In this document: positions 1 through 43,413 of the stretch, piece after piece
How the letters are laid out: the number at the start of each line of letters is the position of its first letter
Numbering within the stretch: position 1 is the first letter of the stretch
From: a virus
Length of the DNA stretch: 43,413 nucleotides
Strand: one strand, 5' to 3'
Virus record (IMG/VR): IMGVR_UViG_3300009078_000001
The notes under the pieces: model-generated
What the model was told of the DNA's origin: nothing
The model's input: only the letters and a program-made list of their open reading frames with translations
Databases searched by the model: none
Translations under genes and position numbers: made by a program

Positions 1-123
1 ACTGCTGCTACTGATACGATAGTCACGCCATTGTCCCTTGCGGTTATAAGAAAGAGGCTGTTGTCTACATTTAATGCAGAAAAGGAATTACCATTACCTA
101 TATAAAAGTTACTAAACTGGGCT
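1..123. repeat. End overlap: bases 1-123 are identical to 43291-43413 (circular closure of the contig)
   Basis: Direct comparison of the first and last 123 nt (ACTGCTGCTACTGATACGATAG...ACTAAACTGGGCT) shows no mismatch. Confidence 0.97.
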
Positions 124-1334
124 GTACCATCAAAATAAGAATTCCCATCTATCTCTAATTTCCCACTTACCATTAAATCATCTTCAGAAGCTAAAGCATG
201 AGAAGTAGTTGCCGCATCCCCTATCCTTAAATATGCCCCTGTACCATAGATTGTTGGTATATCGGATACTGTGGCAAAGGTGAAATAGTCATCTAAATCG
301 GCATTTGGTTGGATAATAAGATTTCCGCTACTATAAATTCCTGTAGCATTAATTCTTATATTCGCTGTTTCATCTGCGTTTTCTAAGGCCAGCGTAGGTA
401 CGGTTATTCCGTTATATCTAGTTAAGTCTTTATTAATAACAGATTGGTCTCCTATTACTAATACAGGTACATCCGTTGCGCCACCGTCTGGTAAGGCTAG
501 GATTAGACAGTTAGCGTTAGCGTCTGCTGTTTCGTAGAGAAGTTTAGCCGTTCCGCCTGTACCGAGTTGAAGTGCCACATCATCTATTAGGGCAGCATTT
601 ATATTAGTAATATCCGTTACATCAGCCAGGGCTTCTATGCCATCCAGTTTAGTAATCTGTGCTGCCGTAGCATGGCCTTGAACTAAAGCCGTAGCGTTTC
701 GTGCATTATGGTCAAAGATATATTCCGAGGTTGCAGTCTTAGTAGCTAAATCTTCAGTAGGCGGATTCTCCAAGTGGTCTGATATACTAGCTGGCTGTTC
801 TGTTACCTTTGTAGAACCATTAAGTGAAGCATACCCACTGGCTGCCCCTTTCTCGGATTCCTTCTGATACTGGGTGTGGGGGTCTGAGTCCGCGATGTGC
901 GCAGCTAAATCGGAGGCGGATCCGCCGCCTAAAACTAACCACTTGGAATTAGCACCGTAAAGTAGAAGAACCCCGTCATCTATATCATCTAGGGTAATAT
1001 CCTCAGCGGACGGGTTCCAGATGTTACCGGTGTTGTGCTTTACGATTACTGTTCTAGCGGCGTTTTCAGGGCGGATAAATAAAATATCCCCCTCGGCCCC
1101 GCCCGAAATGGTGTCCAGGTCATCAGTTGCGCCATCTTCTGCCGTGTCTATATCGTGGTAGCATTTTGTTTTTGTCACAGCGCCGGCGGCAATAGTTAAT
1201 TCGGTGGCAGTCTCCAGCGCGATGTTCTCCTTTAAAAATAAAAGGTTATCGCGCACATTGGAGTTTAAGTCGGCGCTGGTCAGTATTTCCGCACTCCAAG
1301 TGCGGGGCGAAGTCCACGTTCTGTCGTATCCCAT
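1..1334 (-). CDS. Tail fibre / receptor-binding protein, N-terminal part. The ORF leaves the window at base 1 and resumes in frame at 43290, ending at stop 42819 (about 601 aa in total).
   Basis: The ATG at 1334-1332 overlaps the TAA of the upstream gene (TAATG). There is no stop in this frame down to base 1. Base 26 (= 43316) is in frame with track ORF 42819..43316. My translation contains SADLNSNVRDNLLFLKENI and HIADSDPHTQY, motifs I associate with phage tail-fibre N-terminal regions. Confidence 0.8.
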   Translation of the reverse strand, partial: MGYDRTWTSPRTWSAEILTSADLNSNVRDNLLFLKENIALETATELTIAAGAVTKTKCYHDIDTAEDGATDDLDTISGGAEGDILFIRPENAARTVIVKHNTGNIWNPSAEDITLDDIDDGVLLLYGANSKWLVLGGGSASDLAAHIADSDPHTQYQKESEKGAASGYASLNGSTKVTEQPASISDHLENPPTEDLATKTATSEYIFDHNARNATALVQGHATAAQITKLDGIEALADVTDITNINAALIDDVALQLGTGGTAKLLYETADANANCLILALPDGGATDVPVLVIGDQSVINKDLTRYNGITVPTLALENADETANIRINATGIYSSGNLIIQPNADLDDYFTFATVSDIPTIYGTGAYLRIGDAATTSHALASEDDLMVSGKLEIDGNSYFDGTAQFSNFYIGNGNSFSALNVDNSLFLITARDNGVTIVSVAA

Positions 1335-1873
1335 TATGCTATCAATTTCTCCCCGTCAATAGAATCCGTATCGATCATAAAAAATCCCGTTAAATACATA
1401 TCCCTTATCTCATCGAGTTTTAATTCCAAAATTGGCATGTTGTATTTTGTATCCAGATGTAAAGTGATTTTGTTGATCCAGAACCACTTGTCCATGCCCA
1501 TGGTAGTGTTGGTTAAATGCACCCTGTCGGATAAGTTAATAGCGAAAATATCCGCTATCTTTGCGTCCGTTTCACCCGCTAGAAATATTGTTAATTCGGG
1601 GTAGGGTTCATCGTATTTATGCCGGGCAAACTCCGCTAAATAATCTGCGAAACTTTCGCTGGCATAGTATTTAATTAAGCGCACCCTGCGCCCGTACTTA
1701 AGTGCCGAGTCGGAGTCCAATACCCTGCTCTTGGTGTCGGCGTGAATATACATCACCCCGTCGATTAACGTCCTATAACCGTTGGGGATTACGCCCCGGA
1801 AGTCATTCCAGATTTCCTTGTCGTCGAGGTTATACTTGGCATCGGTATATTCCGTAATGGTGTAGTCCGTCAT
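1334..1873 (-). CDS. Tail-tip module protein B2 (paralogue of 1870..2331)
   Basis: 179-aa ORF. It shares EIWND, KYGRR, GETDA and NTT-G-(I/M) motifs in the same order with the adjacent ORF. 4-nt overlap with the neighbour. Confidence 0.8.
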   Translation of the reverse strand: MTDYTITEYTDAKYNLDDKEIWNDFRGVIPNGYRTLIDGVMYIHADTKSRVLDSDSALKYGRRVRLIKYYASESFADYLAEFARHKYDEPYPELTIFLAGETDAKIADIFAINLSDRVHLTNTTMGMDKWFWINKITLHLDTKYNMPILELKLDEIRDMYLTGFFMIDTDSIDGEKLIA

Positions 1874-2331
1874 TCGCCGAACCTCGCCTCTTCTAGCGTA
1901 AAAGACATCTCGGGCAGCTTGCCAGAGTTAAGTTCATTTAAACTCACATTGTTAATAAAATAGTTTGCGTTGATTCCGGCGGTAGTGTTTACCACGGTAA
2001 TCTTTTCAGATACCTTCCTGGTTAAACATTGTATCTTTAAAGCGTCCGTCTCTCCCTTAATCGTCATAGTAAGTTTCGCCGCAGGCTCGGAGTACCTATC
2101 GAGCGCATCATCCACTAAGGAAATCATCAAGGCCTCCGAGGCACCTAAAGCCCAGGGGAGTCTTAAGGTCCTTCTGCCGTACTTTTGTATCGAGTTCACA
2201 TTTACCGCCCGCACCATGATTTCACTTTCCGCGTCACCTTGAACGGATAAAATATCGTTCCAGATTTCAGTCTCGTCTAACGTGTAGACTAAATTGGACA
2301 TAGTATTGGAAAAGGTCGCCGAGGATTCCAT
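1870..2331 (-). CDS. Tail-tip module protein B1 (paralogue of 1334..1873)
   Basis: 153-aa ORF with the same motif series as B2. 1-nt overlap with the upstream gene. Confidence 0.8.
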   Translation of the reverse strand: MESSATFSNTMSNLVYTLDETEIWNDILSVQGDAESEIMVRAVNVNSIQKYGRRTLRLPWALGASEALMISLVDDALDRYSEPAAKLTMTIKGETDALKIQCLTRKVSEKITVVNTTAGINANYFINNVSLNELNSGKLPEMSFTLEEARFGE

Positions 2332-3461
2332 CAGGCCTCCCTCGCATGTCTTGATTCATAGACGAACTGTCCCGTTGCATCGGCATAGGAGCGCCCCAGG
2401 GCGACTTTTTCTATCTGCCTTACACAGTGGCGGGCATTGTTGTACTCGGTGTGGAGGGGAATATATATAGTTGATCCGGAAGTGGTAAATTCTAAAGTGT
2501 CGCCGTAATAATAGGTGCTTTCGTAGATAGCGAACGCCCTGAAATAATATAATCTGCCCATCGCAAGGCCTGAAATGTTAAAACTTCTTACATAATCCGT
2601 GACAGACCCGGAGGTGGCGACAGATACAGTAGATTTCCAGTTCTCGTCAGACCAGTATTCGATGCCAACCGTTAAATCTATTCCTGTATATTGCCCGCTT
2701 AATATGGCGGTTTTATTGCCTACTGAAGTGCAGGGAAGCGTTGTTACTGAAATAAGCGACGGGTAATAGGAACTATAATCCCATGTAAAGATACCAAAGG
2801 TGTCTAATATAAATGGTATATTCTCTGTGGACGCAACCTGGCAATCTATATGTCCCGAAGGACAATTCTGCCAAGACGTAACCCAGGTATAATTGTTATC
2901 AACAAATGCCAGTAAATAATAATGCCTGTGGCGGTCAGTGGCATTGGCGACATTATTAATGTAGGCAGACCATGACCCCCCATCTGAGAATTCAGTCCAG
3001 CCTATTAATTTTTTAGTTAATTGCCCTTCGTCAATACATGATCGCCCTGTCGAGCGACAGTTCGTATGGCCTAGCGCACAGGTAGCAGCATTTGACCTTG
3101 CGCCAAAGCTGGTCGCTAGATCAGGTCGCTCCATCCATTGCGCATAATAAGTATGTAGATGAGTTCCATTTTCCCAGTTATATGTTTCGGTGTCTAATCC
3201 TAATGCAGCACATTCAACAGTAGAGAGCCACAATGTGCCTACTGTCGTGCTGTTCCAATAAGCCTCCAGTTCGTCATTCCATGTTATAGCGGCCAGCCTT
3301 TGGCCGCTTTTAACCCCGTTGTCTACATTAACCTGGCAAAGTGTATGACCTGAAGGACAGGTTTTAATAGAGTACGAATGGATACTGGCAGCCCCGGCCT
3401 GCTCCTGAAAGGTATATGAATGCGTATGGTTGGAATAACTAGGATGGCTTGTTTCTGGCAT
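2331..3461 (-). CDS. Tail-tip protein A2: three HxHxY...CxxGHxxC repeats, an FN3-like domain, and a conserved C-terminal motif shared with 3461..4171
   Basis: 376-aa ORF. It has HTHSY..CPSGHTLC, HLHTY..CALGHTNC and HRHYY..CPSGHIDC. The segment ...ISGLAMGRLYYFRAFAIYESTYYYGDTLEFTT looks fibronectin-III-like. The C-terminus is EYNNARHCVRQIEKVALGRSYADATGQFVYESRHAREA. Confidence 0.8.
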   Translation of the reverse strand: MPETSHPSYSNHTHSYTFQEQAGAASIHSYSIKTCPSGHTLCQVNVDNGVKSGQRLAAITWNDELEAYWNSTTVGTLWLSTVECAALGLDTETYNWENGTHLHTYYAQWMERPDLATSFGARSNAATCALGHTNCRSTGRSCIDEGQLTKKLIGWTEFSDGGSWSAYINNVANATDRHRHYYLLAFVDNNYTWVTSWQNCPSGHIDCQVASTENIPFILDTFGIFTWDYSSYYPSLISVTTLPCTSVGNKTAILSGQYTGIDLTVGIEYWSDENWKSTVSVATSGSVTDYVRSFNISGLAMGRLYYFRAFAIYESTYYYGDTLEFTTSGSTIYIPLHTEYNNARHCVRQIEKVALGRSYADATGQFVYESRHAREA

Positions 3462-4171
3462 TACGCGCTCCTCGCAAACCTGGATTCATAGGCTGCCTGC
3501 CCGGTAGTGTCCATGTAGAATCTTCCCAGCCCCACCTTTTCGCACCTACGGATAACTTCTAAAGCATTGTTATACTCATAGCCTAGTTCACCCGCCCCCC
3601 ATAAAGGCAAAGTGCAGGTTACGGTTAGTTTAGGCCACTTGTTTACTGTCGCCCCGCTCTCCATGACGATAAACTCCTCCCCTGAGGGTTCTGTCCCCGC
3701 GATGTCCCTTGAGCTTCTTAAACAGAGTTTCGTCCAGCCTGTCAGACTTATCCAGCCTCGTCCCGTCTCGCTTAAAGTTAAATCGTTATATTGCCCTGCG
3801 GTTATATCGGCCGTCCCTAGGGTCCCGCCCCCGGTGGTATAAAGAGTTTTATCGAAGTCCGTCACCACTAGAGGATCGGCGAAGGCATAATCTCCTTGAA
3901 CCGTGATGTCAAAATTTGTATCGGTGCCAGCTTTGGAGTTGCACCATAAACTTAAAACCGCCGCCGTGATGGTCGCCGAGGCTCCCAAAAAGGACGTGTC
4001 GAAGTAAAGGTAAGAGCGGTAAACCTTAAAACCTAAATCCTGGCCGATGTAAAGCGAGGTTAAAGTAACTGAATCCGCCGAGGCCAATGCCTGTGCGGTG
4101 GCGTAAGTAACATCCTCGCCCAGCATGTACCCGTCCCGCCCGTCGCATAAACTTCTTACATATAGGCTCAT
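3461..4171 (-). CDS. Tail-tip protein A1: beta-sandwich (DNRLRE/CBM96-like) N-domain plus the same C-terminal motif as A2
   Basis: 236-aa ORF. YRSYLYFDTSFLGASATITAAVLSLW resembles the DNRLRE-type motif (recalled from memory). The C-terminus YEYNNALEVIRRCEKVGLGRFYMDTTGQAAYESRFARSA aligns with A2. Confidence 0.75.
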   Translation of the reverse strand: MSLYVRSLCDGRDGYMLGEDVTYATAQALASADSVTLTSLYIGQDLGFKVYRSYLYFDTSFLGASATITAAVLSLWCNSKAGTDTNFDITVQGDYAFADPLVVTDFDKTLYTTGGGTLGTADITAGQYNDLTLSETGRGWISLTGWTKLCLRSSRDIAGTEPSGEEFIVMESGATVNKWPKLTVTCTLPLWGAGELGYEYNNALEVIRRCEKVGLGRFYMDTTGQAAYESRFARSA

Positions 4172-4717
4172 TCACCACTCCGTTGTAGCGGGCATGTCGA
4201 TGATATCCCCGCCGTCTACGTCGATATCTCTTAAAGTGGCTGACCACCCGCAGGCGTCTAAGACTTCCTCGATGGCCGCCCCGTCAGTCTTGGCGGTCTT
4301 GGTGTCCATATCCTGAGTGACGATAATCTTCGCGAGTAAGTCGGTCCCGTCCGTGCAATAAAAATAGGCCGTCTTGTCCTCCCAATGGGGAGAGCATTGG
4401 ATTCGTGAAATAAATCCTCTGTAAAGGTCGTACTCTACCTCATTGTGGGTAGCCTTGATCTGCACCGGCAGCCAGATTCTAATTTTCCCGTAATAATCGC
4501 CTGTTGAAAGGGTCGGGTAATAATTGCCTGCACTGTTTTCCAGGATAATCTCAGCGGTGGCAGCAGGTGAACTGCCTTCCTCGCGGTCATAGCCCCTGTC
4601 AATTCGTATAGATTTGACGTCCGCCGTTATATCGTCCCCGGAAGTAGTAAAGTCGGGGGTGGCCGACCACTCGACACTATCAAAATCCACACAGACAGAG
4701 TAAGTAATATCAGCCAT
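4172..4717 (-). CDS. Distal-tail-protein-like N-domain protein
   Basis: 181-aa ORF immediately after the tape measure. The pattern IRIDRGYDREEGSSPAATAEIILENSAGNYYP...YDLYRGFISRIQ resembles the N-domain of siphovirus 'phage tail family' proteins (from memory). Confidence 0.65.
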   Translation of the reverse strand: MADITYSVCVDFDSVEWSATPDFTTSGDDITADVKSIRIDRGYDREEGSSPAATAEIILENSAGNYYPTLSTGDYYGKIRIWLPVQIKATHNEVEYDLYRGFISRIQCSPHWEDKTAYFYCTDGTDLLAKIIVTQDMDTKTAKTDGAAIEEVLDACGWSATLRDIDVDGGDIIDMPATTEW

Positions 4718-4738
4718 TTGTTATACCTATACAGGAGG

Positions 4739-5968
4739 TCATACCCGGCCTCCGACCTGATATATTTCCGTGTTGGCCGGGGAGTATGTAATCCGCCTTT
4801 CATCCTCTTTTTGTATGGCCGCTATTTTGCGCGCCAGCGACCTTAAGGCGGATTCGTCGCCTAAGAAATTGCCTATATGAATATTAATTGAGCCACCCAT
4901 CCCCCCCATTTCCCCCAAAGGAACCACGGCCTCCGGACCCGCCTCGCCTATCATGGCCAGTGTTGGAGAAGTCACAATTCCCCCTTCCTGAAAGTAACCC
5001 GTATTGTAATAATCATAATCACCGGTAGCAGCTTCACGGTACATATCCATAGAAGTCATTGTCTCGCTGCCGGTAGACCATCTGGTTGGTGACGGATTTG
5101 AAACTGTGGGAGCAGAGGATTGTCCAATACCGAGAATTTGCCCCATACTGGGAACTTGAATACCTAACGGGTTAAAGTTTTGCGCCATGCTGCCCAACTG
5201 GTTAAGAAAACCGAGTATCATCCCCAGCGCGCCTATTGCTTCACTTAAACCATCTAAAAACGGCTGCAGGTTAGGCCAGATTGCCCCTGCAAATTTAGTC
5301 TTTAAAATATCCCATTTAAGGCCTAGTTCCTTCATGGCAACCGCGCCTTTGGAAAGACTCTCAATCTCCTCGGCGCTTAGATGTAAACTTTCTTTGAGTT
5401 CATCCACCTTATTGATAAGAGGCAAAAGGTCGTCGCCAGTAGTGCCGAATATCTTTATGGCAGTGCCCGCTCTCAGGCTTTCATCCGGTATCTTTGCAAG
5501 CGCCTCAAATATAGCCCTGATTCTCTCGTCGGGGTTCATGGTTAATAGTTTTTCAACCGATAACCCGAGGTCTTCAAATAGCTTTACAGCCGCGTCCTTG
5601 CCTGCAGCGGCGTCCGTCAGTTTGGTATTCATCATGCCGATAGCGGTGGTAAGTGTATTAAAAGACACCCCCGCCAGGTCAGCGTTATACTTTAAGTCCT
5701 GTATATAATCAGAACTCAGTCCGGTCTTTTCCATAGCCAGGGAAATTTGCTGCCCGTACTTGGCAGCGTCCGCCAGCATATCTCCAATCTTCTTTCCCAC
5801 CATGGCCACGCCTGCTGCTATAGCCATGTAAGGAATAGCTTTTGTAAGGGTTGCCCCCATGGACGTGCCGGAGGTTTTTACTTCCGCCTCGGCCTCCGTC
5901 AGCCCCTTCTTGAGTCCGGCGGTGTCAACGCCTATTTTTACCAGTAATTCAGCTAATAGATCGGCCAT
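4739..5968 (-). CDS. Tail tape measure protein (short, 409 aa)
   Basis: Position after the chaperone genes. Helical, Ala/Gly/Leu-rich N-terminal two-thirds (LTKAIPYMAIAAGVAMVGKKIGDML...NADLAGVSFNTLTTAIGMMNTKL) typical of the TMP core region. Confidence 0.8.
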   Translation of the reverse strand: MADLLAELLVKIGVDTAGLKKGLTEAEAEVKTSGTSMGATLTKAIPYMAIAAGVAMVGKKIGDMLADAAKYGQQISLAMEKTGLSSDYIQDLKYNADLAGVSFNTLTTAIGMMNTKLTDAAAGKDAAVKLFEDLGLSVEKLLTMNPDERIRAIFEALAKIPDESLRAGTAIKIFGTTGDDLLPLINKVDELKESLHLSAEEIESLSKGAVAMKELGLKWDILKTKFAGAIWPNLQPFLDGLSEAIGALGMILGFLNQLGSMAQNFNPLGIQVPSMGQILGIGQSSAPTVSNPSPTRWSTGSETMTSMDMYREAATGDYDYYNTGYFQEGGIVTSPTLAMIGEAGPEAVVPLGEMGGMGGSINIHIGNFLGDESALRSLARKIAAIQKEDERRITYSPANTEIYQVGGRV

Positions 5969-6265
5969 TTATTCACCCTTAAAGAAATCTGTCAGAATCT
6001 TCCCTACCGTATTATTGATATTTTTAATGTCGTCGTGGTTTTTAATCAGCCTTAATTCCTCGAGGGGGAGTATTTTAAATATCTCCGCCAAAACCAGCGC
6101 TGCCGAATAAGGCTTCTCCGCCATCTCCGCAAGCGCCCCCTTCATCCCACCCTGAAACTTCTGCTCGATATCCGAAAGCACGCCCCAGTTGACGGGGGAT
6201 AGTTTGTATTCCTTGCCGTTTAACGTGATTGAGTAAAGCTTGTTTTCCTTGATTAGTTCGTCCAT
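5969..6265 (-). CDS. Tail assembly chaperone-like protein
   Basis: 98-aa ORF directly upstream of the TMP. YSITLNGKEYKLSPVNWGVLSDIEQKF resembles gpG-type chaperones. TAATG coupling on both sides. Confidence 0.6.
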   Translation of the reverse strand: MDELIKENKLYSITLNGKEYKLSPVNWGVLSDIEQKFQGGMKGALAEMAEKPYSAALVLAEIFKILPLEELRLIKNHDDIKNINNTVGKILTDFFKGE

Positions 6266-6570
6266 TATCCCTCCGGTATTTTTATGCCCGCCTTCTCGAC
6301 GGCCTGTTTAAATTTGTCGGGTTCGTCCTTTCTTTTAGGCGGATGGCCGATAATGTCGGTCACCTTGTACTTTCTTTTCTTGGATGAGGCCATGGTGGCC
6401 ACGATTAAGGCGAAGTTAGCGGCCATGCGGTAATCCTCAAGTGCTTTTTGATACTGTAATTCCCCCACCAAAGTGTTAAGTTTTTTAATGGGAAGTGTCT
6501 TTATGAGGTTGGTGGTGTACTCCAGTGACCACCCTGTTTCGCGGATAATAAAGACTATCAGTTCATCCAT
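6265..6570 (-). CDS. Hypothetical tail-assembly protein
   Basis: 101-aa ORF between the tail tube and the TMP, coupled to its neighbours. Confidence 0.6.
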   Translation of the reverse strand: MDELIVFIIRETGWSLEYTTNLIKTLPIKKLNTLVGELQYQKALEDYRMAANFALIVATMASSKKRKYKVTDIIGHPPKRKDEPDKFKQAVEKAGIKIPEG

Positions 6571-6878
6571 GTCATTATGAGAGGTATGTTGTGAATATGG
6601 TTTAAATCTAAATTGGGTAGTTCAATGTTTACCTGTACTTCGTTTAATACAACTAATTTATCCTTGACCATCTGGTAGAATACGGCCTTGAATATTCTCC
6701 CTGTGGGTTTTTCTAACAGCCAGTACCTGGAGGCGGTACACTTCCACAGTCCTAAACTGTATGATGCCCATTTGTCGCATCCTGCGGGCTTCAGGGCGTA
6801 TTCAATCTCCCAGTTAAAGAATCCCCCGATCTGTCCGTTCTGGAATAAGGTGCCTATTTCTCCGCTATGCGCTTGCAA
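6558..6878 (-). CDS. Hypothetical protein (TTG start)
   Basis: 106-aa ORF. It overlaps the TAG stop of the tail-tube gene. Confidence 0.55.
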   Translation of the reverse strand: MQAHSGEIGTLFQNGQIGGFFNWEIEYALKPAGCDKWASYSLGLWKCTASRYWLLEKPTGRIFKAVFYQMVKDKLVVLNEVQVNIELPNLDLNHIHNIPLIMTWMN

Positions 6879-7680
6879 TCGTTAGGGTCCCTGTGCCTAT
6901 GAAGTCATACGAATAAGCAATCACCCCGTTGATATCAACCGTGGGGTGAACAGCCGTAATAAAGGCATTCCCCAGCCACATCTGAGTAGAAGTGGCGCTC
7001 TCCGCCAGCTCCAGTCCATATTCTGAACCTATCGTAAGGGGCGCGCCGTCTTTGTATCCCTCAAAACTACCTGCCCAGCCGTAACCCGCAATGATGTATT
7101 CCTTTATTCCGGACGATCCGAAGTCAGTCACGTCTAAAGTATCGGCGGTATAGTCAAGGTTCCATGAGCGGATTCCCGCGATTAACTTGGCTGCGCGTAT
7201 ATCGTCAAGATAGATAATATCGGCATTGGCGCCGTTGGCGTTTGACTCCAGCCCGATAATAGTCCCGGCCGAGGTGTCTGCCATTTCGCTTCCCGTAACC
7301 TCTACGCAATGGCAGTATTTCCAGGTAACTGCCGTTAAAGCCGGTACGGTGACTAAAGTAGTTGGAGATGCTCCTTCTGCTGTCGTTCCTAAACCTATTC
7401 TGTAATCATCAGACGCTGTGTTAACGCTGGAATATGCCCAGCAAAGAATATGCGAATATGTGGAGACATTCTTGACCTCGGACATGGTTTCATACGCTAT
7501 GACATCGCCAACCTGAATACCCGCCCCGATGGTAGTCTTGGCACTTCCCGCGCCCACTTTAACTAAAGTGGACTCTAAAGCTGCCGTGCCGTTGGTTCCT
7601 GAGTTCCAGGCATCCTCGCAATCTTCAAGAAGTAAATTGGCGACAAATACATCGCCCGCTGTTCCTGCCAAATGACTCAT
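6865..7680 (-). CDS. Major tail (tube) protein, long paralogue with a ~150-aa insertion
   Basis: MSHLAGTAG... and the C-terminal half IRSWNLDYTADTLDVTDFGSSGIKEYIIAGYGWAGSFEGYKDGAP...VIAYSYDFIGTGTLT align with 7691..8053. The gene ends in TAG. Confidence 0.8.
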   Translation of the reverse strand: MSHLAGTAGDVFVANLLLEDCEDAWNSGTNGTAALESTLVKVGAGSAKTTIGAGIQVGDVIAYETMSEVKNVSTYSHILCWAYSSVNTASDDYRIGLGTTAEGASPTTLVTVPALTAVTWKYCHCVEVTGSEMADTSAGTIIGLESNANGANADIIYLDDIRAAKLIAGIRSWNLDYTADTLDVTDFGSSGIKEYIIAGYGWAGSFEGYKDGAPLTIGSEYGLELAESATSTQMWLGNAFITAVHPTVDINGVIAYSYDFIGTGTLTIASA

Positions 7681-7690
7681 ATTTACCTCC

Positions 7691-8053
7691 TTATGATGCC
7701 GCCGGTGTTAGCGCGCCGGTGCCCACGAAATCATACGCATAGGTAATCACGCCGTCATGCGCTACGTTGGCATGGAAGCCTGTCAAAAACCCCGTCCCTG
7801 TCCAATTAGTACCTGCGGCAACCTCGTAAAGAGTAAGTGTCACCGAAGCGCCAATCGCCTCAGGAGCTCCGTCTTTCAAACCCTCGAAACTGCCCGACCA
7901 TCCTGAGCATCCCATAACGTATGTTTTAATACCGGCATCGGCAAAGTCCGTAGTTTCCAGGGCATCGATGGTATAATCAATACTCCAGTTCCTGATTCCC
8001 GTTATTTCCGAGCCGTTGCTTACCTGCCCGGCTTTTCCTGCAACATGAGCCAT
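7691..8053 (-). CDS. Major tail (tube) protein, short paralogue
   Basis: I prefer the ATG at 8053 (MAHVAGKAG...), which follows AGGAGGTG, over the track start at 8080. IRNWSIDYTIDALETTDFADAGIKTYVMGCSGWSGSFEGLKDGAP...VITYAYDFVGTGALT. Confidence 0.8.
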   Translation of the reverse strand: MAHVAGKAGQVSNGSEITGIRNWSIDYTIDALETTDFADAGIKTYVMGCSGWSGSFEGLKDGAPEAIGASVTLTLYEVAAGTNWTGTGFLTGFHANVAHDGVITYAYDFVGTGALTPAAS

Positions 8054-8078
8054 ATAGCACCTCCTGATTTTGATCAAC

Positions 8079-8101
8079 AAAAAAGCGCCTTCCGGCGCTC
8101 A
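8079..8101 (-). terminator. Intrinsic terminator (minus strand)
   Basis: Minus strand reads AGCGCC-GGAA-GGCGCT followed by TTTTTTG. Confidence 0.75.
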
Positions 8102-8123
8102 TAAAATAAAACTTAAAAATAAT

Positions 8124-8690
8124 TTATAAACTACCCATGGCCCTGTATCTCATGGGTATCGAATAAATCCTGGTATCGTTGTCAAACATCACGCTTCCCA
8201 CGTACTCGCGGACACACTTCATGGCGGTGTATCCCGTTATCGTTAAAGAGGCGTTGTCCATGGCGGTTTTAATTAAACCTACAATAGACATGGCATGGGC
8301 CACAGAAGTCGAGCTGAATACATTTACCCAGAACGTCATATCTTCGATAATAGAGGGGCTTTCAAACGTCCCCATGGGGACATCCGTTAATAATCCGAAG
8401 CTAACATAAGGCACGGTCGCGGCCTGGGGCGCGATGGTGTTATAAGTTTTAGTGTCGTAACACGTCCAGACTAAAGTCCCTGTCCCGTCCGCCGTTGTCC
8501 CGCCGTTGGTAGTGCCCCAGGTAGGTTGGACTGAGGCTGCTGAGGTGCCCGCTGTGGTGCAGACATAACAGTGTGAAGCATAGCTTGTAGGCTTCATAAT
8601 CGCACCTAAAGCATACGGAGTGGCCGCCACCCAGGTTGCGGGCCAGAGTTTCAGTTTATTATAGAACCCTGTTGTAAAAGCTGTAATCAA
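8124..8690 (-). CDS. Tail completion / neck protein (DUF3168-like) with a Cys/Thr-rich insertion
   Basis: 188-aa ORF placed between the gp10-like gene and the tail tube. The assignment is weak and rests on position and C-terminal pattern only. Confidence 0.5.
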   Translation of the reverse strand: MITAFTTGFYNKLKLWPATWVAATPYALGAIMKPTSYASHCYVCTTAGTSAASVQPTWGTTNGGTTADGTGTLVWTCYDTKTYNTIAPQAATVPYVSFGLLTDVPMGTFESPSIIEDMTFWVNVFSSTSVAHAMSIVGLIKTAMDNASLTITGYTAMKCVREYVGSVMFDNDTRIYSIPMRYRAMGSL

Positions 8691-9088
8691 AGTATCTCCT
8701 CAAAGCCCGTCCATAATTCCTCAACGCCAAACGACAGGCTCCCCTTCATCGAGGGGTTCTTTAAGGCTTCTACTATATTCCTTTTGTTGGCCTCTGCCGC
8801 CGGGAACAAGAAGGCGTGCGGGGACATCCTTGACGTGCCAAACTCCTGGAAAGGGGCGTAATGTACCCAGTTCCCCCACATCTGGCTGAACCCTATCAAC
8901 CCTTCAAATTTATCTTCCTTGAAATCCTGTTTGTTAGAAATCGACGCCCTTAAATGTCCGGTATCCACAGGCGCCATTCTTTTAGCATCCGCCTCTACGA
9001 TAAAACAGGCCTTTGTTAAGCCTGTTTTCAGCCCCTCGTTGATTTCTTTTAGCCTCTCCTCTTTGTGAGAGATGAATTTAACTTCCAT
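8687..9088 (-). CDS. HK97 gp10-family head-tail joining protein
   Basis: ADAKRMAPVDTGHLRASI motif (the PVDTGxLRxS signature of the gp10 family). Gene order also fits. Confidence 0.75.
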   Translation of the reverse strand: MEVKFISHKEERLKEINEGLKTGLTKACFIVEADAKRMAPVDTGHLRASISNKQDFKEDKFEGLIGFSQMWGNWVHYAPFQEFGTSRMSPHAFLFPAAEANKRNIVEALKNPSMKGSLSFGVEELWTGFEEIL

Positions 9089-9417
9089 TAATCTATCTCC
9101 ATTAAAGTCACCTCGAGATGCCCGATTCCCCCCGAAAGGTTACTGGGTAACTGCACCGCCCTGACCTCAAATGTCCTGGTGGAGCACGTCACACGGCTCT
9201 GCTCAATTAAGGTCACATCGCTGTTACAATAGAGTTTATGGGTGGCGATCACCGTTGTTTTGTCGGGGCCCAGCCTTTCATCAGCTTTTAAAATAGACAA
9301 CCTCCCCTGAAAAGCCGTCCCGGCTGACCAGGTGGAAGTCTGCCCGCCCATGCCGTCGTCGGCCACCGCTAATGTATAGGGTGTAAATGAATCCCTTAAA
9401 AGCCCGGTGAAGCTCAT
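9088..9417 (-). CDS. Head-tail adaptor / head closure protein
   Basis: 109-aa ORF. Its position and size fit, and the pattern ...DDGMGGQTSTWSAGTAFQGRLSILKADE...FEVRAV fits the Phage_H_T_join-type family (from memory). Confidence 0.65.
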   Translation of the reverse strand: MSFTGLLRDSFTPYTLAVADDGMGGQTSTWSAGTAFQGRLSILKADERLGPDKTTVIATHKLYCNSDVTLIEQSRVTCSTRTFEVRAVQLPSNLSGGIGHLEVTLMEID

Positions 9418-10253
9418 ACTCGTATTTTCCTGTAACCGGAGATGTAGTCGCCTAAAATTACTTCAGTTTCCCTTTTACCCTGTGCCCCGTAGGCCGTGAC
9501 GTTCCTCATGTACTCATAGTCGCCTAATCTTTCAGAGGTTAATCCGTGCTTGTCGCGGTTCTTGTAAAGAGAAACGCTTAACGCTATGCACGCCTGCCAG
9601 ACATCGTACGGGTACTGATAGATATAAATAGTAGTTCCAGATGTATGTGTCGCCTCGGTAGTGCCGTTTACGCCCGGCTCGGTTGTTAATGTAGAGCTTG
9701 AAATAGAATAAATAAAGTACTGTTCCGTGCCGATTAGAATAGTCTGCCCGGCTGATAAATTAGTAGTAGCGGTAACATCAACCGCCGCCTCGCCGGCTGT
9801 TAAGTCTTCTGAAATTGTAGTATCCGCTATATAAGGGGTCGCTGAGATACCATCTCCATAGCCCCACGTCCCGGCTATTTCAACAGACCTCTTGGCTCCT
9901 CCCCCGAAGGACCCGTAGTCCGGGTCTATCCCCAGCTCGATGTACGTTTTGGGATATGTGTTCAAAGGATAAAGTAAATAGTCTGTTGTCACCGTGAGGG
10001 TGTTTTCATAGGTTGCGTCGGCATCCTCGTCTGTCTTTAAAGTAGTCACCGCCAATAAGTCGGGTATCCACAAACGAGTAGCCCCGTCAAAGTATTTAGT
10101 AGCGGATTCCACGTAAAAGTAACGGTTGGTATATCTATCAATAACTCTTGAAGCCGCCTCTGCGATTTTCCTTAAAATGGTATCGTCAGTGGTACTGGTC
10201 ACACCTAAAGCGGATTTTAAATCGGCTATCGAACAGTAACTATTCAATTCCAT
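9414..10253 (-). CDS. Head-tail connector (gp6-like N-domain) with a C-terminal extension
   Basis: I prefer the ATG at 10253 (MELNSYCSIADLKSALGVTSTTDDTILRKIAEAASRVIDRYTNRYFY), which follows GGGAGGA. The track's longer N-terminus overlaps a better small ORF. Confidence 0.7.
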   Translation of the reverse strand: MELNSYCSIADLKSALGVTSTTDDTILRKIAEAASRVIDRYTNRYFYVESATKYFDGATRLWIPDLLAVTTLKTDEDADATYENTLTVTTDYLLYPLNTYPKTYIELGIDPDYGSFGGGAKRSVEIAGTWGYGDGISATPYIADTTISEDLTAGEAAVDVTATTNLSAGQTILIGTEQYFIYSISSSTLTTEPGVNGTTEATHTSGTTIYIYQYPYDVWQACIALSVSLYKNRDKHGLTSERLGDYEYMRNVTAYGAQGKRETEVILGDYISGYRKIRV

Positions 10254-10411
10254 ATCCTCCCGCACATTTCGCAGGCCACGCCGGAGTCGCTTATATGTAA
10301 TGGCCAGGCGCAGAATGGACATTCGGAAGTCGGGCGATCCTCTTCCCGTTTATCCTTCTCGGCCTGTATCCGGTTATTTATGATGCACTGTTTAAGTATT
10401 TCAAAGCTCAT
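10244..10411 (-). CDS. Small zinc-ribbon protein (55 aa, not in track)
   Basis: My translation is MSFEILKQCIINNRIQAEKDKREEDRPTSECPFCAWPLHISDSGVACEMCGRIWN*. It abuts the upstream stop and overlaps the next start by 10 nt. Confidence 0.6.
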   Translation of the reverse strand: MSFEILKQCIINNRIQAEKDKREEDRPTSECPFCAWPLHISDSGVACEMCGRIWN

Positions 10412-11422
10412 TTATTCCTCTTTATAGGTAAAGACAAAAAATCCATTAGTCGTGATATCGGCGGAAGTCCTGATCGAAACTACCTCGTTGATCGCGCCCA
10501 CCGGCCCGTCATCGCCGAAGTAAAAGTGTTCCGTCGGTCTGTACCCGTCGGCGTCCAGGTTGGCGATTGCGATTGCTTTGGTAGTGTCAGAGGTTATGTT
10601 GGTGCCCCCCGCAAAGTAGACCTCAAAATTAGCCGCTGTATTAGAGGCCGTGCCCATATCGATACCCTTGATTCTGATCCGTTTAAAGACCGAAGAGGGG
10701 GTGATTGCAGTTGCCTTGGTAGTGGAAGTCCCGGTAGTCGCCACGTATAGAGTCTTAGTCGGGCCTCCAGGCAGTTCGTTAAACGAAGGTTTTAAAGGTA
10801 TATACATCTCGTTTAGTTTGACCTCAGCTAACCAAGCATCCTCGTAGGTTCCCGAGGCGTCCCACCCCCACTCAAAGGAAACCCGGTAAACTGACCAGCC
10901 CTTAAACAAAGTGTCAGCCTGAAATTGATCCCAGGTATAGTTCGTGCCGGCGGTCAAGTCCGTTCCGGTGGTGTTTTCCCCGTAGAAGAACATCTGTGTA
11001 GCGGTGGCGTCGAATTCGTGCGAGTTCCAGGCGGCGCTTTTGTCCAGCCCTGAGACGTTGGCCAGCTGAGACACCTCAGCGCGCTTGTCGAAATCCAGAG
11101 GGTCATGTATCCAGACCACCATCCCCATCCCCATGGACTCTGCATTGGTCTGATACCATGACCAGTAGGCATTGTCGAACTGTGTTACGGGAAGTTCATT
11201 GACAGGAATAAGTACAGCCGCCCAATCATCGCCGGACTGCGCCCCGCCGTATAAATTGGCCAGCCATCCCGAACCCTTTTGGTTTAGAGGCGAGATATCG
11301 CCGTGCGCCCACCCGCCATAACTACCCGTACCTCCGTACCTTATTACCGGGCTGCCGAACAGCCACCCAGCGGCGGCTGCGCCCTTGGAAACAATTGTAT
11401 TAGGAATGTATCTCGGTTTCAT
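10412..11422 (-). CDS. Structural protein of unknown function
   Basis: 336-aa ORF inside the late operon. I recognised no motif. Confidence 0.75.
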   Translation of the reverse strand: MKPRYIPNTIVSKGAAAAGWLFGSPVIRYGGTGSYGGWAHGDISPLNQKGSGWLANLYGGAQSGDDWAAVLIPVNELPVTQFDNAYWSWYQTNAESMGMGMVVWIHDPLDFDKRAEVSQLANVSGLDKSAAWNSHEFDATATQMFFYGENTTGTDLTAGTNYTWDQFQADTLFKGWSVYRVSFEWGWDASGTYEDAWLAEVKLNEMYIPLKPSFNELPGGPTKTLYVATTGTSTTKATAITPSSVFKRIRIKGIDMGTASNTAANFEVYFAGGTNITSDTTKAIAIANLDADGYRPTEHFYFGDDGPVGAINEVVSIRTSADITTNGFFVFTYKEE

Positions 11423-11435
11423 TTTTTATCCTCCT

Positions 11436-11624
11436 TTAGGATGAAGATTCCTCGATTCTTAAAGAAATAGTCACCTGCCACTGTTTGTTATTGGGCACCT
11501 TGTCATTGAATATCTCGGTGTCACCGGACGTTATTTTTAGCCTGACCGACTCGCCGATAGTAAACGAGTCAGTGCCCGTCAAGATGCGCTCAACAGGTAA
11601 TACTTGTTCTATGACATCTATCAT
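11436..11624 (-). CDS. Hypothetical protein
   Basis: 62-aa ORF following a terminator, with GGAGGTGA upstream of its ATG. Confidence 0.6.
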   Translation of the reverse strand: MIDVIEQVLPVERILTGTDSFTIGESVRLKITSGDTEIFNDKVPNNKQWQVTISLRIEESSS

Positions 11625-11633
11625 GGATCACCT

Positions 11634-11666
11634 CCGTTAAAAGAAGGGGCGGAGCCTATCCGCCCC
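11634..11666 (-). terminator. Intrinsic terminator (minus strand)
   Basis: Minus strand reads GGGGCGGA-TAGGC-TCCGCCCC followed by TTCTTTT. Confidence 0.75.
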
Positions 11667-11671
11667 TTTGA

Positions 11672-11980
11672 TTACTCCCCAACAAACAGGGAATACAGGT
11701 CGTAATGCTGCTCTGTGAGTTTTTTGTCCGTGTTAAGTTTTTTAAGCGCAGACACGATGATGTCGGTGGCCTTCTCGCCGAAGTTTATTTCCCTGGGAAC
11801 ATCGGCGGCGTTGTCCCACTTGACAGAACTCTCATCCTGCACAAATTTGAGCGCCTTGTGCTCCTCCTCGGTGAAAGATAAGTTCTCTCTCATCTTCCGC
11901 ACGATCTTTAAAGTTGTGAAGTCGCCCTCTTTAGGCAGAATGTTGAGCAGAATTAGCCTGTTGAATACTCCGAGTTTCAT
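11672..11980 (-). CDS. Hypothetical protein
   Basis: 102-aa ORF with TAATG coupling to the upstream gene. Confidence 0.7.
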   Translation of the reverse strand: MKLGVFNRLILLNILPKEGDFTTLKIVRKMRENLSFTEEEHKALKFVQDESSVKWDNAADVPREINFGEKATDIIVSALKKLNTDKKLTEQHYDLYSLFVGE

Positions 11981-12165
11981 TATCCCTCCTTTTTCTTCTC
12001 GTGTATTACTTTTCCTTTGGAATCTTTAACCTTTTTGATTTTTAATTTCCCGCCTTTGGCAAAGGGGGTTTTGATGATAATATCCCCCTGGCATCCGTCT
12101 ATTAGCTGATTAAGGAATGAATCATCTTCAAGTGTCAGTTCGTCTTTTTCTATTTTGAGTTTCAT
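11980..12165 (-). CDS. Hypothetical protein
   Basis: 61-aa Lys-rich ORF in the operon. Confidence 0.6.
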   Translation of the reverse strand: MKLKIEKDELTLEDDSFLNQLIDGCQGDIIIKTPFAKGGKLKIKKVKDSKGKVIHEKKKEG

Positions 12166-12167
12166 GT

Positions 12168-14231
12168 TTAACCTCTTGCTGAGTAGATGCGGACAAAGTA
12201 TTGCTGCCCATTGTTATCGCAGAACAAAGGCACATCACCTACTTTGAGGCCAGTTTCCCCTGCATTTGCCACATATCCAACATCGGGGTTAGAGCTCATT
12301 TCAAACAGAGCGGTAATTGCCCTGTTGGAAGTATTTATTGAGAATGGAGCAAGTACAGTAGGCGCATCGGTCAACATTGCTTGCGCCCTCATGCCAAAGA
12401 TCACGATTGATCCAGTATTAGCGCCTGCGTCAGCATAGATACCGTTTTGCTGGGCGCATACGAAATTAGCCCCTATTGCCCCATCACCAGTGATATTTAC
12501 CCATGAAGACAATGCGCTAAACCAGCCCGTTGCAGTACCTGAAACCGTAGTGTCAATTTCAACCGCACCATAACCATCAGACATAGCGGGTGTAGCGGAT
12601 GTCCCGGAGAACTTAGCAATTCTGCCGTCTACCGCGAGTGTGCCGGCAGTAATGGTCATACCATCGCTAACACAGGTTGATACTATCGGATAAGCGGTAG
12701 TATAAGAACTTTCAGCAGATGATAATGCGATATATTGATCTGCACTATTTACCCTGATACGAAGAGTGTTATTGTAAAAGATTTTCCCCGTACCTGTTGG
12801 GAACTCGTTACCAGTAGCACCAAGGTCAAACAGATAATTAGTCGGTGCCGAACCTGCATAACCCTGGTCAGTAAACCTTATAAAGGCACAGGGAATTTTA
12901 TCTCGTGTACCCGTTTCAAGATGGTCAATACAAATCCCCCATGCGTTAGCCGCATTTGAATTAGAAACTGCACCCATGTCAATCTGTGCCAGTAAGGCCG
13001 TCATTGTGCCTGTAACTGTATCTGAGGCATGTTGCAACTTAGCCCTGCTCATTATGGCAAAGATATTAGCGATTGAGTCGCCTGAGTTATCAGTCTGGAC
13101 AATACTCCTCATGCCAGCTACATTACCGGTATGTGTTTGCCCTGTAGTAATAGTAGTGTAGACACCAGTATAAGCTCCCGCACTGGATGTAGTGGCTGTC
13201 AAAACTATAGGATAAGCTGTAGTATATGTGCCCTCTGCAGTTGATAAGGGTATATATTTATCTGTTCCGTTAAAGCGAATCCATAAAGTATCGTTGTAGT
13301 GTATTTTCCCTGAACCAGAGGGGAACTGATTGCCCGTGCCCCCTAAATCGAAAAGATAATTAACAGGCGCTGAACCGTCATAGTCGTAATCCGTGAATCT
13401 TATAAAGGCTACGGGTATCTTGGCCCTCGTGCCTGTTTCCACAAATTCAAGACAGGCTGCCCAGGCATTACATGAGTTAGAATTAGACACCGCACCTAGA
13501 TCAACCTGGCACAGTAAACCTGTTAAAGTACCCGTCACCACATCCGAAGCGTGCCGTACCATACCCTTGCACATCAAAGCGAAGATATTGGCGATAGAAT
13601 CGCCTGTATTATCCGTTTGGACTATTGACCTCATGCCGGCTACGTTGCCGGTATGGGTTAATCCCGTAGTGATGGTGGTATACAATCCGGTATAGGCCCC
13701 CGCTGAGGCCGTTGTATTGGTGATAGTTTGCACAATATTTACCAAGTCAAGGGTCTTTGCCCCAACCTCAAACTCCACGTAATCACCCGCAGCGCCGCCG
13801 AACCAGATCAAGTCCATGTCCTTGGTGCCGTTGCCGATCTCAATTCTCCCGGTGTCGTCAGTAGCGGGTAGAATATTTAAGCTGTCGCCGTCCCATGAAA
13901 AGGTAACATCCGTGCCATCGCCAAATTCAAGGGTATCATTGTCCCCCAATGCTAAGTCCTCGGTGTCTATCGTTAGATCGCCCGTTAGGGTGACGTCAAG
14001 CCCTGATAAGGTTACGGTAGAAGCACCGGCATCAAACAAAGCGTAAGCGCTCGCCCCCAGGAATATCTTTAAGTCAACGTCCTGCGCCGGATCTCCTATG
14101 GTGACTTGATCTGTAGCCAAAGTTAGTATTTTGCCCGCAGGAATACACCCTACATTCTCCTCAAACCATGTAATTTTATCTGTAGCCTGATGTTTGCTTA
14201 TATTATTTTGATTTTTCTCTCTGTTCCCCAT
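12168..14231 (-). CDS. Large Ala/Gly/Thr-rich virion-associated protein with an internal 173-aa tandem duplication
   Basis: 687-aa ORF with a GGAGGTG RBS. Residues ~174-346 and ~347-519 align along their whole length (AGAYTG-YTTITTG-THTGNVAGMRSIVQTDN-GDSIANIFA...FIRFTD...NYLFDLG-TGN-FP-G-GKI-YN-TL-IR-N...YTTAYPIV). Confidence 0.85.
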   Translation of the reverse strand: MGNREKNQNNISKHQATDKITWFEENVGCIPAGKILTLATDQVTIGDPAQDVDLKIFLGASAYALFDAGASTVTLSGLDVTLTGDLTIDTEDLALGDNDTLEFGDGTDVTFSWDGDSLNILPATDDTGRIEIGNGTKDMDLIWFGGAAGDYVEFEVGAKTLDLVNIVQTITNTTASAGAYTGLYTTITTGLTHTGNVAGMRSIVQTDNTGDSIANIFALMCKGMVRHASDVVTGTLTGLLCQVDLGAVSNSNSCNAWAACLEFVETGTRAKIPVAFIRFTDYDYDGSAPVNYLFDLGGTGNQFPSGSGKIHYNDTLWIRFNGTDKYIPLSTAEGTYTTAYPIVLTATTSSAGAYTGVYTTITTGQTHTGNVAGMRSIVQTDNSGDSIANIFAIMSRAKLQHASDTVTGTMTALLAQIDMGAVSNSNAANAWGICIDHLETGTRDKIPCAFIRFTDQGYAGSAPTNYLFDLGATGNEFPTGTGKIFYNNTLRIRVNSADQYIALSSAESSYTTAYPIVSTCVSDGMTITAGTLAVDGRIAKFSGTSATPAMSDGYGAVEIDTTVSGTATGWFSALSSWVNITGDGAIGANFVCAQQNGIYADAGANTGSIVIFGMRAQAMLTDAPTVLAPFSINTSNRAITALFEMSSNPDVGYVANAGETGLKVGDVPLFCDNNGQQYFVRIYSARG
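12675..13712 (-). repeat. Intragenic tandem duplication (2 x ~519 nt)
   Basis: Copy 1 is 13194..13712 and copy 2 is 12675..13193. Protein identity is high, and many of the DNA differences are at synonymous positions. Confidence 0.85.
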
Positions 14232-14285
14232 TTAACACCTCCATGTTAATAGTGGCGGTGATTAAGCCCGCCGCCAGGCTATTTA

Positions 14286-14732
14286 TTAAGCTGTGACTAC
14301 GTAAGCGCCATCGCTGATTGGTATGTAGGTCAAGGCCCAGCTTGTTGAGCCCTCGGCCGCAGCAGCAATAAAGTCAATAGTGCCGGCCGTGACGACAAGC
14401 GGTTGCATTATATTTACAACAGCCCCGCCGTACGTCATTGCGGTAGAAACAACGCCTGTAATACCCAGTAAATCTCCCGCTACGGGAGTATTTATATCCA
14501 GGTTTCCACAGATTGAAGTCGTAGTGCCCGCCGTTGGATTGACGCTCCATGAACAGTTATTTGCTCCTGATTCTGTCACAATCTTACCTACCAGAGAGGT
14601 TATCATCACCTCTCCAACCACCGTGAAATACGGTGTCGTAGCGGCAGCATGGGTAGCTGTAGCCCGGTCAACTTTAATGCCGAGTTGTAACCGCCTTAAT
14701 GCCATACCGTCTTTTAATGTTCTTCCAGCCAT
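14286..14732 (-). CDS. Head-associated (decoration-like) protein
   Basis: 148-aa Ala/Gly/Thr/Val-rich ORF downstream of the capsid gene, with a strong RBS (AGGAGGT). Confidence 0.7.
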   Translation of the reverse strand: MAGRTLKDGMALRRLQLGIKVDRATATHAAATTPYFTVVGEVMITSLVGKIVTESGANNCSWSVNPTAGTTTSICGNLDINTPVAGDLLGITGVVSTAMTYGGAVVNIMQPLVVTAGTIDFIAAAAEGSTSWALTYIPISDGAYVVTA

Positions 14733-14883
14733 GATTTACCTCCTATGAATTTACTATTTATGTATGGGTTTTACGTTCCCATACTTCATACTTCGCGGGC
14801 TTAAAATCGCCCTGTTTAGTGGAGGAGCGGGCATGGACTTCCGCTCCTTTCGTTTATTCTTTAACCGTTTTGGAATTGTCATA

Positions 14884-15384
14884 CTATACCGGTATCGCCG
14901 TCGGCATGACAGCTTTCATGTACCTGGGCTCGCTGAGAATAGCTACCGCGCTGATAATGCCAGCCGTGCCGGCTGCGCTCAATACAGGCGTAATGAACTG
15001 ATATTGAGTGCCCGAGATACATAAGTCCTCAGCGTCAATCTCAATAACGTACATGCCGCTAAGTATGGAAGCCTCGACAAAAGTCAAAGCAGCCGAAGTC
15101 GCAGGAGTACCTAATGTGTCAGCCCCTGCAGCAGCAATATCAGCGGAACTAATGCGGTATGTGAATGTTATTGCCGCATCAGTACCAGCGTCAGCCGTTG
15201 CCCCATAGATAGTTAGCACACCGGCGCCTGCACATGACGCACTACCTGTTATTATGATGGTGCAGTGGTTGTAGTTGGCCATGTTGATTGAGTCCATGGT
15301 CATGCCGGCGTTGTAGTTGTCCGCCAGCGGCGCAATTATGGGTACTATTCCGTGTGTTTCTGAAAATCTTGCAGTATTTGCCAT
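14884..15384 (-). CDS. Head-associated (decoration-like) protein
   Basis: 166-aa ORF immediately after the major capsid gene. It ends in TAG. Confidence 0.7.
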   Translation of the reverse strand: MANTARFSETHGIVPIIAPLADNYNAGMTMDSINMANYNHCTIIITGSASCAGAGVLTIYGATADAGTDAAITFTYRISSADIAAAGADTLGTPATSAALTFVEASILSGMYVIEIDAEDLCISGTQYQFITPVLSAAGTAGIISAVAILSEPRYMKAVMPTAIPV

Positions 15385-15413
15385 TTCTTAACCTCCTATA
15401 TTATTTCCTTAAT

Positions 15414-16643
15414 TTAAGTCCTCGTGCTGGACAGTACGATAAACGGGCTAAGAGTGGCAGAGCCGCGTTTCGGGGTAATGTAGGTCAGCCAGGAGGGTTG
15501 CCCATCATACCTCAGCACGAACCTGAAGGCGGTTTCATCCGTGGCAAACCGTACATGGATCGAAGAGGCCACATCGGGAGTGCCTCCACTTTTCTGTCCG
15601 ATGATGTACTGGCTGAAATCGACCAAACCGATGTCCCCAGCCGTGCCCAGGGCCTGCATTTTCTCGGTGTAGATTAAAGGTTTGCCCATTAATGTCTCAT
15701 AGGGATTGCCTGAAATCCCGCCGGCAGGCATCCAGACTAAGGCGCCGCCCGTATTGATGGTCAGACTCATCTGGAAGAGCTGCGGGAAGCATTCGATATT
15801 GGCTACCCAGACAGCATTGGCCTGCCCGGCCGGGTACATCCTGGCCCACATCTTGGCAATGTTCTCAGCCACGATGGTTGCCGCACCCTGCCCTGTTTCC
15901 GCAGTTACCGCAATCCTCGCGGGGTTGGCCGAACTGAATGCCCCCAGGGGCTGGTTGACGCCGGTGCCGTTCAAAAAGTCGTCGTCCTCGACGAAGGCAA
16001 TCGCCTGGGAGAACTTGCGCGTCAGGTAGGCCTCTAGTGCTACCGCGGAGTCGCTTAGAAGCTCGTCCGACACATAGCAAAGACCCGTTACCTTGTGAAG
16101 GGTAAGCGCCACACGCGCAAACGCCGGATTGGTTGAAGTCTTGGTTCCGCCCTCGCCGGGCCGGTAGATTGTTATTCCGCCGAAGTAGTTGGTTGAATGA
16201 TCCGCGTCCGCGTCAGCCGGAATTACTAATCTGTTGGATGCCATGGGCTGAATCGAAGCCCTGGGGCGCACAATAGAGGCCTCCAATGACTTCTCCAGTA
16301 TCCTGGCGCTGAATTCCTCCGGGACCAAGTATCCGCCCGCGTTCATGTCGCCCTCAGCCATATAGGTGTCCTTGGTCACGTTGGCCCACGTCTTCAAGGT
16401 GTCGCTGATCTCGTGGTTGGCGTCCGCCCGGAGAACATCACTGAAGAAATGCCCCGCTGATTTAAACCCGCCTCTCTTTGAGGAGAGTATCTTGTCCTCA
16501 GGCGAATTAACCAGATTGATGTCATCGGAGCCTGGGACAAATCTTTTGTCCATTTCCTTGTCCTGTTTAGCCTTGGATGCCTCCACTGCCTTGATAGCAG
16601 TTTCATCCATCATTACGGCTAATTCTTCTTTTGTTATTTCCAT
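15414..16643 (-). CDS. Major capsid protein, HK97 fold family
   Basis: 409 aa, placed after the prohead protease. NAGGYLVPEEFSARILE and the NQPLGAF-type pattern are typical of HK97-family capsid proteins. Confidence 0.85.
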   Translation of the reverse strand: MEITKEELAVMMDETAIKAVEASKAKQDKEMDKRFVPGSDDINLVNSPEDKILSSKRGGFKSAGHFFSDVLRADANHEISDTLKTWANVTKDTYMAEGDMNAGGYLVPEEFSARILEKSLEASIVRPRASIQPMASNRLVIPADADADHSTNYFGGITIYRPGEGGTKTSTNPAFARVALTLHKVTGLCYVSDELLSDSAVALEAYLTRKFSQAIAFVEDDDFLNGTGVNQPLGAFSSANPARIAVTAETGQGAATIVAENIAKMWARMYPAGQANAVWVANIECFPQLFQMSLTINTGGALVWMPAGGISGNPYETLMGKPLIYTEKMQALGTAGDIGLVDFSQYIIGQKSGGTPDVASSIHVRFATDETAFRFVLRYDGQPSWLTYITPKRGSATLSPFIVLSSTRT

Positions 16644-16667
16644 TTAATACCTCCGTAAAATTTCCCC

Positions 16668-16693
16668 ACAAAAAAAGCCCGCATCTACGGGCT
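16668..16693 (-). terminator. Intrinsic terminator (minus strand) between the protease and capsid genes
   Basis: Minus strand reads AGCCCG-TAGATG-CGGGCT followed by TTTTTTTG. Confidence 0.7.
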
Positions 16694-16718
16694 CTAAAAC
16701 TCCGGGTAATATTAAGTT

Positions 16719-17936
16719 TTATTGAATTGATTTTGCTACAGCTTGATTGATGATAAGTTTACGCTCATCATCCGATATCTTAACGGGGATGTCGCACCCC
16801 GGAACGCGCCTGATTTTCTCCGCCAGTTTCTTTAGTGATTTTTTATTTTCTTCACTAAAATCACCCTTTTCGATAATCTCCGAAATATAATCTAATTCAT
16901 CTGTGATTTCGCACTGGCTGATTTCTTTCTTTTGGTGAACTTCTTCTATGGGCTTCTCGTCCATTGTTGGCAAACTCTTAGATGTTTCTAAAATAATGCC
17001 CTCAATCGGTGCCTCTAAATCAAGCATAGAATATACAAGGCAAACAGACTTCCCGTGTTCCTTGATCCACTCCTTGGCCTTCTCCATGGTCCAGCCCTTC
17101 TCCTTGGAGAATAAATAGGTCATGACCTTTTTGCAGGTCCCACAGTAGATAGCTTTAATCCCCTTCTCGTTGGATATTAAAATAGTCCTGATCCTGTGCC
17201 CCTCGTGGTCGCCGCTGTCTACGGGTATCCTGAGATAATCGTCGGTCTCTTCGGGTTTGGTTATCCCCTCCTCCTCACCCTGCCCTGGGCTTTCCGCCCT
17301 CCTCATCTGCCCGCCACACTTGGGACACTTTAAATCTTTGCAATGCTCATCGGATTCTATTTTATGTCCACATTTAATACACTCGCAGGTATATGATTTT
17401 TCTTCGGTCAGGTCAACAATCTCGGCATCTTCAAATATGCCCTTTAGTGATTTAACGCTCACGCCGATTTTATCAGCGGCGTTCCTTAATGCGTCCGGGT
17501 TAGAAGGCACGGGCACCGCCGAGAGCTCCAATAGTTCCTGTCTGGTGTAGGTCCGCCTGGGCGTCTTTACGCCGTCGCCCTCAATCACGCCGTCGGGGTC
17601 GGGTATGAAACCCACCGAGGTCGCCCTTAAAAACCCGCCCTGATACAGTTTATAAATGGTGTCAGCGAACTCGTAGGTATCTTTGTCCGCAAACTCAATA
17701 TCAAAAATCAAATTCCCCTGCCTTTTATGTACGTTTACAGCTTTTCCGATAGGAGGCTGCGAATAGTCATGCGCCCACATAAAGACGGGGTTTTTCTTGT
17801 AATTATCAAGGTCCCAGCCCGAAACCTTGATGACTTCCCCGTCACGGTCTAAGGTCTCAGTCGAGCCGGTAAACCTCAAAACCCTGTCCTCTACCTGCTT
17901 GACTTCAAAGTTAAATAATTTACGAATCGTATCCAT
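16719..17936 (-). CDS. Prohead serine protease (HK97/S78 family) with a zinc-ribbon and a C-terminal extension
   Basis: NPVFMWAHDYSQPPIGKAVNV...ATSVGF...LELSAVPVPSNPDA is protease-like. This is followed by YTCECIKCGHKIESDEHCKDLKCPKCGG and an acidic/helical tail. Confidence 0.8.
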   Translation of the reverse strand: MDTIRKLFNFEVKQVEDRVLRFTGSTETLDRDGEVIKVSGWDLDNYKKNPVFMWAHDYSQPPIGKAVNVHKRQGNLIFDIEFADKDTYEFADTIYKLYQGGFLRATSVGFIPDPDGVIEGDGVKTPRRTYTRQELLELSAVPVPSNPDALRNAADKIGVSVKSLKGIFEDAEIVDLTEEKSYTCECIKCGHKIESDEHCKDLKCPKCGGQMRRAESPGQGEEEGITKPEETDDYLRIPVDSGDHEGHRIRTILISNEKGIKAIYCGTCKKVMTYLFSKEKGWTMEKAKEWIKEHGKSVCLVYSMLDLEAPIEGIILETSKSLPTMDEKPIEEVHQKKEISQCEITDELDYISEIIEKGDFSEENKKSLKKLAEKIRRVPGCDIPVKISDDERKLIINQAVAKSIQ

Positions 17937-17945
17937 AATTACCTC

Positions 17946-19859
17946 CTAAATCACAGGGGCGGTGGCGCACACGCAGTTAGGGTGTTTCGGTGGTTCTTCG
18001 TCCCCCACATTGAATATTTGTCCCTTTAATTCCTCACATTGCTCTTTGCACGGATTGGGCCCTGTGATCCACTCCCACTGTTTAATGCCCGCCGCCCTGT
18101 ATCTGTCCGTGGCGGCCTTGTTGGACGCCTTTAAGGTCTCGGTGCGCGCTATCCTCTCGGCCCGCCAGTCCTCGTAACCCTTAAATATCTCTTTAACACG
18201 CTTGGTAAGGTCAGCGATATCCTCGCCGTTCTGTAATCCCTCATTAAGTGTCCTTCTTAGATCAAACATGGTCACATCGTCCAGCCCCATTCCGTCAGGA
18301 CGGTTAATCAGTTCCCCGGCATGATTAAGTATCCAGCTCTCAGCGTCCGGGGTGATGTTGTATAAAGGAAGATTAGGATTGAGCAACCTGTCGGTATCCC
18401 TGGCCGATAGTTCATAAATAGCAATTAAAGCCGGGATTAAAAGTAATGACCAGCCTTTCTTTGACTTTTCCTTATCGAATAACTCGCCCTGTGGTTCTCC
18501 CAGGTTATCAATAACCTCCTCTTCTTGCTCCTGCCAGTGCTTTCTAGCTGCCTCTTCGAGCAGTTTCTTACGCTGGTCTACGCTTTTTAAAGTCGCCTCC
18601 CAGTAGGTTAGTTTCCACCCTTCGGGTAATGATTTGGATTTAGGTTGTTCTTTTGGCGCAATTTCAATTTTTTTATCCGCAGGTGTAGGAATTAAATTCA
18701 ACGGTATTAAAAACACCTCTCCGCTCGGTTTCGGGTCCCAGCCCTGGAGTTGACGGGCTTCGTTAATCGTTATATATCCCGCCCTCATGCCTGATTCAGC
18801 TTGAGAAATCTTCTGTTCGGTAGTTTGCGGGACAACCTCGTCAAAGTCCAGTTCAAGATTCTGCGCGTTGTGGAACATAGGTATTAACTGTTCATTTAAT
18901 TTATTTTTAATACGGTTTAGACGGGGCTTAACCAGCCACCTAGCAAAAGTGTATTCCCCAGCCTCGGCGTTGGCCTTGTTGACGTTTTCCGTAATCCCCA
19001 TCACGGAAAGCGGCATCCCGTAAGCGCCCAAAATATTATCCCGATTTAAAAGCCTCAGAGATTTAAAATCCATGTCTTTGGCGTTGATGGCTATTTGCTG
19101 GTACTTCCCGCCGCCCTCTAAAAGTGCTATCTTATGGGCTCTGCTGACTCCCTCGTGCCTTTCAGCCCACTGTTTCTTTAAGCGGTCAAACTGCTCCTCG
19201 CTCAAAGTGCCGTCAAAGGTTATCAGCCCGTCCGGCCGCGCTGAATTGTAAAAGAAATTCCGATTCCACTTGCCGGAGTACAGTTCCGAGTCCAGGTCAA
19301 CCGCTAAGGCCTGCACCGGGCCCAGCCCTCTGTAGGGATTCGAGGGATTCGGTAATTTGTGGTGGATAACTTCCTCTTTAGTTAAAGGTATCTTCTGGTT
19401 TCCTATTTGGTAAATATATCCCGCCACGAACTCCTTTTGGGAAGGGATGACGCTCATCTTCTCGGGAGGAGCTATCCACATCTCCTGCGGCTCGCCTAAC
19501 CTGTTTTTGTTGATTACCCAAAAGCACTCCCCGGTCAGCCCCATGTATAATTGATGAAGTTCGATAAACTCCTGGCAGGTCTGAAAGGGATTTACAAAAT
19601 CCATTAAATTGATAATGGGATGCTTGTAAACTAGCGTCCTCTCGCCCTTTACATTAACCGAGTACAGCCTCCACTTGCCCTCGGACACGCCCTCGGCGAT
19701 CCTCGAAACGACAGCAAAAAGCCAACCTACCTGAGAATAACATTCCAAGAATCCAGCCAAGTTCCTGCTGGGTGGCTCCGCCTGATTATAGTTCAAAATA
19801 TAAGGCGTGCGGGGCTGTTTAAATTCTTTTGGCTTAAAAAGTCTATCTAAAATACTCAT
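17946..19859 (-). CDS. Portal protein (HK97-type) fused to a Mu F / SPP1 gp7-like minor head domain
   Basis: The N-terminal ~400 aa are portal-like. The C-terminus RAERIARTETLKASNKAATDRY...WEWITGPNPCKEQCEELKGQIF...PPKHPNCVCA matches the Mu F-like signature. Confidence 0.8.
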   Translation of the reverse strand: MSILDRLFKPKEFKQPRTPYILNYNQAEPPSRNLAGFLECYSQVGWLFAVVSRIAEGVSEGKWRLYSVNVKGERTLVYKHPIINLMDFVNPFQTCQEFIELHQLYMGLTGECFWVINKNRLGEPQEMWIAPPEKMSVIPSQKEFVAGYIYQIGNQKIPLTKEEVIHHKLPNPSNPYRGLGPVQALAVDLDSELYSGKWNRNFFYNSARPDGLITFDGTLSEEQFDRLKKQWAERHEGVSRAHKIALLEGGGKYQQIAINAKDMDFKSLRLLNRDNILGAYGMPLSVMGITENVNKANAEAGEYTFARWLVKPRLNRIKNKLNEQLIPMFHNAQNLELDFDEVVPQTTEQKISQAESGMRAGYITINEARQLQGWDPKPSGEVFLIPLNLIPTPADKKIEIAPKEQPKSKSLPEGWKLTYWEATLKSVDQRKKLLEEAARKHWQEQEEEVIDNLGEPQGELFDKEKSKKGWSLLLIPALIAIYELSARDTDRLLNPNLPLYNITPDAESWILNHAGELINRPDGMGLDDVTMFDLRRTLNEGLQNGEDIADLTKRVKEIFKGYEDWRAERIARTETLKASNKAATDRYRAAGIKQWEWITGPNPCKEQCEELKGQIFNVGDEEPPKHPNCVCATAPVI

Positions 19860-19888
19860 TTGACAAACTTACTCCAAAGTGTTACACT
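19860..19888 (+). promoter_or_regulatory. Sigma70-like promoter for the plus-strand HNH cassette
   Basis: TTGACA (19860-65), a 17-nt spacer, then TACACT (19883-88). The ATG at 19895 lies only 6 nt downstream, so the mRNA may be leaderless or have a very short leader. Confidence 0.55.
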
Positions 19889-19894
19889 ATTTAT

Positions 19895-20020
19895 ATGAAG
19901 ATTTATATACATAAATGCCTCCGATGTAATCACAAATGGGCGAGTAAAAACCACCACCCTTTACGTTGCGCTAAGTGCAAAACGCCCTATTGGAACAAGG
20001 AACGCAAATGCCAGAAGTAG
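19895..20020 (+). CDS. Small zinc-ribbon protein (41 aa, not in track)
   Basis: My translation is MKIYIHKCLRCNHKWASKNHHPLRCAKCKTPYWNKERKCQK*. It is a clear paralogue of the 47-aa ORF at 37085..37228. Confidence 0.6.
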   Translation: MKIYIHKCLRCNHKWASKNHHPLRCAKCKTPYWNKERKCQK

Positions 20021-20823
20021 GTGAAATTAAATACGGTCACGAAATCGGTATCAAAAACGGCGATAAGTATATTTACCGTAAATGTATCTTATGCGGTAAA
20101 CCTGCATATAGAACTGTACGCGCCATTAATGCTGGAAAATCTGTTAAATGTAGATCATGCCTTAAACGTGAATGGGGATTACCAATAAAAAAACAAACCC
20201 TTGCCCGATATAAACAAATATTCGGTGATAGTGTAAAATGTGGCGACGAAATAGGAATGAGCCGTAACAATTTTTACTTCAACCATATTTGTATTGATTG
20301 TGGCAAATTACACAAAGTAAGAATATTATTTTGCGAACCCATTAGCCAGAGATGCAAACAATGTGGCATTAAGGCAAGTGTGGCAACCCGTAAAACTGAA
20401 GAGTGGCAAGCTAACCATCTTGGCGCCAATAGTAATGGGTGGAAAGGTGGTAGATGGCGAATCAAAGAAGGTTATATAAGGATCACTCTCTCTAAAGATG
20501 ACCCGCTTTATTCAATGTGTAATAAAGGTGGTAATGTATTTGAACATCAAGTTATAATAGCGCGACATCTTAATCGTTGCCTAACAAAAGATGAGATCGT
20601 TCACCATAAAAACGGAGTTAAAGATGATAACCGCTTAGAAAATCTAGAACTAACTGCAAACGGCAAACATTCTAAAGATCATAGCAAAGGTTATCAAGAT
20701 GGCTACACTAAAGGTTATGAACAAGGATTAAAAGAAGCACTTAAATCCAACGGATGCTTACCTCTCTCGCAGGTAATTCTACAAAGGCAAGCATTAGGGC
20801 ATCAGTCTTATCGGGAGACTTAA
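20008..20823 (+). mobile_element. Free-standing HNH (HNH_3-type) homing endonuclease gene
   Basis: FEHQVIIARHLNRCLTKDEIVHHKNGVKDDNRLENLELTANGKHSKDH, plus two N-terminal CxxC...CxxC modules. It is on the opposite strand to all neighbours. I prefer the ATG at 20008 (MPEVGEIKYG). Confidence 0.8.
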
Positions 20824-21995
20824 GTCCTCTCTTCTTAAGCTCTTCCTTGGATTCTATGAGTAATCTTCCGTGTGAATCGTACTTATACTTTATGGAACTT
20901 GTCTGCGCGATCAACTCCAAATCGTCAGGAATTGAAATCTCGCCTTTTTGGAACCTGTCCGCTAATTGCCAGTACGCCTCAGCCCGGATGTTCGCGTACT
21001 TCAACTTATCAGACGCCGCTTCCCCGACATTCACACCGTTGTCTCTAAACTTTTGTTCTTTGAGCCTATCGACTACCCCGGCGCCTATTCCAATCACATC
21101 TATGTTTACGGCGTCCGGGCTGAAGCGCTGCATTAAATTGATAATCTTACCCGTAGTGGTCATTAAATCCGCCTTGGCCCAGGTTTCCAGCCAGATTGTC
21201 TTCTGGCCCTCCCTTACACAAGCTACGGATGAATCGTCCCCAAATCTCGCAATGTCCACCCCCATGACCTTTGTTTTGTCTTCATCCTTTATTTCCCGTT
21301 CGATGGCATCCTTGATATCTTTGTATTTAAATAGATAATTCCCGGCCTCAAGCGCATCCCAGTCTCCCTCCAAAAGTTGTCGCACCAGCTCTTCCGGGTA
21401 GAGTTTCCTTAAATTACTCTCATAGTCCACCGGCAAGTAAGGGTTATCTTTGGGTAGTGCCTGGATAAAGACATGGTCCTCCAGTTTCTGCTCGATGAAT
21501 CTATGCTTGACCCACCCCGGCGCCGGGTTCGCCGTTAAAAGCCCCTTATAGCGTATCTTGGGGACGCCGAGCCTTAACCTTGAAGCTAAAAGAAAGAAAT
21601 GTGCTTCCGAGGTCTCCTCGGCCTGGTCAATGGCGAACCAGCCCAGATTCATACTTTTAAGCCTATCAATGGCGTTCTGGTCGTCGCCGAGGCCCCCGTA
21701 GTAAATGATGGACCCGTTTATCAACCTGAAATAAGACTCCGTGCCATGATGTTGCTTCACGAGTCCGTCCGGGAGGAACGTCTCAAGGGTCGCTAAAGTC
21801 GTGCGGCGGAAACTTGACAGTTCGTGTCTACACAGATATCCCACATTCCCGGGGCAGTCTAAACTCAGTTGGATAATCTCATTACATAATGCGGCGGATT
21901 TCCCGCCACCTACAGCGCCCTAATCAGCCGCCATAAAGTACATATCTTTCAGGGGCGCTATGAAATAAAATCTGTCTGGGCGTGGGTTTATACAT
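20741..21995 (-). CDS. terL: Terminase large subunit, interrupted at the Walker A by a 7-nt stop-containing gap (21920..21926)
   Basis: 21995..21927 encodes MYKPTPRQILFHSAPERYVLYGG, followed by TGA. From 21919, in another frame, comes GAVGGGKSAALCNEIIQLSLDCPGNV, continuous with track ORF 20741..21844, which carries a nuclease-domain-like C-terminus. Confidence 0.8.
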
Positions 21996-22048
21996 TTCCC
22001 TGAGGTCTATGACTTTAGGCAGCTGGCATCACCTCCTTTTTGCGAGTT

Positions 22049-22309
22049 TCAATATCCACGGAACCTCCTCACCGCCTGCTCCGTCCGTTCCTTTATGTTA
22101 TCCGGCAGCTTTAAAACCTTTCTTTGATGCGTGACATAATCTATGTTGTACTTAAAACTAGGTGGTAAAAGGTCGATGTCCGCCTGGGTGACTGGTTTAG
22201 CTTCTTTCGTTTTTACGGAGGGTGTTACTTTCGTTACGGGCTTTACGCCCTTTTTCTTGGCCCTGAAGCGCCTGACGCGCTCCCTGACGGCTTCCTTGGA
22301 TTCTTTCAT
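22049..22309 (-). CDS. Hypothetical basic protein (possible packaging accessory or small terminase)
   Basis: 86-aa ORF directly upstream of terL. No diagnostic motif. Confidence 0.6.
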   Translation of the reverse strand: MKESKEAVRERVRRFRAKKKGVKPVTKVTPSVKTKEAKPVTQADIDLLPPSFKYNIDYVTHQRKVLKLPDNIKERTEQAVRRFRGY

Positions 22310-22509
22310 ACTAAATCCTTAAACTCCTTTTCGATACATCCGGGTACATGAGCGCCCATCTGCTCCACAGCTTTTAGAACAGAATTACAGAACTTCAAGG
22401 CCTCCAGCTGACTATTTAACTGTATGACCGGAAACATCCAGTATGGCGTCGCTTCGTTGGAGAGGCAGATTAAGATACTGTTGTCTACTATTACTGGCGT
22501 GATTAACAT
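22306..22509 (-). CDS. Hypothetical protein
   Basis: 67-aa ORF, the first gene after the long non-coding region. Confidence 0.55.
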   Translation of the reverse strand: MLITPVIVDNSILICLSNEATPYWMFPVIQLNSQLEALKFCNSVLKAVEQMGAHVPGCIEKEFKDLV

Positions 22510-22960
22510 AGTTTTACCACTTTAGTTAAATTTGCAGGCTTAAAAGTGCACCGTTACCCCACTGGGGTTAAATTTGCCGCCGGGCGGGTGAGAATTTTTA
22601 CCACTGGCCTAAATTTACCCTTCTTATGTCGGGCGGGTTCGGTTAGCTTACGAGTTAGGCTTTAGTCCGTCAGTAACCTTACTACCAGTGGTTTAGAAGG
22701 CCTTTTTGTTGTGTATGGTATTAGAGGCGGTATCCCCCCACACTCTCGCCGATCCTGAGCAAATTATGACCGCCCTCCCCTATCAAGAGGGTACAGAACT
22801 ATACTTCCAAGTACCGCTTTCGATCGTAGCGGCAAGCTATCATAGCTAACATGCGGCAGGTAGCTTCCGCATTATCACGAGTGGACTAGATAATAATAGG
22901 CTAAAAGGTTGCCGCAAAGCACAGCATATGAATAAAATCTGTTTTTTTAAATCAAACCCG
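22510..22960. promoter_or_regulatory. Candidate cos/pac region (451 nt non-coding)
   Basis: There is no credible ORF on either strand. The region lies between an HNH endonuclease gene and the terminase genes, and it contains phased repeats and several G+C-rich helices. Confidence 0.5.
22511..22620. repeat. Three ~26-bp direct repeats with exact 42-bp phasing
   Basis: GTTTTACCACTTTAGTTAAATTTGCA (22511), GTTACCCCACTGGGGTTAAATTTGCC (22553) and TTTTTACCACTGGCCTAAATTTACCC (22595). The CCACT cores sit at 22517, 22559 and 22601. Confidence 0.8.
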
Positions 22961-23341
22961 TCAAGGTGAGAGCGGTTTATCAGCCGTAGACGCTATTAAT
23001 ATGTCCCACTTGCCCACATTACAGTCCGAACAGGCGGTAACAAGGTTATTAATCTCTGTCTTTCCCCCTTTACTTATGGGTTTAACATGATCTACATGCA
23101 GCTTAATATTATCCTCGCTGGGTGTCCTGCCGCAGTACCTACACCGGAAATTATCTCTCATGAATACCTTGAACCTTAGTTGGGATGTCTTTAACCGTTC
23201 TATCTTATGAGGACTATGCGCTCTCTTGGTTCTTATTATTCGCCTGTTACGCCTGTTAATGTAACATTCCCTGGAGCAATAGAGTTGCAAGTCTCCTAGT
23301 GGCTCATACTCTTTAAGACAAACTGGACAGATTTTATTCAT
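22961..23341 (-). CDS. HNH endonuclease (packaging-associated type by position)
   Basis: CRYCGRTPSEDNIKLHVDHVKPISKGGKTEINNLVTACSDCNVGK. Confidence 0.85.
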   Translation of the reverse strand: MNKICPVCLKEYEPLGDLQLYCSRECYINRRNRRIIRTKRAHSPHKIERLKTSQLRFKVFMRDNFRCRYCGRTPSEDNIKLHVDHVKPISKGGKTEINNLVTACSDCNVGKWDILIASTADKPLSP

Positions 23342-23350
23342 ATATAAAGT

Positions 23351-23761
23351 TTAATCAGCGTTACTCTTTACAGGCGCAGGTAATTGCTCTGTTTGGATAC
23401 CTGACGAGGTTACTTCAGGGCGTGGTATACCTGTTATTATCTTAATATTGGAGTCAACTTTATGGTCTATCTTCTCCCTATATTTATCCGGCATCATAGC
23501 TTTCATCTTAAACATAAGTAATAGATCAGCTTTAGGCTCCTGTGCACGCTTCTCTAGGATAAGCTCCCACTTGTCGCAGTACTCCTCGTATGCCCGCTCC
23601 ATAGATTGCTTAAAGGCTTTACTACGCCTCATCTCTGCATATAGAGTCTCTCTGCTTACATGAGCTATCTGTGCTGCTGCTGTTAAGTTGCCCAACTTAC
23701 TATATGTTTCTAATGCTTTATTCTTTTCTTCTTCTGTTATTCTGGTGTTTCGACGTGGCAT
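23351..23761 (-). CDS. HTH protein, terminase small subunit-like
   Basis: KALETYSKLGNLTAAAQIAHVSRETLYAEMRRSKAFKQSMERA resembles the N-terminal HTH of many TerS proteins. Position also fits. Confidence 0.5.
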   Translation of the reverse strand: MPRRNTRITEEEKNKALETYSKLGNLTAAAQIAHVSRETLYAEMRRSKAFKQSMERAYEEYCDKWELILEKRAQEPKADLLLMFKMKAMMPDKYREKIDHKVDSNIKIITGIPRPEVTSSGIQTEQLPAPVKSNAD

Positions 23762-23784
23762 ATAAAGTCAGTCCTGCGTTCATT

Positions 23785-23967
23785 TCAAATAGGATGGTCT
23801 AGCTTCTTTACTGCGTCCTCGAGTAGTTTCCTGTCGGCGTACTTCCTCACGCACGCCCAGGAACAGAACTCCAGCGTCCTGTCCTCCCGGGACGAGTTGA
23901 CCTCAATATAGTTGTAACGGTCAAGGAAAGTTTTACACTGGGCGCAGTTGGGTGTTAGATAGTCCAT
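23785..23967 (-). CDS. Small Cys-containing protein
   Basis: 60-aa ORF with CAQC...CSWAC. Confidence 0.55.
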   Translation of the reverse strand: MDYLTPNCAQCKTFLDRYNYIEVNSSREDRTLEFCSWACVRKYADRKLLEDAVKKLDHPI

Positions 23968-23996
23968 AAATAGAAAATGCGCCTGTACGGCGCACC
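23968..23996 (-). terminator. Hairpin plus T-run (possible terminator, minus strand)
   Basis: Minus strand reads TGCGCC-GTACA-GGCGCA followed by TTTTCTATTT. Confidence 0.5.
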
Positions 23997-24060
23997 TGTA
24001 GTAATTATTACAATCGTATCACTAAAAATATGTATCTGTCAAATCGTTAATGTCAAGGGG

Positions 24061-24579
24061 TCACGTGCTAAAAACACATTCAAGCACAGAACTTATCAGG
24101 TTATAAACTGGGTGTTTATTCTGTCCGTTACGCTTCCACGTTTCGTAATTTACTTCTGGGCGGCGAACTCCAGATATGTAACGCAGCATTTTATTAGCTC
24201 TCCTGATTGCCCTTTCTGGGGTAATATGCCAACGCTTGGATGCTTCATTATAGGCCTTCAAGGTATTATCCCAATCTAACCATGTGCCTGTTTCCCTGGC
24301 TAAGTCGTAGGTTTCATAGAGTTGAATTAATAAGTCCGACTCATCGCCTATCATTTTAAGGCGCACGTCGATTTCGGCGCTGATGTCTATAGCGTTACAA
24401 TAATACGCAACTGAAGGGCGATAAGGTGAGGGATAATCAGTATTTGTATATCCCGTCGATTCCCTCGGCCAATCCCCAGATAACAGTAACGACAAATTAG
24501 GGAGTAGAAAAGTAGTCAACTGGTAACGGTTATAAACTATCTCTGACGGCTTGTAGAAACCTTTCTTCTCTATAATCAT
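24061..24579 (-). CDS. Hypothetical protein (possible late regulator)
   Basis: 172-aa ORF with an AAGGAGG RBS. No firm motif. Confidence 0.7.
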   Translation of the reverse strand: MIIEKKGFYKPSEIVYNRYQLTTFLLPNLSLLLSGDWPRESTGYTNTDYPSPYRPSVAYYCNAIDISAEIDVRLKMIGDESDLLIQLYETYDLARETGTWLDWDNTLKAYNEASKRWHITPERAIRRANKMLRYISGVRRPEVNYETWKRNGQNKHPVYNLISSVLECVFST

Positions 24580-24796
24580 CCGGCCTCCTTATTTTCCTTA
24601 TACTTCCCTGGGGTTGATACCACTTGATACATTTAGTGTTGGCGCAGACTAAACCTTTTACTTTGGAGTTCCAGTCCTGAATGATTAGCTTTTCTCCACA
24701 CCAGGTACACTTCTTGCGATGGTAAACTAATTCAATCTCCCGTCTTTCGGGGTTATCCTGTACCTTTATCCCCTGCTCAGTGTAGATTATTCGCAA
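24530..24796 (-). CDS. Zinc-ribbon protein
   Basis: 88-aa ORF with CTWCGEKL...CANTKC. Confidence 0.6.
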   Translation of the reverse strand: MRIIYTEQGIKVQDNPERREIELVYHRKKCTWCGEKLIIQDWNSKVKGLVCANTKCIKWYQPQGSIRKIRRPDDYREERFLQAVRDSL

Positions 24797-24798
24797 TT

Positions 24799-24987
24799 CT
24801 ATCTCCCTTGTCTTAAATCAGCCAGGGCCCGCGTTAAGTCCATACTGGCACGTCTGGCTGCCGCCGTCTCTTTAGCGCCAATAATAGAAGCATACTTATC
24901 TGCCTTTAACCGTTCTATTGCCTTGTTCGCCTTTAGTATGAACCGCCCTGCTTCAACTATGCACTGCTGTAAAGTCTTTTCGTCCAT
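24799..24987 (-). CDS. Hypothetical protein
   Basis: I prefer the ATG at 24987 (MDEKTLQQC...), which follows AAAGGAGGGT, over the track start at 25062. Confidence 0.6.
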   Translation of the reverse strand: MDEKTLQQCIVEAGRFILKANKAIERLKADKYASIIGAKETAAARRASMDLTRALADLRQGR

Positions 24988-25058
24988 GTTACCCTCCTTT
25001 CGCTTCATTATGTGATATTGGTTTCTGAGACATAATCTTTGAAATCTCCTCATAGTTG

Positions 25059-25436
25059 TCATAGTTCCTTTAACTTGGCTTTGAGATAAATTTCTACCAG
25101 TTTGTCATCCTTTTTTTGGGTTGTATTAGCGCGGACTTGTAATGCTTTGAACCTCTCTTTGCCCAGGCGCTTGACCATATAATGGATATAATCGAGCCTG
25201 TCCTCATGCTCCCAGAGATAGTGGCATGGCAGACTGCAGAGCAGCGTTACATTGTCTACATCAAAGCGGACGCTTTCATGCCGGCGGGAGAAATAATGTG
25301 AGACACCCAGATTGTGCAGATCACCATCCGGGGAATAAACTCTCCCGCATCTTTGACAAGTATATTTAAATAAAATTCTTATGTACTGTGTAAATAATCT
25401 GTCTGCCTTTCTTAATTTAACTTTTCCTATTCCCAT
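25059..25436 (-). CDS. NinG/Rap-like recombination endonuclease (tentative)
   Basis: KADRLFTQYIRILFKYTCQRCG...GVSHYFSRRHESVRFDVDNVTLLCSLPCH resembles the NinG pattern (from memory). Confidence 0.5.
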   Translation of the reverse strand: MGIGKVKLRKADRLFTQYIRILFKYTCQRCGRVYSPDGDLHNLGVSHYFSRRHESVRFDVDNVTLLCSLPCHYLWEHEDRLDYIHYMVKRLGKERFKALQVRANTTQKKDDKLVEIYLKAKLKEL

Positions 25437-25446
25437 TTTTCTCCAA

Positions 25447-25480
25447 TAAAAAAGGCGCCACCCTTTACGGGTAAGCGCCC
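25447..25480 (-). terminator. Intrinsic terminator (minus strand)
   Basis: Minus strand reads GGCGC-TTA-CCC-GTAAA-GGG-TG-GCGCC followed by TTTTTTATT. Confidence 0.65.
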
Positions 25481-25507
25481 TCTGCTGTTCAGTCAGGCTG
25501 GATTAAG

Positions 25508-25648
25508 TTAATCTATCTCTGGCATTGTCTCCTTATAGTATTCACATTGCTTACAGATTTTGGGGTCACATGCCCACATGTCGCAGCCTATGTTCTCCGG
25601 CGCGGTACATTCCCAGTGGAAGACCATGACATGGATACCTGGCTTCAT
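25508..25648 (-). CDS. Small Cys-rich protein (46 aa, not in track)
   Basis: My translation is MKPGIHVMVFHWECTAPENIGCDMWACDPKICKQCEYYKETMPEID*. ATGA overlap with the upstream gene. Confidence 0.5.
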   Translation of the reverse strand: MKPGIHVMVFHWECTAPENIGCDMWACDPKICKQCEYYKETMPEID

Positions 25649-25848
25649 AGCTCTATACTTTCCGTTTCGTTACCATAAATAGTCCCAAATCTGACAATGG
25701 CATCTGATGATCCAGATTCAACATTGCCCGCGCAAAATATACATACAAATGAAGAATGCTTATCATTAACATCCTCCACAAGGATAAAACCACTATATTT
25801 TTTACTAGAACGGCCGCATTTACAAAATAACTCATCCTGTCCATTCAT
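25645..25848 (-). CDS. Small Cys-containing protein
   Basis: 67-aa ORF with CKCG...CIFC. ATGA coupling on both sides. Confidence 0.6.
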   Translation of the reverse strand: MNGQDELFCKCGRSSKKYSGFILVEDVNDKHSSFVCIFCAGNVESGSSDAIVRFGTIYGNETESIEL

Positions 25849-25976
25849 AGCTTTATACTCTCCTTCACTCGTTCAATCCTCACCGGCTGGCCGCCCTCCT
25901 GGTAAATAGTAATCTGGCCATACTGGATTTTCCGCAGCTCGGCGATGAGTTTCTTTTCCTTTTCTGTTAGTTCCAT
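25845..25976 (-). CDS. YezD/DUF2292-like small protein (43 aa, not in track)
   Basis: My translation is MELTEKEKKLIAELRKIQYGQITIYQEGGQPVRIERVKESIKL*. The YGxItI...G.pv.iE pattern fits the family. RBS is GGGAGAAATA. Confidence 0.55.
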   Translation of the reverse strand: MELTEKEKKLIAELRKIQYGQITIYQEGGQPVRIERVKESIKL

Positions 25977-25998
25977 TATTTCTCCCAGTACCAGTCTT

Positions 25999-26292
25999 TT
26001 AGAGTTTACCCCTCAAAACCTTTTTCAGTTCGCCCTTTTTAATCTCGCCTCGATATGTAATCCTGTGATCTCCGCAGGTTATCTCAATACTAGGTATAAA
26101 ATCAGCATGTTCGTTTTCATGTTTTTCAGTCCACTCTCTGCCGCAGATAGGTTCTATAACTACAACTTGATTTCCACACGATGAGGATTTTAAACAGCAG
26201 CCAGCATAAAAGGCATCGCAGGGTTCATTATTATGAGATGCCCAGTTATATTTAAAGCCCTTACTATCGCATTTCAGAAGTTGATAGCTCAT
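25999..26292 (-). CDS. Cys-rich hypothetical protein
   Basis: 97-aa ORF. Confidence 0.6.
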   Translation of the reverse strand: MSYQLLKCDSKGFKYNWASHNNEPCDAFYAGCCLKSSSCGNQVVVIEPICGREWTEKHENEHADFIPSIEITCGDHRITYRGEIKKGELKKVLRGKL

Positions 26293-26358
26293 ATCTCTCT
26301 CCTTTACCAGTTCTTTTCACTCTCTATTCCCCTTGATTGGTCACTCTAAAATCCATGA

Positions 26359-26820
26359 CTACAGCGGCTTTTGAATATCACTTAGATGCCCACGTAATTT
26401 TAATCTTCTTACTACTGAATAAAGAATCGGCCATTCAGCACACCTAACAACATCATTACTGTAGCGTTGCGGCTTAACTATTTCTATTATCTTTTTGTCC
26501 GTTGCATACAGTAATCCCCAACCGCTAGTAGGCAAATCTTCCTTACATGCTATGTGCGGTAGAGTTAAATAATAGCGATAATTACCCATAGAATTACTAC
26601 CATTCCTATGGGGCTTGTGTTTATCGGATTTAAAATCCTGCCGACTAACCTTACATTCAATCACAATAGAATACCGATTATAAAAACCAATAACATCAGG
26701 AATTTCCTCTGTAAAACAGTGATATTCTGACAATACAACACCACATTTTTTACCCTCAAGCCATTTCACGGCTCTTTGAACTAGCATATCGTGTGTTATT
26801 AAACCTAATTCTGGTTTCAT
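26359..26820 (-). CDS. PD-(D/E)XK nuclease-fold protein (MmcB-like)
   Basis: EEIPDVIGFYNRYSIVIECKVSRQDF gives the D...E-x-K arrangement. Confidence 0.6.
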   Translation of the reverse strand: MKPELGLITHDMLVQRAVKWLEGKKCGVVLSEYHCFTEEIPDVIGFYNRYSIVIECKVSRQDFKSDKHKPHRNGSNSMGNYRYYLTLPHIACKEDLPTSGWGLLYATDKKIIEIVKPQRYSNDVVRCAEWPILYSVVRRLKLRGHLSDIQKPL

Positions 26821-26821
26821 T

Positions 26822-27055
26822 CTACCCCTCTAATTCCTCCCAGCAAAGAGGACACTCACGCTTCTTGGCTTTGCTAAAAATACCAATATCTATATGCGGG
26901 CAATTCTCATTTCCCCACTCATGGATTTTATGACGCTGGGCTTCAAGTAAATTACCAACACGAGTATAAGTATCTTTGTACTCTACGTCATTGTATCCAG
27001 TATGTAATGTGTATTCATGTTCTTTTATTTCCTCTGCTGTCAGTTTGCTATCCAT
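26822..27055 (-). CDS. Hypothetical protein
   Basis: 77-aa ORF in the operon. Confidence 0.6.
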   Translation of the reverse strand: MDSKLTAEEIKEHEYTLHTGYNDVEYKDTYTRVGNLLEAQRHKIHEWGNENCPHIDIGIFSKAKKRECPLCWEELEG

Positions 27056-27058
27056 CTT

Positions 27059-27382
27059 CTAATAAATTCCCTCCCTTATCTTAGCTACTAATTCCTCTGC
27101 ATTTTGGCGCAATGCTTCCTCTGTTCCTTTAGGTGCAAGGGTATCAATCAAGGAATTAAACTCACTATCAACTAATTGTGCTGTCCTCTCCCTCTCTGCC
27201 TGCACAACTCTGTCTGTTTCTAAAATGTGGTCTTTAAGGTCAGCGTCTAGCTGGGCTTGGGCTACTCTTTTAACTTCCTCTTGAATTACATATATTGCCC
27301 AGCTAGACCGTGACTTGATTTTGTCCACCTGCCTTTGTAGATTATCCTTGTTAAACATTTCCTCATCGCTAATTAGTTTCAT
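27059..27382 (-). CDS. Hypothetical coiled-coil protein
   Basis: 107-aa ORF. Confidence 0.6.
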   Translation of the reverse strand: MKLISDEEMFNKDNLQRQVDKIKSRSSWAIYVIQEEVKRVAQAQLDADLKDHILETDRVVQAERERTAQLVDSEFNSLIDTLAPKGTEEALRQNAEELVAKIREGIY

Positions 27383-27608
27383 ACCATCTCTCCCATTTTA
27401 TTATTTTGCCAGCTTCATCATAAATAATTATCTTCGCATCTCTCAATAATATAGGGTTAATGTGTTTAGTATAAATCTCGACAATATTTTTGCTCTCATC
27501 ATAATGTACGGAGATTTTGGGCGGGATACAATGGTCAACGGCAAGTGCCACAGAACTAACAAATGCACAACCCATGACAAATACCCAAATTACATCAATT
27601 AGTTTCAT
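27369..27608 (-). CDS. Small protein with an N-terminal signal or TM segment
   Basis: 79-aa ORF with VIWVFVMGCAFVSSVALAV. Confidence 0.6.
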   Translation of the reverse strand: MKLIDVIWVFVMGCAFVSSVALAVDHCIPPKISVHYDESKNIVEIYTKHINPILLRDAKIIIYDEAGKIIKWERWYETN

Positions 27609-27829
27609 TCCCTTACCTCCAGTTTATTGATTTTGCCGTAGTATTTTGGTAGTTCTCCACCACAAAAGGGACAATAAGACATCCTATACATCCCGCCAAA
27701 AATAGCCCATTTAATCTCGTCATTAACAATCTCACCCTCACATACCTTTGGAGGTTTATCTAAATTACAAGCTTTGCAATAATGAGCAACGTATTTAATT
27801 ACCCTTGATATTTTAATCTTAGCCTGCAT
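27605..27829 (-). CDS. Zinc-ribbon protein
   Basis: 74-aa ORF with CKACN...CPFCGG. Confidence 0.6.
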   Translation of the reverse strand: MQAKIKISRVIKYVAHYCKACNLDKPPKVCEGEIVNDEIKWAIFGGMYRMSYCPFCGGELPKYYGKINKLEVRE

Positions 27830-27831
27830 AT

Positions 27832-28101
27832 CTATTTTCCTCCTAGTTTAGATTTAAGATAATCCTCAAGCAGTGGTTTCTCTTCAAGCCTATCCCAATC
27901 TTTCATAATGAAGTATAATTTCAAGGCATCTACCTCTACCATCTGTGAGAGGATAGACTGCTCTAATTCCTTTGCAAATTCAGGAATAAGGTTATTAAAA
28001 TTGTCAGGATAGTTATTATACAAACCCAATCCGTGATACTTGCCTAGTAAATAAGATAATGTTGACACTAAATCAGGTATCTTCCCATTAAACCATTTCA
28101 C
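27832..28101 (-). CDS. Hypothetical protein
   Basis: I prefer the GTG at 28101, which follows GGAGG and forms a GTGA overlap with the upstream stop, over the track start at 28140. Confidence 0.55.
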   Translation of the reverse strand: MKWFNGKIPDLVSTLSYLLGKYHGLGLYNNYPDNFNNLIPEFAKELEQSILSQMVEVDALKLYFIMKDWDRLEEKPLLEDYLKSKLGGK

Positions 28102-28355
28102 TTTGTGGCCTCCTCTAGTTCTTTCATACAGACAGGACATAATCTTCGTGCCGTTCTAAAATAGCCATCTGGTTTATGCGTATCATCGGTGCATGGCTCA
28201 TTCAGTAGCTTTACTACTTTTGATACTGCGGCTTTAGCTATTGCGTCAGTTAATTCAGCTTCATAGCAATCAGGATCTGGCTGAGTTTTAACTCGCTTAA
28301 CAGTTGCACTCCCGACAATGTTTATTTCCGTTGGTGTTAGTAACCAGTCTTTCAT
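28098..28355 (-). CDS. Hypothetical protein
   Basis: 85-aa ORF. Confidence 0.6.
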   Translation of the reverse strand: MKDWLLTPTEINIVGSATVKRVKTQPDPDCYEAELTDAIAKAAVSKVVKLLNEPCTDDTHKPDGYFRTARRLCPVCMKELEEATK

Positions 28356-28585
28356 TTATTCCCCTCCGTATTCTTGACCGCGTAATCATAAATCGTAGAA
28401 TAGATGCGGGCGACTACCGGTACTGCATCCTCGTACGCCTGTTTATAGATAGATTTAATATCCTGGGCTTTGTGCCTCAGGTGAATAACGTCCGCCGCCT
28501 CCGCTATCATGTCGGTTAAATCCATAGACTCAGGCGTTACCATGTACTCCACTAACCAGCTTTTAAATTCTTCTTTAAATGCCAT
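28352..28585 (-). CDS. Hypothetical protein
   Basis: 77-aa ORF. Confidence 0.6.
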   Translation of the reverse strand: MAFKEEFKSWLVEYMVTPESMDLTDMIAEAADVIHLRHKAQDIKSIYKQAYEDAVPVVARIYSTIYDYAVKNTEGNK

Positions 28586-28751
28586 TGAACTCCTTCCAGC
28601 CTTCCATTACTGGTGACGTGGGATAGCCCCACTGTTTGGCTAACCATAAGGCCATGTCTAGCGTATAGCCATACTTAAATAACTCGTACCAGTTCCATAA
28701 ATTGTCATGATCGCAGATAATACGGCAGAGCTGGCGGGCTAGGATCCTCAT
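28575..28751 (-). CDS. Hypothetical protein (58 aa, not in track)
   Basis: My translation is MRILARQLCRIICDHDNLWNWYELFKYGYTLDMALWLAKQWGYPTSPVMEGWKEFNGI*. ATGA overlap with the methyltransferase stop. Confidence 0.55.
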   Translation of the reverse strand: MRILARQLCRIICDHDNLWNWYELFKYGYTLDMALWLAKQWGYPTSPVMEGWKEFNGI

Positions 28752-29434
28752 AACGCTAACTCCATGACCTCTTGACTACATCTTTTAGCGGCTATCTCAC
28801 AATACTTTTCCTCTATTTCTATACCTATTGAGTAGCGATTTAGTTTCTTTGCACAATAACAGGTCGTACCCGAACCGAGAAAGGGGTCAAGGATTAGATT
28901 ATTTTCTTTTGTTGCTGTTGTAATAAGATAACCCAGATATCCCTCTGGCTTTTCTGTTGGGTGGTCACGGTCTAGCGTCTTAACATTATCCTCAATCCAA
29001 TAATCGAATAATTTTCCGCTAGGGCAATCAGTAGGTGATGTCGGAGGTTTTTGTGCCACCAATGCTAATTGATGACAATATCTGAACATATGCCAATGTC
29101 TAGCTGCATTGTGAATCCATACCACCATGTTTCTAGGTATGATAGAGTTTTGTAATGCCACCCTCCAGAAACTAGGATATGTTCGCCAATCACAAAGTAA
29201 AACCAAATTACCCGCAGGCTTTATACAAGGATTCCATAATCGCAACTGGTCATTAAACCAACCTTCCATAATTGTATAATTACCTAATTCGTTTTTGGTT
29301 TCAGTAGTACCAAATAAGACAAGAAACGGCGGGTCAGTCAATACTAAATCTACCTTAACATCTAATTGAGGTAGGATTTCACGACAATCTCCCAAAAATA
29401 TCTGTACCCAGCGGTCTTGATAATAAGGCTTCAC
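28748..29434 (-). CDS. DNA methyltransferase, beta class (motif IV before motif I)
   Basis: VLTDPPF near the N-terminus and ILDPFLGSGTTCYCAKKLNRYSIGIEIEEKY near the C-terminus. Confidence 0.85.
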   Translation of the reverse strand: MKPYYQDRWVQIFLGDCREILPQLDVKVDLVLTDPPFLVLFGTTETKNELGNYTIMEGWFNDQLRLWNPCIKPAGNLVLLCDWRTYPSFWRVALQNSIIPRNMVVWIHNAARHWHMFRYCHQLALVAQKPPTSPTDCPSGKLFDYWIEDNVKTLDRDHPTEKPEGYLGYLITTATKENNLILDPFLGSGTTCYCAKKLNRYSIGIEIEEKYCEIAAKRCSQEVMELAL

Positions 29435-30753
29435 GCCATATCCCCCATAAATCCCGTCTCGGCATTATAAAATAACTCGCTTGTCCCCCGGGGGCCTTCC
29501 CTGTTCTTGTCAATAATCACTTCTAACGAGTTCCTTTTGACGGGTACTTTCCTGCCGTCATCACCAAAGGAAAAGTCCTTGTAATAAAACTCGTCCCTGT
29601 AAAGAAACATGATTACATCGGCCACCTGCTCAATTACCCCGGAATCCCTGAGATCGGCGGTTACAGGCCGTTTGTCTTTGCGCGCTTCCGGGCCCCGGTT
29701 GAGCTGCGACACCGCCACAACTGGTATATTTACCGTCCTGGCCGTCACCCGCAGGTTGTCAATTATCTGCCCTATTCTTTTTACCTCGCTATCATCCATG
29801 TCGCCAGCCAGGTTAATATAATCAAAGTACATAATATCCACGCCTTGAGTTTTGGACATGGCCATTACTTCAGTCATGGCAGAGGCAGTCTGTATCCTGT
29901 TGGCATCGTTTACCTGGATTGGCAACATCGCCAGCTCTGCCCATTTGTCCCAGAATTTCCTTTGAGTTTCCTGATCTGATCTTGGCATCTGATAGCGATT
30001 CAGATTAGCCTCGGCAAATACCATGCGTTCCAGTATGCTTTTCCTTGACTGCTCCAGTGAGTAAATGGCTATCTTTAATCCCTGTCTAGCCTGGTGCCTT
30101 GCCATATTTAAGAACAACTGGGTTTTCCCCATGGACGGACGGGCGGCTATCACATAAAGTTTAGACTTCTGAAAGCCATCAATCCGTTTATCAAGATTTT
30201 TAAAGCCAGTCGAATATCCCTGAATTGTTCTGGCTCCCTCAATCCACTCCAACACTTCACCAGCGCAATCATGGGCTATGTCTTTAATTGGAGCCAGCCC
30301 CGTTTTCATGTTCTTTGTCTGGAAGTCTAAGAGTTTTCTAATGCTCTCCTGGACGGCTGTATCGGCGGTGGCCGCATTATAACCATCCTCCATAATGGAT
30401 TGTCCTAAAGAGATAAGAAGCCGCTTATTTTGCAGGTTACGCACAATCTCAGCGTAGTAAACAATATGCGCCGAGGTTGGCACTTCCGCGACAAGCCTTG
30501 AAAGATACGCAGCGCCGCCTATTTCCTCCAGCTTATCCCTTTGCGCCAAATCTCTGGCTACCGTGATCTGGTTTATTCCGACCTGTTTTTTAAAAAGGTT
30601 CTGGCAGGACTCGAATACCAATTTATTCTGATCCGTAAAAAAGTCATTGGGGTTGAGATCAATTTCAAATATCGCTTCGCCGTCTATTAAAAGCGAACCG
30701 ACTACGGCCTTTTCAGCATCTTCCGCATAGGGCGGCATACGTTCTGTCAACAC
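29431..30753 (-). CDS. dnaB: Replicative DNA helicase DnaB
   Basis: PPYAEDAEKAVVGSLLIDGEAI N-domain, Walker A AARPSMGKTQ, and a typical DnaB C-domain. Confidence 0.9.
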   Translation of the reverse strand: MLTERMPPYAEDAEKAVVGSLLIDGEAIFEIDLNPNDFFTDQNKLVFESCQNLFKKQVGINQITVARDLAQRDKLEEIGGAAYLSRLVAEVPTSAHIVYYAEIVRNLQNKRLLISLGQSIMEDGYNAATADTAVQESIRKLLDFQTKNMKTGLAPIKDIAHDCAGEVLEWIEGARTIQGYSTGFKNLDKRIDGFQKSKLYVIAARPSMGKTQLFLNMARHQARQGLKIAIYSLEQSRKSILERMVFAEANLNRYQMPRSDQETQRKFWDKWAELAMLPIQVNDANRIQTASAMTEVMAMSKTQGVDIMYFDYINLAGDMDDSEVKRIGQIIDNLRVTARTVNIPVVAVSQLNRGPEARKDKRPVTADLRDSGVIEQVADVIMFLYRDEFYYKDFSFGDDGRKVPVKRNSLEVIIDKNREGPRGTSELFYNAETGFMGDMA

Positions 30754-32069
30754 GCTAACTCCATTGGTATCGGTATCTCAGATAATCTTTGAACACATAA
30801 CTTACAATAGTTCGGGTTTAATTCAATGCCGATACTTTTTCTGTTTAGTTTTTTGGCAACAGCCAGGGTAGTGCCTGAGCCAGCAAAGATGTCCATGACT
30901 GTACCTGGAGCCCAGCCAGCACCACAGCCACAGTCTGAATAGCCTTTTAGGGTAGCTTCGGCGGGTTCTAACATCGTGCCAGCTGTTGCGGTTCTGTTCC
31001 CTGACGCTTCGGCATAGCCCTCAGTCTTTTTAATAACCATAGGCTTGCGGACATAGATTGGCTCTCGTGCCTTCCCGCACTTCTTACATATCATAGACGG
31101 GCAGCCTGCTAGAATTGGTGTAGTTACTAAATCCTCTGGGAAGGTGGCGAAGTGGGCTTCAGGATATGGTTGCGTATTTATCTCCCAGACATCACGCTTG
31201 TTACGGCCATTTATTTGTTCAGCCTGTTCTTTGGTTAGCCTCTCGCCTTTATGTAGTTTTTGTGGTTGCTGATTTGGGTAATTCGGGTCATAGTCTGTAA
31301 AATGGTTTCTCTGTAATCGTTCTAATGATTGCTGTAATATAGGCTCAAACTGCTGCTCAAACCAATACTTCTTACTCTTAACAAAGAAATACACGTGCTC
31401 ATAAGTACCTGTAAATCTATCCTTGACTGATTCTGGCATGGGATTGGCCTTGTACCAGATGATGTCATTCCTGCATATCCAGCCATGCTCTACCATGCCT
31501 ATTACAAAGCGTTCTGGTATAAGACAAAGGGACTTGGCGGGGACTAGATTATCTGGCCATTCACGCTGCACGCCGTTTCTCGATGCGGATTTAGATATTC
31601 CTGGGTTTTTATGAGTAGGTAGATGCGCGCCGCCACTGTTAGAATAAGAGTCAGCCAAATTGACAAAAAGCGTTCCTGATTTCTTTAAGACCCTTTTACA
31701 TTCATCAAATATCTGTATCAAGTGGGAGATATAGAGTTCTATCGTGGGTTCGAGGCCAAGCTCACCACGCCAGGCATGGCAGCGGAGGCAGAAGTTTGTT
31801 GTAGTTTCGTTTCTATTTTGTGTGGCTATACTTTGTAGATGGCCAGGATTTGAGTCGTTACTACGATAGCCAGCTCTTGGGATACCATCATCCCACTCGT
31901 GCTCACAATGGCCATTGCCCCATACTATCGGCTCGGTTTTATATGACCTTAAACCCCAGTATGGCGGAGAGGTTATGCAGCAGTCCACACTCTCAGGCGG
32001 CAGTTCTTTTAGCACATCAAGTACATGCCCCTGATAAAGTGTTGTATTAGGCTCTGTATAATAAATCAT
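30747..32069 (-). CDS. DNA methyltransferase, beta class (SPPY type, possibly N4-cytosine)
   Basis: CCITSPPYWGLRSY near the N-terminus and DIFAGSGTTLAVAKKLNRKSIGIELNPNY near the C-terminus. Confidence 0.85.
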   Translation of the reverse strand: MIYYTEPNTTLYQGHVLDVLKELPPESVDCCITSPPYWGLRSYKTEPIVWGNGHCEHEWDDGIPRAGYRSNDSNPGHLQSIATQNRNETTTNFCLRCHAWRGELGLEPTIELYISHLIQIFDECKRVLKKSGTLFVNLADSYSNSGGAHLPTHKNPGISKSASRNGVQREWPDNLVPAKSLCLIPERFVIGMVEHGWICRNDIIWYKANPMPESVKDRFTGTYEHVYFFVKSKKYWFEQQFEPILQQSLERLQRNHFTDYDPNYPNQQPQKLHKGERLTKEQAEQINGRNKRDVWEINTQPYPEAHFATFPEDLVTTPILAGCPSMICKKCGKAREPIYVRKPMVIKKTEGYAEASGNRTATAGTMLEPAEATLKGYSDCGCGAGWAPGTVMDIFAGSGTTLAVAKKLNRKSIGIELNPNYCKLCVQRLSEIPIPMELAC

Positions 32070-32084
32070 TCCCCTCTTTATACC

Positions 32085-32819
32085 TCAATCATTGAACTTT
32101 ACCCTGCTGGGGTTATTGTCTGAGCCGGGATCAAAGGCGGGCTTATTGTCTTTTCGTGACCAGCTTAGAATAGTGGCATAGTGAGAAGCATACTTCGCGG
32201 CTCTTCTTTGCCCTATCTGCTCAATATATTCGCTGAGACGTTCTATTCTTTCCTTAAAATCAAAGGGAAACTTCTCTTTAATTTTTTCAATCTCTTCTGC
32301 TGATAAGAGGACATTATTAAATTGTCCATACCTTTCTTTATATATTTCTTTTTTTACTTTACTTTTCTTTACTTTACTTTGTGGGGTTTCTGGATAGGTT
32401 TCTTGGGTAGTTTCTTCCCTAGTTTCTGCGGCAGAAATCCTTTTAGCATCGTATAATGCCCTCATTTTCTCCCTTTTTTCTACCACTACACTGGCTCTTT
32501 TTTGTACTCCGTTGCTGGTTAAACACCCCTTTTCGGTGTAAATATCCTTATTAAAACACCCATGTTTTAGCGCACTTTTTAATATCTGGTCATATTCCTG
32601 CTCAGTTACTGCTAGTTTTCTGCAGAATATCTGCCTAGTTTCTGCGTCAGAAATGTCCAGCGTTAAATCTTCACATTTATAGATGTATTCAAGGTGCATA
32701 AAATAGAAAGCATACCCCCGGGCACCGTATAGAATAATAAGAGGCTCCAGTTTTGGATCACTGGAGGCATCCGTATCATGGGGGAAATAATCTAGCCCCT
32801 GTTTAATCGGTCTGGCCAT
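32085..32819 (-). CDS. Replication initiator / replisome organiser (DUF4373, Lin1244-like N-domain)
   Basis: GLDYFPHDTDASSDPKLEPLIILYGARGYAFYFMHLEYIYK. Confidence 0.7.
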   Translation of the reverse strand: MARPIKQGLDYFPHDTDASSDPKLEPLIILYGARGYAFYFMHLEYIYKCEDLTLDISDAETRQIFCRKLAVTEQEYDQILKSALKHGCFNKDIYTEKGCLTSNGVQKRASVVVEKREKMRALYDAKRISAAETREETTQETYPETPQSKVKKSKVKKEIYKERYGQFNNVLLSAEEIEKIKEKFPFDFKERIERLSEYIEQIGQRRAAKYASHYATILSWSRKDNKPAFDPGSDNNPSRVKFND

Positions 32820-33228
32820 ATTTAACCTTCTCGTTTAGCCATTCTTTACTATATTTAGTACCCTTTTTGGAATTACAAGATCGGCATAGTGTTTGTAAAT
32901 TATCTAATTCCAGTTTCCCGCCCATACATTCTGGTAATATATGATCAATAGACAAATTTTCCTGTGTACCACATTGTTTGCATTTAAAACTATCTCTTTT
33001 CCATACAGCCCACTTTATTTTGTATGGAATAAATTGTTTAGCATAACTCTCTGTGTTTTTATTAGGGTTGGGATCATACGGGCTAAACCACCACTTGTGT
33101 ACTTGAAGCCAAAATAAATTGCTTGTGCAGTTACAACATAATATGTAATCTTTGTCTAATGGCAAGATATGATGGGACATACCACCTTGTATTGTGCCGC
33201 AAAAATCACACCTATTGTCAGATTTCAT
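32803..33228 (-). CDS. HNH endonuclease with an N-terminal zinc ribbon
   Basis: FKCKQCGTQENLSIDHILPECMGGKLELDNLQTLCRSCNSKKG. Confidence 0.85.
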   Translation of the reverse strand: MKSDNRCDFCGTIQGGMSHHILPLDKDYILCCNCTSNLFWLQVHKWWFSPYDPNPNKNTESYAKQFIPYKIKWAVWKRDSFKCKQCGTQENLSIDHILPECMGGKLELDNLQTLCRSCNSKKGTKYSKEWLNEKVKYGQTD

Positions 33229-33231
33229 TAT

Positions 33232-33420
33232 TTAATTTGCTCCATTATTCCCCCATAACTCCAACGGCTCCGTGCCCTCTATTGGGTAAAATAATTCCGT
33301 GTTGATGTCGACATCTAACTCTTTATCTTTAAGCGCCCAGTTGCCATGTAGTGTCTTATGGCGCTTCCGTTGTACTCCGCGCAGATACGGCTCTGCTGGT
33401 ACGTTGGCAACTATACGCAT
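33232..33420 (-). CDS. Hypothetical protein
   Basis: 62-aa ORF. Confidence 0.55.
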   Translation of the reverse strand: MRIVANVPAEPYLRGVQRKRHKTLHGNWALKDKELDVDINTELFYPIEGTEPLELWGNNGAN

Positions 33421-33632
33421 TGAACAATCCGCCTTATTGATCGCTCGGTAATTTCATACATCTCTGCTAGGCGACTGTAAGTAAATCCTTCTTTGTATTT
33501 ACCCCGTATCTCATTATGCCTATCTCCCAAGCGGGGGAGTTTATTTCTTAAATCTTCAATGCAAACCTTACGAGAACAATTTAAGCATTGTTCTATCGAT
33601 GGTTCCTGAATTCTACAGTTGACTATGTTAAT
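33411..33632 (-). CDS. HTH (Mor / sigma70 region-4-like) small protein with no canonical start codon (not in track)
   Basis: My translation of the open frame is ...CRIQEPSIEQCLNCSRKVCIEDLRNKLPRLGDRHNEIRGKYKEGFTYSRLAEMYEITERSIRRIVQCV*. Near the 5' end only ATT (33632) and ATA (33626) are available as starts. Confidence 0.5.
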   Translation of the reverse strand: MNIVNCRIQEPSIEQCLNCSRKVCIEDLRNKLPRLGDRHNEIRGKYKEGFTYSRLAEMYEITERSIRRIVQCV

Positions 33633-33865
33633 TGCCTTCTATCGCCTCATGGTATTCTTTGTTTTCCGCCGGTGTCATGGGCTTTGCCGGGCCGAATTTA
33701 ATCTCCCTGAACGGCTTGGGTTTCTGCAGGAAGCCGTCCCGGGCTCCCTTGAACCGCCCTATTAAGGTTGGTGCCCGCCAATCCCTCTGGCAGTCCGGAC
33801 ATACTTTCGGCAAGCCCTCTTTTAGTTTAGTTTCCCATTCATGGTGACACTGATAGCACTTCATA
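33628..33865 (-). CDS. Zinc-ribbon protein
   Basis: I prefer the ATG at 33865 (MKCYQCHHEWETKLKEGLPKVCPDCQRDW), which follows AAGGAG. The track's longer N-terminus would run through the tRNA-like gene. Confidence 0.7.
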
Positions 33866-33886
33866 TTCACTCCTTGATTTATTTTG

Positions 33887-33989
33887 TCCTTGCTGGCTAC
33901 GGAATCGAACCGTAGAAACATAGAGCTTGCAAACACTATGTGACAGGACTCGCCTTTGTCGTAGCATTCCATGTCTACTACCAGCAAGG
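33887..33989 (-). tRNA. tRNA-like gene with canonical acceptor, D and T arms but a non-canonical, oversized anticodon/variable region
   Basis: Minus strand reads TTGCTGG-TA-GTAG-ACATGGAATG-CTAC-G-[GACAAAGGCGAGTCCTGTC][ACATAGTGTTTGCAAGCTCTATGT]-TTC-TACGG-TTCGATT-CCGTA-G-CCAGCAA. The T-loop GGTTCGATTCC and the D-loop GG are present. About 99 nt in total. Confidence 0.6.
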
Positions 33990-34109
33990 ACTTTTGTCTG
34001 GCTAATAGCCCCCTCAGCTTAGCTTGTTTTCAGCAGCGCCAGCGGCATTATAATAGCTATTATTTCCGCTTTGGAGCCCTGTCGCTTGGTGCAGGGTAGC
34101 CAGATATAT

Positions 34110-34748
34110 TCATTTCCCTTTTATCTCCCTCTTTAATCTGTATATTTCCAGGCAGTTTAAAAATACCTTTAAGTGTAAAGACAAGTCCTCCAGCACGCGC
34201 TCCTCGAAGCCCTCCTTGTCATCCCGGCCGATGCGGAGGATCCGGCAGGTCTTAATTTCGTGGCCGTTCTGCTCTAGGAGTAATTTATAAGCGGCCAGCT
34301 GGAAAAACATCTCGTCATAGATTCCACTCCCGGTCTTGAAATCTACCAGAGCCAGCTCGCCATCCACTTTTCCGTATAAGTCAATGGTCCCGCCGAAGCC
34401 TAACCCGCTGACAAAGGGCGTCTCGACAAGTATGGGCTCGACTGTATGCGCCTTTTCCCAGTCCCAGTATTTAATTAAGGAATTCTCAGCCTCATTTAGC
34501 TGGTTGGGAGAATAGTCTGCGGTCTCCGGTGTTTCCTTGCGGAAGTGGCAGAGGATTAGATAATGGGCTAAAGTTCCTATTTCCGCTTTTTCGTCTCTGT
34601 AACGAGCCGAATCTATCCCTTGAAGCCCCAGCCTGTTGGCCCAGGCTATGAGCGCCGGTTTCGCCAGCACATCATTGAGTATTGTAGTAACCCCGGGTAT
34701 TTTTGTGCCGTCTGAGAGTTTATAGATTATGTGCGCGGCGGTTTTCAA
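34110..34748 (-). CDS. PD-(D/E)XK exonuclease (RecB/Cas4-like fold)
   Basis: GTLAHYLI..., GGTIDLYGKVDGELALVDFKTG, and QLAAYKLL (D...D/E-x-K plus QxxxY). Confidence 0.75.
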   Translation of the reverse strand: MKTAAHIIYKLSDGTKIPGVTTILNDVLAKPALIAWANRLGLQGIDSARYRDEKAEIGTLAHYLILCHFRKETPETADYSPNQLNEAENSLIKYWDWEKAHTVEPILVETPFVSGLGFGGTIDLYGKVDGELALVDFKTGSGIYDEMFFQLAAYKLLLEQNGHEIKTCRILRIGRDDKEGFEERVLEDLSLHLKVFLNCLEIYRLKREIKGK

Positions 34749-35431
34749 CCTCTTACCGCCTGCAGTGCCTGATAACTCGCCTTGTAGTTTTTGATTTCAG
34801 TGGCCTTTTGAACGTTGAGTTCGTTTAGTATTTGAGTCGCCGATATGCCGAATTGCTTCTGGCAGTACATGACAAATTCTGTGGGGTTGGCGAAGTCCGG
34901 TAATGTGGTGGCTATCTGTGTAGCCGCATCTTTCTCGGCCTTTGGTTTGCCACCGGTTGCCGCCGGCTTCAGGTAATCCGCCATCTTATCTCTTTGGTAT
35001 GCCCTGTAGGCCGCCAAGAGGTCAGCCGGGGGCGGCTCCTTGCCGTCTATGATCTCGTCCTTGATTTGGTTAGCTACCGTCTGCTGCTCGATTGACTTGC
35101 GGGTTTCAGGCGAGTCCTGACGGGGCTGCCAGCCTTTACCTCCACCCTCGCTCCTGACCGGCTTGCCGTCTACCCACATCTGCGAGACGTTCCTTTCCTT
35201 GTAAACCTCGCCATCGTATTCCCTCTCAGATTCCTCAAATTCAACCTCGGCCTTCAGGTCTTTTGCCAGCACTTCGCTGATACTTTTTGACATGGTTTTA
35301 AATTTGAGTTCCTTGTCGCCCACCATGGCCTTGAAGCCATAAATTGTGTATGGCTTCCCGGTGTTCTTGGATGTGCCTGACTTGGTTTCCAGGATTTCAG
35401 TTACCTGTATCTGTTCTTTCTTTTTATCCAT
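34745..35431 (-). CDS. Putative ssDNA-binding / recombination partner protein
   Basis: 228-aa ORF coupled to the nuclease gene. The function is inferred only from position. Confidence 0.35.
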   Translation of the reverse strand: MDKKKEQIQVTEILETKSGTSKNTGKPYTIYGFKAMVGDKELKFKTMSKSISEVLAKDLKAEVEFEESEREYDGEVYKERNVSQMWVDGKPVRSEGGGKGWQPRQDSPETRKSIEQQTVANQIKDEIIDGKEPPPADLLAAYRAYQRDKMADYLKPAATGGKPKAEKDAATQIATTLPDFANPTEFVMYCQKQFGISATQILNELNVQKATEIKNYKASYQALQAVRG

Positions 35432-35440
35432 TTCTCCCTC

Positions 35441-35620
35441 TTATAAATATTTATCTGCTTCTTTGTTGATTTCTATTAAAGTGTCCTGCTGGCCAAATGT
35501 CGCCACTCGTTTACCGTACTGGTAAAGGTGGACGAAGTCGTCAGCTTCTTCTCGAAGTTCCAACCCCTTGGCCCGGTGCCAGGGTTGTAAAATTCCGTTG
35601 TACTGTGATACTATTACCAT
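35441..35620 (-). CDS. Hypothetical protein (59 aa, not in track)
   Basis: My translation is MVIVSQYNGILQPWHRAKGLELREEADDFVHLYQYGKRVATFGQQDTLIEINKEADKYL*. Confidence 0.5.
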   Translation of the reverse strand: MVIVSQYNGILQPWHRAKGLELREEADDFVHLYQYGKRVATFGQQDTLIEINKEADKYL

Positions 35621-35634
35621 AACCCTTTTTATTG

Positions 35635-35667
35635 GGGGAGCGGTTTACCGCCGCTCCCCTTTTCTTT
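35635..35667 (+). terminator. Strong hairpin plus T-run oriented for the plus strand
   Basis: GGGGAGCGG-TTTACCG-CCGCTCCCC followed by TTTTCTTT on the plus strand. On the minus strand the hairpin is followed by CAATAAAAAG. Confidence 0.5.
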
Positions 35668-35675
35668 ACCCCCTT

Positions 35676-35846
35676 TTATTTTTGTATAACTACCCCGCAA
35701 AAGGGGCAGGTATCCCCCGTTTCAATATTCTCCGGCAGCCTACCGGCGCACCAGCCGCATTTTATAGCGCCTGAGTCTGTGCGCCGTATCCCAATTTTTT
35801 TAAGGACATCGGGCTGTTTACGTTCCGTTACGCGATGCGTTACCAT
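35676..35846 (-). CDS. Zinc-ribbon protein (56 aa, not in track)
   Basis: My translation is MVTHRVTERKQPDVLKKIGIRRTDSGAIKCGWCAGRLPENIETGDTCPFCGVVIQK*. Confidence 0.55.
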   Translation of the reverse strand: MVTHRVTERKQPDVLKKIGIRRTDSGAIKCGWCAGRLPENIETGDTCPFCGVVIQK

Positions 35847-35927
35847 CTAACACTCCCTCATCCAGATATGAAGTTTATAAATCCCTACCAGAATGATTGC
35901 CAGCCCTATTAATATTCCTGTTATCAT
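35847..35927 (-). CDS. 26-aa single-TM peptide (not in track)
   Basis: My translation is MITGILIGLAIILVGIYKLHIWMREC*. ATGA overlap with the upstream stop. Confidence 0.4.
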   Translation of the reverse strand: MITGILIGLAIILVGIYKLHIWMREC

Positions 35928-36154
35928 TCTCCGCTTTCCTTTTGTAACGCTTCTTTCTTCTGGTTTACCATCTCAAGGTGTTTTGCAAAGATATAATCAA
36001 TCACCTTTTCGCCAGTTTTTACGGCGGCATAGGCTAATGAACAATTCATATTTGCTAGTTTTTGTATATCTAGTTCGATATGACACTTTAAAAGCCATGC
36101 TTCTTTAAAGGCTCGATATTGTTCCTTATCGAATGCAGCCCCAAACTTACTCAT
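35924..36154 (-). CDS. Hypothetical protein
   Basis: 76-aa ORF just downstream of the integrase. Confidence 0.6.
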   Translation of the reverse strand: MSKFGAAFDKEQYRAFKEAWLLKCHIELDIQKLANMNCSLAYAAVKTGEKVIDYIFAKHLEMVNQKKEALQKESGE

Positions 36155-36156
36155 AT

Positions 36157-37047
36157 CTAAATCTCCAACCTATTCACCGCATCGCTTAAATGCTTCGGTA
36201 CCAGGTCAATATAAATTGCCGTTGTGGAAATATCCTCATGGCCTAACAACTCCTGAACATCCTTTAAGCTAGTTCCCTTTTCAATTAACTGGGTAGCGAA
36301 AAAGTGCCTAAAAGAGTGTGTATGGAAGCCATCTACATGGGCGAGGCGAGCATAGCGCCTGACTATGTTTGAGAGGCGCTTGGGCTGTAGGTCGATGATG
36401 CGCTCGGAGGAGGTGAGCGCTGCAGTAAAATCATGGAGGCATTCGTAAAGTGAAGCTGCTATTGGTATTGCCCTGTCTTTATCTCCCTTGCCGTGCACCA
36501 GAATCATGCGGGCGGAAAAGTTTATATCCCGCATCCGTAAGTTTAAAAGCTCGCCTCGCCTCATGCCGGTATAGGCAAGGAGCAGGACAATCAAATGGTC
36601 TCTTGTTCTCTTGTGGTACTTGTCTTTAACCGTATCCACGGCCTCCAGGATAGCCCGCACCTGCTCTATAGGGTGATAAATGGGCAGGTGCTTCCTTTTC
36701 TTGAACTTGGCCTGGAAAACTATCTCGTGGTCGGCCAGGAAGGGTCTTAATGCGTGGTAGTAGCATCTTTGAGTTGACGAGGTAAATCCCTTACCTTTCA
36801 GGACACCTAAAAACTCATGGGCAGTCTCTGATGAAACTGTCTTTAATCCAAGCCACTGCACGTACGTGTCAATACAGCGTATGTATTTGCGTACCGTAGA
36901 AAGTGAAAGATCAGTGGCCTTAAGGGCTTCTTTGTAAGAAAGCAGGGCTAGCTGCGCCTCTGCCTGCCTTATTGCATCCGCCACTACATAACTCTTGTTT
37001 GCTATTATAACCTCTGCCACTGACATTCCCTCTTTTTTATGTTTCAT
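36157..37047 (-). CDS. int: Tyrosine recombinase / phage integrase (XerC/D-like)
   Basis: Catalytic set: TGMRRGEL (R), GKGDKDR (K), HSFRHFF (HxxR), LGHEDISTT (H) and AIYIDL (Y). Confidence 0.9.
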   Translation of the reverse strand: MKHKKEGMSVAEVIIANKSYVVADAIRQAEAQLALLSYKEALKATDLSLSTVRKYIRCIDTYVQWLGLKTVSSETAHEFLGVLKGKGFTSSTQRCYYHALRPFLADHEIVFQAKFKKRKHLPIYHPIEQVRAILEAVDTVKDKYHKRTRDHLIVLLLAYTGMRRGELLNLRMRDINFSARMILVHGKGDKDRAIPIAASLYECLHDFTAALTSSERIIDLQPKRLSNIVRRYARLAHVDGFHTHSFRHFFATQLIEKGTSLKDVQELLGHEDISTTAIYIDLVPKHLSDAVNRLEI

Positions 37048-37061
37048 AAAATGTTATAATG

Positions 37062-37114
37062 GGTACAGAACTCGGCTTACAGGTCTACTTGGCCGCCTTC
37101 TGTACCTTATTTTT
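37062..37114 (+). other. Hairpin plus T-run carrying an RNase P RNA P4-like 15-mer. It is a candidate attP core or a small antisense RNA.
   Basis: GGTACAGAA (37062-70) pairs with TTCTGTACC (37098-106) and is followed by TTATTTTT. ACAGAACTCGGCTTA lies at 37065-79. TGTTATAAT (an extended -10) lies at 37052-60. Confidence 0.4.
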
Positions 37115-37228
37115 CCTTGGCTTATTCCAGTATGGTGATTTACACCGGCCGCAATGTTTAGGCTCGGGTTCTTTGCGGGAAGCGAACTGTGAATTGCATC
37201 TTTGGCAGGTATAAATCTTCAATGTCAT
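37085..37228 (-). CDS. Small zinc-ribbon protein upstream of int (47 aa, not in track)
   Basis: My translation is MTLKIYTCQRCNSQFASRKEPEPKHCGRCKSPYWNKPRKNKVQKAAK*. It is a paralogue of 19895..20020. Confidence 0.6.
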   Translation of the reverse strand: MTLKIYTCQRCNSQFASRKEPEPKHCGRCKSPYWNKPRKNKVQKAAK

Positions 37229-37279
37229 GCTTTAAATATATACCTTTAGTTAAGCAATGTCAAGTAGTTAAGGGGCTTT

Positions 37280-37308
37280 TTGACAAAAAAAATTGCAAGT
37301 ATTATTCT
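37280..37308 (+). promoter_or_regulatory. Sigma70-like promoter for the lipoprotein moron
   Basis: TTGACA (37280-85), a 17-nt spacer, then TATTCT (37303-08). A GGTGGGGGTGGAG SD precedes the ATG at 37326. Confidence 0.5.
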
Positions 37309-37325
37309 GTAGGTGGGGGTGGAGA

Positions 37326-37661
37326 ATGAAAATCATCTTAATTGTGGTGGCCTTGCTACTTATGGTTTCCTGCGCGCCGGCTGAGAATACAGTTCAGCTT
37401 ACCGCTACGGTCAAATATAACAGCAACACGTTGTATCTAACCAACGATGACAATTTCAGCTGGTCAGATGTGAGGCTATATCTAAACGGGTTTGACTACC
37501 AGTTGGGCGTAGACAAAATTGGAGCCGGGGAAACCTTTAACACGCCTATTAAGGAATTTGTGACAGGGAAGGGAGAGCGGTTTAACCCGGTATCAACAAA
37601 GATAATGACTGTGTATATTGTTTCCACAGAGGGCGCGTGTGGCTTTGAATACGGTCAGTGA
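37326..37661 (+). CDS. Secreted lipoprotein (moron; possible superinfection-exclusion function)
   Basis: MKIILIVVALLLMVSCAPAEN is a signal peptide with a lipobox-like MVSC. It is on the plus strand, convergent with the neighbouring gene and overlapping its stop. Confidence 0.7.
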   Translation: MKIILIVVALLLMVSCAPAENTVQLTATVKYNSNTLYLTNDDNFSWSDVRLYLNGFDYQLGVDKIGAGETFNTPIKEFVTGKGERFNPVSTKIMTVYIVSTEGACGFEYGQ

Positions 37662-38173
37662 GCCTTTCTAACGGTCCTTAGATATTTTGCGCCCTCGTAC
37701 ATGTCCTTGAAGGCTAGAACCTTGTCCTCATTTGGAAACAGTATCACAACCGGGTTGGCCACATGGTTGCCGAAAAAGCCGTTCTGCTGGGCGAAGTCAT
37801 CATAAACCGCGTAAGTTCCGGGACGAACCGCTACACATTCTTTCCCGTCGTACTGGTAGGATTCCACGCTTGATACGTGGTGATGCTCAATGGTTACTAT
37901 GCGAGCCCACGGAGCGTACATCCGTTGGTACTGTTTATTAGAGTGCGTCTGGTTAAAGCTGGAATTGAACTTGCCCTGATGGATTGAAAACTCAGAGTAT
38001 GTCTGGTTCCCAACCTGATAATTAATCCTCCCGCCGTGCTTTATATAACAGATTTTTAGTTGCTTGGCCTTTTCACCCAACCAATCCTCACCGGTCAATA
38101 AGGTATCCCAGTGGTTGTGATTGCCCGTTTTTAATACGAGTGTTTTTACAAACATCTTATCTAGGGTAAGCAC
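37655..38173 (-). CDS. Metallophosphoesterase-like protein, C-terminal part (in frame with 38186..38737 across a single TAA)
   Basis: LVLKTGNHNHWD (GNH(D/E)-type motif) and VTIEHHHV. Confidence 0.6.
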   Translation of the reverse strand: MLTLDKMFVKTLVLKTGNHNHWDTLLTGEDWLGEKAKQLKICYIKHGGRINYQVGNQTYSEFSIHQGKFNSSFNQTHSNKQYQRMYAPWARIVTIEHHHVSSVESYQYDGKECVAVRPGTYAVYDDFAQQNGFFGNHVANPVVILFPNEDKVLAFKDMYEGAKYLRTVRKAH

Positions 38174-38185
38174 CAGTAAACCTTT

Positions 38186-38737
38186 TTACACGGCTATTGG
38201 TATCTGATTATGGGAGCTGCCCATTTTGGTGGCCTGGATTATATTCTGTATGGAATCCCCGCCTATGTTTATGTATAAACCGGGCTCCTTCTGAATAAAA
38301 TTCATGTCCTTTTCAAAGGCATCGTAATCCACGCCGAACTGCCCCAGCTGCCAGTCGGAGGACTCCACTATTCCGATTGGTAGTTTGGTATCAAATATAA
38401 CACCGACTTCCTGGGGGATCTTCTGGTGGAAGCCAACTAGGTCATCCATTTCTTTGATAACTCTTAAATGTTCCGCCCACGTAGAATCTGCAGGAAGTTT
38501 ATAATTAAACTGAGGCGGGACCGTATAGCGCGGGTCGTCATGGGCATAGGCTTTATGTCTTATATCCTCTGGTAAATATACACCCCGGGCCGTCATGCCG
38601 TTGGCAAATGAATCGACCGAGGTATAATTATACTTTTTAGCCAGTTTCTGCCGTTGCGAGATATCCGATGATAGATATTCCTCAATGAGTGATTTCCATT
38701 GCGTTGATTTTAATGGTGGTAGTTTAGTTGGTGGCAA
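38186..38737 (-). CDS. Metallophosphoesterase-like protein, N-terminal part
   Basis: VESSDWQLGQFG (degenerate DxH motif) and INIGGDSIQN (GD motif). The stop TAA at 38188-38186 is followed in the same frame by KGLLVLTLDKMFVK... Confidence 0.6.
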   Translation of the reverse strand: MPPTKLPPLKSTQWKSLIEEYLSSDISQRQKLAKKYNYTSVDSFANGMTARGVYLPEDIRHKAYAHDDPRYTVPPQFNYKLPADSTWAEHLRVIKEMDDLVGFHQKIPQEVGVIFDTKLPIGIVESSDWQLGQFGVDYDAFEKDMNFIQKEPGLYINIGGDSIQNIIQATKMGSSHNQIPIAV

Positions 38738-38739
38738 AT

Positions 38740-38988
38740 TTACCTCCTGATTAGAATCACCAGGATAATTCCATTGGTGAGGAGATTAATAGACTGGGAG
38801 ATAATAAAGACAGGTGAGTGGAGCCATACGGCGTGGCACAAGTAGCAGATTAAAGCGAGGATTAAAAAGAGGTAGGTTAGCCTGGAGATTCCGTTTGATT
38901 TAGACTTGATCATTTTGTAGAGCTGGGCCGGGGCCACGAAGAGGCCGCAGAGGATGCCGAGGTATCCGATGACGTTTCCGATTTCGAT
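38740..38988 (-). CDS. SemiSWEET / PQ-loop-like 3-TM membrane protein. The start is uncertain: ATC at 38988 or 38991 after GGAGGA. The track begins at GTG 38937.
   Basis: My upstream translation in frame is GGSIIEIGNVIGYLGILCGLFVAPAQLYKMIKSKSNGISRLTYLFLILALICYLCHAVWL.... The frame is open up to 39051 but has no ATG, GTG or TTG before 38937. Confidence 0.55.
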   Translation of the reverse strand: MEIGNVIGYLGILCGLFVAPAQLYKMIKSKSNGISRLTYLFLILALICYLCHAVWLHSPVFIISQSINLLTNGIILVILIRR

Positions 38989-39251
38989 GATTGATCCTCC
39001 AATTCCATGATACTCATGATGGCATAATTTGAAAGGTCTAAAAGCGTATCTCTAAGGGATTCATCCACTTGTTGAGGGGTTTTTGTGAGGGAAATAAGGC
39101 GGTTTAGCTTGTCGTACATGCGGGTAATAGCGGAGATGATTCCGAGGTCTTTGAAGGTGCGGCCGAATGAATCGCCGTAATCATGGTTTTTTATAACATA
39201 TATGTTATATAGTTCCTGGCAGATTTCAAGGTGTCTTTTTGCTTTGTCCAT
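38910..39251 (-). CDS. DUF1599 (MazG-like, nucleotide-modification-associated) protein
   Basis: IKNHDYGDSFGRTF...ITRMYDKLNRLISL...DTLLDLSNYAIMSIMELE. The low-complexity Ser-rich tail is the alternative-frame reading of the PQ-loop TM1. Confidence 0.65.
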   Translation of the reverse strand: MDKAKRHLEICQELYNIYVIKNHDYGDSFGRTFKDLGIISAITRMYDKLNRLISLTKTPQQVDESLRDTLLDLSNYAIMSIMELEDQSSKSETSSDTSASSAASSWPRPSSTK

Positions 39252-39290
39252 TTACCCTCTTTAGGTATAATAAGACCCGTTTTAGGTATG

Positions 39291-39333
39291 TGTGTATCCT
39301 CTTGTGTACGCCTTTATGTACAATCCAGTGTAC
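39291..39333. repeat. Four TGTA(C/T)-core repeats with exact 12-bp phasing
   Basis: TGTGTAT (39291), TGTGTAC (39303), TATGTAC (39315) and AGTGTAC (39327). Confidence 0.7.
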
Positions 39334-39383
39334 GAGCTGGCAGAAGATGGCACAGGCCACCATGTCAACTAAAATCCACCAGT

Positions 39384-39611
39384 TCAAAGGCGTTTCCTTT
39401 TGGTGATGTTTTTAGTGGGAATTGTGATAGTGTCACCGTACCCGGTGCCGTCCAGCATGGCATTGACAGCCAGAATAGTTTCCTCTTTGCCGGCGCGAAC
39501 CAGGAAGCCGGCAGAGGCGCACTTGGCAGCCTGAAGATTCTTTGCGATCTTTTTAGGCATCCAGCCATGATGCACACAGCTATCCGTCCACTCTATATAA
39601 TAAATACGCAT
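39384..39611 (-). CDS. Hypothetical protein
   Basis: 75-aa ORF (MRIYYIEWTDSCVHHGW...). Confidence 0.6.
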   Translation of the reverse strand: MRIYYIEWTDSCVHHGWMPKKIAKNLQAAKCASAGFLVRAGKEETILAVNAMLDGTGYGDTITIPTKNITKRKRL

Positions 39612-40093
39612 AATATTTCTCTTTAATAAGGATGCTGGCTCGGATGTTTAGTTTACGCCTCTTATTATCAGGACGTATCCCGACAAAACCCGATAGTTTT
39701 TGGCGAGGACACCAGCACCTTTGTTTGCCCAGTTTCTAATCGGGTGATACTGGACAGGACGTCGATTAACCACTACGGAGAGCGACTCCGATTAGCAACC
39801 CGTTGCCCTATTGTGAGGCAACCCTATGGGACTCTAACCTGTAAGATAGCCTCACGTAGTTACCCGCCATTAACCACTCTGAGGTTGGCAGGTGTAAGTA
39901 CAGGACGCACCCTAGAAAATCCTGTCTGGCTTGCCCTTCTAAGGCAGGCGCTGCAATACCATTCTAGGAATAGCATCGGGCGCAGATTACTTGGCGGCTT
40001 CTGCGAACAGCATTATCCCGTTCCGGCTGGCCACGGAAACAGGCATGGCTGCCTTTGACCCTTAATTAACACCGCCGCTTGGTGAGGCCAGTT
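39612..40093. other. 482-nt ORF-free, G+C-rich island: candidate structured non-coding RNA or decayed gene
   Basis: All three minus-strand frames contain multiple stops. The only long ORF (plus strand, 39744..40058) is Arg-rich and not protein-like. Many 6-8-bp complementary segments are present. Confidence 0.4.
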
Positions 40094-40345
40094 CTAAGTA
40101 TGAGCGCAAGGCGTAGATTCTGCTATGCTAGTAGATTTTGCTGTGATATAAGTTGTGGGATAATCGCAAGAAGTTCCCCCCGTACTATAATACGGAGTAG
40201 TATATGGCCGATATGTCCAATCCCCATAATATGGCCAATAGTTATGTTGATGCCCGCCCCATTCCCTTTTACACTTCGTGCAGTAAACCACATCACATTT
40301 ACCGCAATACTTTAGATTGTGTTCGCACTCATTATGTTCGTGCAT
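40094..40345 (-). CDS. Cys/His- and Tyr/Trp/Pro-rich small protein
   Basis: 83-aa ORF with a strong RBS (AAGGAGG). MHEHNECEHNLKYCGKCDVVYCTKCKREW.... Confidence 0.65.
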   Translation of the reverse strand: MHEHNECEHNLKYCGKCDVVYCTKCKREWGGHQHNYWPYYGDWTYRPYTTPYYSTGGTSCDYPTTYITAKSTSIAESTPCAHT

Positions 40346-40486
40346 ACGACCTCCTTAATTTAATGATGGTTCCTCTTAATCGTGTGAAAAGATAGGTGTT
40401 ATTCCAGAACCAATGTTTGAATTTAGCCCACATTATCACTCCTTAATTAATTTAATGGAGGGCGGGTAGAGGGTTGCCCGCCCACG

Positions 40487-40591
40487 TTAAGGGTAGAAAT
40501 TCCACAAGACGTAATAGGAGAACAGGAAGAAGGCTACCCATGCTATAAAGACACCGATAGCCACTGCAACGATTAACTTCCAGAGGTTCAT
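40487..40591 (-). CDS. 34-aa single-TM peptide (not in track)
   Basis: My translation is MNLWKLIVAVAIGVFIAWVAFFLFSYYVLWNFYP*. ATGA overlap with the upstream stop. Confidence 0.45.
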   Translation of the reverse strand: MNLWKLIVAVAIGVFIAWVAFFLFSYYVLWNFYP

Positions 40592-41268
40592 TGGTATTTT
40601 ACAACCTCGAGATAAATGGCGTAATATGCCATACCTAATTGCATGGCCTTGTATTTCAGGTTAGGATACGTGCAGCCGGTAGCATCGGGCTTACCCACAT
40701 TAACCAGCGCCTCGTCATAGGTTTCGCCCCAGACTTCCTTAAAGGCAGAGTCTGCAAGCGATTTCATTAAGTCATTGGCACTTTCCCAATCGGTATGCTT
40801 CCATGTTCTGATAACGGATTGCGCCGTGTAGAATAGCGTGCAGGCGTTGCGCACACCGTAGATACCCATTACCTTTGATTCCACATCCGCGATAAACGCC
40901 TCTTTGTTAAAGGGGACAAAGGCGGGCTGCTCTACTTCAGTCTCTGTGGATTCGCCCGTAGGTTCTGTAGGTTTAGCTACAGGAGTTGTTACTTCATATC
41001 CTGGCTCTACCGTGCCAGCCTGAATACCAGCTATATTCTGTTCTGTCTTGGATTTGATAAATCCTGCGTTTGCGATTGCGGTGATGATAGTGGGCATGTA
41101 AATTGCCAGTACACCGACCAGCCATATTACGATAGCCATGATTGCCGAGGCCACGTCTGCGTCTGCGGGGACTGTCAGCGCAGGTAAAGCAAAGTACGCC
41201 CCCACCGTATTAACAATCGCTACCCCGATTGTCAGCCATGTGCTTTTGAGTTTAGTTTGAGTTTCCAT
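40588..41268 (-). CDS. Membrane-anchored protein (about 3 TM segments, a Thr/Glu/Pro linker, and a ~110-aa C-terminal globular domain)
   Basis: 226-aa ORF. Hydrophobic segments lie in residues ~10-75. Confidence 0.75.
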   Translation of the reverse strand: METQTKLKSTWLTIGVAIVNTVGAYFALPALTVPADADVASAIMAIVIWLVGVLAIYMPTIITAIANAGFIKSKTEQNIAGIQAGTVEPGYEVTTPVAKPTEPTGESTETEVEQPAFVPFNKEAFIADVESKVMGIYGVRNACTLFYTAQSVIRTWKHTDWESANDLMKSLADSAFKEVWGETYDEALVNVGKPDATGCTYPNLKYKAMQLGMAYYAIYLEVVKYQ

Positions 41269-41340
41269 ATAAACCTCCTTTTATGTTTTATGAGATAAAT
41301 GTAAGGCAGTAGATATGCGGATGATGACATGATTCATTAT

Positions 41341-41489
41341 AATGAGCGTGTGTTCACTGAAATGAGCATTTTCAACGGATGCTGAAGAAGCCTTATTCAG
41401 TGAAACGTCTCATTAAACGTCTCAATAATGTCTCACCTTGAGACGTTTATCGGACACAATGAGCATTAATTATGTTCTATCGGACACAA
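41341..41489. promoter_or_regulatory. Repeat-dense operator or iteron-like region
   Basis: AAACGTCTCA at 41403 and 41415, and AATGTCTCA at 41427 (12-bp phasing). Inverted TGAGACGTTT at 41439. TATCGGACACAA at 41448 and 41478. AATGAGCATT at 41361 and 41458. TTCACTGAA (41353) pairs with TTCAGTGAA (41396). Confidence 0.6.
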
Positions 41490-41643
41490 AAGTGATATGT
41501 AAATCTAAATTAGCTTTATCTAGTATCTCCCTCGCCTCGCTTCTGGGGCATTTTAAGTAGCCAGATAGTTCCTCTTTAATTAGGCAGGGATACCCGAAGA
41601 TATGGGAGTTGTCAGAGTAAATAATCTCTTCTGTTATATTCAT
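41467..41643 (-). CDS. Small HTH-like regulator (58 aa, not in track)
   Basis: My translation is MNITEEIIYSDNSHIFGYPCLIKEELSGYLKCPRSEAREILDKANLDLHITFVSDRT*. A GGAGGA RBS precedes it. It is the first gene after the palindromic operator. Confidence 0.55.
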
Positions 41644-41711
41644 ATATCCTCCAAAGTATAATAAGGATTTTCTTATTTTACTTTACGGGCTTAAAGTATA
41701 ATATGTCGTTG

Positions 41712-41736
41712 AACTGTCAAGTTTTCTTTGACAGTT
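41712..41736. promoter_or_regulatory. Perfect 9-bp inverted repeat (candidate operator) containing TTGACA on both strands
   Basis: AACTGTCAA-GTTTTCT-TTGACAGTT. It is flanked by two copies of AAAGTATAATA (41653 and 41693). Confidence 0.55.
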
Positions 41737-41800
41737 GGATGGCTTAATCATCGGGATCAGGCAGGCAGACATGTTCTTTTTCCTGGTATCTTCCGCATAT

Positions 41801-42085
41801 TTAGCCACCTCTTGTGAGTAAAGATATTAATAACGTACTGCCATTCGTGATAGCTACGGTTAGGATTAAAATTATGATGCCGTTCTTTAATGAGATATTG
41901 CCTTTGGTTTTTTCTAAACTTATACCATTACAGGTTTGTTTCCAGTCTAAAAGGGCTTTTAGCTCTTGCCCCCTTGTGGCGCATGGCAGGGTTTTCACTT
42001 CTTTAGTCAAATTGGCGACATCATCTTTGACGCTTTCCATTGTACCCTGAAGTTTGCCAATCATGAGTTCAATAGAGTCTGCCAT
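41801..42085 (-). CDS. Small protein with a C-terminal TM segment (lysis-cluster member)
   Basis: I prefer the ATG at 42085 (MADSIELMIGKLQ...), which follows GGAGGTGA. C-terminal segment IIILILTVAITNGSTLLISLL. Confidence 0.6.
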   Translation of the reverse strand: MADSIELMIGKLQGTMESVKDDVANLTKEVKTLPCATRGQELKALLDWKQTCNGISLEKTKGNISLKNGIIILILTVAITNGSTLLISLLTRGG

Positions 42086-42096
42086 GTAATCACCTC

Positions 42097-42222
42097 CTAG
42101 AACGTACTCCAGATAGTAGGCTGTAAAAGACTTTCGATAGACGGGATTAAAAACTGGAGAACCGCCCAGTAGACTAACAGAGCGCAAAGCACAGCCGTAA
42201 AGATACGCAAAAAGTCTTTCAT
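42097..42222 (-). CDS. 41-aa TM peptide (not in track)
   Basis: My translation is MKDFLRIFTAVLCALLVYWAVLQFLIPSIESLLQPTIWSTF*. Confidence 0.45.
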   Translation of the reverse strand: MKDFLRIFTAVLCALLVYWAVLQFLIPSIESLLQPTIWSTF

Positions 42223-42223
42223 G

Positions 42224-42433
42224 CTATCCCCAGATATGAGTCATTAAACATCCGATTAAAAATACTCCCGATATGTAGTACCATCTAACTTTTAGCTTCC
42301 CGATGAGAAAACCTATTAAGAGCATTAAAATTAAGTAGAACAGCGGGAATTTCAGGAAGTCAGTTTGGATAGTTCCTGTCCACCAATTACCTTGACACAG
42401 CATAAAGTAGAAATCATGTACGGCTGTACCCAT
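42224..42433 (-). CDS. Holin-like 2-TM protein
   Basis: 69-aa ORF with two hydrophobic segments (FPLFYLILMLLIGFLIG and ISGVFLIGCLMTHIW). Confidence 0.55.
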   Translation of the reverse strand: MGTAVHDFYFMLCQGNWWTGTIQTDFLKFPLFYLILMLLIGFLIGKLKVRWYYISGVFLIGCLMTHIWG

Positions 42434-42582
42434 TAATCAGTCTTTTCCTTCTTTTGCAGATATTCCAGCACGCCCATCTTTTTGAAAATCTCTTGGGTAA
42501 CCATCTGCTCTTGATTCTTTAATTGAGCCAGTTGGTTATTCAGCTTGTTGATTTCCTTTTGGATTTCGTCTATCTCTGACAT
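42433..42582 (-). CDS. 49-aa coiled-coil peptide (not in track)
   Basis: My translation is MSEIDEIQKEINKLNNQLAQLKNQEQMVTQEIFKKMGVLEYLQKKEKTD*. TAATG overlaps on both sides. Confidence 0.5.
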   Translation of the reverse strand: MSEIDEIQKEINKLNNQLAQLKNQEQMVTQEIFKKMGVLEYLQKKEKTD

Positions 42583-42809
42583 TAAATTCCCTCCAATTCT
42601 TTGGCCTTTGTAATAGCTGCTAAGACAAAGTTTTTAATAGTGGTTTGCTGTGCTGTGGTTAAAGGGATATTCATGGAAGCATTTTTATAGGTACTCCCAT
42701 CCTCTAGCAAATACTCATAGTCCAATCTGGCTGACAGGTTTGCAGTGCCTTCCTCTGGGGTAACTACTAAAGCCAGTGGTTTTATGCCTGATATATTTAT
42801 AGTTTTCAT
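42582..42809 (-). CDS. Hypothetical protein downstream of the tail fibre (possible fibre chaperone)
   Basis: 75-aa ORF. The function is a guess from position only. Confidence 0.55.
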   Translation of the reverse strand: MKTINISGIKPLALVVTPEEGTANLSARLDYEYLLEDGSTYKNASMNIPLTTAQQTTIKNFVLAAITKAKELEGI

Positions 42810-42818
42810 ACTATCTCC

Positions 42819-43413
42819 CTATGCTGCGGCAATTAATCCGTGTGCTATCATGGCATCACGTAAAGCATCAATAACACCATCAGTTGTAGCGTCCCCTGAG
42901 TTGATTACATCATCACAGCGGGCATCCACTACCCTTGCGCCCACCACTTGAGTCCCTGCCACACTGAGAACCTTACCTGTGGGCAAATCCATACCAGTCC
43001 CGACTATGCTTAATACTTCTGCGGCTGCCGCACCTGCTATCTGTAGGTTAAAGTTTATCTCCACATCTTCAGAGCCATCCGTAGCATCGGTCAAAACAAA
43101 GTCTAAGGATGCACGTTCTTCTACTTGGCTTGCAGCGTTCCCTAAATAGACAGGAATCCCTAATCCAAAGTTTGCTGCTTCGTTATTAGTTCCTGCACCT
43201 GCCCGAAGATAGAACATATCGGTTACAGAATTAGTTGCTACTCCTGTATCATCACGGCCTATTCGTAAGTAAGGGTCTGCTGCACCTATAACTGCTGCTA
43301 CTGATACGATAGTCACGCCATTGTCCCTTGCGGTTATAAGAAAGAGGCTGTTGTCTACATTTAATGCAGAAAAGGAATTACCATTACCTATATAAAAGTT
43401 ACTAAACTGGGCT
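42819..43413 (-). CDS. Tail fibre / receptor-binding protein, C-terminal part (continuation of 1..1334 across the junction)
   Basis: Same frame as the ORF that runs off base 1. The C-terminus is ...GARVVDARCDDVINSGDATTDGVIDALRDAMIAHGLIAAA*. Confidence 0.8.
   Translation of the reverse strand, partial: AQFSNFYIGNGNSFSALNVDNSLFLITARDNGVTIVSVAAVIGAADPYLRIGRDDTGVATNSVTDMFYLRAGAGTNNEAANFGLGIPVYLGNAASQVEERASLDFVLTDATDGSEDVEINFNLQIAGAAAAEVLSIVGTGMDLPTGKVLSVAGTQVVGARVVDARCDDVINSGDATTDGVIDALRDAMIAHGLIAAA
43291..43413. repeat. End overlap (second copy of bases 1-123)
   Basis: Identical to 1..123. Confidence 0.97.

Follow-up and report, generated by a model that had tools for sequence, protein, structure and literature searches.

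A stop-initiated gap at the Walker A motif of phage terL genes, probably crossed by a short translational bypass

The large terminase subunit gene (terL) of IMG/VR virus record IMGVR_UViG_3300009078_000001, analysed over its whole 43,413 nucleotides (hereafter the window), is interrupted at its Walker A motif by ten nucleotides, TGATTAGGGC (positions 21926-21917, minus strand), that are lacking in uninterrupted relatives. We consider it probable (roughly 0.75) that this is a non-coding gap in a functional gene and that it is crossed by a short translational bypass, or stop-hop. The hop mechanism is inferred from sequence, as there are no protein, reporter, or ribosome data for any locus of this kind.

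On the minus strand, the N-terminal part of terL (21927..21995), which is conserved in frame in gap-bearing relatives, runs from the first canonical ATG (21995-21993) to TAT (21935-33), GGC (21932-30), and a second GGC (21929-27), the last sense codon ahead of an in-frame TGA (21926-24), and translates as MYKPTPRQILFHSAPERYVLYGG*. Offset by one base are a TAG (21922-20), GGC (21919-17), and GCT (21916-14), followed by GTA GGT GGC GGG AAA TCC; the P-loop resumes 10 nt after GGC GGC, in the +1 frame. This second frame is open to the stop at 20741 and encodes GAVGGGKSAALCNEII..., with the C-terminal part proper (20741..21916) resuming at the Ala codon GCT as AVGGGKS... and continuing unbroken for 391 residues. 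A previous sequence-only reading had described a terL broken exactly at Walker A, with a stop in both relevant frames and no start codon (ATG, GTG, or TTG) from the TAG up to the P-loop, and each of these points is borne out at the same positions. The first in-frame start after the TAG is GTG 21844, beyond the P-loop, and the third frame is also closed, by a TAG at 21912-10, which places stops in all three frames inside 17 nt. Given these stops and the absence of a start before the P-loop, only a jump past 21920 yields a TerL with a Walker A motif. Gene calling places the start of the window terL 87 codons past the first ATG.

Pfam identifies the joined product as a terminase large subunit (Terminase_3, E 2.9e-11), and its ...YVLYGG-AVGGGKS... 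is collinear with the YGGAVGGGKS of P0001, P0003, P0004, P0009, and P0011 and of 41 uninterrupted loci. The seven nucleotides that had been taken as the gap are present, but measured against these relatives the extra DNA is 10 nt, namely the seven plus the landing GGC. The window N-part aligns to Sf6 gp2 HRYKVAKGGRGSGKS and contains YKPTPRQ, which, by comparison with known TerL structures, we take to be the likely adenine-binding Q motif; the same comparison places strand beta-1, leading into the P-loop, in this part. In relatives, terL starts 8 codons upstream of ATG 21995 (MPQTIDLR...), where the leader alignment gives CTG in the window (22020..22022), behind a strong Shine-Dalgarno sequence, GGAGGTGAT (22028..22036), in the leader GGAGGTGATGCC.... 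Judged from sequence, this CTG may act as a weak terL start. With CTG in place of the relatives' ATG, the window copy may be poorly expressed or defective. We do not regard the Shine-Dalgarno sequence as special in itself, as many window genes have a strong one; the only informative part is the extended leader, with its homology to an HNH gene's 3' end (discussed below).

The window contig carries an exact terminal direct repeat of 123 bp and is thus a closed assembly, in agreement with the earlier description of the genome as closed. Its G+C content is 46%, its ORFs are long and unfragmented under code 11, and its 59 genes end in TGA (25), TAA (22), or TAG (12). No tRNA genes, and so no suppressor tRNAs, were found in the window. 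Code reassignment or a suppressor tRNA (codes 4, 25, TAG recoding) was rejected on the basis of these ordinary TGA and TAG stops and the lack of tRNA genes; reassignment of the stop would not restore the reading frame anyway.

The sequence-only reading had proposed a search of related phages for a stop-containing gap at the same codon, and both gapped and uninterrupted states were found. Many relatives read YGGAVGGGKS without interruption. About 35 independent metagenomic contigs, which differ in sample and assembler and represent at least seven TerL lineages, have stop-initiated inserts of 5, 6, 8, or 10 nt at Walker A. All the inserts fall inside three adjacent codons of the Walker A region, and every gene regains the uninterrupted Walker A pattern if decoding skips from the codon preceding the stop to the triplet that precedes the resume codon. 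Within the window's own TerL family, the gap is 8 nt in L014, 5 nt in L015, L019, and L016, 6 nt in L023/L063/L374, L037, L038, L057, L059/L067, L066, L158, L159, and L376, and 5 nt but shifted one codon later in L078. Other families confirmed as TerL by Pfam have gaps of 10 nt (the L162 family), 8 nt (the L180, L222, L223, and L256 families), or 5 nt beginning with TAG (the L356 family and L370). The exact 10-nt form of the window is a singleton within its own family, but a gap identical to it at nine of ten positions, TGAATAGGGC, is conserved in the unrelated L162 family, where it is kept across 78% nucleotide identity (22% divergence) in six metagenomes. The gap-bearing genes are otherwise uninterrupted, with C-terminal parts of 391–677 aa, and are scattered over the TerL tree. 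Comparisons of the N-part between gap-bearing lineages give omega values of 0.03–0.37, with dS saturated, and by this measure the short N-part is under purifying selection.

Every gap found begins with TGA or TAG. The DNA-pattern scans required a stop right after the take-off codon by design, and the unbiased support is that from protein-based retrieval: in a sample of 37 loci collected by protein similarity only, eight have a gap at the Walker A site and none has a frame-disrupting insert at any other site. A pattern scan for TAA-initiated gaps gave no credible case. Several candidates were set aside, including two false matches of the leader-plus-gap DNA pattern (L278, L279), chance matches of stop-gap patterns in G+C-rich ORFs, discarded on context (L188, L243, L304, L369, L372), three truncated gene calls that represent uninterrupted genes with mis-called or missing starts (P0007, P0008, P0020), and one uninformative locus that begins past Walker A (L377). 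A near-identity DNA search with the terL region against 50,697 phage records returned nothing, tblastn searches, run for three TerL families, yielded no cultured relative with more than 45% identity, and a scan of genome contigs gave one distant match (27% identity) that provides no host clue. As no cultured relative exceeds 45% identity and all contigs are metagenomic, viability is inferred from recurrence and selection. Gapped and uninterrupted relatives occur together in the same environments, and judging by their names the related contigs appear to come largely from groundwater or subsurface samples.

The window's take-off codon (GGC, 21929-27) and landing triplet (GGC, 21919-17) are identical, as had been recognised from the sequence alone. 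This match extends to the other loci: the triplet ahead of the resume codon agrees with the take-off codon at two or three positions in 13 of 13 distinct family-and-gap combinations, where the chance of such a match is 10/64 each and the searches did not select for it. The take-off and landing pairs are GGC with GGC, GGT, GGA, or AGC, and GCC with ACC. Among the 5-nt gaps, the two post-stop bases co-vary with the take-off codon (GGC TGA GC versus GCC TGA CC), and gaps of this length that begin with TAG have GGC or GGA as their landing triplet. Gap length is also variable within one family, in which TGATTGGC and TGATTAGGGC differ by 2 nt, a difference that a hop tolerates but a fixed frameshift does not.

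In the proposed stop-hop, peptidyl-tRNA-Gly would occupy GGC 21929-27 when the slow-to-decode UGA, a stop that RF2 alone reads, enters the A site. The anticodon would then release and the mRNA would slip by 10 nt, probably with the help of a hairpin in which the flanks pair and the gap is looped out, after which the same tRNA would re-pair at GGC 21919-17 and decoding would restart at GCT. The predicted product, ...ERYVLYGG-AVGGGKS..., has the same Walker A as the uninterrupted relatives, so the seamless motif anticipated by the sequence-only reading is upheld as a prediction; ribosomes that do not hop would release a peptide of ~23–32 residues. The predicted tryptic junction peptide of the hop is YVLYGGAVGGGK. 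One base upstream of the window's landing GGC, and overlapping it, is a GGG that might act as a competing landing site. Unstimulated stop-hops have been described as low-level in E. coli (bioRxiv 10.1101/2024.12.09.627546), so the efficiency of the hop may be low.

A hairpin of this kind is predicted in the window at 21905..21941 (-12.4 kcal/mol), pairing the take-off flank (..TATGGCG) with the resume flank (CGCTGTA..) and looping out the stop and the gap, and analogous hairpins are predicted at nearly all gap-bearing loci. Real 6-nt gaps have a mean predicted energy of -12.5 kcal/mol, whereas uninterrupted loci into which the gap was placed computationally reach -4.9 kcal/mol (p = 2e-4). GGC or GGT serves as the take-off codon in 10/10 distinct loci with a gap, and stands at the same codon in 7/33 uninterrupted loci; the same proportions apply to both Gly codons being GGY (10/10 versus 7/33), and the Leu codon is CTC in 9/10 versus 2/33. 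Going by these counts and folding energies, codon choice around the gap is non-random and strengthens the gap-spanning hairpin, although the function of the hairpin is only inferred, from modelled structures. The hairpin follows in part from the quasi-palindromic coding sequence (TAY GGN GGN GCN GTN), and shared descent or co-conversion is another possible source of the codon biases. A long-range pairing of CATAGCGCCC with GGGCGCTGT in the window was also considered as a signal and rejected, as it is not common to the relatives.

One alternative is that the window terL is broken and no full-length TerL is made, whether through an error of assembly or consensus, through a 10-nt insertion private to this genome, or because the phage is decaying or defective. 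The singleton status of the 10-nt form in its family and the CTG where relatives start with ATG are compatible with this, and error-like in-frame stops do occur elsewhere in two low-coverage relatives (L043, L054); however, those lesions are scattered substitutions rather than inserts at the Walker A site. The recurrence of same-site stop-initiated gaps in otherwise intact genes across many samples and assemblers, the selection on the N-part, the persistence of a near-identical 10-nt gap across 22% divergence in another family, and the long intact ORFs of a closed genome all contradict the null explanation of an artefact or private mutation, and we regard a broken gene as improbable. A more conventional form of recoding, such as a +1, -1, or +2 frameshift, stop readthrough, or a stop reassigned to an amino acid, is a second alternative. 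The 6-nt gaps are in frame, and UGA readthrough there would give YGG-X-G-AVGGGKS, which keeps GxxxxGKS; this class mostly has GGA as its landing triplet, where a tRNA that reads GGC/GGU would meet a wobble mismatch, and on sequence grounds readthrough giving YGG-X-G-AV... cannot be excluded for it. Similarly, the 5- and 8-nt gaps leave the -1 frame open, and a shift adding two or three residues (YGG-LS-A.. or YGG-LIG-A..) is not blocked by stops. In the window itself, the P-loop frame is open upstream of the TAG and contains ATGs (MYFMAAD*GAVGGGKS), but a product of such initiation followed by TAG readthrough would be without the conserved, selected N-part, and the +1 and third frames are closed by TAG at 21922-20 and 21912-10, respectively. 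TGA and TAG are ordinary stops in a genome with no suppressor tRNAs and with ORFs unfragmented under code 11. Moreover, none of the loci has extra residues at the Walker A site unless a stop codon is present, one hop rule accounts for the 5-, 6-, 8-, and 10-nt gaps alike whereas no single frameshift rule does, and the landing triplet co-varies with the take-off codon. Conventional recoding as an explanation for the gaps is thus, in our estimation, very improbable.

Even less credence can be given to the possibility that TerL assembles from two polypeptides, a peptide of ~23–32 aa and a C-part re-initiated past the stop. Starts just past the gap, used by the gene callers, do exist in three loci (ATG in L014, GTG in L015, TTG in L016), and the 6-nt gaps hold an SD-like GAGGAG, but in the window, in L019, and in every 6-nt locus, none of the three start codons ATG, GTG, and TTG occurs after the gap and ahead of the P-loop. 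Where there are starts, their use would remove part of Walker A (MGGGKS...), and the split would separate strand beta-1 from the P-loop of a single ATPase fold. The gap could also be removed at the level of nucleic acid, through site-specific RNA processing or editing or through a minority of genomes with a precise deletion; the coexistence of both gene forms in the same environments and the short direct repeats flanking the gaps (GGC...GGC, GC...GC), which could mediate rare slippage deletions, would be consistent with this. These repeats are only 2-3 nt, however, and we know of no bacterial system that excises 5–10 nt from mRNA. A conserved stop right after the take-off codon and a tRNA-specific codon bias are instead expected of a translational event, and we hold removal of the gap from DNA or RNA to be barely tenable.

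The closest precedent for the stop-hop, which the sequence-only reading did not mention, is the terminase of Streptomyces phage phiHau3 (also found in prophage StrepC.1 and in a prophage of S. catenulae), for which a UUA-triggered +10 (or +7) bypass has been proposed (Smith et al. 2013) and later tested (PMC10732093). A mass-spectrometry junction peptide exists for the +10 bypass (PMC5009743, PMC10732093), and a stop placed in the +1 frame does not abolish recoding (PMC10732093). Both systems involve a frame-disrupting 10-nt (or, in Hau3, possibly 7-nt) insert in terL with flanks that are contiguous in relatives, a Gly take-off with a slow-to-decode codon in the A site, and predicted RNA pairing that draws the landing site near the take-off. 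The first Hau3 gap follows KGWG just ahead of KDPLL, which we read as a P-loop-like position. However, the Hau3 trigger is a rare Leu codon, UUA, tied to tRNA availability in Streptomyces as a proposed lysis/lysogeny sensor, rather than a stop (TGA, sometimes TAG); its TerL family and hosts are different, the phages here being uncultivated; it was found in 3/100 actinophage ter genes, compared with many lineages and 5–10 nt gaps here; and no HNH link has been reported for it.

The comparison with phage T4 gene 60 made by the sequence-only reading stands with respect to logic but not homology. Gene 60 contains a 50-nt bypass with a mobA homing-endonuclease cassette (Huang 1988; Bonocora 2011; bioRxiv 10.1101/2022.08.31.505936). 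The 50-nt gap protects against MobA. Shared with the terL gaps are matched Gly take-off and landing codons, a stop directly after take-off, a stem-loop at take-off (a predicted one in terL), a gap ~30-45 codons into the ORF, an HNH gene directly upstream, the loss of the endonuclease with retention of the gap in some genomes, and a patchy distribution among close relatives. The upstream HNH gene is found in relatives (L015, L019, L059, L066, L078), whereas the window has only a short leader remnant. The two differ in gap length (50 nt versus 5–10 nt) and gene (topoisomerase large subunit versus terL); the window gap has no resemblance or sequence homology to the ~50-nt cassette of gene 60, and no dedicated N-terminal extension was identified in gapped terL, unlike in gene 60. 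In addition, the relatives' HNH proteins have not been shown to be MobA homologues, and cleavage of the ungapped site is only assumed.

Two gap classes found here have the same distances as the synthetic +5 and +6 stop-hops of E. coli (Weiss, Dunn, Atkins & Gesteland 1987; reviewed in PMC5009743), in which the peptidyl-tRNA likewise leaves the pre-stop codon and, a few nucleotides further on, re-pairs with a matching triplet; with the +6 hop, a single amino acid is encoded by nine nucleotides (PMC5009743). Those hops are artificial and of low efficiency, whereas the gaps here are natural, conserved, and in an essential gene. According to a 2016 review, no natural in-frame stop-hop was known (PMC5009743). 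The byps of Magnusiomyces capitatus mitochondria are short non-coding inserts (Lang 2014; Nosek 2015; cited in PMC5009743) that resemble the terL gaps in that many occur in essential genes, are corrected in translation, spread like mobile elements, and have matching take-off and landing codons. They are, however, 27–55 nt long, belong to mitochondrial translation, and occupy many positions and genes rather than one protein motif. The prfB (RF2) gene uses a +1 shift at a "shifty stop," where the ribosome moves by 1 nt to an overlapping codon and a Shine-Dalgarno sequence lies 3 nt upstream. It shares an in-frame UGA in the A site as the pause that lets the P-site tRNA re-pair, but the window's +1 frame (T GAT TAG) is closed by the TAG at 21922-20, so this mechanism cannot work there.

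An origin for the gap is suggested by the genes around it. An HNH gene overlaps the terL start in L015, L019, L059/L067, L066, and L078, and its 3' remnant is kept in L023/L374 (17 codons, ..LCKSCHRGGDAKCHRL*). The window retains a shorter leader remnant, in which the stretch homologous to the L015 HNH gene's 3' end starts ~15 nt upstream of the terL start. The extended leader is common to gap-bearing terL genes and absent from uninterrupted relatives, the close ones of which have neither the HNH gene nor its remnant. HNH identity is 71% between loci with a TerL identity of only 49%, and the HNH phylogeny is decoupled from that of TerL. In the L223 and L256 families, gapped terL is preceded by HNH genes of other types. 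The window itself has an HNH_3 gene at 19975-20823. As a counter-case, a related HNH gene precedes an uninterrupted terL in L079, and HNH genes are common beside terminase genes for packaging reasons. An HNH-based search of IMG/VR returned mostly unrelated HNH genes, with only L078 and L079 adjoining terL. Based on this gene context, the gap may be an immunity scar left by a mobile HNH homing-endonuclease cassette whose target is the conserved Walker A DNA, a proposal to which we assign approximately even odds and in which the cleavage specificity is inferred. In this scenario, the HNH gene would be gone from the window, with nothing but its 3' remnant and the gap retained.

We found no description in the literature of stop-initiated gaps in the Walker A region of terL, but most subscription journals were outside the scope of the search, and earlier work is not excluded. 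On the sequence evidence, the terL gaps have the appearance of translational bypassing that is both natural and widespread. Very few natural bypassing systems are known, namely T4 gene 60 with its relatives, the mitochondria of Magnusiomyces, and the candidate Hau3 terminase. Whether stop-hops of 5–10 nt are widespread in nature, with Walker A gaps having spread as HNH immunity scars in several TerL families to form a second, independent, and much commoner "endonuclease plus bypass" mobile system besides T4 mobA/gene 60, one that includes the first natural in-frame stop-hops, is a broader proposition that we judge evenly balanced. As gene callers truncate or split gapped terL, marker-gene surveys and viral completeness tools may mis-score such phages. 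If the gaps are hopped, they would provide recoding research with dozens of natural variants at one defined site, and the variation in distance (5, 6, 8, and 10 nt), stop (TGA or TAG), and take-off/landing pair would constitute a ready-made mutational series on hop efficiency. The HNH association, if confirmed, would generalise the idea from T4 that bypass elements evolve as protection from homing endonucleases that attack conserved coding DNA.

The terL gene of the window is broken at its Walker A motif, as the sequence-only reading had claimed. The minus strand runs ATG (21995) TAT AAA ... TAT (21935-33) GGC (21932-30) GGC (21929-27) TGA (21926-24), so that the part before the gap (N-part) translates as MYKPTPRQILFHSAPERYVLYGG*, and the P-loop resumes in the +1-shifted frame, T GAT TAG (21922-20) GGC (21919-17) GCT GTA GGT GGC GGG AAA TCC, which stays open as far as a stop at 20741. 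The third frame also carries a TAG (21912-10), so all three are closed within 17 nt. That reading was likewise right that no ATG, GTG or TTG separates the TAG from the P-loop; the first one after the TAG, GTG 21844, lies past it, and the window's own gene call (P0010) begins 87 codons beyond the first ATG. Joined to the segment after the gap (C-part), the N-part yields a terminase large subunit (Pfam Terminase_3, E 2.9e-11) and aligns to strand beta-1 and the P-loop of Sf6 gp2 (HRYKVAKGGRGSGKS). An exact 123-bp terminal direct repeat (1-123 and 43291-43413) shows that the assembly is circularly closed and holds a complete phage genome of ~43.3 kb, in agreement with the earlier description.

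At 22020-22022 (minus strand) the window has CTG where relatives have the terL ATG start (MPQTIDLR...), with a perfect Shine-Dalgarno sequence, GGAGGTGAT (22036-22028, minus strand), 9 nt upstream of it; strong Shine-Dalgarno sequences are frequent throughout this genome. ATG 21995, eight codons further in, is the first canonical start. Because the relatives' ATG is replaced, translation may start only weakly, or may start at ATG 21995. In the close uninterrupted relative L017, no ATG, GTG or TTG precedes the P-loop (nt 2890-3010) and terL lies in the +1 frame with respect to the end of the upstream gene (...GGT TAC TAA ACT...), a possible sign of a non-canonical start or of coupling to the ORF upstream.

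Protein searches with TerL returned thousands of homologues. Full-length relatives, 72–86% identical, read ...ERYVLYGGAVGGGKSA..., as do 41 loci from IMG/VR and JGI metagenomes. Compared with these sequences, the window has exactly 10 extra nt, TGATTAGGGC (21926-21917); the stop-bearing gap is thus real, but the 7 nt first assigned to it must be extended by the second GGC. No cultured relative above 45% identity was found by tblastn with three TerL families, and a near-identity DNA search of the terL region in 50,697 phage records gave no match.

The main result is that such gaps recur at the same terL site, a point that the sequence-only reading had asked to be checked. Several close relatives, called as N-terminally truncated proteins, carry a stop-initiated insert there on their contigs: 8 nt in L014 (TAT GGC GGC [TGATTGGC] GCT ATG GGT), 5 nt in L015 (GGC GGC [TGAGC] GCC GTG) and L019 (GGC GGC [TGAGC] GCT GTC), and 5 nt one codon earlier in L016 (TAT GGT [TGAGC] GGG GCG GTA). 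An in-frame 6-nt class, Y G G [TGA GGN] A V/Y G G G K S/T, was retrieved from JGI metagenomes by protein similarity alone (L023/L063, L037, L038, L057, L059/L067, L066); it occupies 8/37 loci covering the region in that scan, at TerL identities down to 48%, and L374 and L376 are additional samples with the gap. IMG/VR scans added 6-nt gaps in L158 and L159, a gap one codon later in L078 (F G G A(GCC) [TGACC] I R G G K T), and gaps in other TerL families, each Pfam-confirmed: 10 nt in the L162 family (...LVLFGG[TGAATAGGGC]AAGGGKS, 9/10 identical to the window gap) and 8 nt, TGAYTGGY, in the L180, L222, L223 and L256 families. Control scans with other stop codons gave 5-nt TAG-initiated gaps in the L356 family ([TAGGA]) and L370 ([TAGGC]) and none initiated by TAA. 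In total, about 35 contigs represent at least 13 distinct family-and-gap combinations in at least seven TerL lineages; the 10-nt form of the window is the only one of its kind in its family.

The gaps resemble one another across unrelated TerL families with unrelated flanks, both for the 10-nt form (TGA(T/A)TAGGGC, window and L162 family) and for the 8-nt TGAYTGGY gaps (L014 and the L180, L222, L223 and L256 families). TGA is far commoner than TAG as the initial stop. The C-part of L180 (IMGVR_UViG_3300025087_000622) also contains an intein (Pfam Intein_splicing, E 1e-12), so this terL bears the footprints of two different selfish elements.

Gene decay, or the insertion or assembly error offered earlier as the null, does not account for the gaps. 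Apart from them, every gap-bearing gene is uninterrupted, with C-parts of 391–677 aa. Between gap-bearing lineages, the 26 codons before the gap show dN of 0.1–0.4 and omega of 0.03–0.37 although synonymous sites are saturated, so the N-part is required and is translated. In the TerL tree, gap-bearing loci are interspersed among uninterrupted ones, and the L162-family gap is identical in six metagenomes, including one lineage only 78% identical in flanking DNA. Error-like lesions in low-coverage relatives differ, being substitutions at scattered positions. These are an in-frame TAG for Glu (L043, nt 1548) and an in-frame TGA for Lys (L054, nt 1033), probably errors given the low coverage of both contigs, although stop-codon recoding in these phages is not excluded. 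As for other recoding, no single frameshift or readthrough reaches the window P-loop, since all frames are stopped, and code reassignment or suppression is excluded by standard stop usage (TGA 25/59, TAA 22/59, TAG 12/59 gene ends) and the absence of tRNA genes from the window.

A translational hop over the stop between matched Gly codons, as the sequence-only reading proposed, is the best-supported explanation (probability roughly 0.75), with its efficiency unknown. The ribosome would jump from the codon preceding the stop (take-off) to the triplet just ahead of the resume codon (landing). This one rule restores the uninterrupted Walker A pattern in every gap variant, judged against uninterrupted relatives in the window's family and, in other families, against the pattern [YF]GGAxGGGK[ST] rather than their own uninterrupted relatives. 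The landing triplet resembles the take-off codon in 13/13 combinations: GGC→GGC (window, L014, L162, L256, L370), GGC→GGT (L180, L222, L223), GGY→GGA or GGT (6-nt class, L356), GGC or GGT→AGC (5-nt class) and GCC→ACC (L078). A random triplet would match at two or three positions with a chance of 10/64, and no such match was required in the searches. In 5-nt gaps the two post-stop bases co-vary with the take-off codon (GGC TGA GC versus GCC TGA CC). Gap length is free, with TGATTGGC and TGATTAGGGC both found in one family, which fits a hop and not a fixed frameshift. Extra residues at the site without a stop codon occurred in 0 loci. In the window, two bases of the landing GGC are also part of a GGG.

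Codon usage around the gap is biased. The take-off Gly and the preceding Gly are each GGY in 10/10 gap-bearing versus 7/33 uninterrupted loci (p 1e-5 for each), and the Leu is CTC in 9/10 versus 2/33 (p 9e-7). These codons strengthen a predicted hairpin in which the take-off flank pairs with the resume flank and the stop and gap are looped out; the mean is -12.5 kcal/mol for real 6-nt gaps, versus -4.9 for uninterrupted loci given the gap in silico (p = 2e-4). Since shared descent or co-conversion could contribute to the biases, the hairpin is a plausible but undemonstrated stimulator.

All gap-bearing loci of the window's family, and 0 uninterrupted ones, share a leader, (A/G)GGAGGTGATGCC(N)(A)ATGCC. 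In L015, L019, L059/L067, L066 and L078 this leader forms the 3' end of an HNH endonuclease gene (PF01844, N-terminal KGQRLSPxTEFK repeats) that overlaps the terL start; only the last 17 codons remain in L023/L374, and only 11–20 nt in the window, L014, L016, L037 and L038. In the L223/L251 and L256 families, gapped terL is immediately preceded by HNH genes of other types. In the close uninterrupted relatives L017 and L020, an upstream ...RRFRGY* gene abuts terL without HNH or leader. The window equivalent, an 86-aa ORF at 22049-22309 (minus strand) with this same ending and without a match in Pfam or PHROG, is a conserved neighbour of terL in this phage group, and the relatives' HNH cassette sits exactly between the two. 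The HNH proteins are 71–72% identical where the TerLs are only 49–51% identical, which suggests, from sequence comparison, that HNH moves independently of TerL. However, HNH genes often adjoin terminase genes for packaging reasons, and in L079 the terL downstream of a related HNH is uninterrupted, which counts against the link.

In the window, an HNH_3 endonuclease ORF (282 aa; 19975-20823, plus strand) separates terL from the portal gene; it runs on the opposite strand and overlaps the terL 3' end at 20741-20823. It looks like an inserted free-standing homing-endonuclease gene, because in L014, L015 and L016 the portal directly follows terL; L017 has a T5orf172/MUG113 gene at this spot.

In T4, the 50-nt gap of gene 60 protects against the upstream HNH homing endonuclease mobA, and some genomes keep the gap after losing the endonuclease (bioRxiv 10.1101/2022.08.31.505936). 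Some gapped terL genes likewise have an HNH gene upstream, and others keep only its apparent remnant; by this analogy the gaps may have arisen as protection from homing; without cleavage data we give this origin even odds. The proposed likeness to gene 60 holds for the logic, which is also that of the Hau3 bypass and of synthetic stop-hops, but not for descent, as the terL gaps are not homologous to the gene 60 cassette. Nearest among known cases are the terminase genes of Streptomyces phage Hau3 and of two prophages, with 10- or 7-nt frame-disrupting inserts beginning with the rare UUA codon, the first after KGWG and just before KDPLL, and with a bypass junction peptide detected by mass spectrometry in E. 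coli (PMC10732093). We read that site as a P-loop-like position. Synthetic +5/+6 stop-hops have long been known, and a natural in-frame one was not known to a 2016 review (PMC5009743). The terL gaps differ from these systems in their stop-codon trigger, TerL families, 5–10 nt range, much greater phylogenetic breadth and apparent HNH link. The window gap belongs to a broad class of which we found no description in the literature, most subscription journals lying outside the search, and the finding is of high interest for research on recoding and on phage mobile elements.

Follow-up and report, generated by a model that had tools for sequence, protein, structure and literature searches.

Directly beside the integrase gene of an uncultured virus (IMGVR_UViG_3300009078_000001) lies a short element combining a hairpin, a T-run and a likeness to RNase P RNA, which raises the question of whether it is an attachment site or encodes a small RNA. 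The DNA analyzed, in the following called the window, is the whole stretch of 43,413 nucleotides; the element occupies positions 37048-37114. An initial annotation, made from the sequence alone, had proposed either the core of a phage attachment site (attP) copied from rnpB, the gene for RNase P RNA, or a small antisense RNA. The sequence features underlying both proposals are present as described. An extended -10-like motif, TGTTATAAT, is found at 37052-37060; the stem arm GGTACAGAA at 37062-37070 pairs with TTCTGTACC at 37098-37106; the T-run TTATTTTT follows directly after the stem at 37107-37114, and the 15-mer ACAGAACTCGGCTTA resembling RNase P RNA is located at 37065-37079.

The window carries an exact terminal repeat of 123 bp (positions 1-123, no strand assigned, identical to 43291-43413), by which the contig closes to a circle. 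It encodes a portal protein, a head protease, a major head protein, a large terminase, a tape measure protein, a DnaB-like helicase, and a DNA methyltransferase. The terminal repeat together with the phage structural genes indicates that the window is the complete genome of a tailed phage of about 43.3 kb, assembled as a circle and present in its free form; hence, an attachment site found there is attP and not the end of a prophage. The early region near the integrase gene additionally contains a 212-aa ORF (34110-34748, minus strand) with a PD-(D/E)XK nuclease domain (PF12705, 1.6e-07). A blastn search of INPHARED with window positions 36000-38000 returned no relative.

The gene next to the element (int, 36157-37047, minus strand) encodes a tyrosine integrase of 296 aa. 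Residues 128-283 match PF00589 with 114.8 bits at a cut-off of 27.1 (E = 4.7e-33), and an N-terminal SAM-like domain matches PF13495 (3.8e-06). The catalytic residues sought were R, HxxR, H/W, and the nucleophile Y, with motif positions read by eye; in a BLASTP alignment, the motifs GMRRGE, HSFRH, LGHED, and TTAIY are common to the integrases of the window and of contig L214, a relative described below. A separate arm-binding domain was not detected by the Pfam search of the integrase, and arm-type repeats were not evident in a repeat search around the core. By its size and its layout of a SAM-like plus a catalytic domain, the integrase is a small, Xer-like enzyme. The start codon had been placed at 37047, and the ATG of the 296-aa minus-strand ORF is indeed located there. 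The accompanying suggestion of an int gene without a Shine-Dalgarno sequence, possibly leaderless, is uncertain: codon 10 is a GTG that has GAGGG in front of it at a spacing of 7 nt, related integrases align from residue 14 or later only (that of L214 from residue 24), and the small ORF which precedes int on the same strand has a promoter-like site upstream of it.

The likeness to rnpB was analyzed beginning with the 15-mer. With at most one mismatch, ACAGAACYCGGCTTA occurs once in the window, as compared to 0.01 occurrences expected by chance. The RNase P consensus given in the initial annotation proved right, as the RF00010 consensus has ACAGAACCCGGCUUAcag close to its 3' end. The 15-mer does resemble the 3' strand of P4; the single substitution ascribed to it is none, since the T at 37072 is the native base in rnpB genes of many Dehalococcoidia. 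A scan with ACAGAACNCGGCTTACAGGTCTAC, in which each bacterial and archaeal species was represented by one genome, yielded 86 loci, mostly in metagenome-assembled genomes of Dehalococcoidia or other Chloroflexota. By ungapped extension, many of these are identical with the window over 30-32 nt beginning at 37065, a stretch to which the T at 37072 belongs. The longest perfect run comprises 34 nt (window 37061-37094 versus locus L076 of genome G001), followed by one of 33 nt (37064-37096 versus L064 of G002), and a 32-nt perfect run is shared with L080/L229. Eight of these loci were submitted to cmscan, and all eight are full-length class-A RNase P RNA genes (RF00010, 302-317 bits).

The shared stretch corresponds to about model positions 337-367 of the 367 positions of RF00010, comprising the 3' strand of P4, a short joiner, and the 3' strand of P1. 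The identity ends within 1-2 bases of the rnpB end, and on the other side 0-4 nt upstream of ACAGAAC. Whether any rnpB gene shares more than the 15-mer had been fixed beforehand as the point on which the rnpB reading would fall; the identity extends over 30-34 nt and stops at the RF00010 3' end, with the 33-34-nt runs of L076 and L064 ending at model positions 366-367 of 367. The copy of the Dehalococcoidia class-A rnpB 3' end, which we propose as attP identity block, thus occupies 37061-37097 on the plus strand, has 33-34 nt of identity, and starts 14 nt from the int ATG. Rfam at gathering score gave no match anywhere in the window, and RNase P models searched with E up to 10 gave none in 36800-37400; Rfam at E up to 10 returned noise for the region of the element (CRISPR-DR65-like with E = 0.99, P14, SNORD65). 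As the window contains no more than the terminal ~10% of the gene, i.e. a fragment and not an rnpB gene, the lack of a match to RF00010 is expected.

Integrases related to that of the window were collected by protein-seeded searches of IMG/VR and metagenome contigs. The best distinct relatives (L127, L128, L129, and L130, the latter on the same contig as L105 and L213) are 40-43% identical, and all four carry a core resembling the rnpB 3' end just upstream of int and on the opposite strand. Their core variants are TATAGGCCTGCTTGGC, TATAGGTCTACTTGACC, and TACAGGCCTGCTTGGCT, the last being present in both L129 and L130. A reciprocal scan of IMG/VR with the degenerate core CGGCTTAYAGGYCTRCTTGRC identified two contigs only, namely the L213 contig and the new contig L214, in which the ORF beside the core encodes a PF00589 integrase 51% identical to that of the window (E = 2e-96). 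The same arrangement of int and core is therefore present in all five closest integrase relatives (40-51% identity). The core was absent from about 95 more distant integrase loci, where three 11-nt pattern matches showed no further similarity. Among 401 Dehalococcoidia genomes, the best integrase match was 38% identical and none of the matches was located beside the P4 motif. Within the DNA fetched, no gene besides int was shared with the relatives, so the int-att module is the conserved unit.

One more distant member of the integrase group, L131 (positions 1-321; integrase 36% identical), has the 3' end of a tRNA with T-arm, acceptor stem and CCA upstream of the integrase start and on the opposite strand. 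This tRNA end occupies the same position as the rnpB-like core, which marks the position as the place where this integrase clade keeps its att site. Within this group of integrases, rnpB users thus appear to be neighbors of tRNA users.

The extent of the conserved core was determined from an alignment of 13 sequences (A1). In the row of the window, the invariant columns are T28-A35, A37-G39, C41, T42, C44-G47, and C49, which read TCGGCTTA.AGG.CT.CTTG.C and correspond to window positions 37072-37093. The minimal core TCGGCTTAYAGGYCTRCTTGRC (37072-37093, plus strand) is common to six int-linked copies and to rnpB genes. Relative to the 15-mer of the initial annotation, the conserved recombination core is shifted toward the 3' side. 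The degenerate core was found in 23 of the 401 genomes, distributed across Dehalococcoidia and always present once, and a reversed control pattern gave 0 matches; a 19-nt version of the core is present in 44 of 77 genomes of the G001 family.

Every int-linked core variant is the native rnpB end somewhere in one Dehalococcoidia family. The window type was found as native end in G001, G442, and G455; the type of L129/L130 is native to many genomes, that of L128 to G257, and that of L127 to G418, G428, G436, G462, and G463. According to the RF00010 structure line, a copied P1 3' strand must pair with the P1 5' strand of the host, and matching to the host is consequently what an att site that rebuilds the gene would need. 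The need of the phage core to fit the host P1 5' strand amounts to a simple host-range rule and explains the host-matched variants in the relatives.

The copy of the rnpB end provides a sequence-based host assignment for an uncultured phage, namely to Dehalococcoidia (Chloroflexota) and probably to the family of G001 and G018. To our knowledge, few phages have a sequence-based link to hosts among Dehalococcoidia, a class which is hard to culture. The closest relatives of the portal protein among the 401 Dehalococcoidia genomes were 35-42% identical; none was found in the 77 genomes of the G001 family, and a close prophage was not found among these 478 Dehalococcoidia genomes in all.

The integrated state was analyzed with the integrase relatives. 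The rnpB gene of G018 (L215/L235) and contig L129 are 92% identical over 73 nt, through the core and about 50 nt further to the end of the L129 contig; the G018 rnpB region and L213 are 80% identical over 130 nt. The genes that follow rnpB in G018 code for an S41 peptidase, PdxT, two glutamine synthetases (GlnA), and ammonium transporters (Amt). Since this flank consists of chromosomal housekeeping genes, G018 represents the empty attB site, and L129 and L213 represent attR junctions. The match of L129 with G018 was also considered as attL of a prophage residing in G018, which is ruled out by the same housekeeping DNA downstream of rnpB. In both L129 and L213 the order is integrase, displaced rnpB 3' fragment, host flank, i.e. 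the attR arrangement predicted from the layout of the window. Related integrases are hence found at rnpB and not elsewhere, as these int-core-host flank junctions match G018. A tRNA gene matching 33887-33989 had been named as an alternative target; this alternative falls, since ARAGORN detects neither a tRNA nor a tmRNA gene in the whole window, 33887-33989 included. Contigs L127, L129, and L213 end 66-123 nt beyond the core; these ends may be assembly breaks where attP, attR, and attB configurations coexist in the sample.

To judge from their sequence layout, two genomes of the family (G430 and G431) carry islands in the rnpB site. In G430 (L237:140-1359, C48), the rnpB 3' end recurs as a direct repeat, perfect over 40 nt, on both sides of an islet of 1.18 kb, which is located between rnpB and the same S41 peptidase gene as in G018 and contains a weak YoeB-like toxin ORF and a 149-aa ORF, without an integrase. 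The G431 island is spread over two contigs (L239:1-2982 and L238:1-4816; C104 and C32) with attL and attR on separate contigs: one contig contains rnpB followed by genes for a glycyl-radical enzyme and its activase, the other contains genes for an aldehyde ferredoxin oxidoreductase, an SDR protein, and a TetR protein followed by the core and the S41 peptidase gene. An integrase was not visible in the parts of the G431 island that were fetched.

Two further genomes with more than one rnpB copy were inspected. A Dehalococcoidia single-cell genome (AH-958-J08, L077:1-2745) carries a tandem of full-length rnpB genes (RF00010, 310 and 293 bits) separated by 2.4 kb, with an AbiEi/AbiEii type IV toxin-antitoxin pair between them. 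As both copies are full-length genes and not just 3' ends, they were rejected as an attL/attR pair; this duplication of the whole gene could be an island with its own rnpB or an assembly artefact. G468 was rejected as an insertion because its two contigs (L240 and L241; C113 and C134) are near-identical and carry near-identical rnpB genes and flanks; most likely, these are redundant contigs or strain variants in the bin.

The run of 30-34 nt identical with rnpB and the related integrases found at rnpB bear out the attachment site proposal: with high confidence, 37061-37097 can be regarded as the attP core of a temperate Dehalococcoidia phage which copies the rnpB 3' end. We infer that the window phage itself would integrate at rnpB. 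An alternative holds the fragment to be a relic in a phage which has lost integration at this site or altogether; it would be either host DNA acquired when excision was imprecise or the remnant of an earlier att site. This is improbable in view of an integrase ORF that is intact and has its catalytic motifs, and of a genome that is a complete circle with a full gene set; furthermore, the fragment is located exactly where all relatives keep their core, has 0 mismatches to living rnpB genes over 33-34 nt, and ends together with the gene, which a gene-rebuilding site is expected to do. A relic would agree with the searches of IMG/VR, the metagenome collection, and the Dehalococcoidia genomes, in which no lysogen of the window phage itself was found. 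A right-arm 24-mer, designed to catch attL of the window phage, gave 0 matches in the metagenome collection, the 24-mer core of the phage is absent from IMG/VR, and in none of the Dehalococcoidia genomes scanned were two copies of the window-type core seen. It would also agree with the block reaching further 5' (GGGTACAGAACT) than the core common to the relatives, as this part could be host sequence that was picked up.

The hairpin was analyzed by folding and by repeat search. A stretch of 78 nt including the hairpin folds with -23.3 kcal/mol (z = -3.5), and none of 200 shuffled sequences was as stable. The inverted repeat around the core is imperfect and extends to arms of 15 nt (37062-37076 and 37092-37106), which are 87% complementary and 15 nt apart; with the T-run, it occupies 37062-37114 on the plus strand. 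Measured against terminator criteria, the element has a stable stem with TTATTTTT directly after it and a loop region of 15-27 nt, and it was not called by a consensus scan, because a loop of more than 8 nt escapes a simple terminator scan. The 3' arm of the inverted repeat is not conserved in the relatives (13-sequence alignment). That the two arms might be core-type binding sites of the integrase was also considered and dismissed, in view of the 15 nt between them and of the lack of conservation of the 3' arm in the relatives.

Upstream of int, an ORF of 47 aa with a CxxC...CxxC zinc-ribbon pattern (37085-37228, minus strand) was identified from the ORF list and its translation. Its last codons overlap the att block, and it ends 37 nt before the int ATG. 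Pfam returned sub-threshold zinc-finger matches only. A paralogue 51% identical (E = 6e-13) is encoded at 19895-20020 on the plus strand and sits near the portal/terminase region.

Promoters were searched for using the sigma-70 criterion of -35 and -10 hexamers separated by 16-18 nt. On the plus strand, no promoter was called at 37052-37060, where TATAAT has no -35 partner, and the only plus-strand calls near the element are located at 37280-37308 and 37492-37519. On the minus strand, a promoter-like site, TTGACA-17 nt-TATATT (37235-37263), has 11 of 12 consensus matches; it carries little weight, since it is a consensus match only and promoter-like sites in this region are no more frequent than in shuffled sequences. 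Between 37235 and 37308, two promoter-like sites are arranged back-to-back. The minus-strand site faces the zinc-ribbon ORF and int, and the plus-strand site (TTGACA-17-TATTCT) points to an ORF of 111 aa with its start at 37328 and an N-terminus resembling a lipoprotein signal (…LLLMVSC).

The second initial proposal, a plus-strand RNA of about 45 nt made up of -10 motif, hairpin, and T-run, would lie at the head of int and run antisense to the zinc-ribbon ORF at the 3' end of the latter, and the likeness to RNase P RNA would be incidental to its function. Its promoter would be TGTTATAAT, an extended -10-like motif 5-10 nt before the hairpin, and its end the stable hairpin with the T-run; nevertheless, we regard such an RNA as very improbable, because the -10 motif is not paired with a -35 hexamer and is not part of any promoter called on this strand. 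Its TTATAA is palindromic and fits an AT-rich leader of int equally well, and hairpin and T-run are not kept in L214 or L128, as read by eye in these sequences. Moreover, an antisense RNA leaves unexplained the perfect 33-34-nt identity with the rnpB end and the occurrence of five related integrases, each with a different, host-matched rnpB end at the same place. The proposal is without support, and the hairpin with its T-run is better understood as the end of a rebuilt rnpB unit. In phage lambda, regulation of int depends on the att configuration (sib retroregulation). It is most improbable that the inverted repeat is, on this parallel, chiefly a regulatory hairpin (processing or attenuation) in a minus-strand transcript of zinc-ribbon ORF and int and not a recombination site: the promoter-like site at 37263-37235 would indeed send transcripts through the hairpin into int, but the rnpB identity and the attR junctions of the relatives would be unaccounted for, the 3' arm is unconserved in relatives, and regulation is compatible with attP as a secondary role and not as a replacement.

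For an attP core copied from rnpB, the following course of integration can be proposed. The integrase (36157-37047, minus strand) would recombine the attP block with the identical chromosomal block at the rnpB end. Strand exchange would most likely take place inside TCGGCTTACAGGTCTACTTGGC (37072-37093, 22 nt), where the exact crossover is presumed to lie. In the resulting lysogen, rnpB would be intact and full-length, without any difference from the native gene within the mature RNA. At attL, the last bases of rnpB and the region downstream, comprising hairpin and T-run (37098-37114), would be supplied by the phage; at the other prophage end, attR would contain the displaced original rnpB 3' fragment beside the int start. 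The essential ribozyme of the lysogen would hence be a chimera with the 3' strands of P4 and P1 derived from the phage.

Beyond the end of the gene, the first 9 phage nucleotides (37098-37106) would pair back onto GGTACAGAA in the lysogen, followed by the T-run. Hairpin and T-run may thereby act as a replacement terminator for the rebuilt rnpB, which would also shield the plus-strand gene starting at 37328. They are read as a terminator because nothing upstream on the plus strand of the free phage requires one, and because the rnpB transcript of a lysogen arrives from that side. The minus-strand promoter-like site (37263-37235) could serve as promoter of the zinc-ribbon ORF and, across attP, of int; provided that both are co-transcribed, integration would presumably cut int off from this site. 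Tentatively, we combine these steps into a more general model, which is possible but rather doubtful as a whole: a clade of small Xer-like integrases of Dehalococcoidia phages and islands would be dedicated to the rnpB 3' end, and in the case of the window, integration would restore rnpB with a 3' end and a terminator made by the phage and at the same time unplug int from its promoter, so that int expression would track the circular versus the integrated state.

The integrase resembles Xer-like or 'simple' tyrosine recombinases such as XerC/D, which act on dif, in being short (296 aa) and in having SAM-like core-binding and catalytic domains only; arm-type repeats around the window core were likewise not detected. 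In contrast to dif, the site in the window is the copy of an RNA gene end beside a phage gene, and its core has only weak dyad symmetry. The likeness to XerC/D is drawn from the domain composition.

Tyrosine-integrase phages, islands, and integrative plasmids use the 3' part of tRNA and tmRNA genes (Williams 2002, Nucleic Acids Res 30:866, as cited in PMC12540744; Islander, PMC4383910). The proposed integration of the window phage resembles these systems in that attP adjoins int, copies the 3' end of a gene for a stable structured RNA, and would rebuild this gene upon insertion, and in that the far end of the element is recognizable by a displaced 3' fragment and islands accumulate at the site (G430, G431). 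Furthermore, the more distant integrase L131 employs the 3' end of a tRNA at the corresponding position. It differs in that the target is rnpB, the gene of the RNase P ribozyme, and in that the copied segment consists of the P4 and P1 3' strands, giving a core without the stem-loop symmetry of a tRNA. This target matters for programs that search for prophages and islands, most of which check only tRNA and tmRNA genes.

Within Dehalococcoidia, genomic islands of Dehalococcoides specific for ssrA, the tmRNA gene, have been described, e.g. the islands carrying the vinyl-chloride reductase genes vcrABC (PMC3146451). The class of the host, the site-specific integration into a single-copy gene for a stable RNA, and the reuse of the site are alike in both cases (PMC3146451). 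They differ in the target (ssrA versus rnpB) and in the element (reductive-dehalogenase islands versus a complete tailed phage).

A target other than tRNA or tmRNA is known from the Enterococcus phage phiEf11, which integrates into ffs, the gene of 4.5S RNA, at a site confirmed by lysogenization (PMC12540744, 2025). In that study, ffs is presented as a new target class beyond the known tRNA/tmRNA and csRNA genes, and an updated Phage_Finder is described which screens RNase P models among the candidate targets, with no such case reported in the passages searched (PMC12540744). Both phages are temperate and have, near int, an attP core (27 nt in phiEf11) identical to part of a stable-RNA gene other than tRNA; they differ in the RNA concerned (SRP RNA versus RNase P RNA), in the phylum of the host, and in the attachment site being confirmed by lysogenization in phiEf11 versus deduced from sequence in the window phage. 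A full-text literature search found no paper naming rnpB as attachment site, which does not prove absence. The mechanism is a familiar one, namely integration of the tRNA/tmRNA type, and the target rnpB is apparently undescribed; the catalytic RNA of RNase P would thus join tRNA, tmRNA, csRNA, and ffs on the short list of stable-RNA insertion targets.

Follow-up and report, generated by a model that had tools for sequence, protein, structure and literature searches.

The locus lies in the genome of an uncultured temperate tailed phage, siphovirus-like, which was analysed as one stretch of 43.4 kb, apparently the whole contig (the window). The window encodes structural and replication proteins, including the portal, prohead protease, major capsid protein, terminase, DnaB helicase, a DNA methylase and a Lin1244-like replication organiser. 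The best identity of the portal among 50,697 phage records was 27–35%, indicating that the phage has no close cultured relative. The minus strand carries nearly all genes of the window, including every gene neighbouring the stretch described here, and the genome outside this stretch is tightly packed. Between a gene for a zinc-ribbon-like protein and a gene for a 75-aa protein lies an ORF-free island of 482 nt (Table 1). On the same strand, a DNA-repair exonuclease/metallophosphoesterase gene (phrog_7339) at 37655–38737 is split over two adjacent ORFs, with 38186–38737 covering profile positions 16–88 and 37655–38173 covering positions 103–258; the split may reflect an assembly error, an in-frame stop, or genuine breakage or readthrough of the gene.

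Table 1 Features at and around the island, in coordinates of the window.
Feature	Position	Strand	Description
Tyrosine integrase gene	36157–37047		2.5 kb from the island
75-aa protein gene	39384–39611	−	Downstream of the island; weak match to phrog_25889
ORF-free intergenic island	39612–40093	−	Within the leftward early operon; every minus frame interrupted by stops; G+C 0.51
CAGGACG, three copies in the same sense	39669, 39755, 39901 (span 39669–39907)	+	Three of the seven copies in the window
Structured core	39727–39893	−	Predicted hairpins H1–H4 in series, from the fold of 39722–39898
H4	39727–39755	−	7 + 2 bp; pair probability 0.97
H3	39756–39809	−	Long irregular hairpin, 5 + 3 + 4 + 5 bp; pair probability 0.80–0.92
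H2	39813–39855	−	7 + 6 + 2 bp, 7-nt loop UUAGAGU; pair probability 0.94–0.95; holds GTGAGGC/GCCTCAC
H1	39862–39893	−	8 + 3 bp, UAA bulge on the 3′ side, 7-nt loop UCAGAGU; mean pair probability 0.95
ATTAACCACT, two copies	39765–39774 and 39869–39878	+	Spacing 104 bp; the only two exact copies in 43 kb
Isolated 11-bp hairpin	39954–39978	−	Upstream of the core; 3-nt loop; pair probability 0.95; surrounding 150-nt windows with z near 0
104-aa ORF	39744–40058	+	Judged spurious
Zinc-ribbon-like protein gene	40094–40345	−	Upstream of the island; 83 aa, Cys/His-rich, complete

The island is the longest stretch of the window free of minus-strand ORFs of 45 aa or more, but the margin is not wide, since the next-longest such gaps, at 22510–22960 and 37229–37654, measure 451 nt and 426 nt. 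Each of the three minus frames contains 4–8 stops, mixing TAA and TAG with or without TGA, in line with an earlier, sequence-only reading of this DNA that had seen no coding frame on the transcribed strand. The same reading had described the island as richer in G+C than its surroundings, which holds for the genome as a whole (0.51 versus 0.457, with a peak of 0.52–0.545 at 39700–40100), but the excess is modest and the adjoining 75-aa gene is as G+C-rich as the island (0.49–0.515).

We found no evidence of coding in the island. Codon-usage log-odds, trained on the long genes of the phage, were positive in none of its frames, the six frames read through stops matched no Pfam or PHROG family at E ≤ 1, and the three minus frames gave no tblastn match in the phage collection. 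Genes across the genome terminate with TGA (19), TAA (18) and TAG (8), so the phage uses the standard code and reassignment of a stop opens no frame; a recoded or frameshifted gene was rejected because the minus frames mix stop types and yield neither a family when read through nor a tblastn match. A split gene or an intron was likewise rejected. The 83-aa zinc-ribbon-like protein has 12 homologues, all metagenomic and none with a Pfam domain or name, which share an invariant N-terminus (MHEH...C..H....C.KC.V.YC..C..EW) with the CxxC motifs and also the C-terminal C-x-H end, and this conserved end indicates that the gene is complete rather than a 5′ exon. The exact 83-aa protein was absent from a collection of 15 billion proteins in which three neighbours from the same contig were present, so the public gene call at this locus must differ or be missing.

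On the plus strand, the sole island ORF of at least 100 aa (104 aa) has a GTG start with no Shine–Dalgarno sequence ahead of it, scores −0.08 bits per codon, is missing from the public gene calls and has no Pfam or PHROG match. A word-indexed search of 5.8 billion clusters returned no homologue, and the one HMMER match among 1.84 billion representatives, to seven weak stretches of an 848-aa threonine/alanine-rich repeat protein, is read as an artefact of composition and repeats. Protein homology of this ORF, which the sequence-only reading had named as evidence that would count against an RNA, thus did not appear. These results support the view that the island is non-coding, as no coding explanation survives them.

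Searches for known RNAs were equally negative, in line with the lack of familiar signatures noted by the sequence-only reading. Rfam 15, whose families include ROOL, GOLLD, HEARO, OLE, raiA, RNase P, tmRNA, group I and II introns, riboswitches and phage RNAs, gave nothing at gathering thresholds in the whole window, and at E ≤ 10 a 1.1-kb stretch and two sub-stretches of it gave only chance hairpin matches (DGCR5, mir-486 and mir-890, at 12–18 bits against cut-offs of 50–69). ARAGORN found neither tRNA nor tmRNA in the 43-kb window. A tRNA array, tmRNA, RNase P and introns were rejected on these grounds. No sigma-70 promoter or intrinsic terminator was detected on the minus strand within 39612–40093, so a terminator–promoter spacer was rejected as well.

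A strand-specific signal was found in the centre of the island. On the minus strand, the minimum-energy structure predicted for 39722–39898 coincides with the centroid structure and is unusually stable (−66.1 kcal/mol, z = −4.17, with 0 of 200 shuffles as stable), whereas the plus strand has z = −0.78. With DNA energy parameters the core reached z of only −2.2 and −1.7, similar on the two strands, so its extra stability comes from the G–U pairs of the transcribed strand, which account for 8 of the 52 pairs. Among 150-nt windows of the minus strand, negative z values are confined to 39700–39950, with a minimum of −4.24 at 39750–39899 and flanks at about 0. When all 577 overlapping windows of the genome were ranked by minus-strand stability, 39751–39900 came second, and the core ranked ninth of 577 for asymmetry between minus and plus strand. 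The island spans about five such windows, which puts the probability of second place for any one of them at roughly 2%, a suggestive but not conclusive value; the core probably folds better than chance.

The first-ranked 150-nt window, 41326–41475, is the most negative on both strands (z = −5.8 and −5.7) and coincides with a repeat-dense, operator-like region noted earlier; its strand symmetry fits an inverted-repeat site at the DNA level.

The core is predicted to fold into four hairpins in series. H2 contains a 1×1 internal loop (a U–U mismatch) and a 2×2 internal loop (CA/CA), and the 3′ strand of H3 carries a second GGUUAAU module with a UAA bulge, repeating that of H1 and corresponding to the duplicated 10-mer. 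The hairpins thus share two modules, the 7-nt loop UYAGAGU (in two of them) and GGUUAAU with its UAA bulge (also in two). The near-identical heptaloops are intriguing, but they and the repeats were spotted post hoc, and TYAGAGT occurs in the window in 8 copies versus 9 expected, with no enrichment. Within its loop, H4 contains CCGAUUAG, a complement of the 5′ strand of H3, but pairing the two as a nested helix would cost 10 kcal/mol and has an ensemble probability of zero.

To place the island among relatives, we examined 25 loci with homologues of the zinc-ribbon gene, fetched via alignment A1 from IMG/VR and JGI metagenomes, with GTDB genomes also searched. In these loci the next gene normally follows the zinc-ribbon gene within 4–100 nt, and the island would therefore be an insertion specific to the lineage of this phage, as judged from a set of 25 loci that leaves out the contexts of the closest zinc-ribbon homologues, with identities of 95% (P0001), 91% (P0008) and, across the N-terminal half, 86% (P0005). 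As the 25 loci have the zinc-ribbon gene without the island, the element appears dispensable for that gene module. Searches with the island by blastn, nhmmer and tblastx found nothing similar in any of the 38 fetched loci, and a covariance model built from the single sequence (R1) had no match in the 25 loci and three whole related viral contigs. Blastn found no match to the island in phages, E. coli genomes or plasmids; exact and gapped patterns found nothing of substance in IMG/VR, the 13 matches there being chance matches, and an exact pattern had none in GTDB genomes. Searching IMG/VR through the flanking proteins likewise revealed no relative with the island. Lack of conservation outside this genome, which the sequence-only reading had listed as counting against an RNA, is thus what we found, but it is uninformative: the 75-aa protein, whose sole match among 5.8 billion clusters is itself, and the DUF1599 and 226-aa neighbours are all database singletons too, so the missing homologues reflect the rarity of the phage and say little about the island.

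One fetched locus, L004, has a 169-nt gap after the zinc-ribbon gene (3199–3367, z = −5.1), in which a clear intrinsic terminator, formed by GAGGGACUG...CAGUCCCUC with a U-run behind it, precedes a consensus TTGACA/TATAAT promoter. In two others, the second gene downstream of the zinc-ribbon gene is a free-standing LAGLIDADG-type homing endonuclease-like ORF with a YYAGFFDGEGSI motif (L001:3464–3865 and L002:1489–1890), at the position of the island here; no sequence similarity between this ORF and the island was found.

Given that neither promoter nor terminator was detected on the transcribed strand of the island and that its neighbours run the same way, any RNA structure in it would most simply be part of the early leftward polycistronic mRNA. 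We tentatively favour, at somewhat less than even confidence, the reading that the core is a cis-acting cluster of mRNA hairpins in a lineage-specific non-coding spacer, most likely an RNase III-type processing site or decay barrier. According to this model, the island would be a spacer within the early transcript, of which the central ~170 nt (39727–39893) would fold into four adjacent hairpins. These would act in cis, either as processing sites for an endonuclease of the RNase III type or as barriers to 3′–5′ decay, and could thereby uncouple the stability or translation of the upstream zinc-ribbon gene from those of the downstream genes (the 75-aa gene, DUF1599 and on towards the integrase). 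Transcription of the island, formation of the fold in vivo and a role of this kind are all inferred.

The dimensions of the hairpins bear on this model from both sides. H2, with ~15 bp and two internal loops, and H3, with ~17 bp, loosely fit an intercistronic site of the RNase III type, but both fall below the length of classical substrates, which span about two helical turns. Against the hairpin cluster as such, the prediction comes from a single sequence, for which the collections searched (phages, plasmids, E. coli, IMG/VR, JGI metagenomes and GTDB) gave no homologue, the element is absent from the 25 zinc-ribbon loci, and coding 482-nt tiles of the same genome reach z of −4.7 to −5.1, indicating that low z occurs where there is no known RNA. 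On balance, the ~170-nt strand-specific hairpin cluster is a fair candidate for a cis-acting RNA element. Should it prove functional, it would give a lineage of phages that lacks cultured relatives a regulatory RNA element not characterised before, and would add to the few structured intercistronic RNAs known outside model phages; at present its value is that of a single-sequence candidate, mainly a coordinate flagged for searches of metatranscriptomes or larger metagenomes.

A close rival, unlikely by itself yet to be taken seriously, is that the island is a functionless remnant, either a decayed gene or debris of mosaic recombination that came in with the G+C-rich 75-aa gene, in which case the hairpins would have arisen by chance. 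The absence of the island from 25 of 25 related loci, where the next gene usually begins 4–100 nt on, is compatible with this, as are the extension of the G+C-rich block across the adjoining 75-aa gene and the lack of any promoter, terminator or known RNA motif in our searches. The whole-island z is moreover ordinary for this genome, and about 310 of the 482 nt have no structure signal: the outer parts (200 nt at the 5′ end, 115 nt at the 3′ end) do not rise above background and may have been left as filler by a mosaic junction. Three observations argue the other way, namely that no frame retains a trace of protein similarity, that the core ranks second of 577 in stability and is strand-specific, with an expectation of ~2% if neutral, and that the remainder of the phage genome is tightly packed.

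The repeats in the island raise a different question, whether it works as DNA. All inverted repeats and the duplicated 10-mer reported by the sequence-only reading exist where it placed them, but its view that the complementary segments nest sensibly holds only in part. GTGAGGC/GCCTCAC does form in the ensemble (P = 0.95), but the other helices are unused on the transcribed strand: CCTAGAA/TTCTAGG nests as proposed only in the fold of the plus strand, which is no better than shuffles (z = −0.45), and the nested helix CTAATCGG/CCGATTAG was rejected because forcing it on the transcribed strand costs ~10 kcal/mol. The repeats are spaced at 86, 104 and 232 nt, which is inconsistent with a tandem internal duplication. 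A DNA element assembled from the repeated motifs and inverted repeats, whether bound by proteins or used for single-strand initiation or recombination, would account for the presence in the island, in one orientation, of both copies of ATTAACCACT and three of the seven copies of CAGGACG, for a 104-bp spacing close to ten helical turns, and for z near −2 on both strands when the Watson–Crick inverted repeats are evaluated with DNA parameters. We nevertheless consider such a DNA-level element improbable. The repeat counts are individually weak, with rough chances of ~0.1 for the pair of 10-mers and ~0.07 for the three 7-mers, the replication module (DnaB and the Lin1244-like organiser) lies 7–10 kb away and the integrase 2.5 kb away, and a site in duplex DNA would leave the strand asymmetry seen with RNA parameters unexplained.

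There is also a small chance that the core, either alone or together with its flanks, represents a new phage structured RNA of which no other member has been seen. Its UYAGAGU and GGUUAAU modules might then be recognised by a factor of the phage or the host, such as the adjacent zinc-ribbon protein, and thereby control early expression or counter host defence.

The view put forward by the sequence-only reading was larger still, namely a large structured RNA, taken here to mean that the whole ~480 nt form a single ornate molecule that acts in trans and belongs to a new class. Such an RNA would suit an ORF-free, mildly G+C-rich stretch in a packed phage genome, and GOLLD and ROOL provide a precedent for large phage-associated RNAs (PMC5737381). 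The comparison of folding energy with shuffled sequences that it had proposed came out in its favour, since the minus strand of the island (−167.2 kcal/mol, z = −2.68) beats 100 of 100 shuffles, whereas the plus strand (z = −0.45) does no better than shuffles. Against the genome itself, the result is unremarkable. When the whole genome was tiled in 482-nt minus-strand windows (n = 89, mean z −0.58, s.d. 1.36), the island had z = −2.33 and ranked 9 of 89; its fold as a whole is within the genome background and not above chance. The long-range helices of its minimum-energy structure have pair probabilities of 0.12–0.47, the ensemble predicted from this single sequence is a string of hairpins, and no predicted hairpin of the island carries a GNRA or UNCG tetraloop. 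The signal being limited to 170 nt, with flanking 150-nt windows at z near 0, and the island having neither its own promoter and terminator nor an Rfam match or homologues in our searches, a large ornate RNA seems to us quite improbable: a structured RNA is plausible for the central ~170 nt, while ~480 nt are unsupported. Folding scores of whole gaps thus overstate the case, and against the genome background the claim shrinks from 482 nt to ~170 nt.

The same tiling brought out two other regions. The most negative tile, 35274–35755 (minus-strand z = −5.1 and −4.0 in two computations, plus-strand z = −3.4), contains, especially at ~35640–35720, two G+C-rich hairpins, one formed by GGGGAGCGG...CCGCUCCCC with a plus-strand U-run and one CCCCUUUUGCGGGG-like, which together resemble a bidirectional terminator, placed among small ORFs that come directly after the integrase module. 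The second most negative tile, 16476–16957 (z = −4.67), spans the 75-nt gap between the genes for the prohead protease (16719–17936) and the major capsid protein (15414–16643) and may provide the capsid mRNA with a hairpin or processing site in front of its gene.

Least probable is a real antisense gene (a moron) at 39744–40058, for which its standing as the sole island ORF of such length and a weak plus-strand terminator-like hairpin at 40110–40139 could be cited, against its lack of a Shine–Dalgarno sequence, of positive codon score, of credible homologues and of a public gene call.

Among known systems, ROOL (RF03087) and GOLLD (RF01998) resemble the island as non-coding phage stretches of several hundred nucleotides with G+C above their surroundings. 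These RNAs are large, junction-rich and pseudoknotted and are often found near tRNAs in prophages (PMC5737381), whereas the island has no covariance-model match at E ≤ 10, no reliable junction and no tRNA in the window. The terminator–promoter gap of L004 is alike in its position directly after a homologous zinc-ribbon gene and in its strongly negative z (−5.1); it differs in its G+C-rich stem with a U-run and its TTGACA/TATAAT promoter, neither of which is present on the transcribed strand of the island. In the early region of T7, as in the N-leader and sib of lambda, clusters of irregular hairpins between early cistrons are classic RNase III sites or decay barriers. The predicted core has no sequence similarity to these hairpins, its helices are somewhat under two turns, and its four hairpins are clustered in one 482-nt gap, whereas T7 has a single hairpin per junction. 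The T7 R0.3–R1.3 and lambda N-leader/sib hairpins nevertheless resemble the predicted core: they are irregular, 40–60 nt long and interrupted by internal loops, they separate cistrons of a polycistronic early phage transcript, they lack a promoter and a terminator of their own, and they are confined to the transcribed strand.
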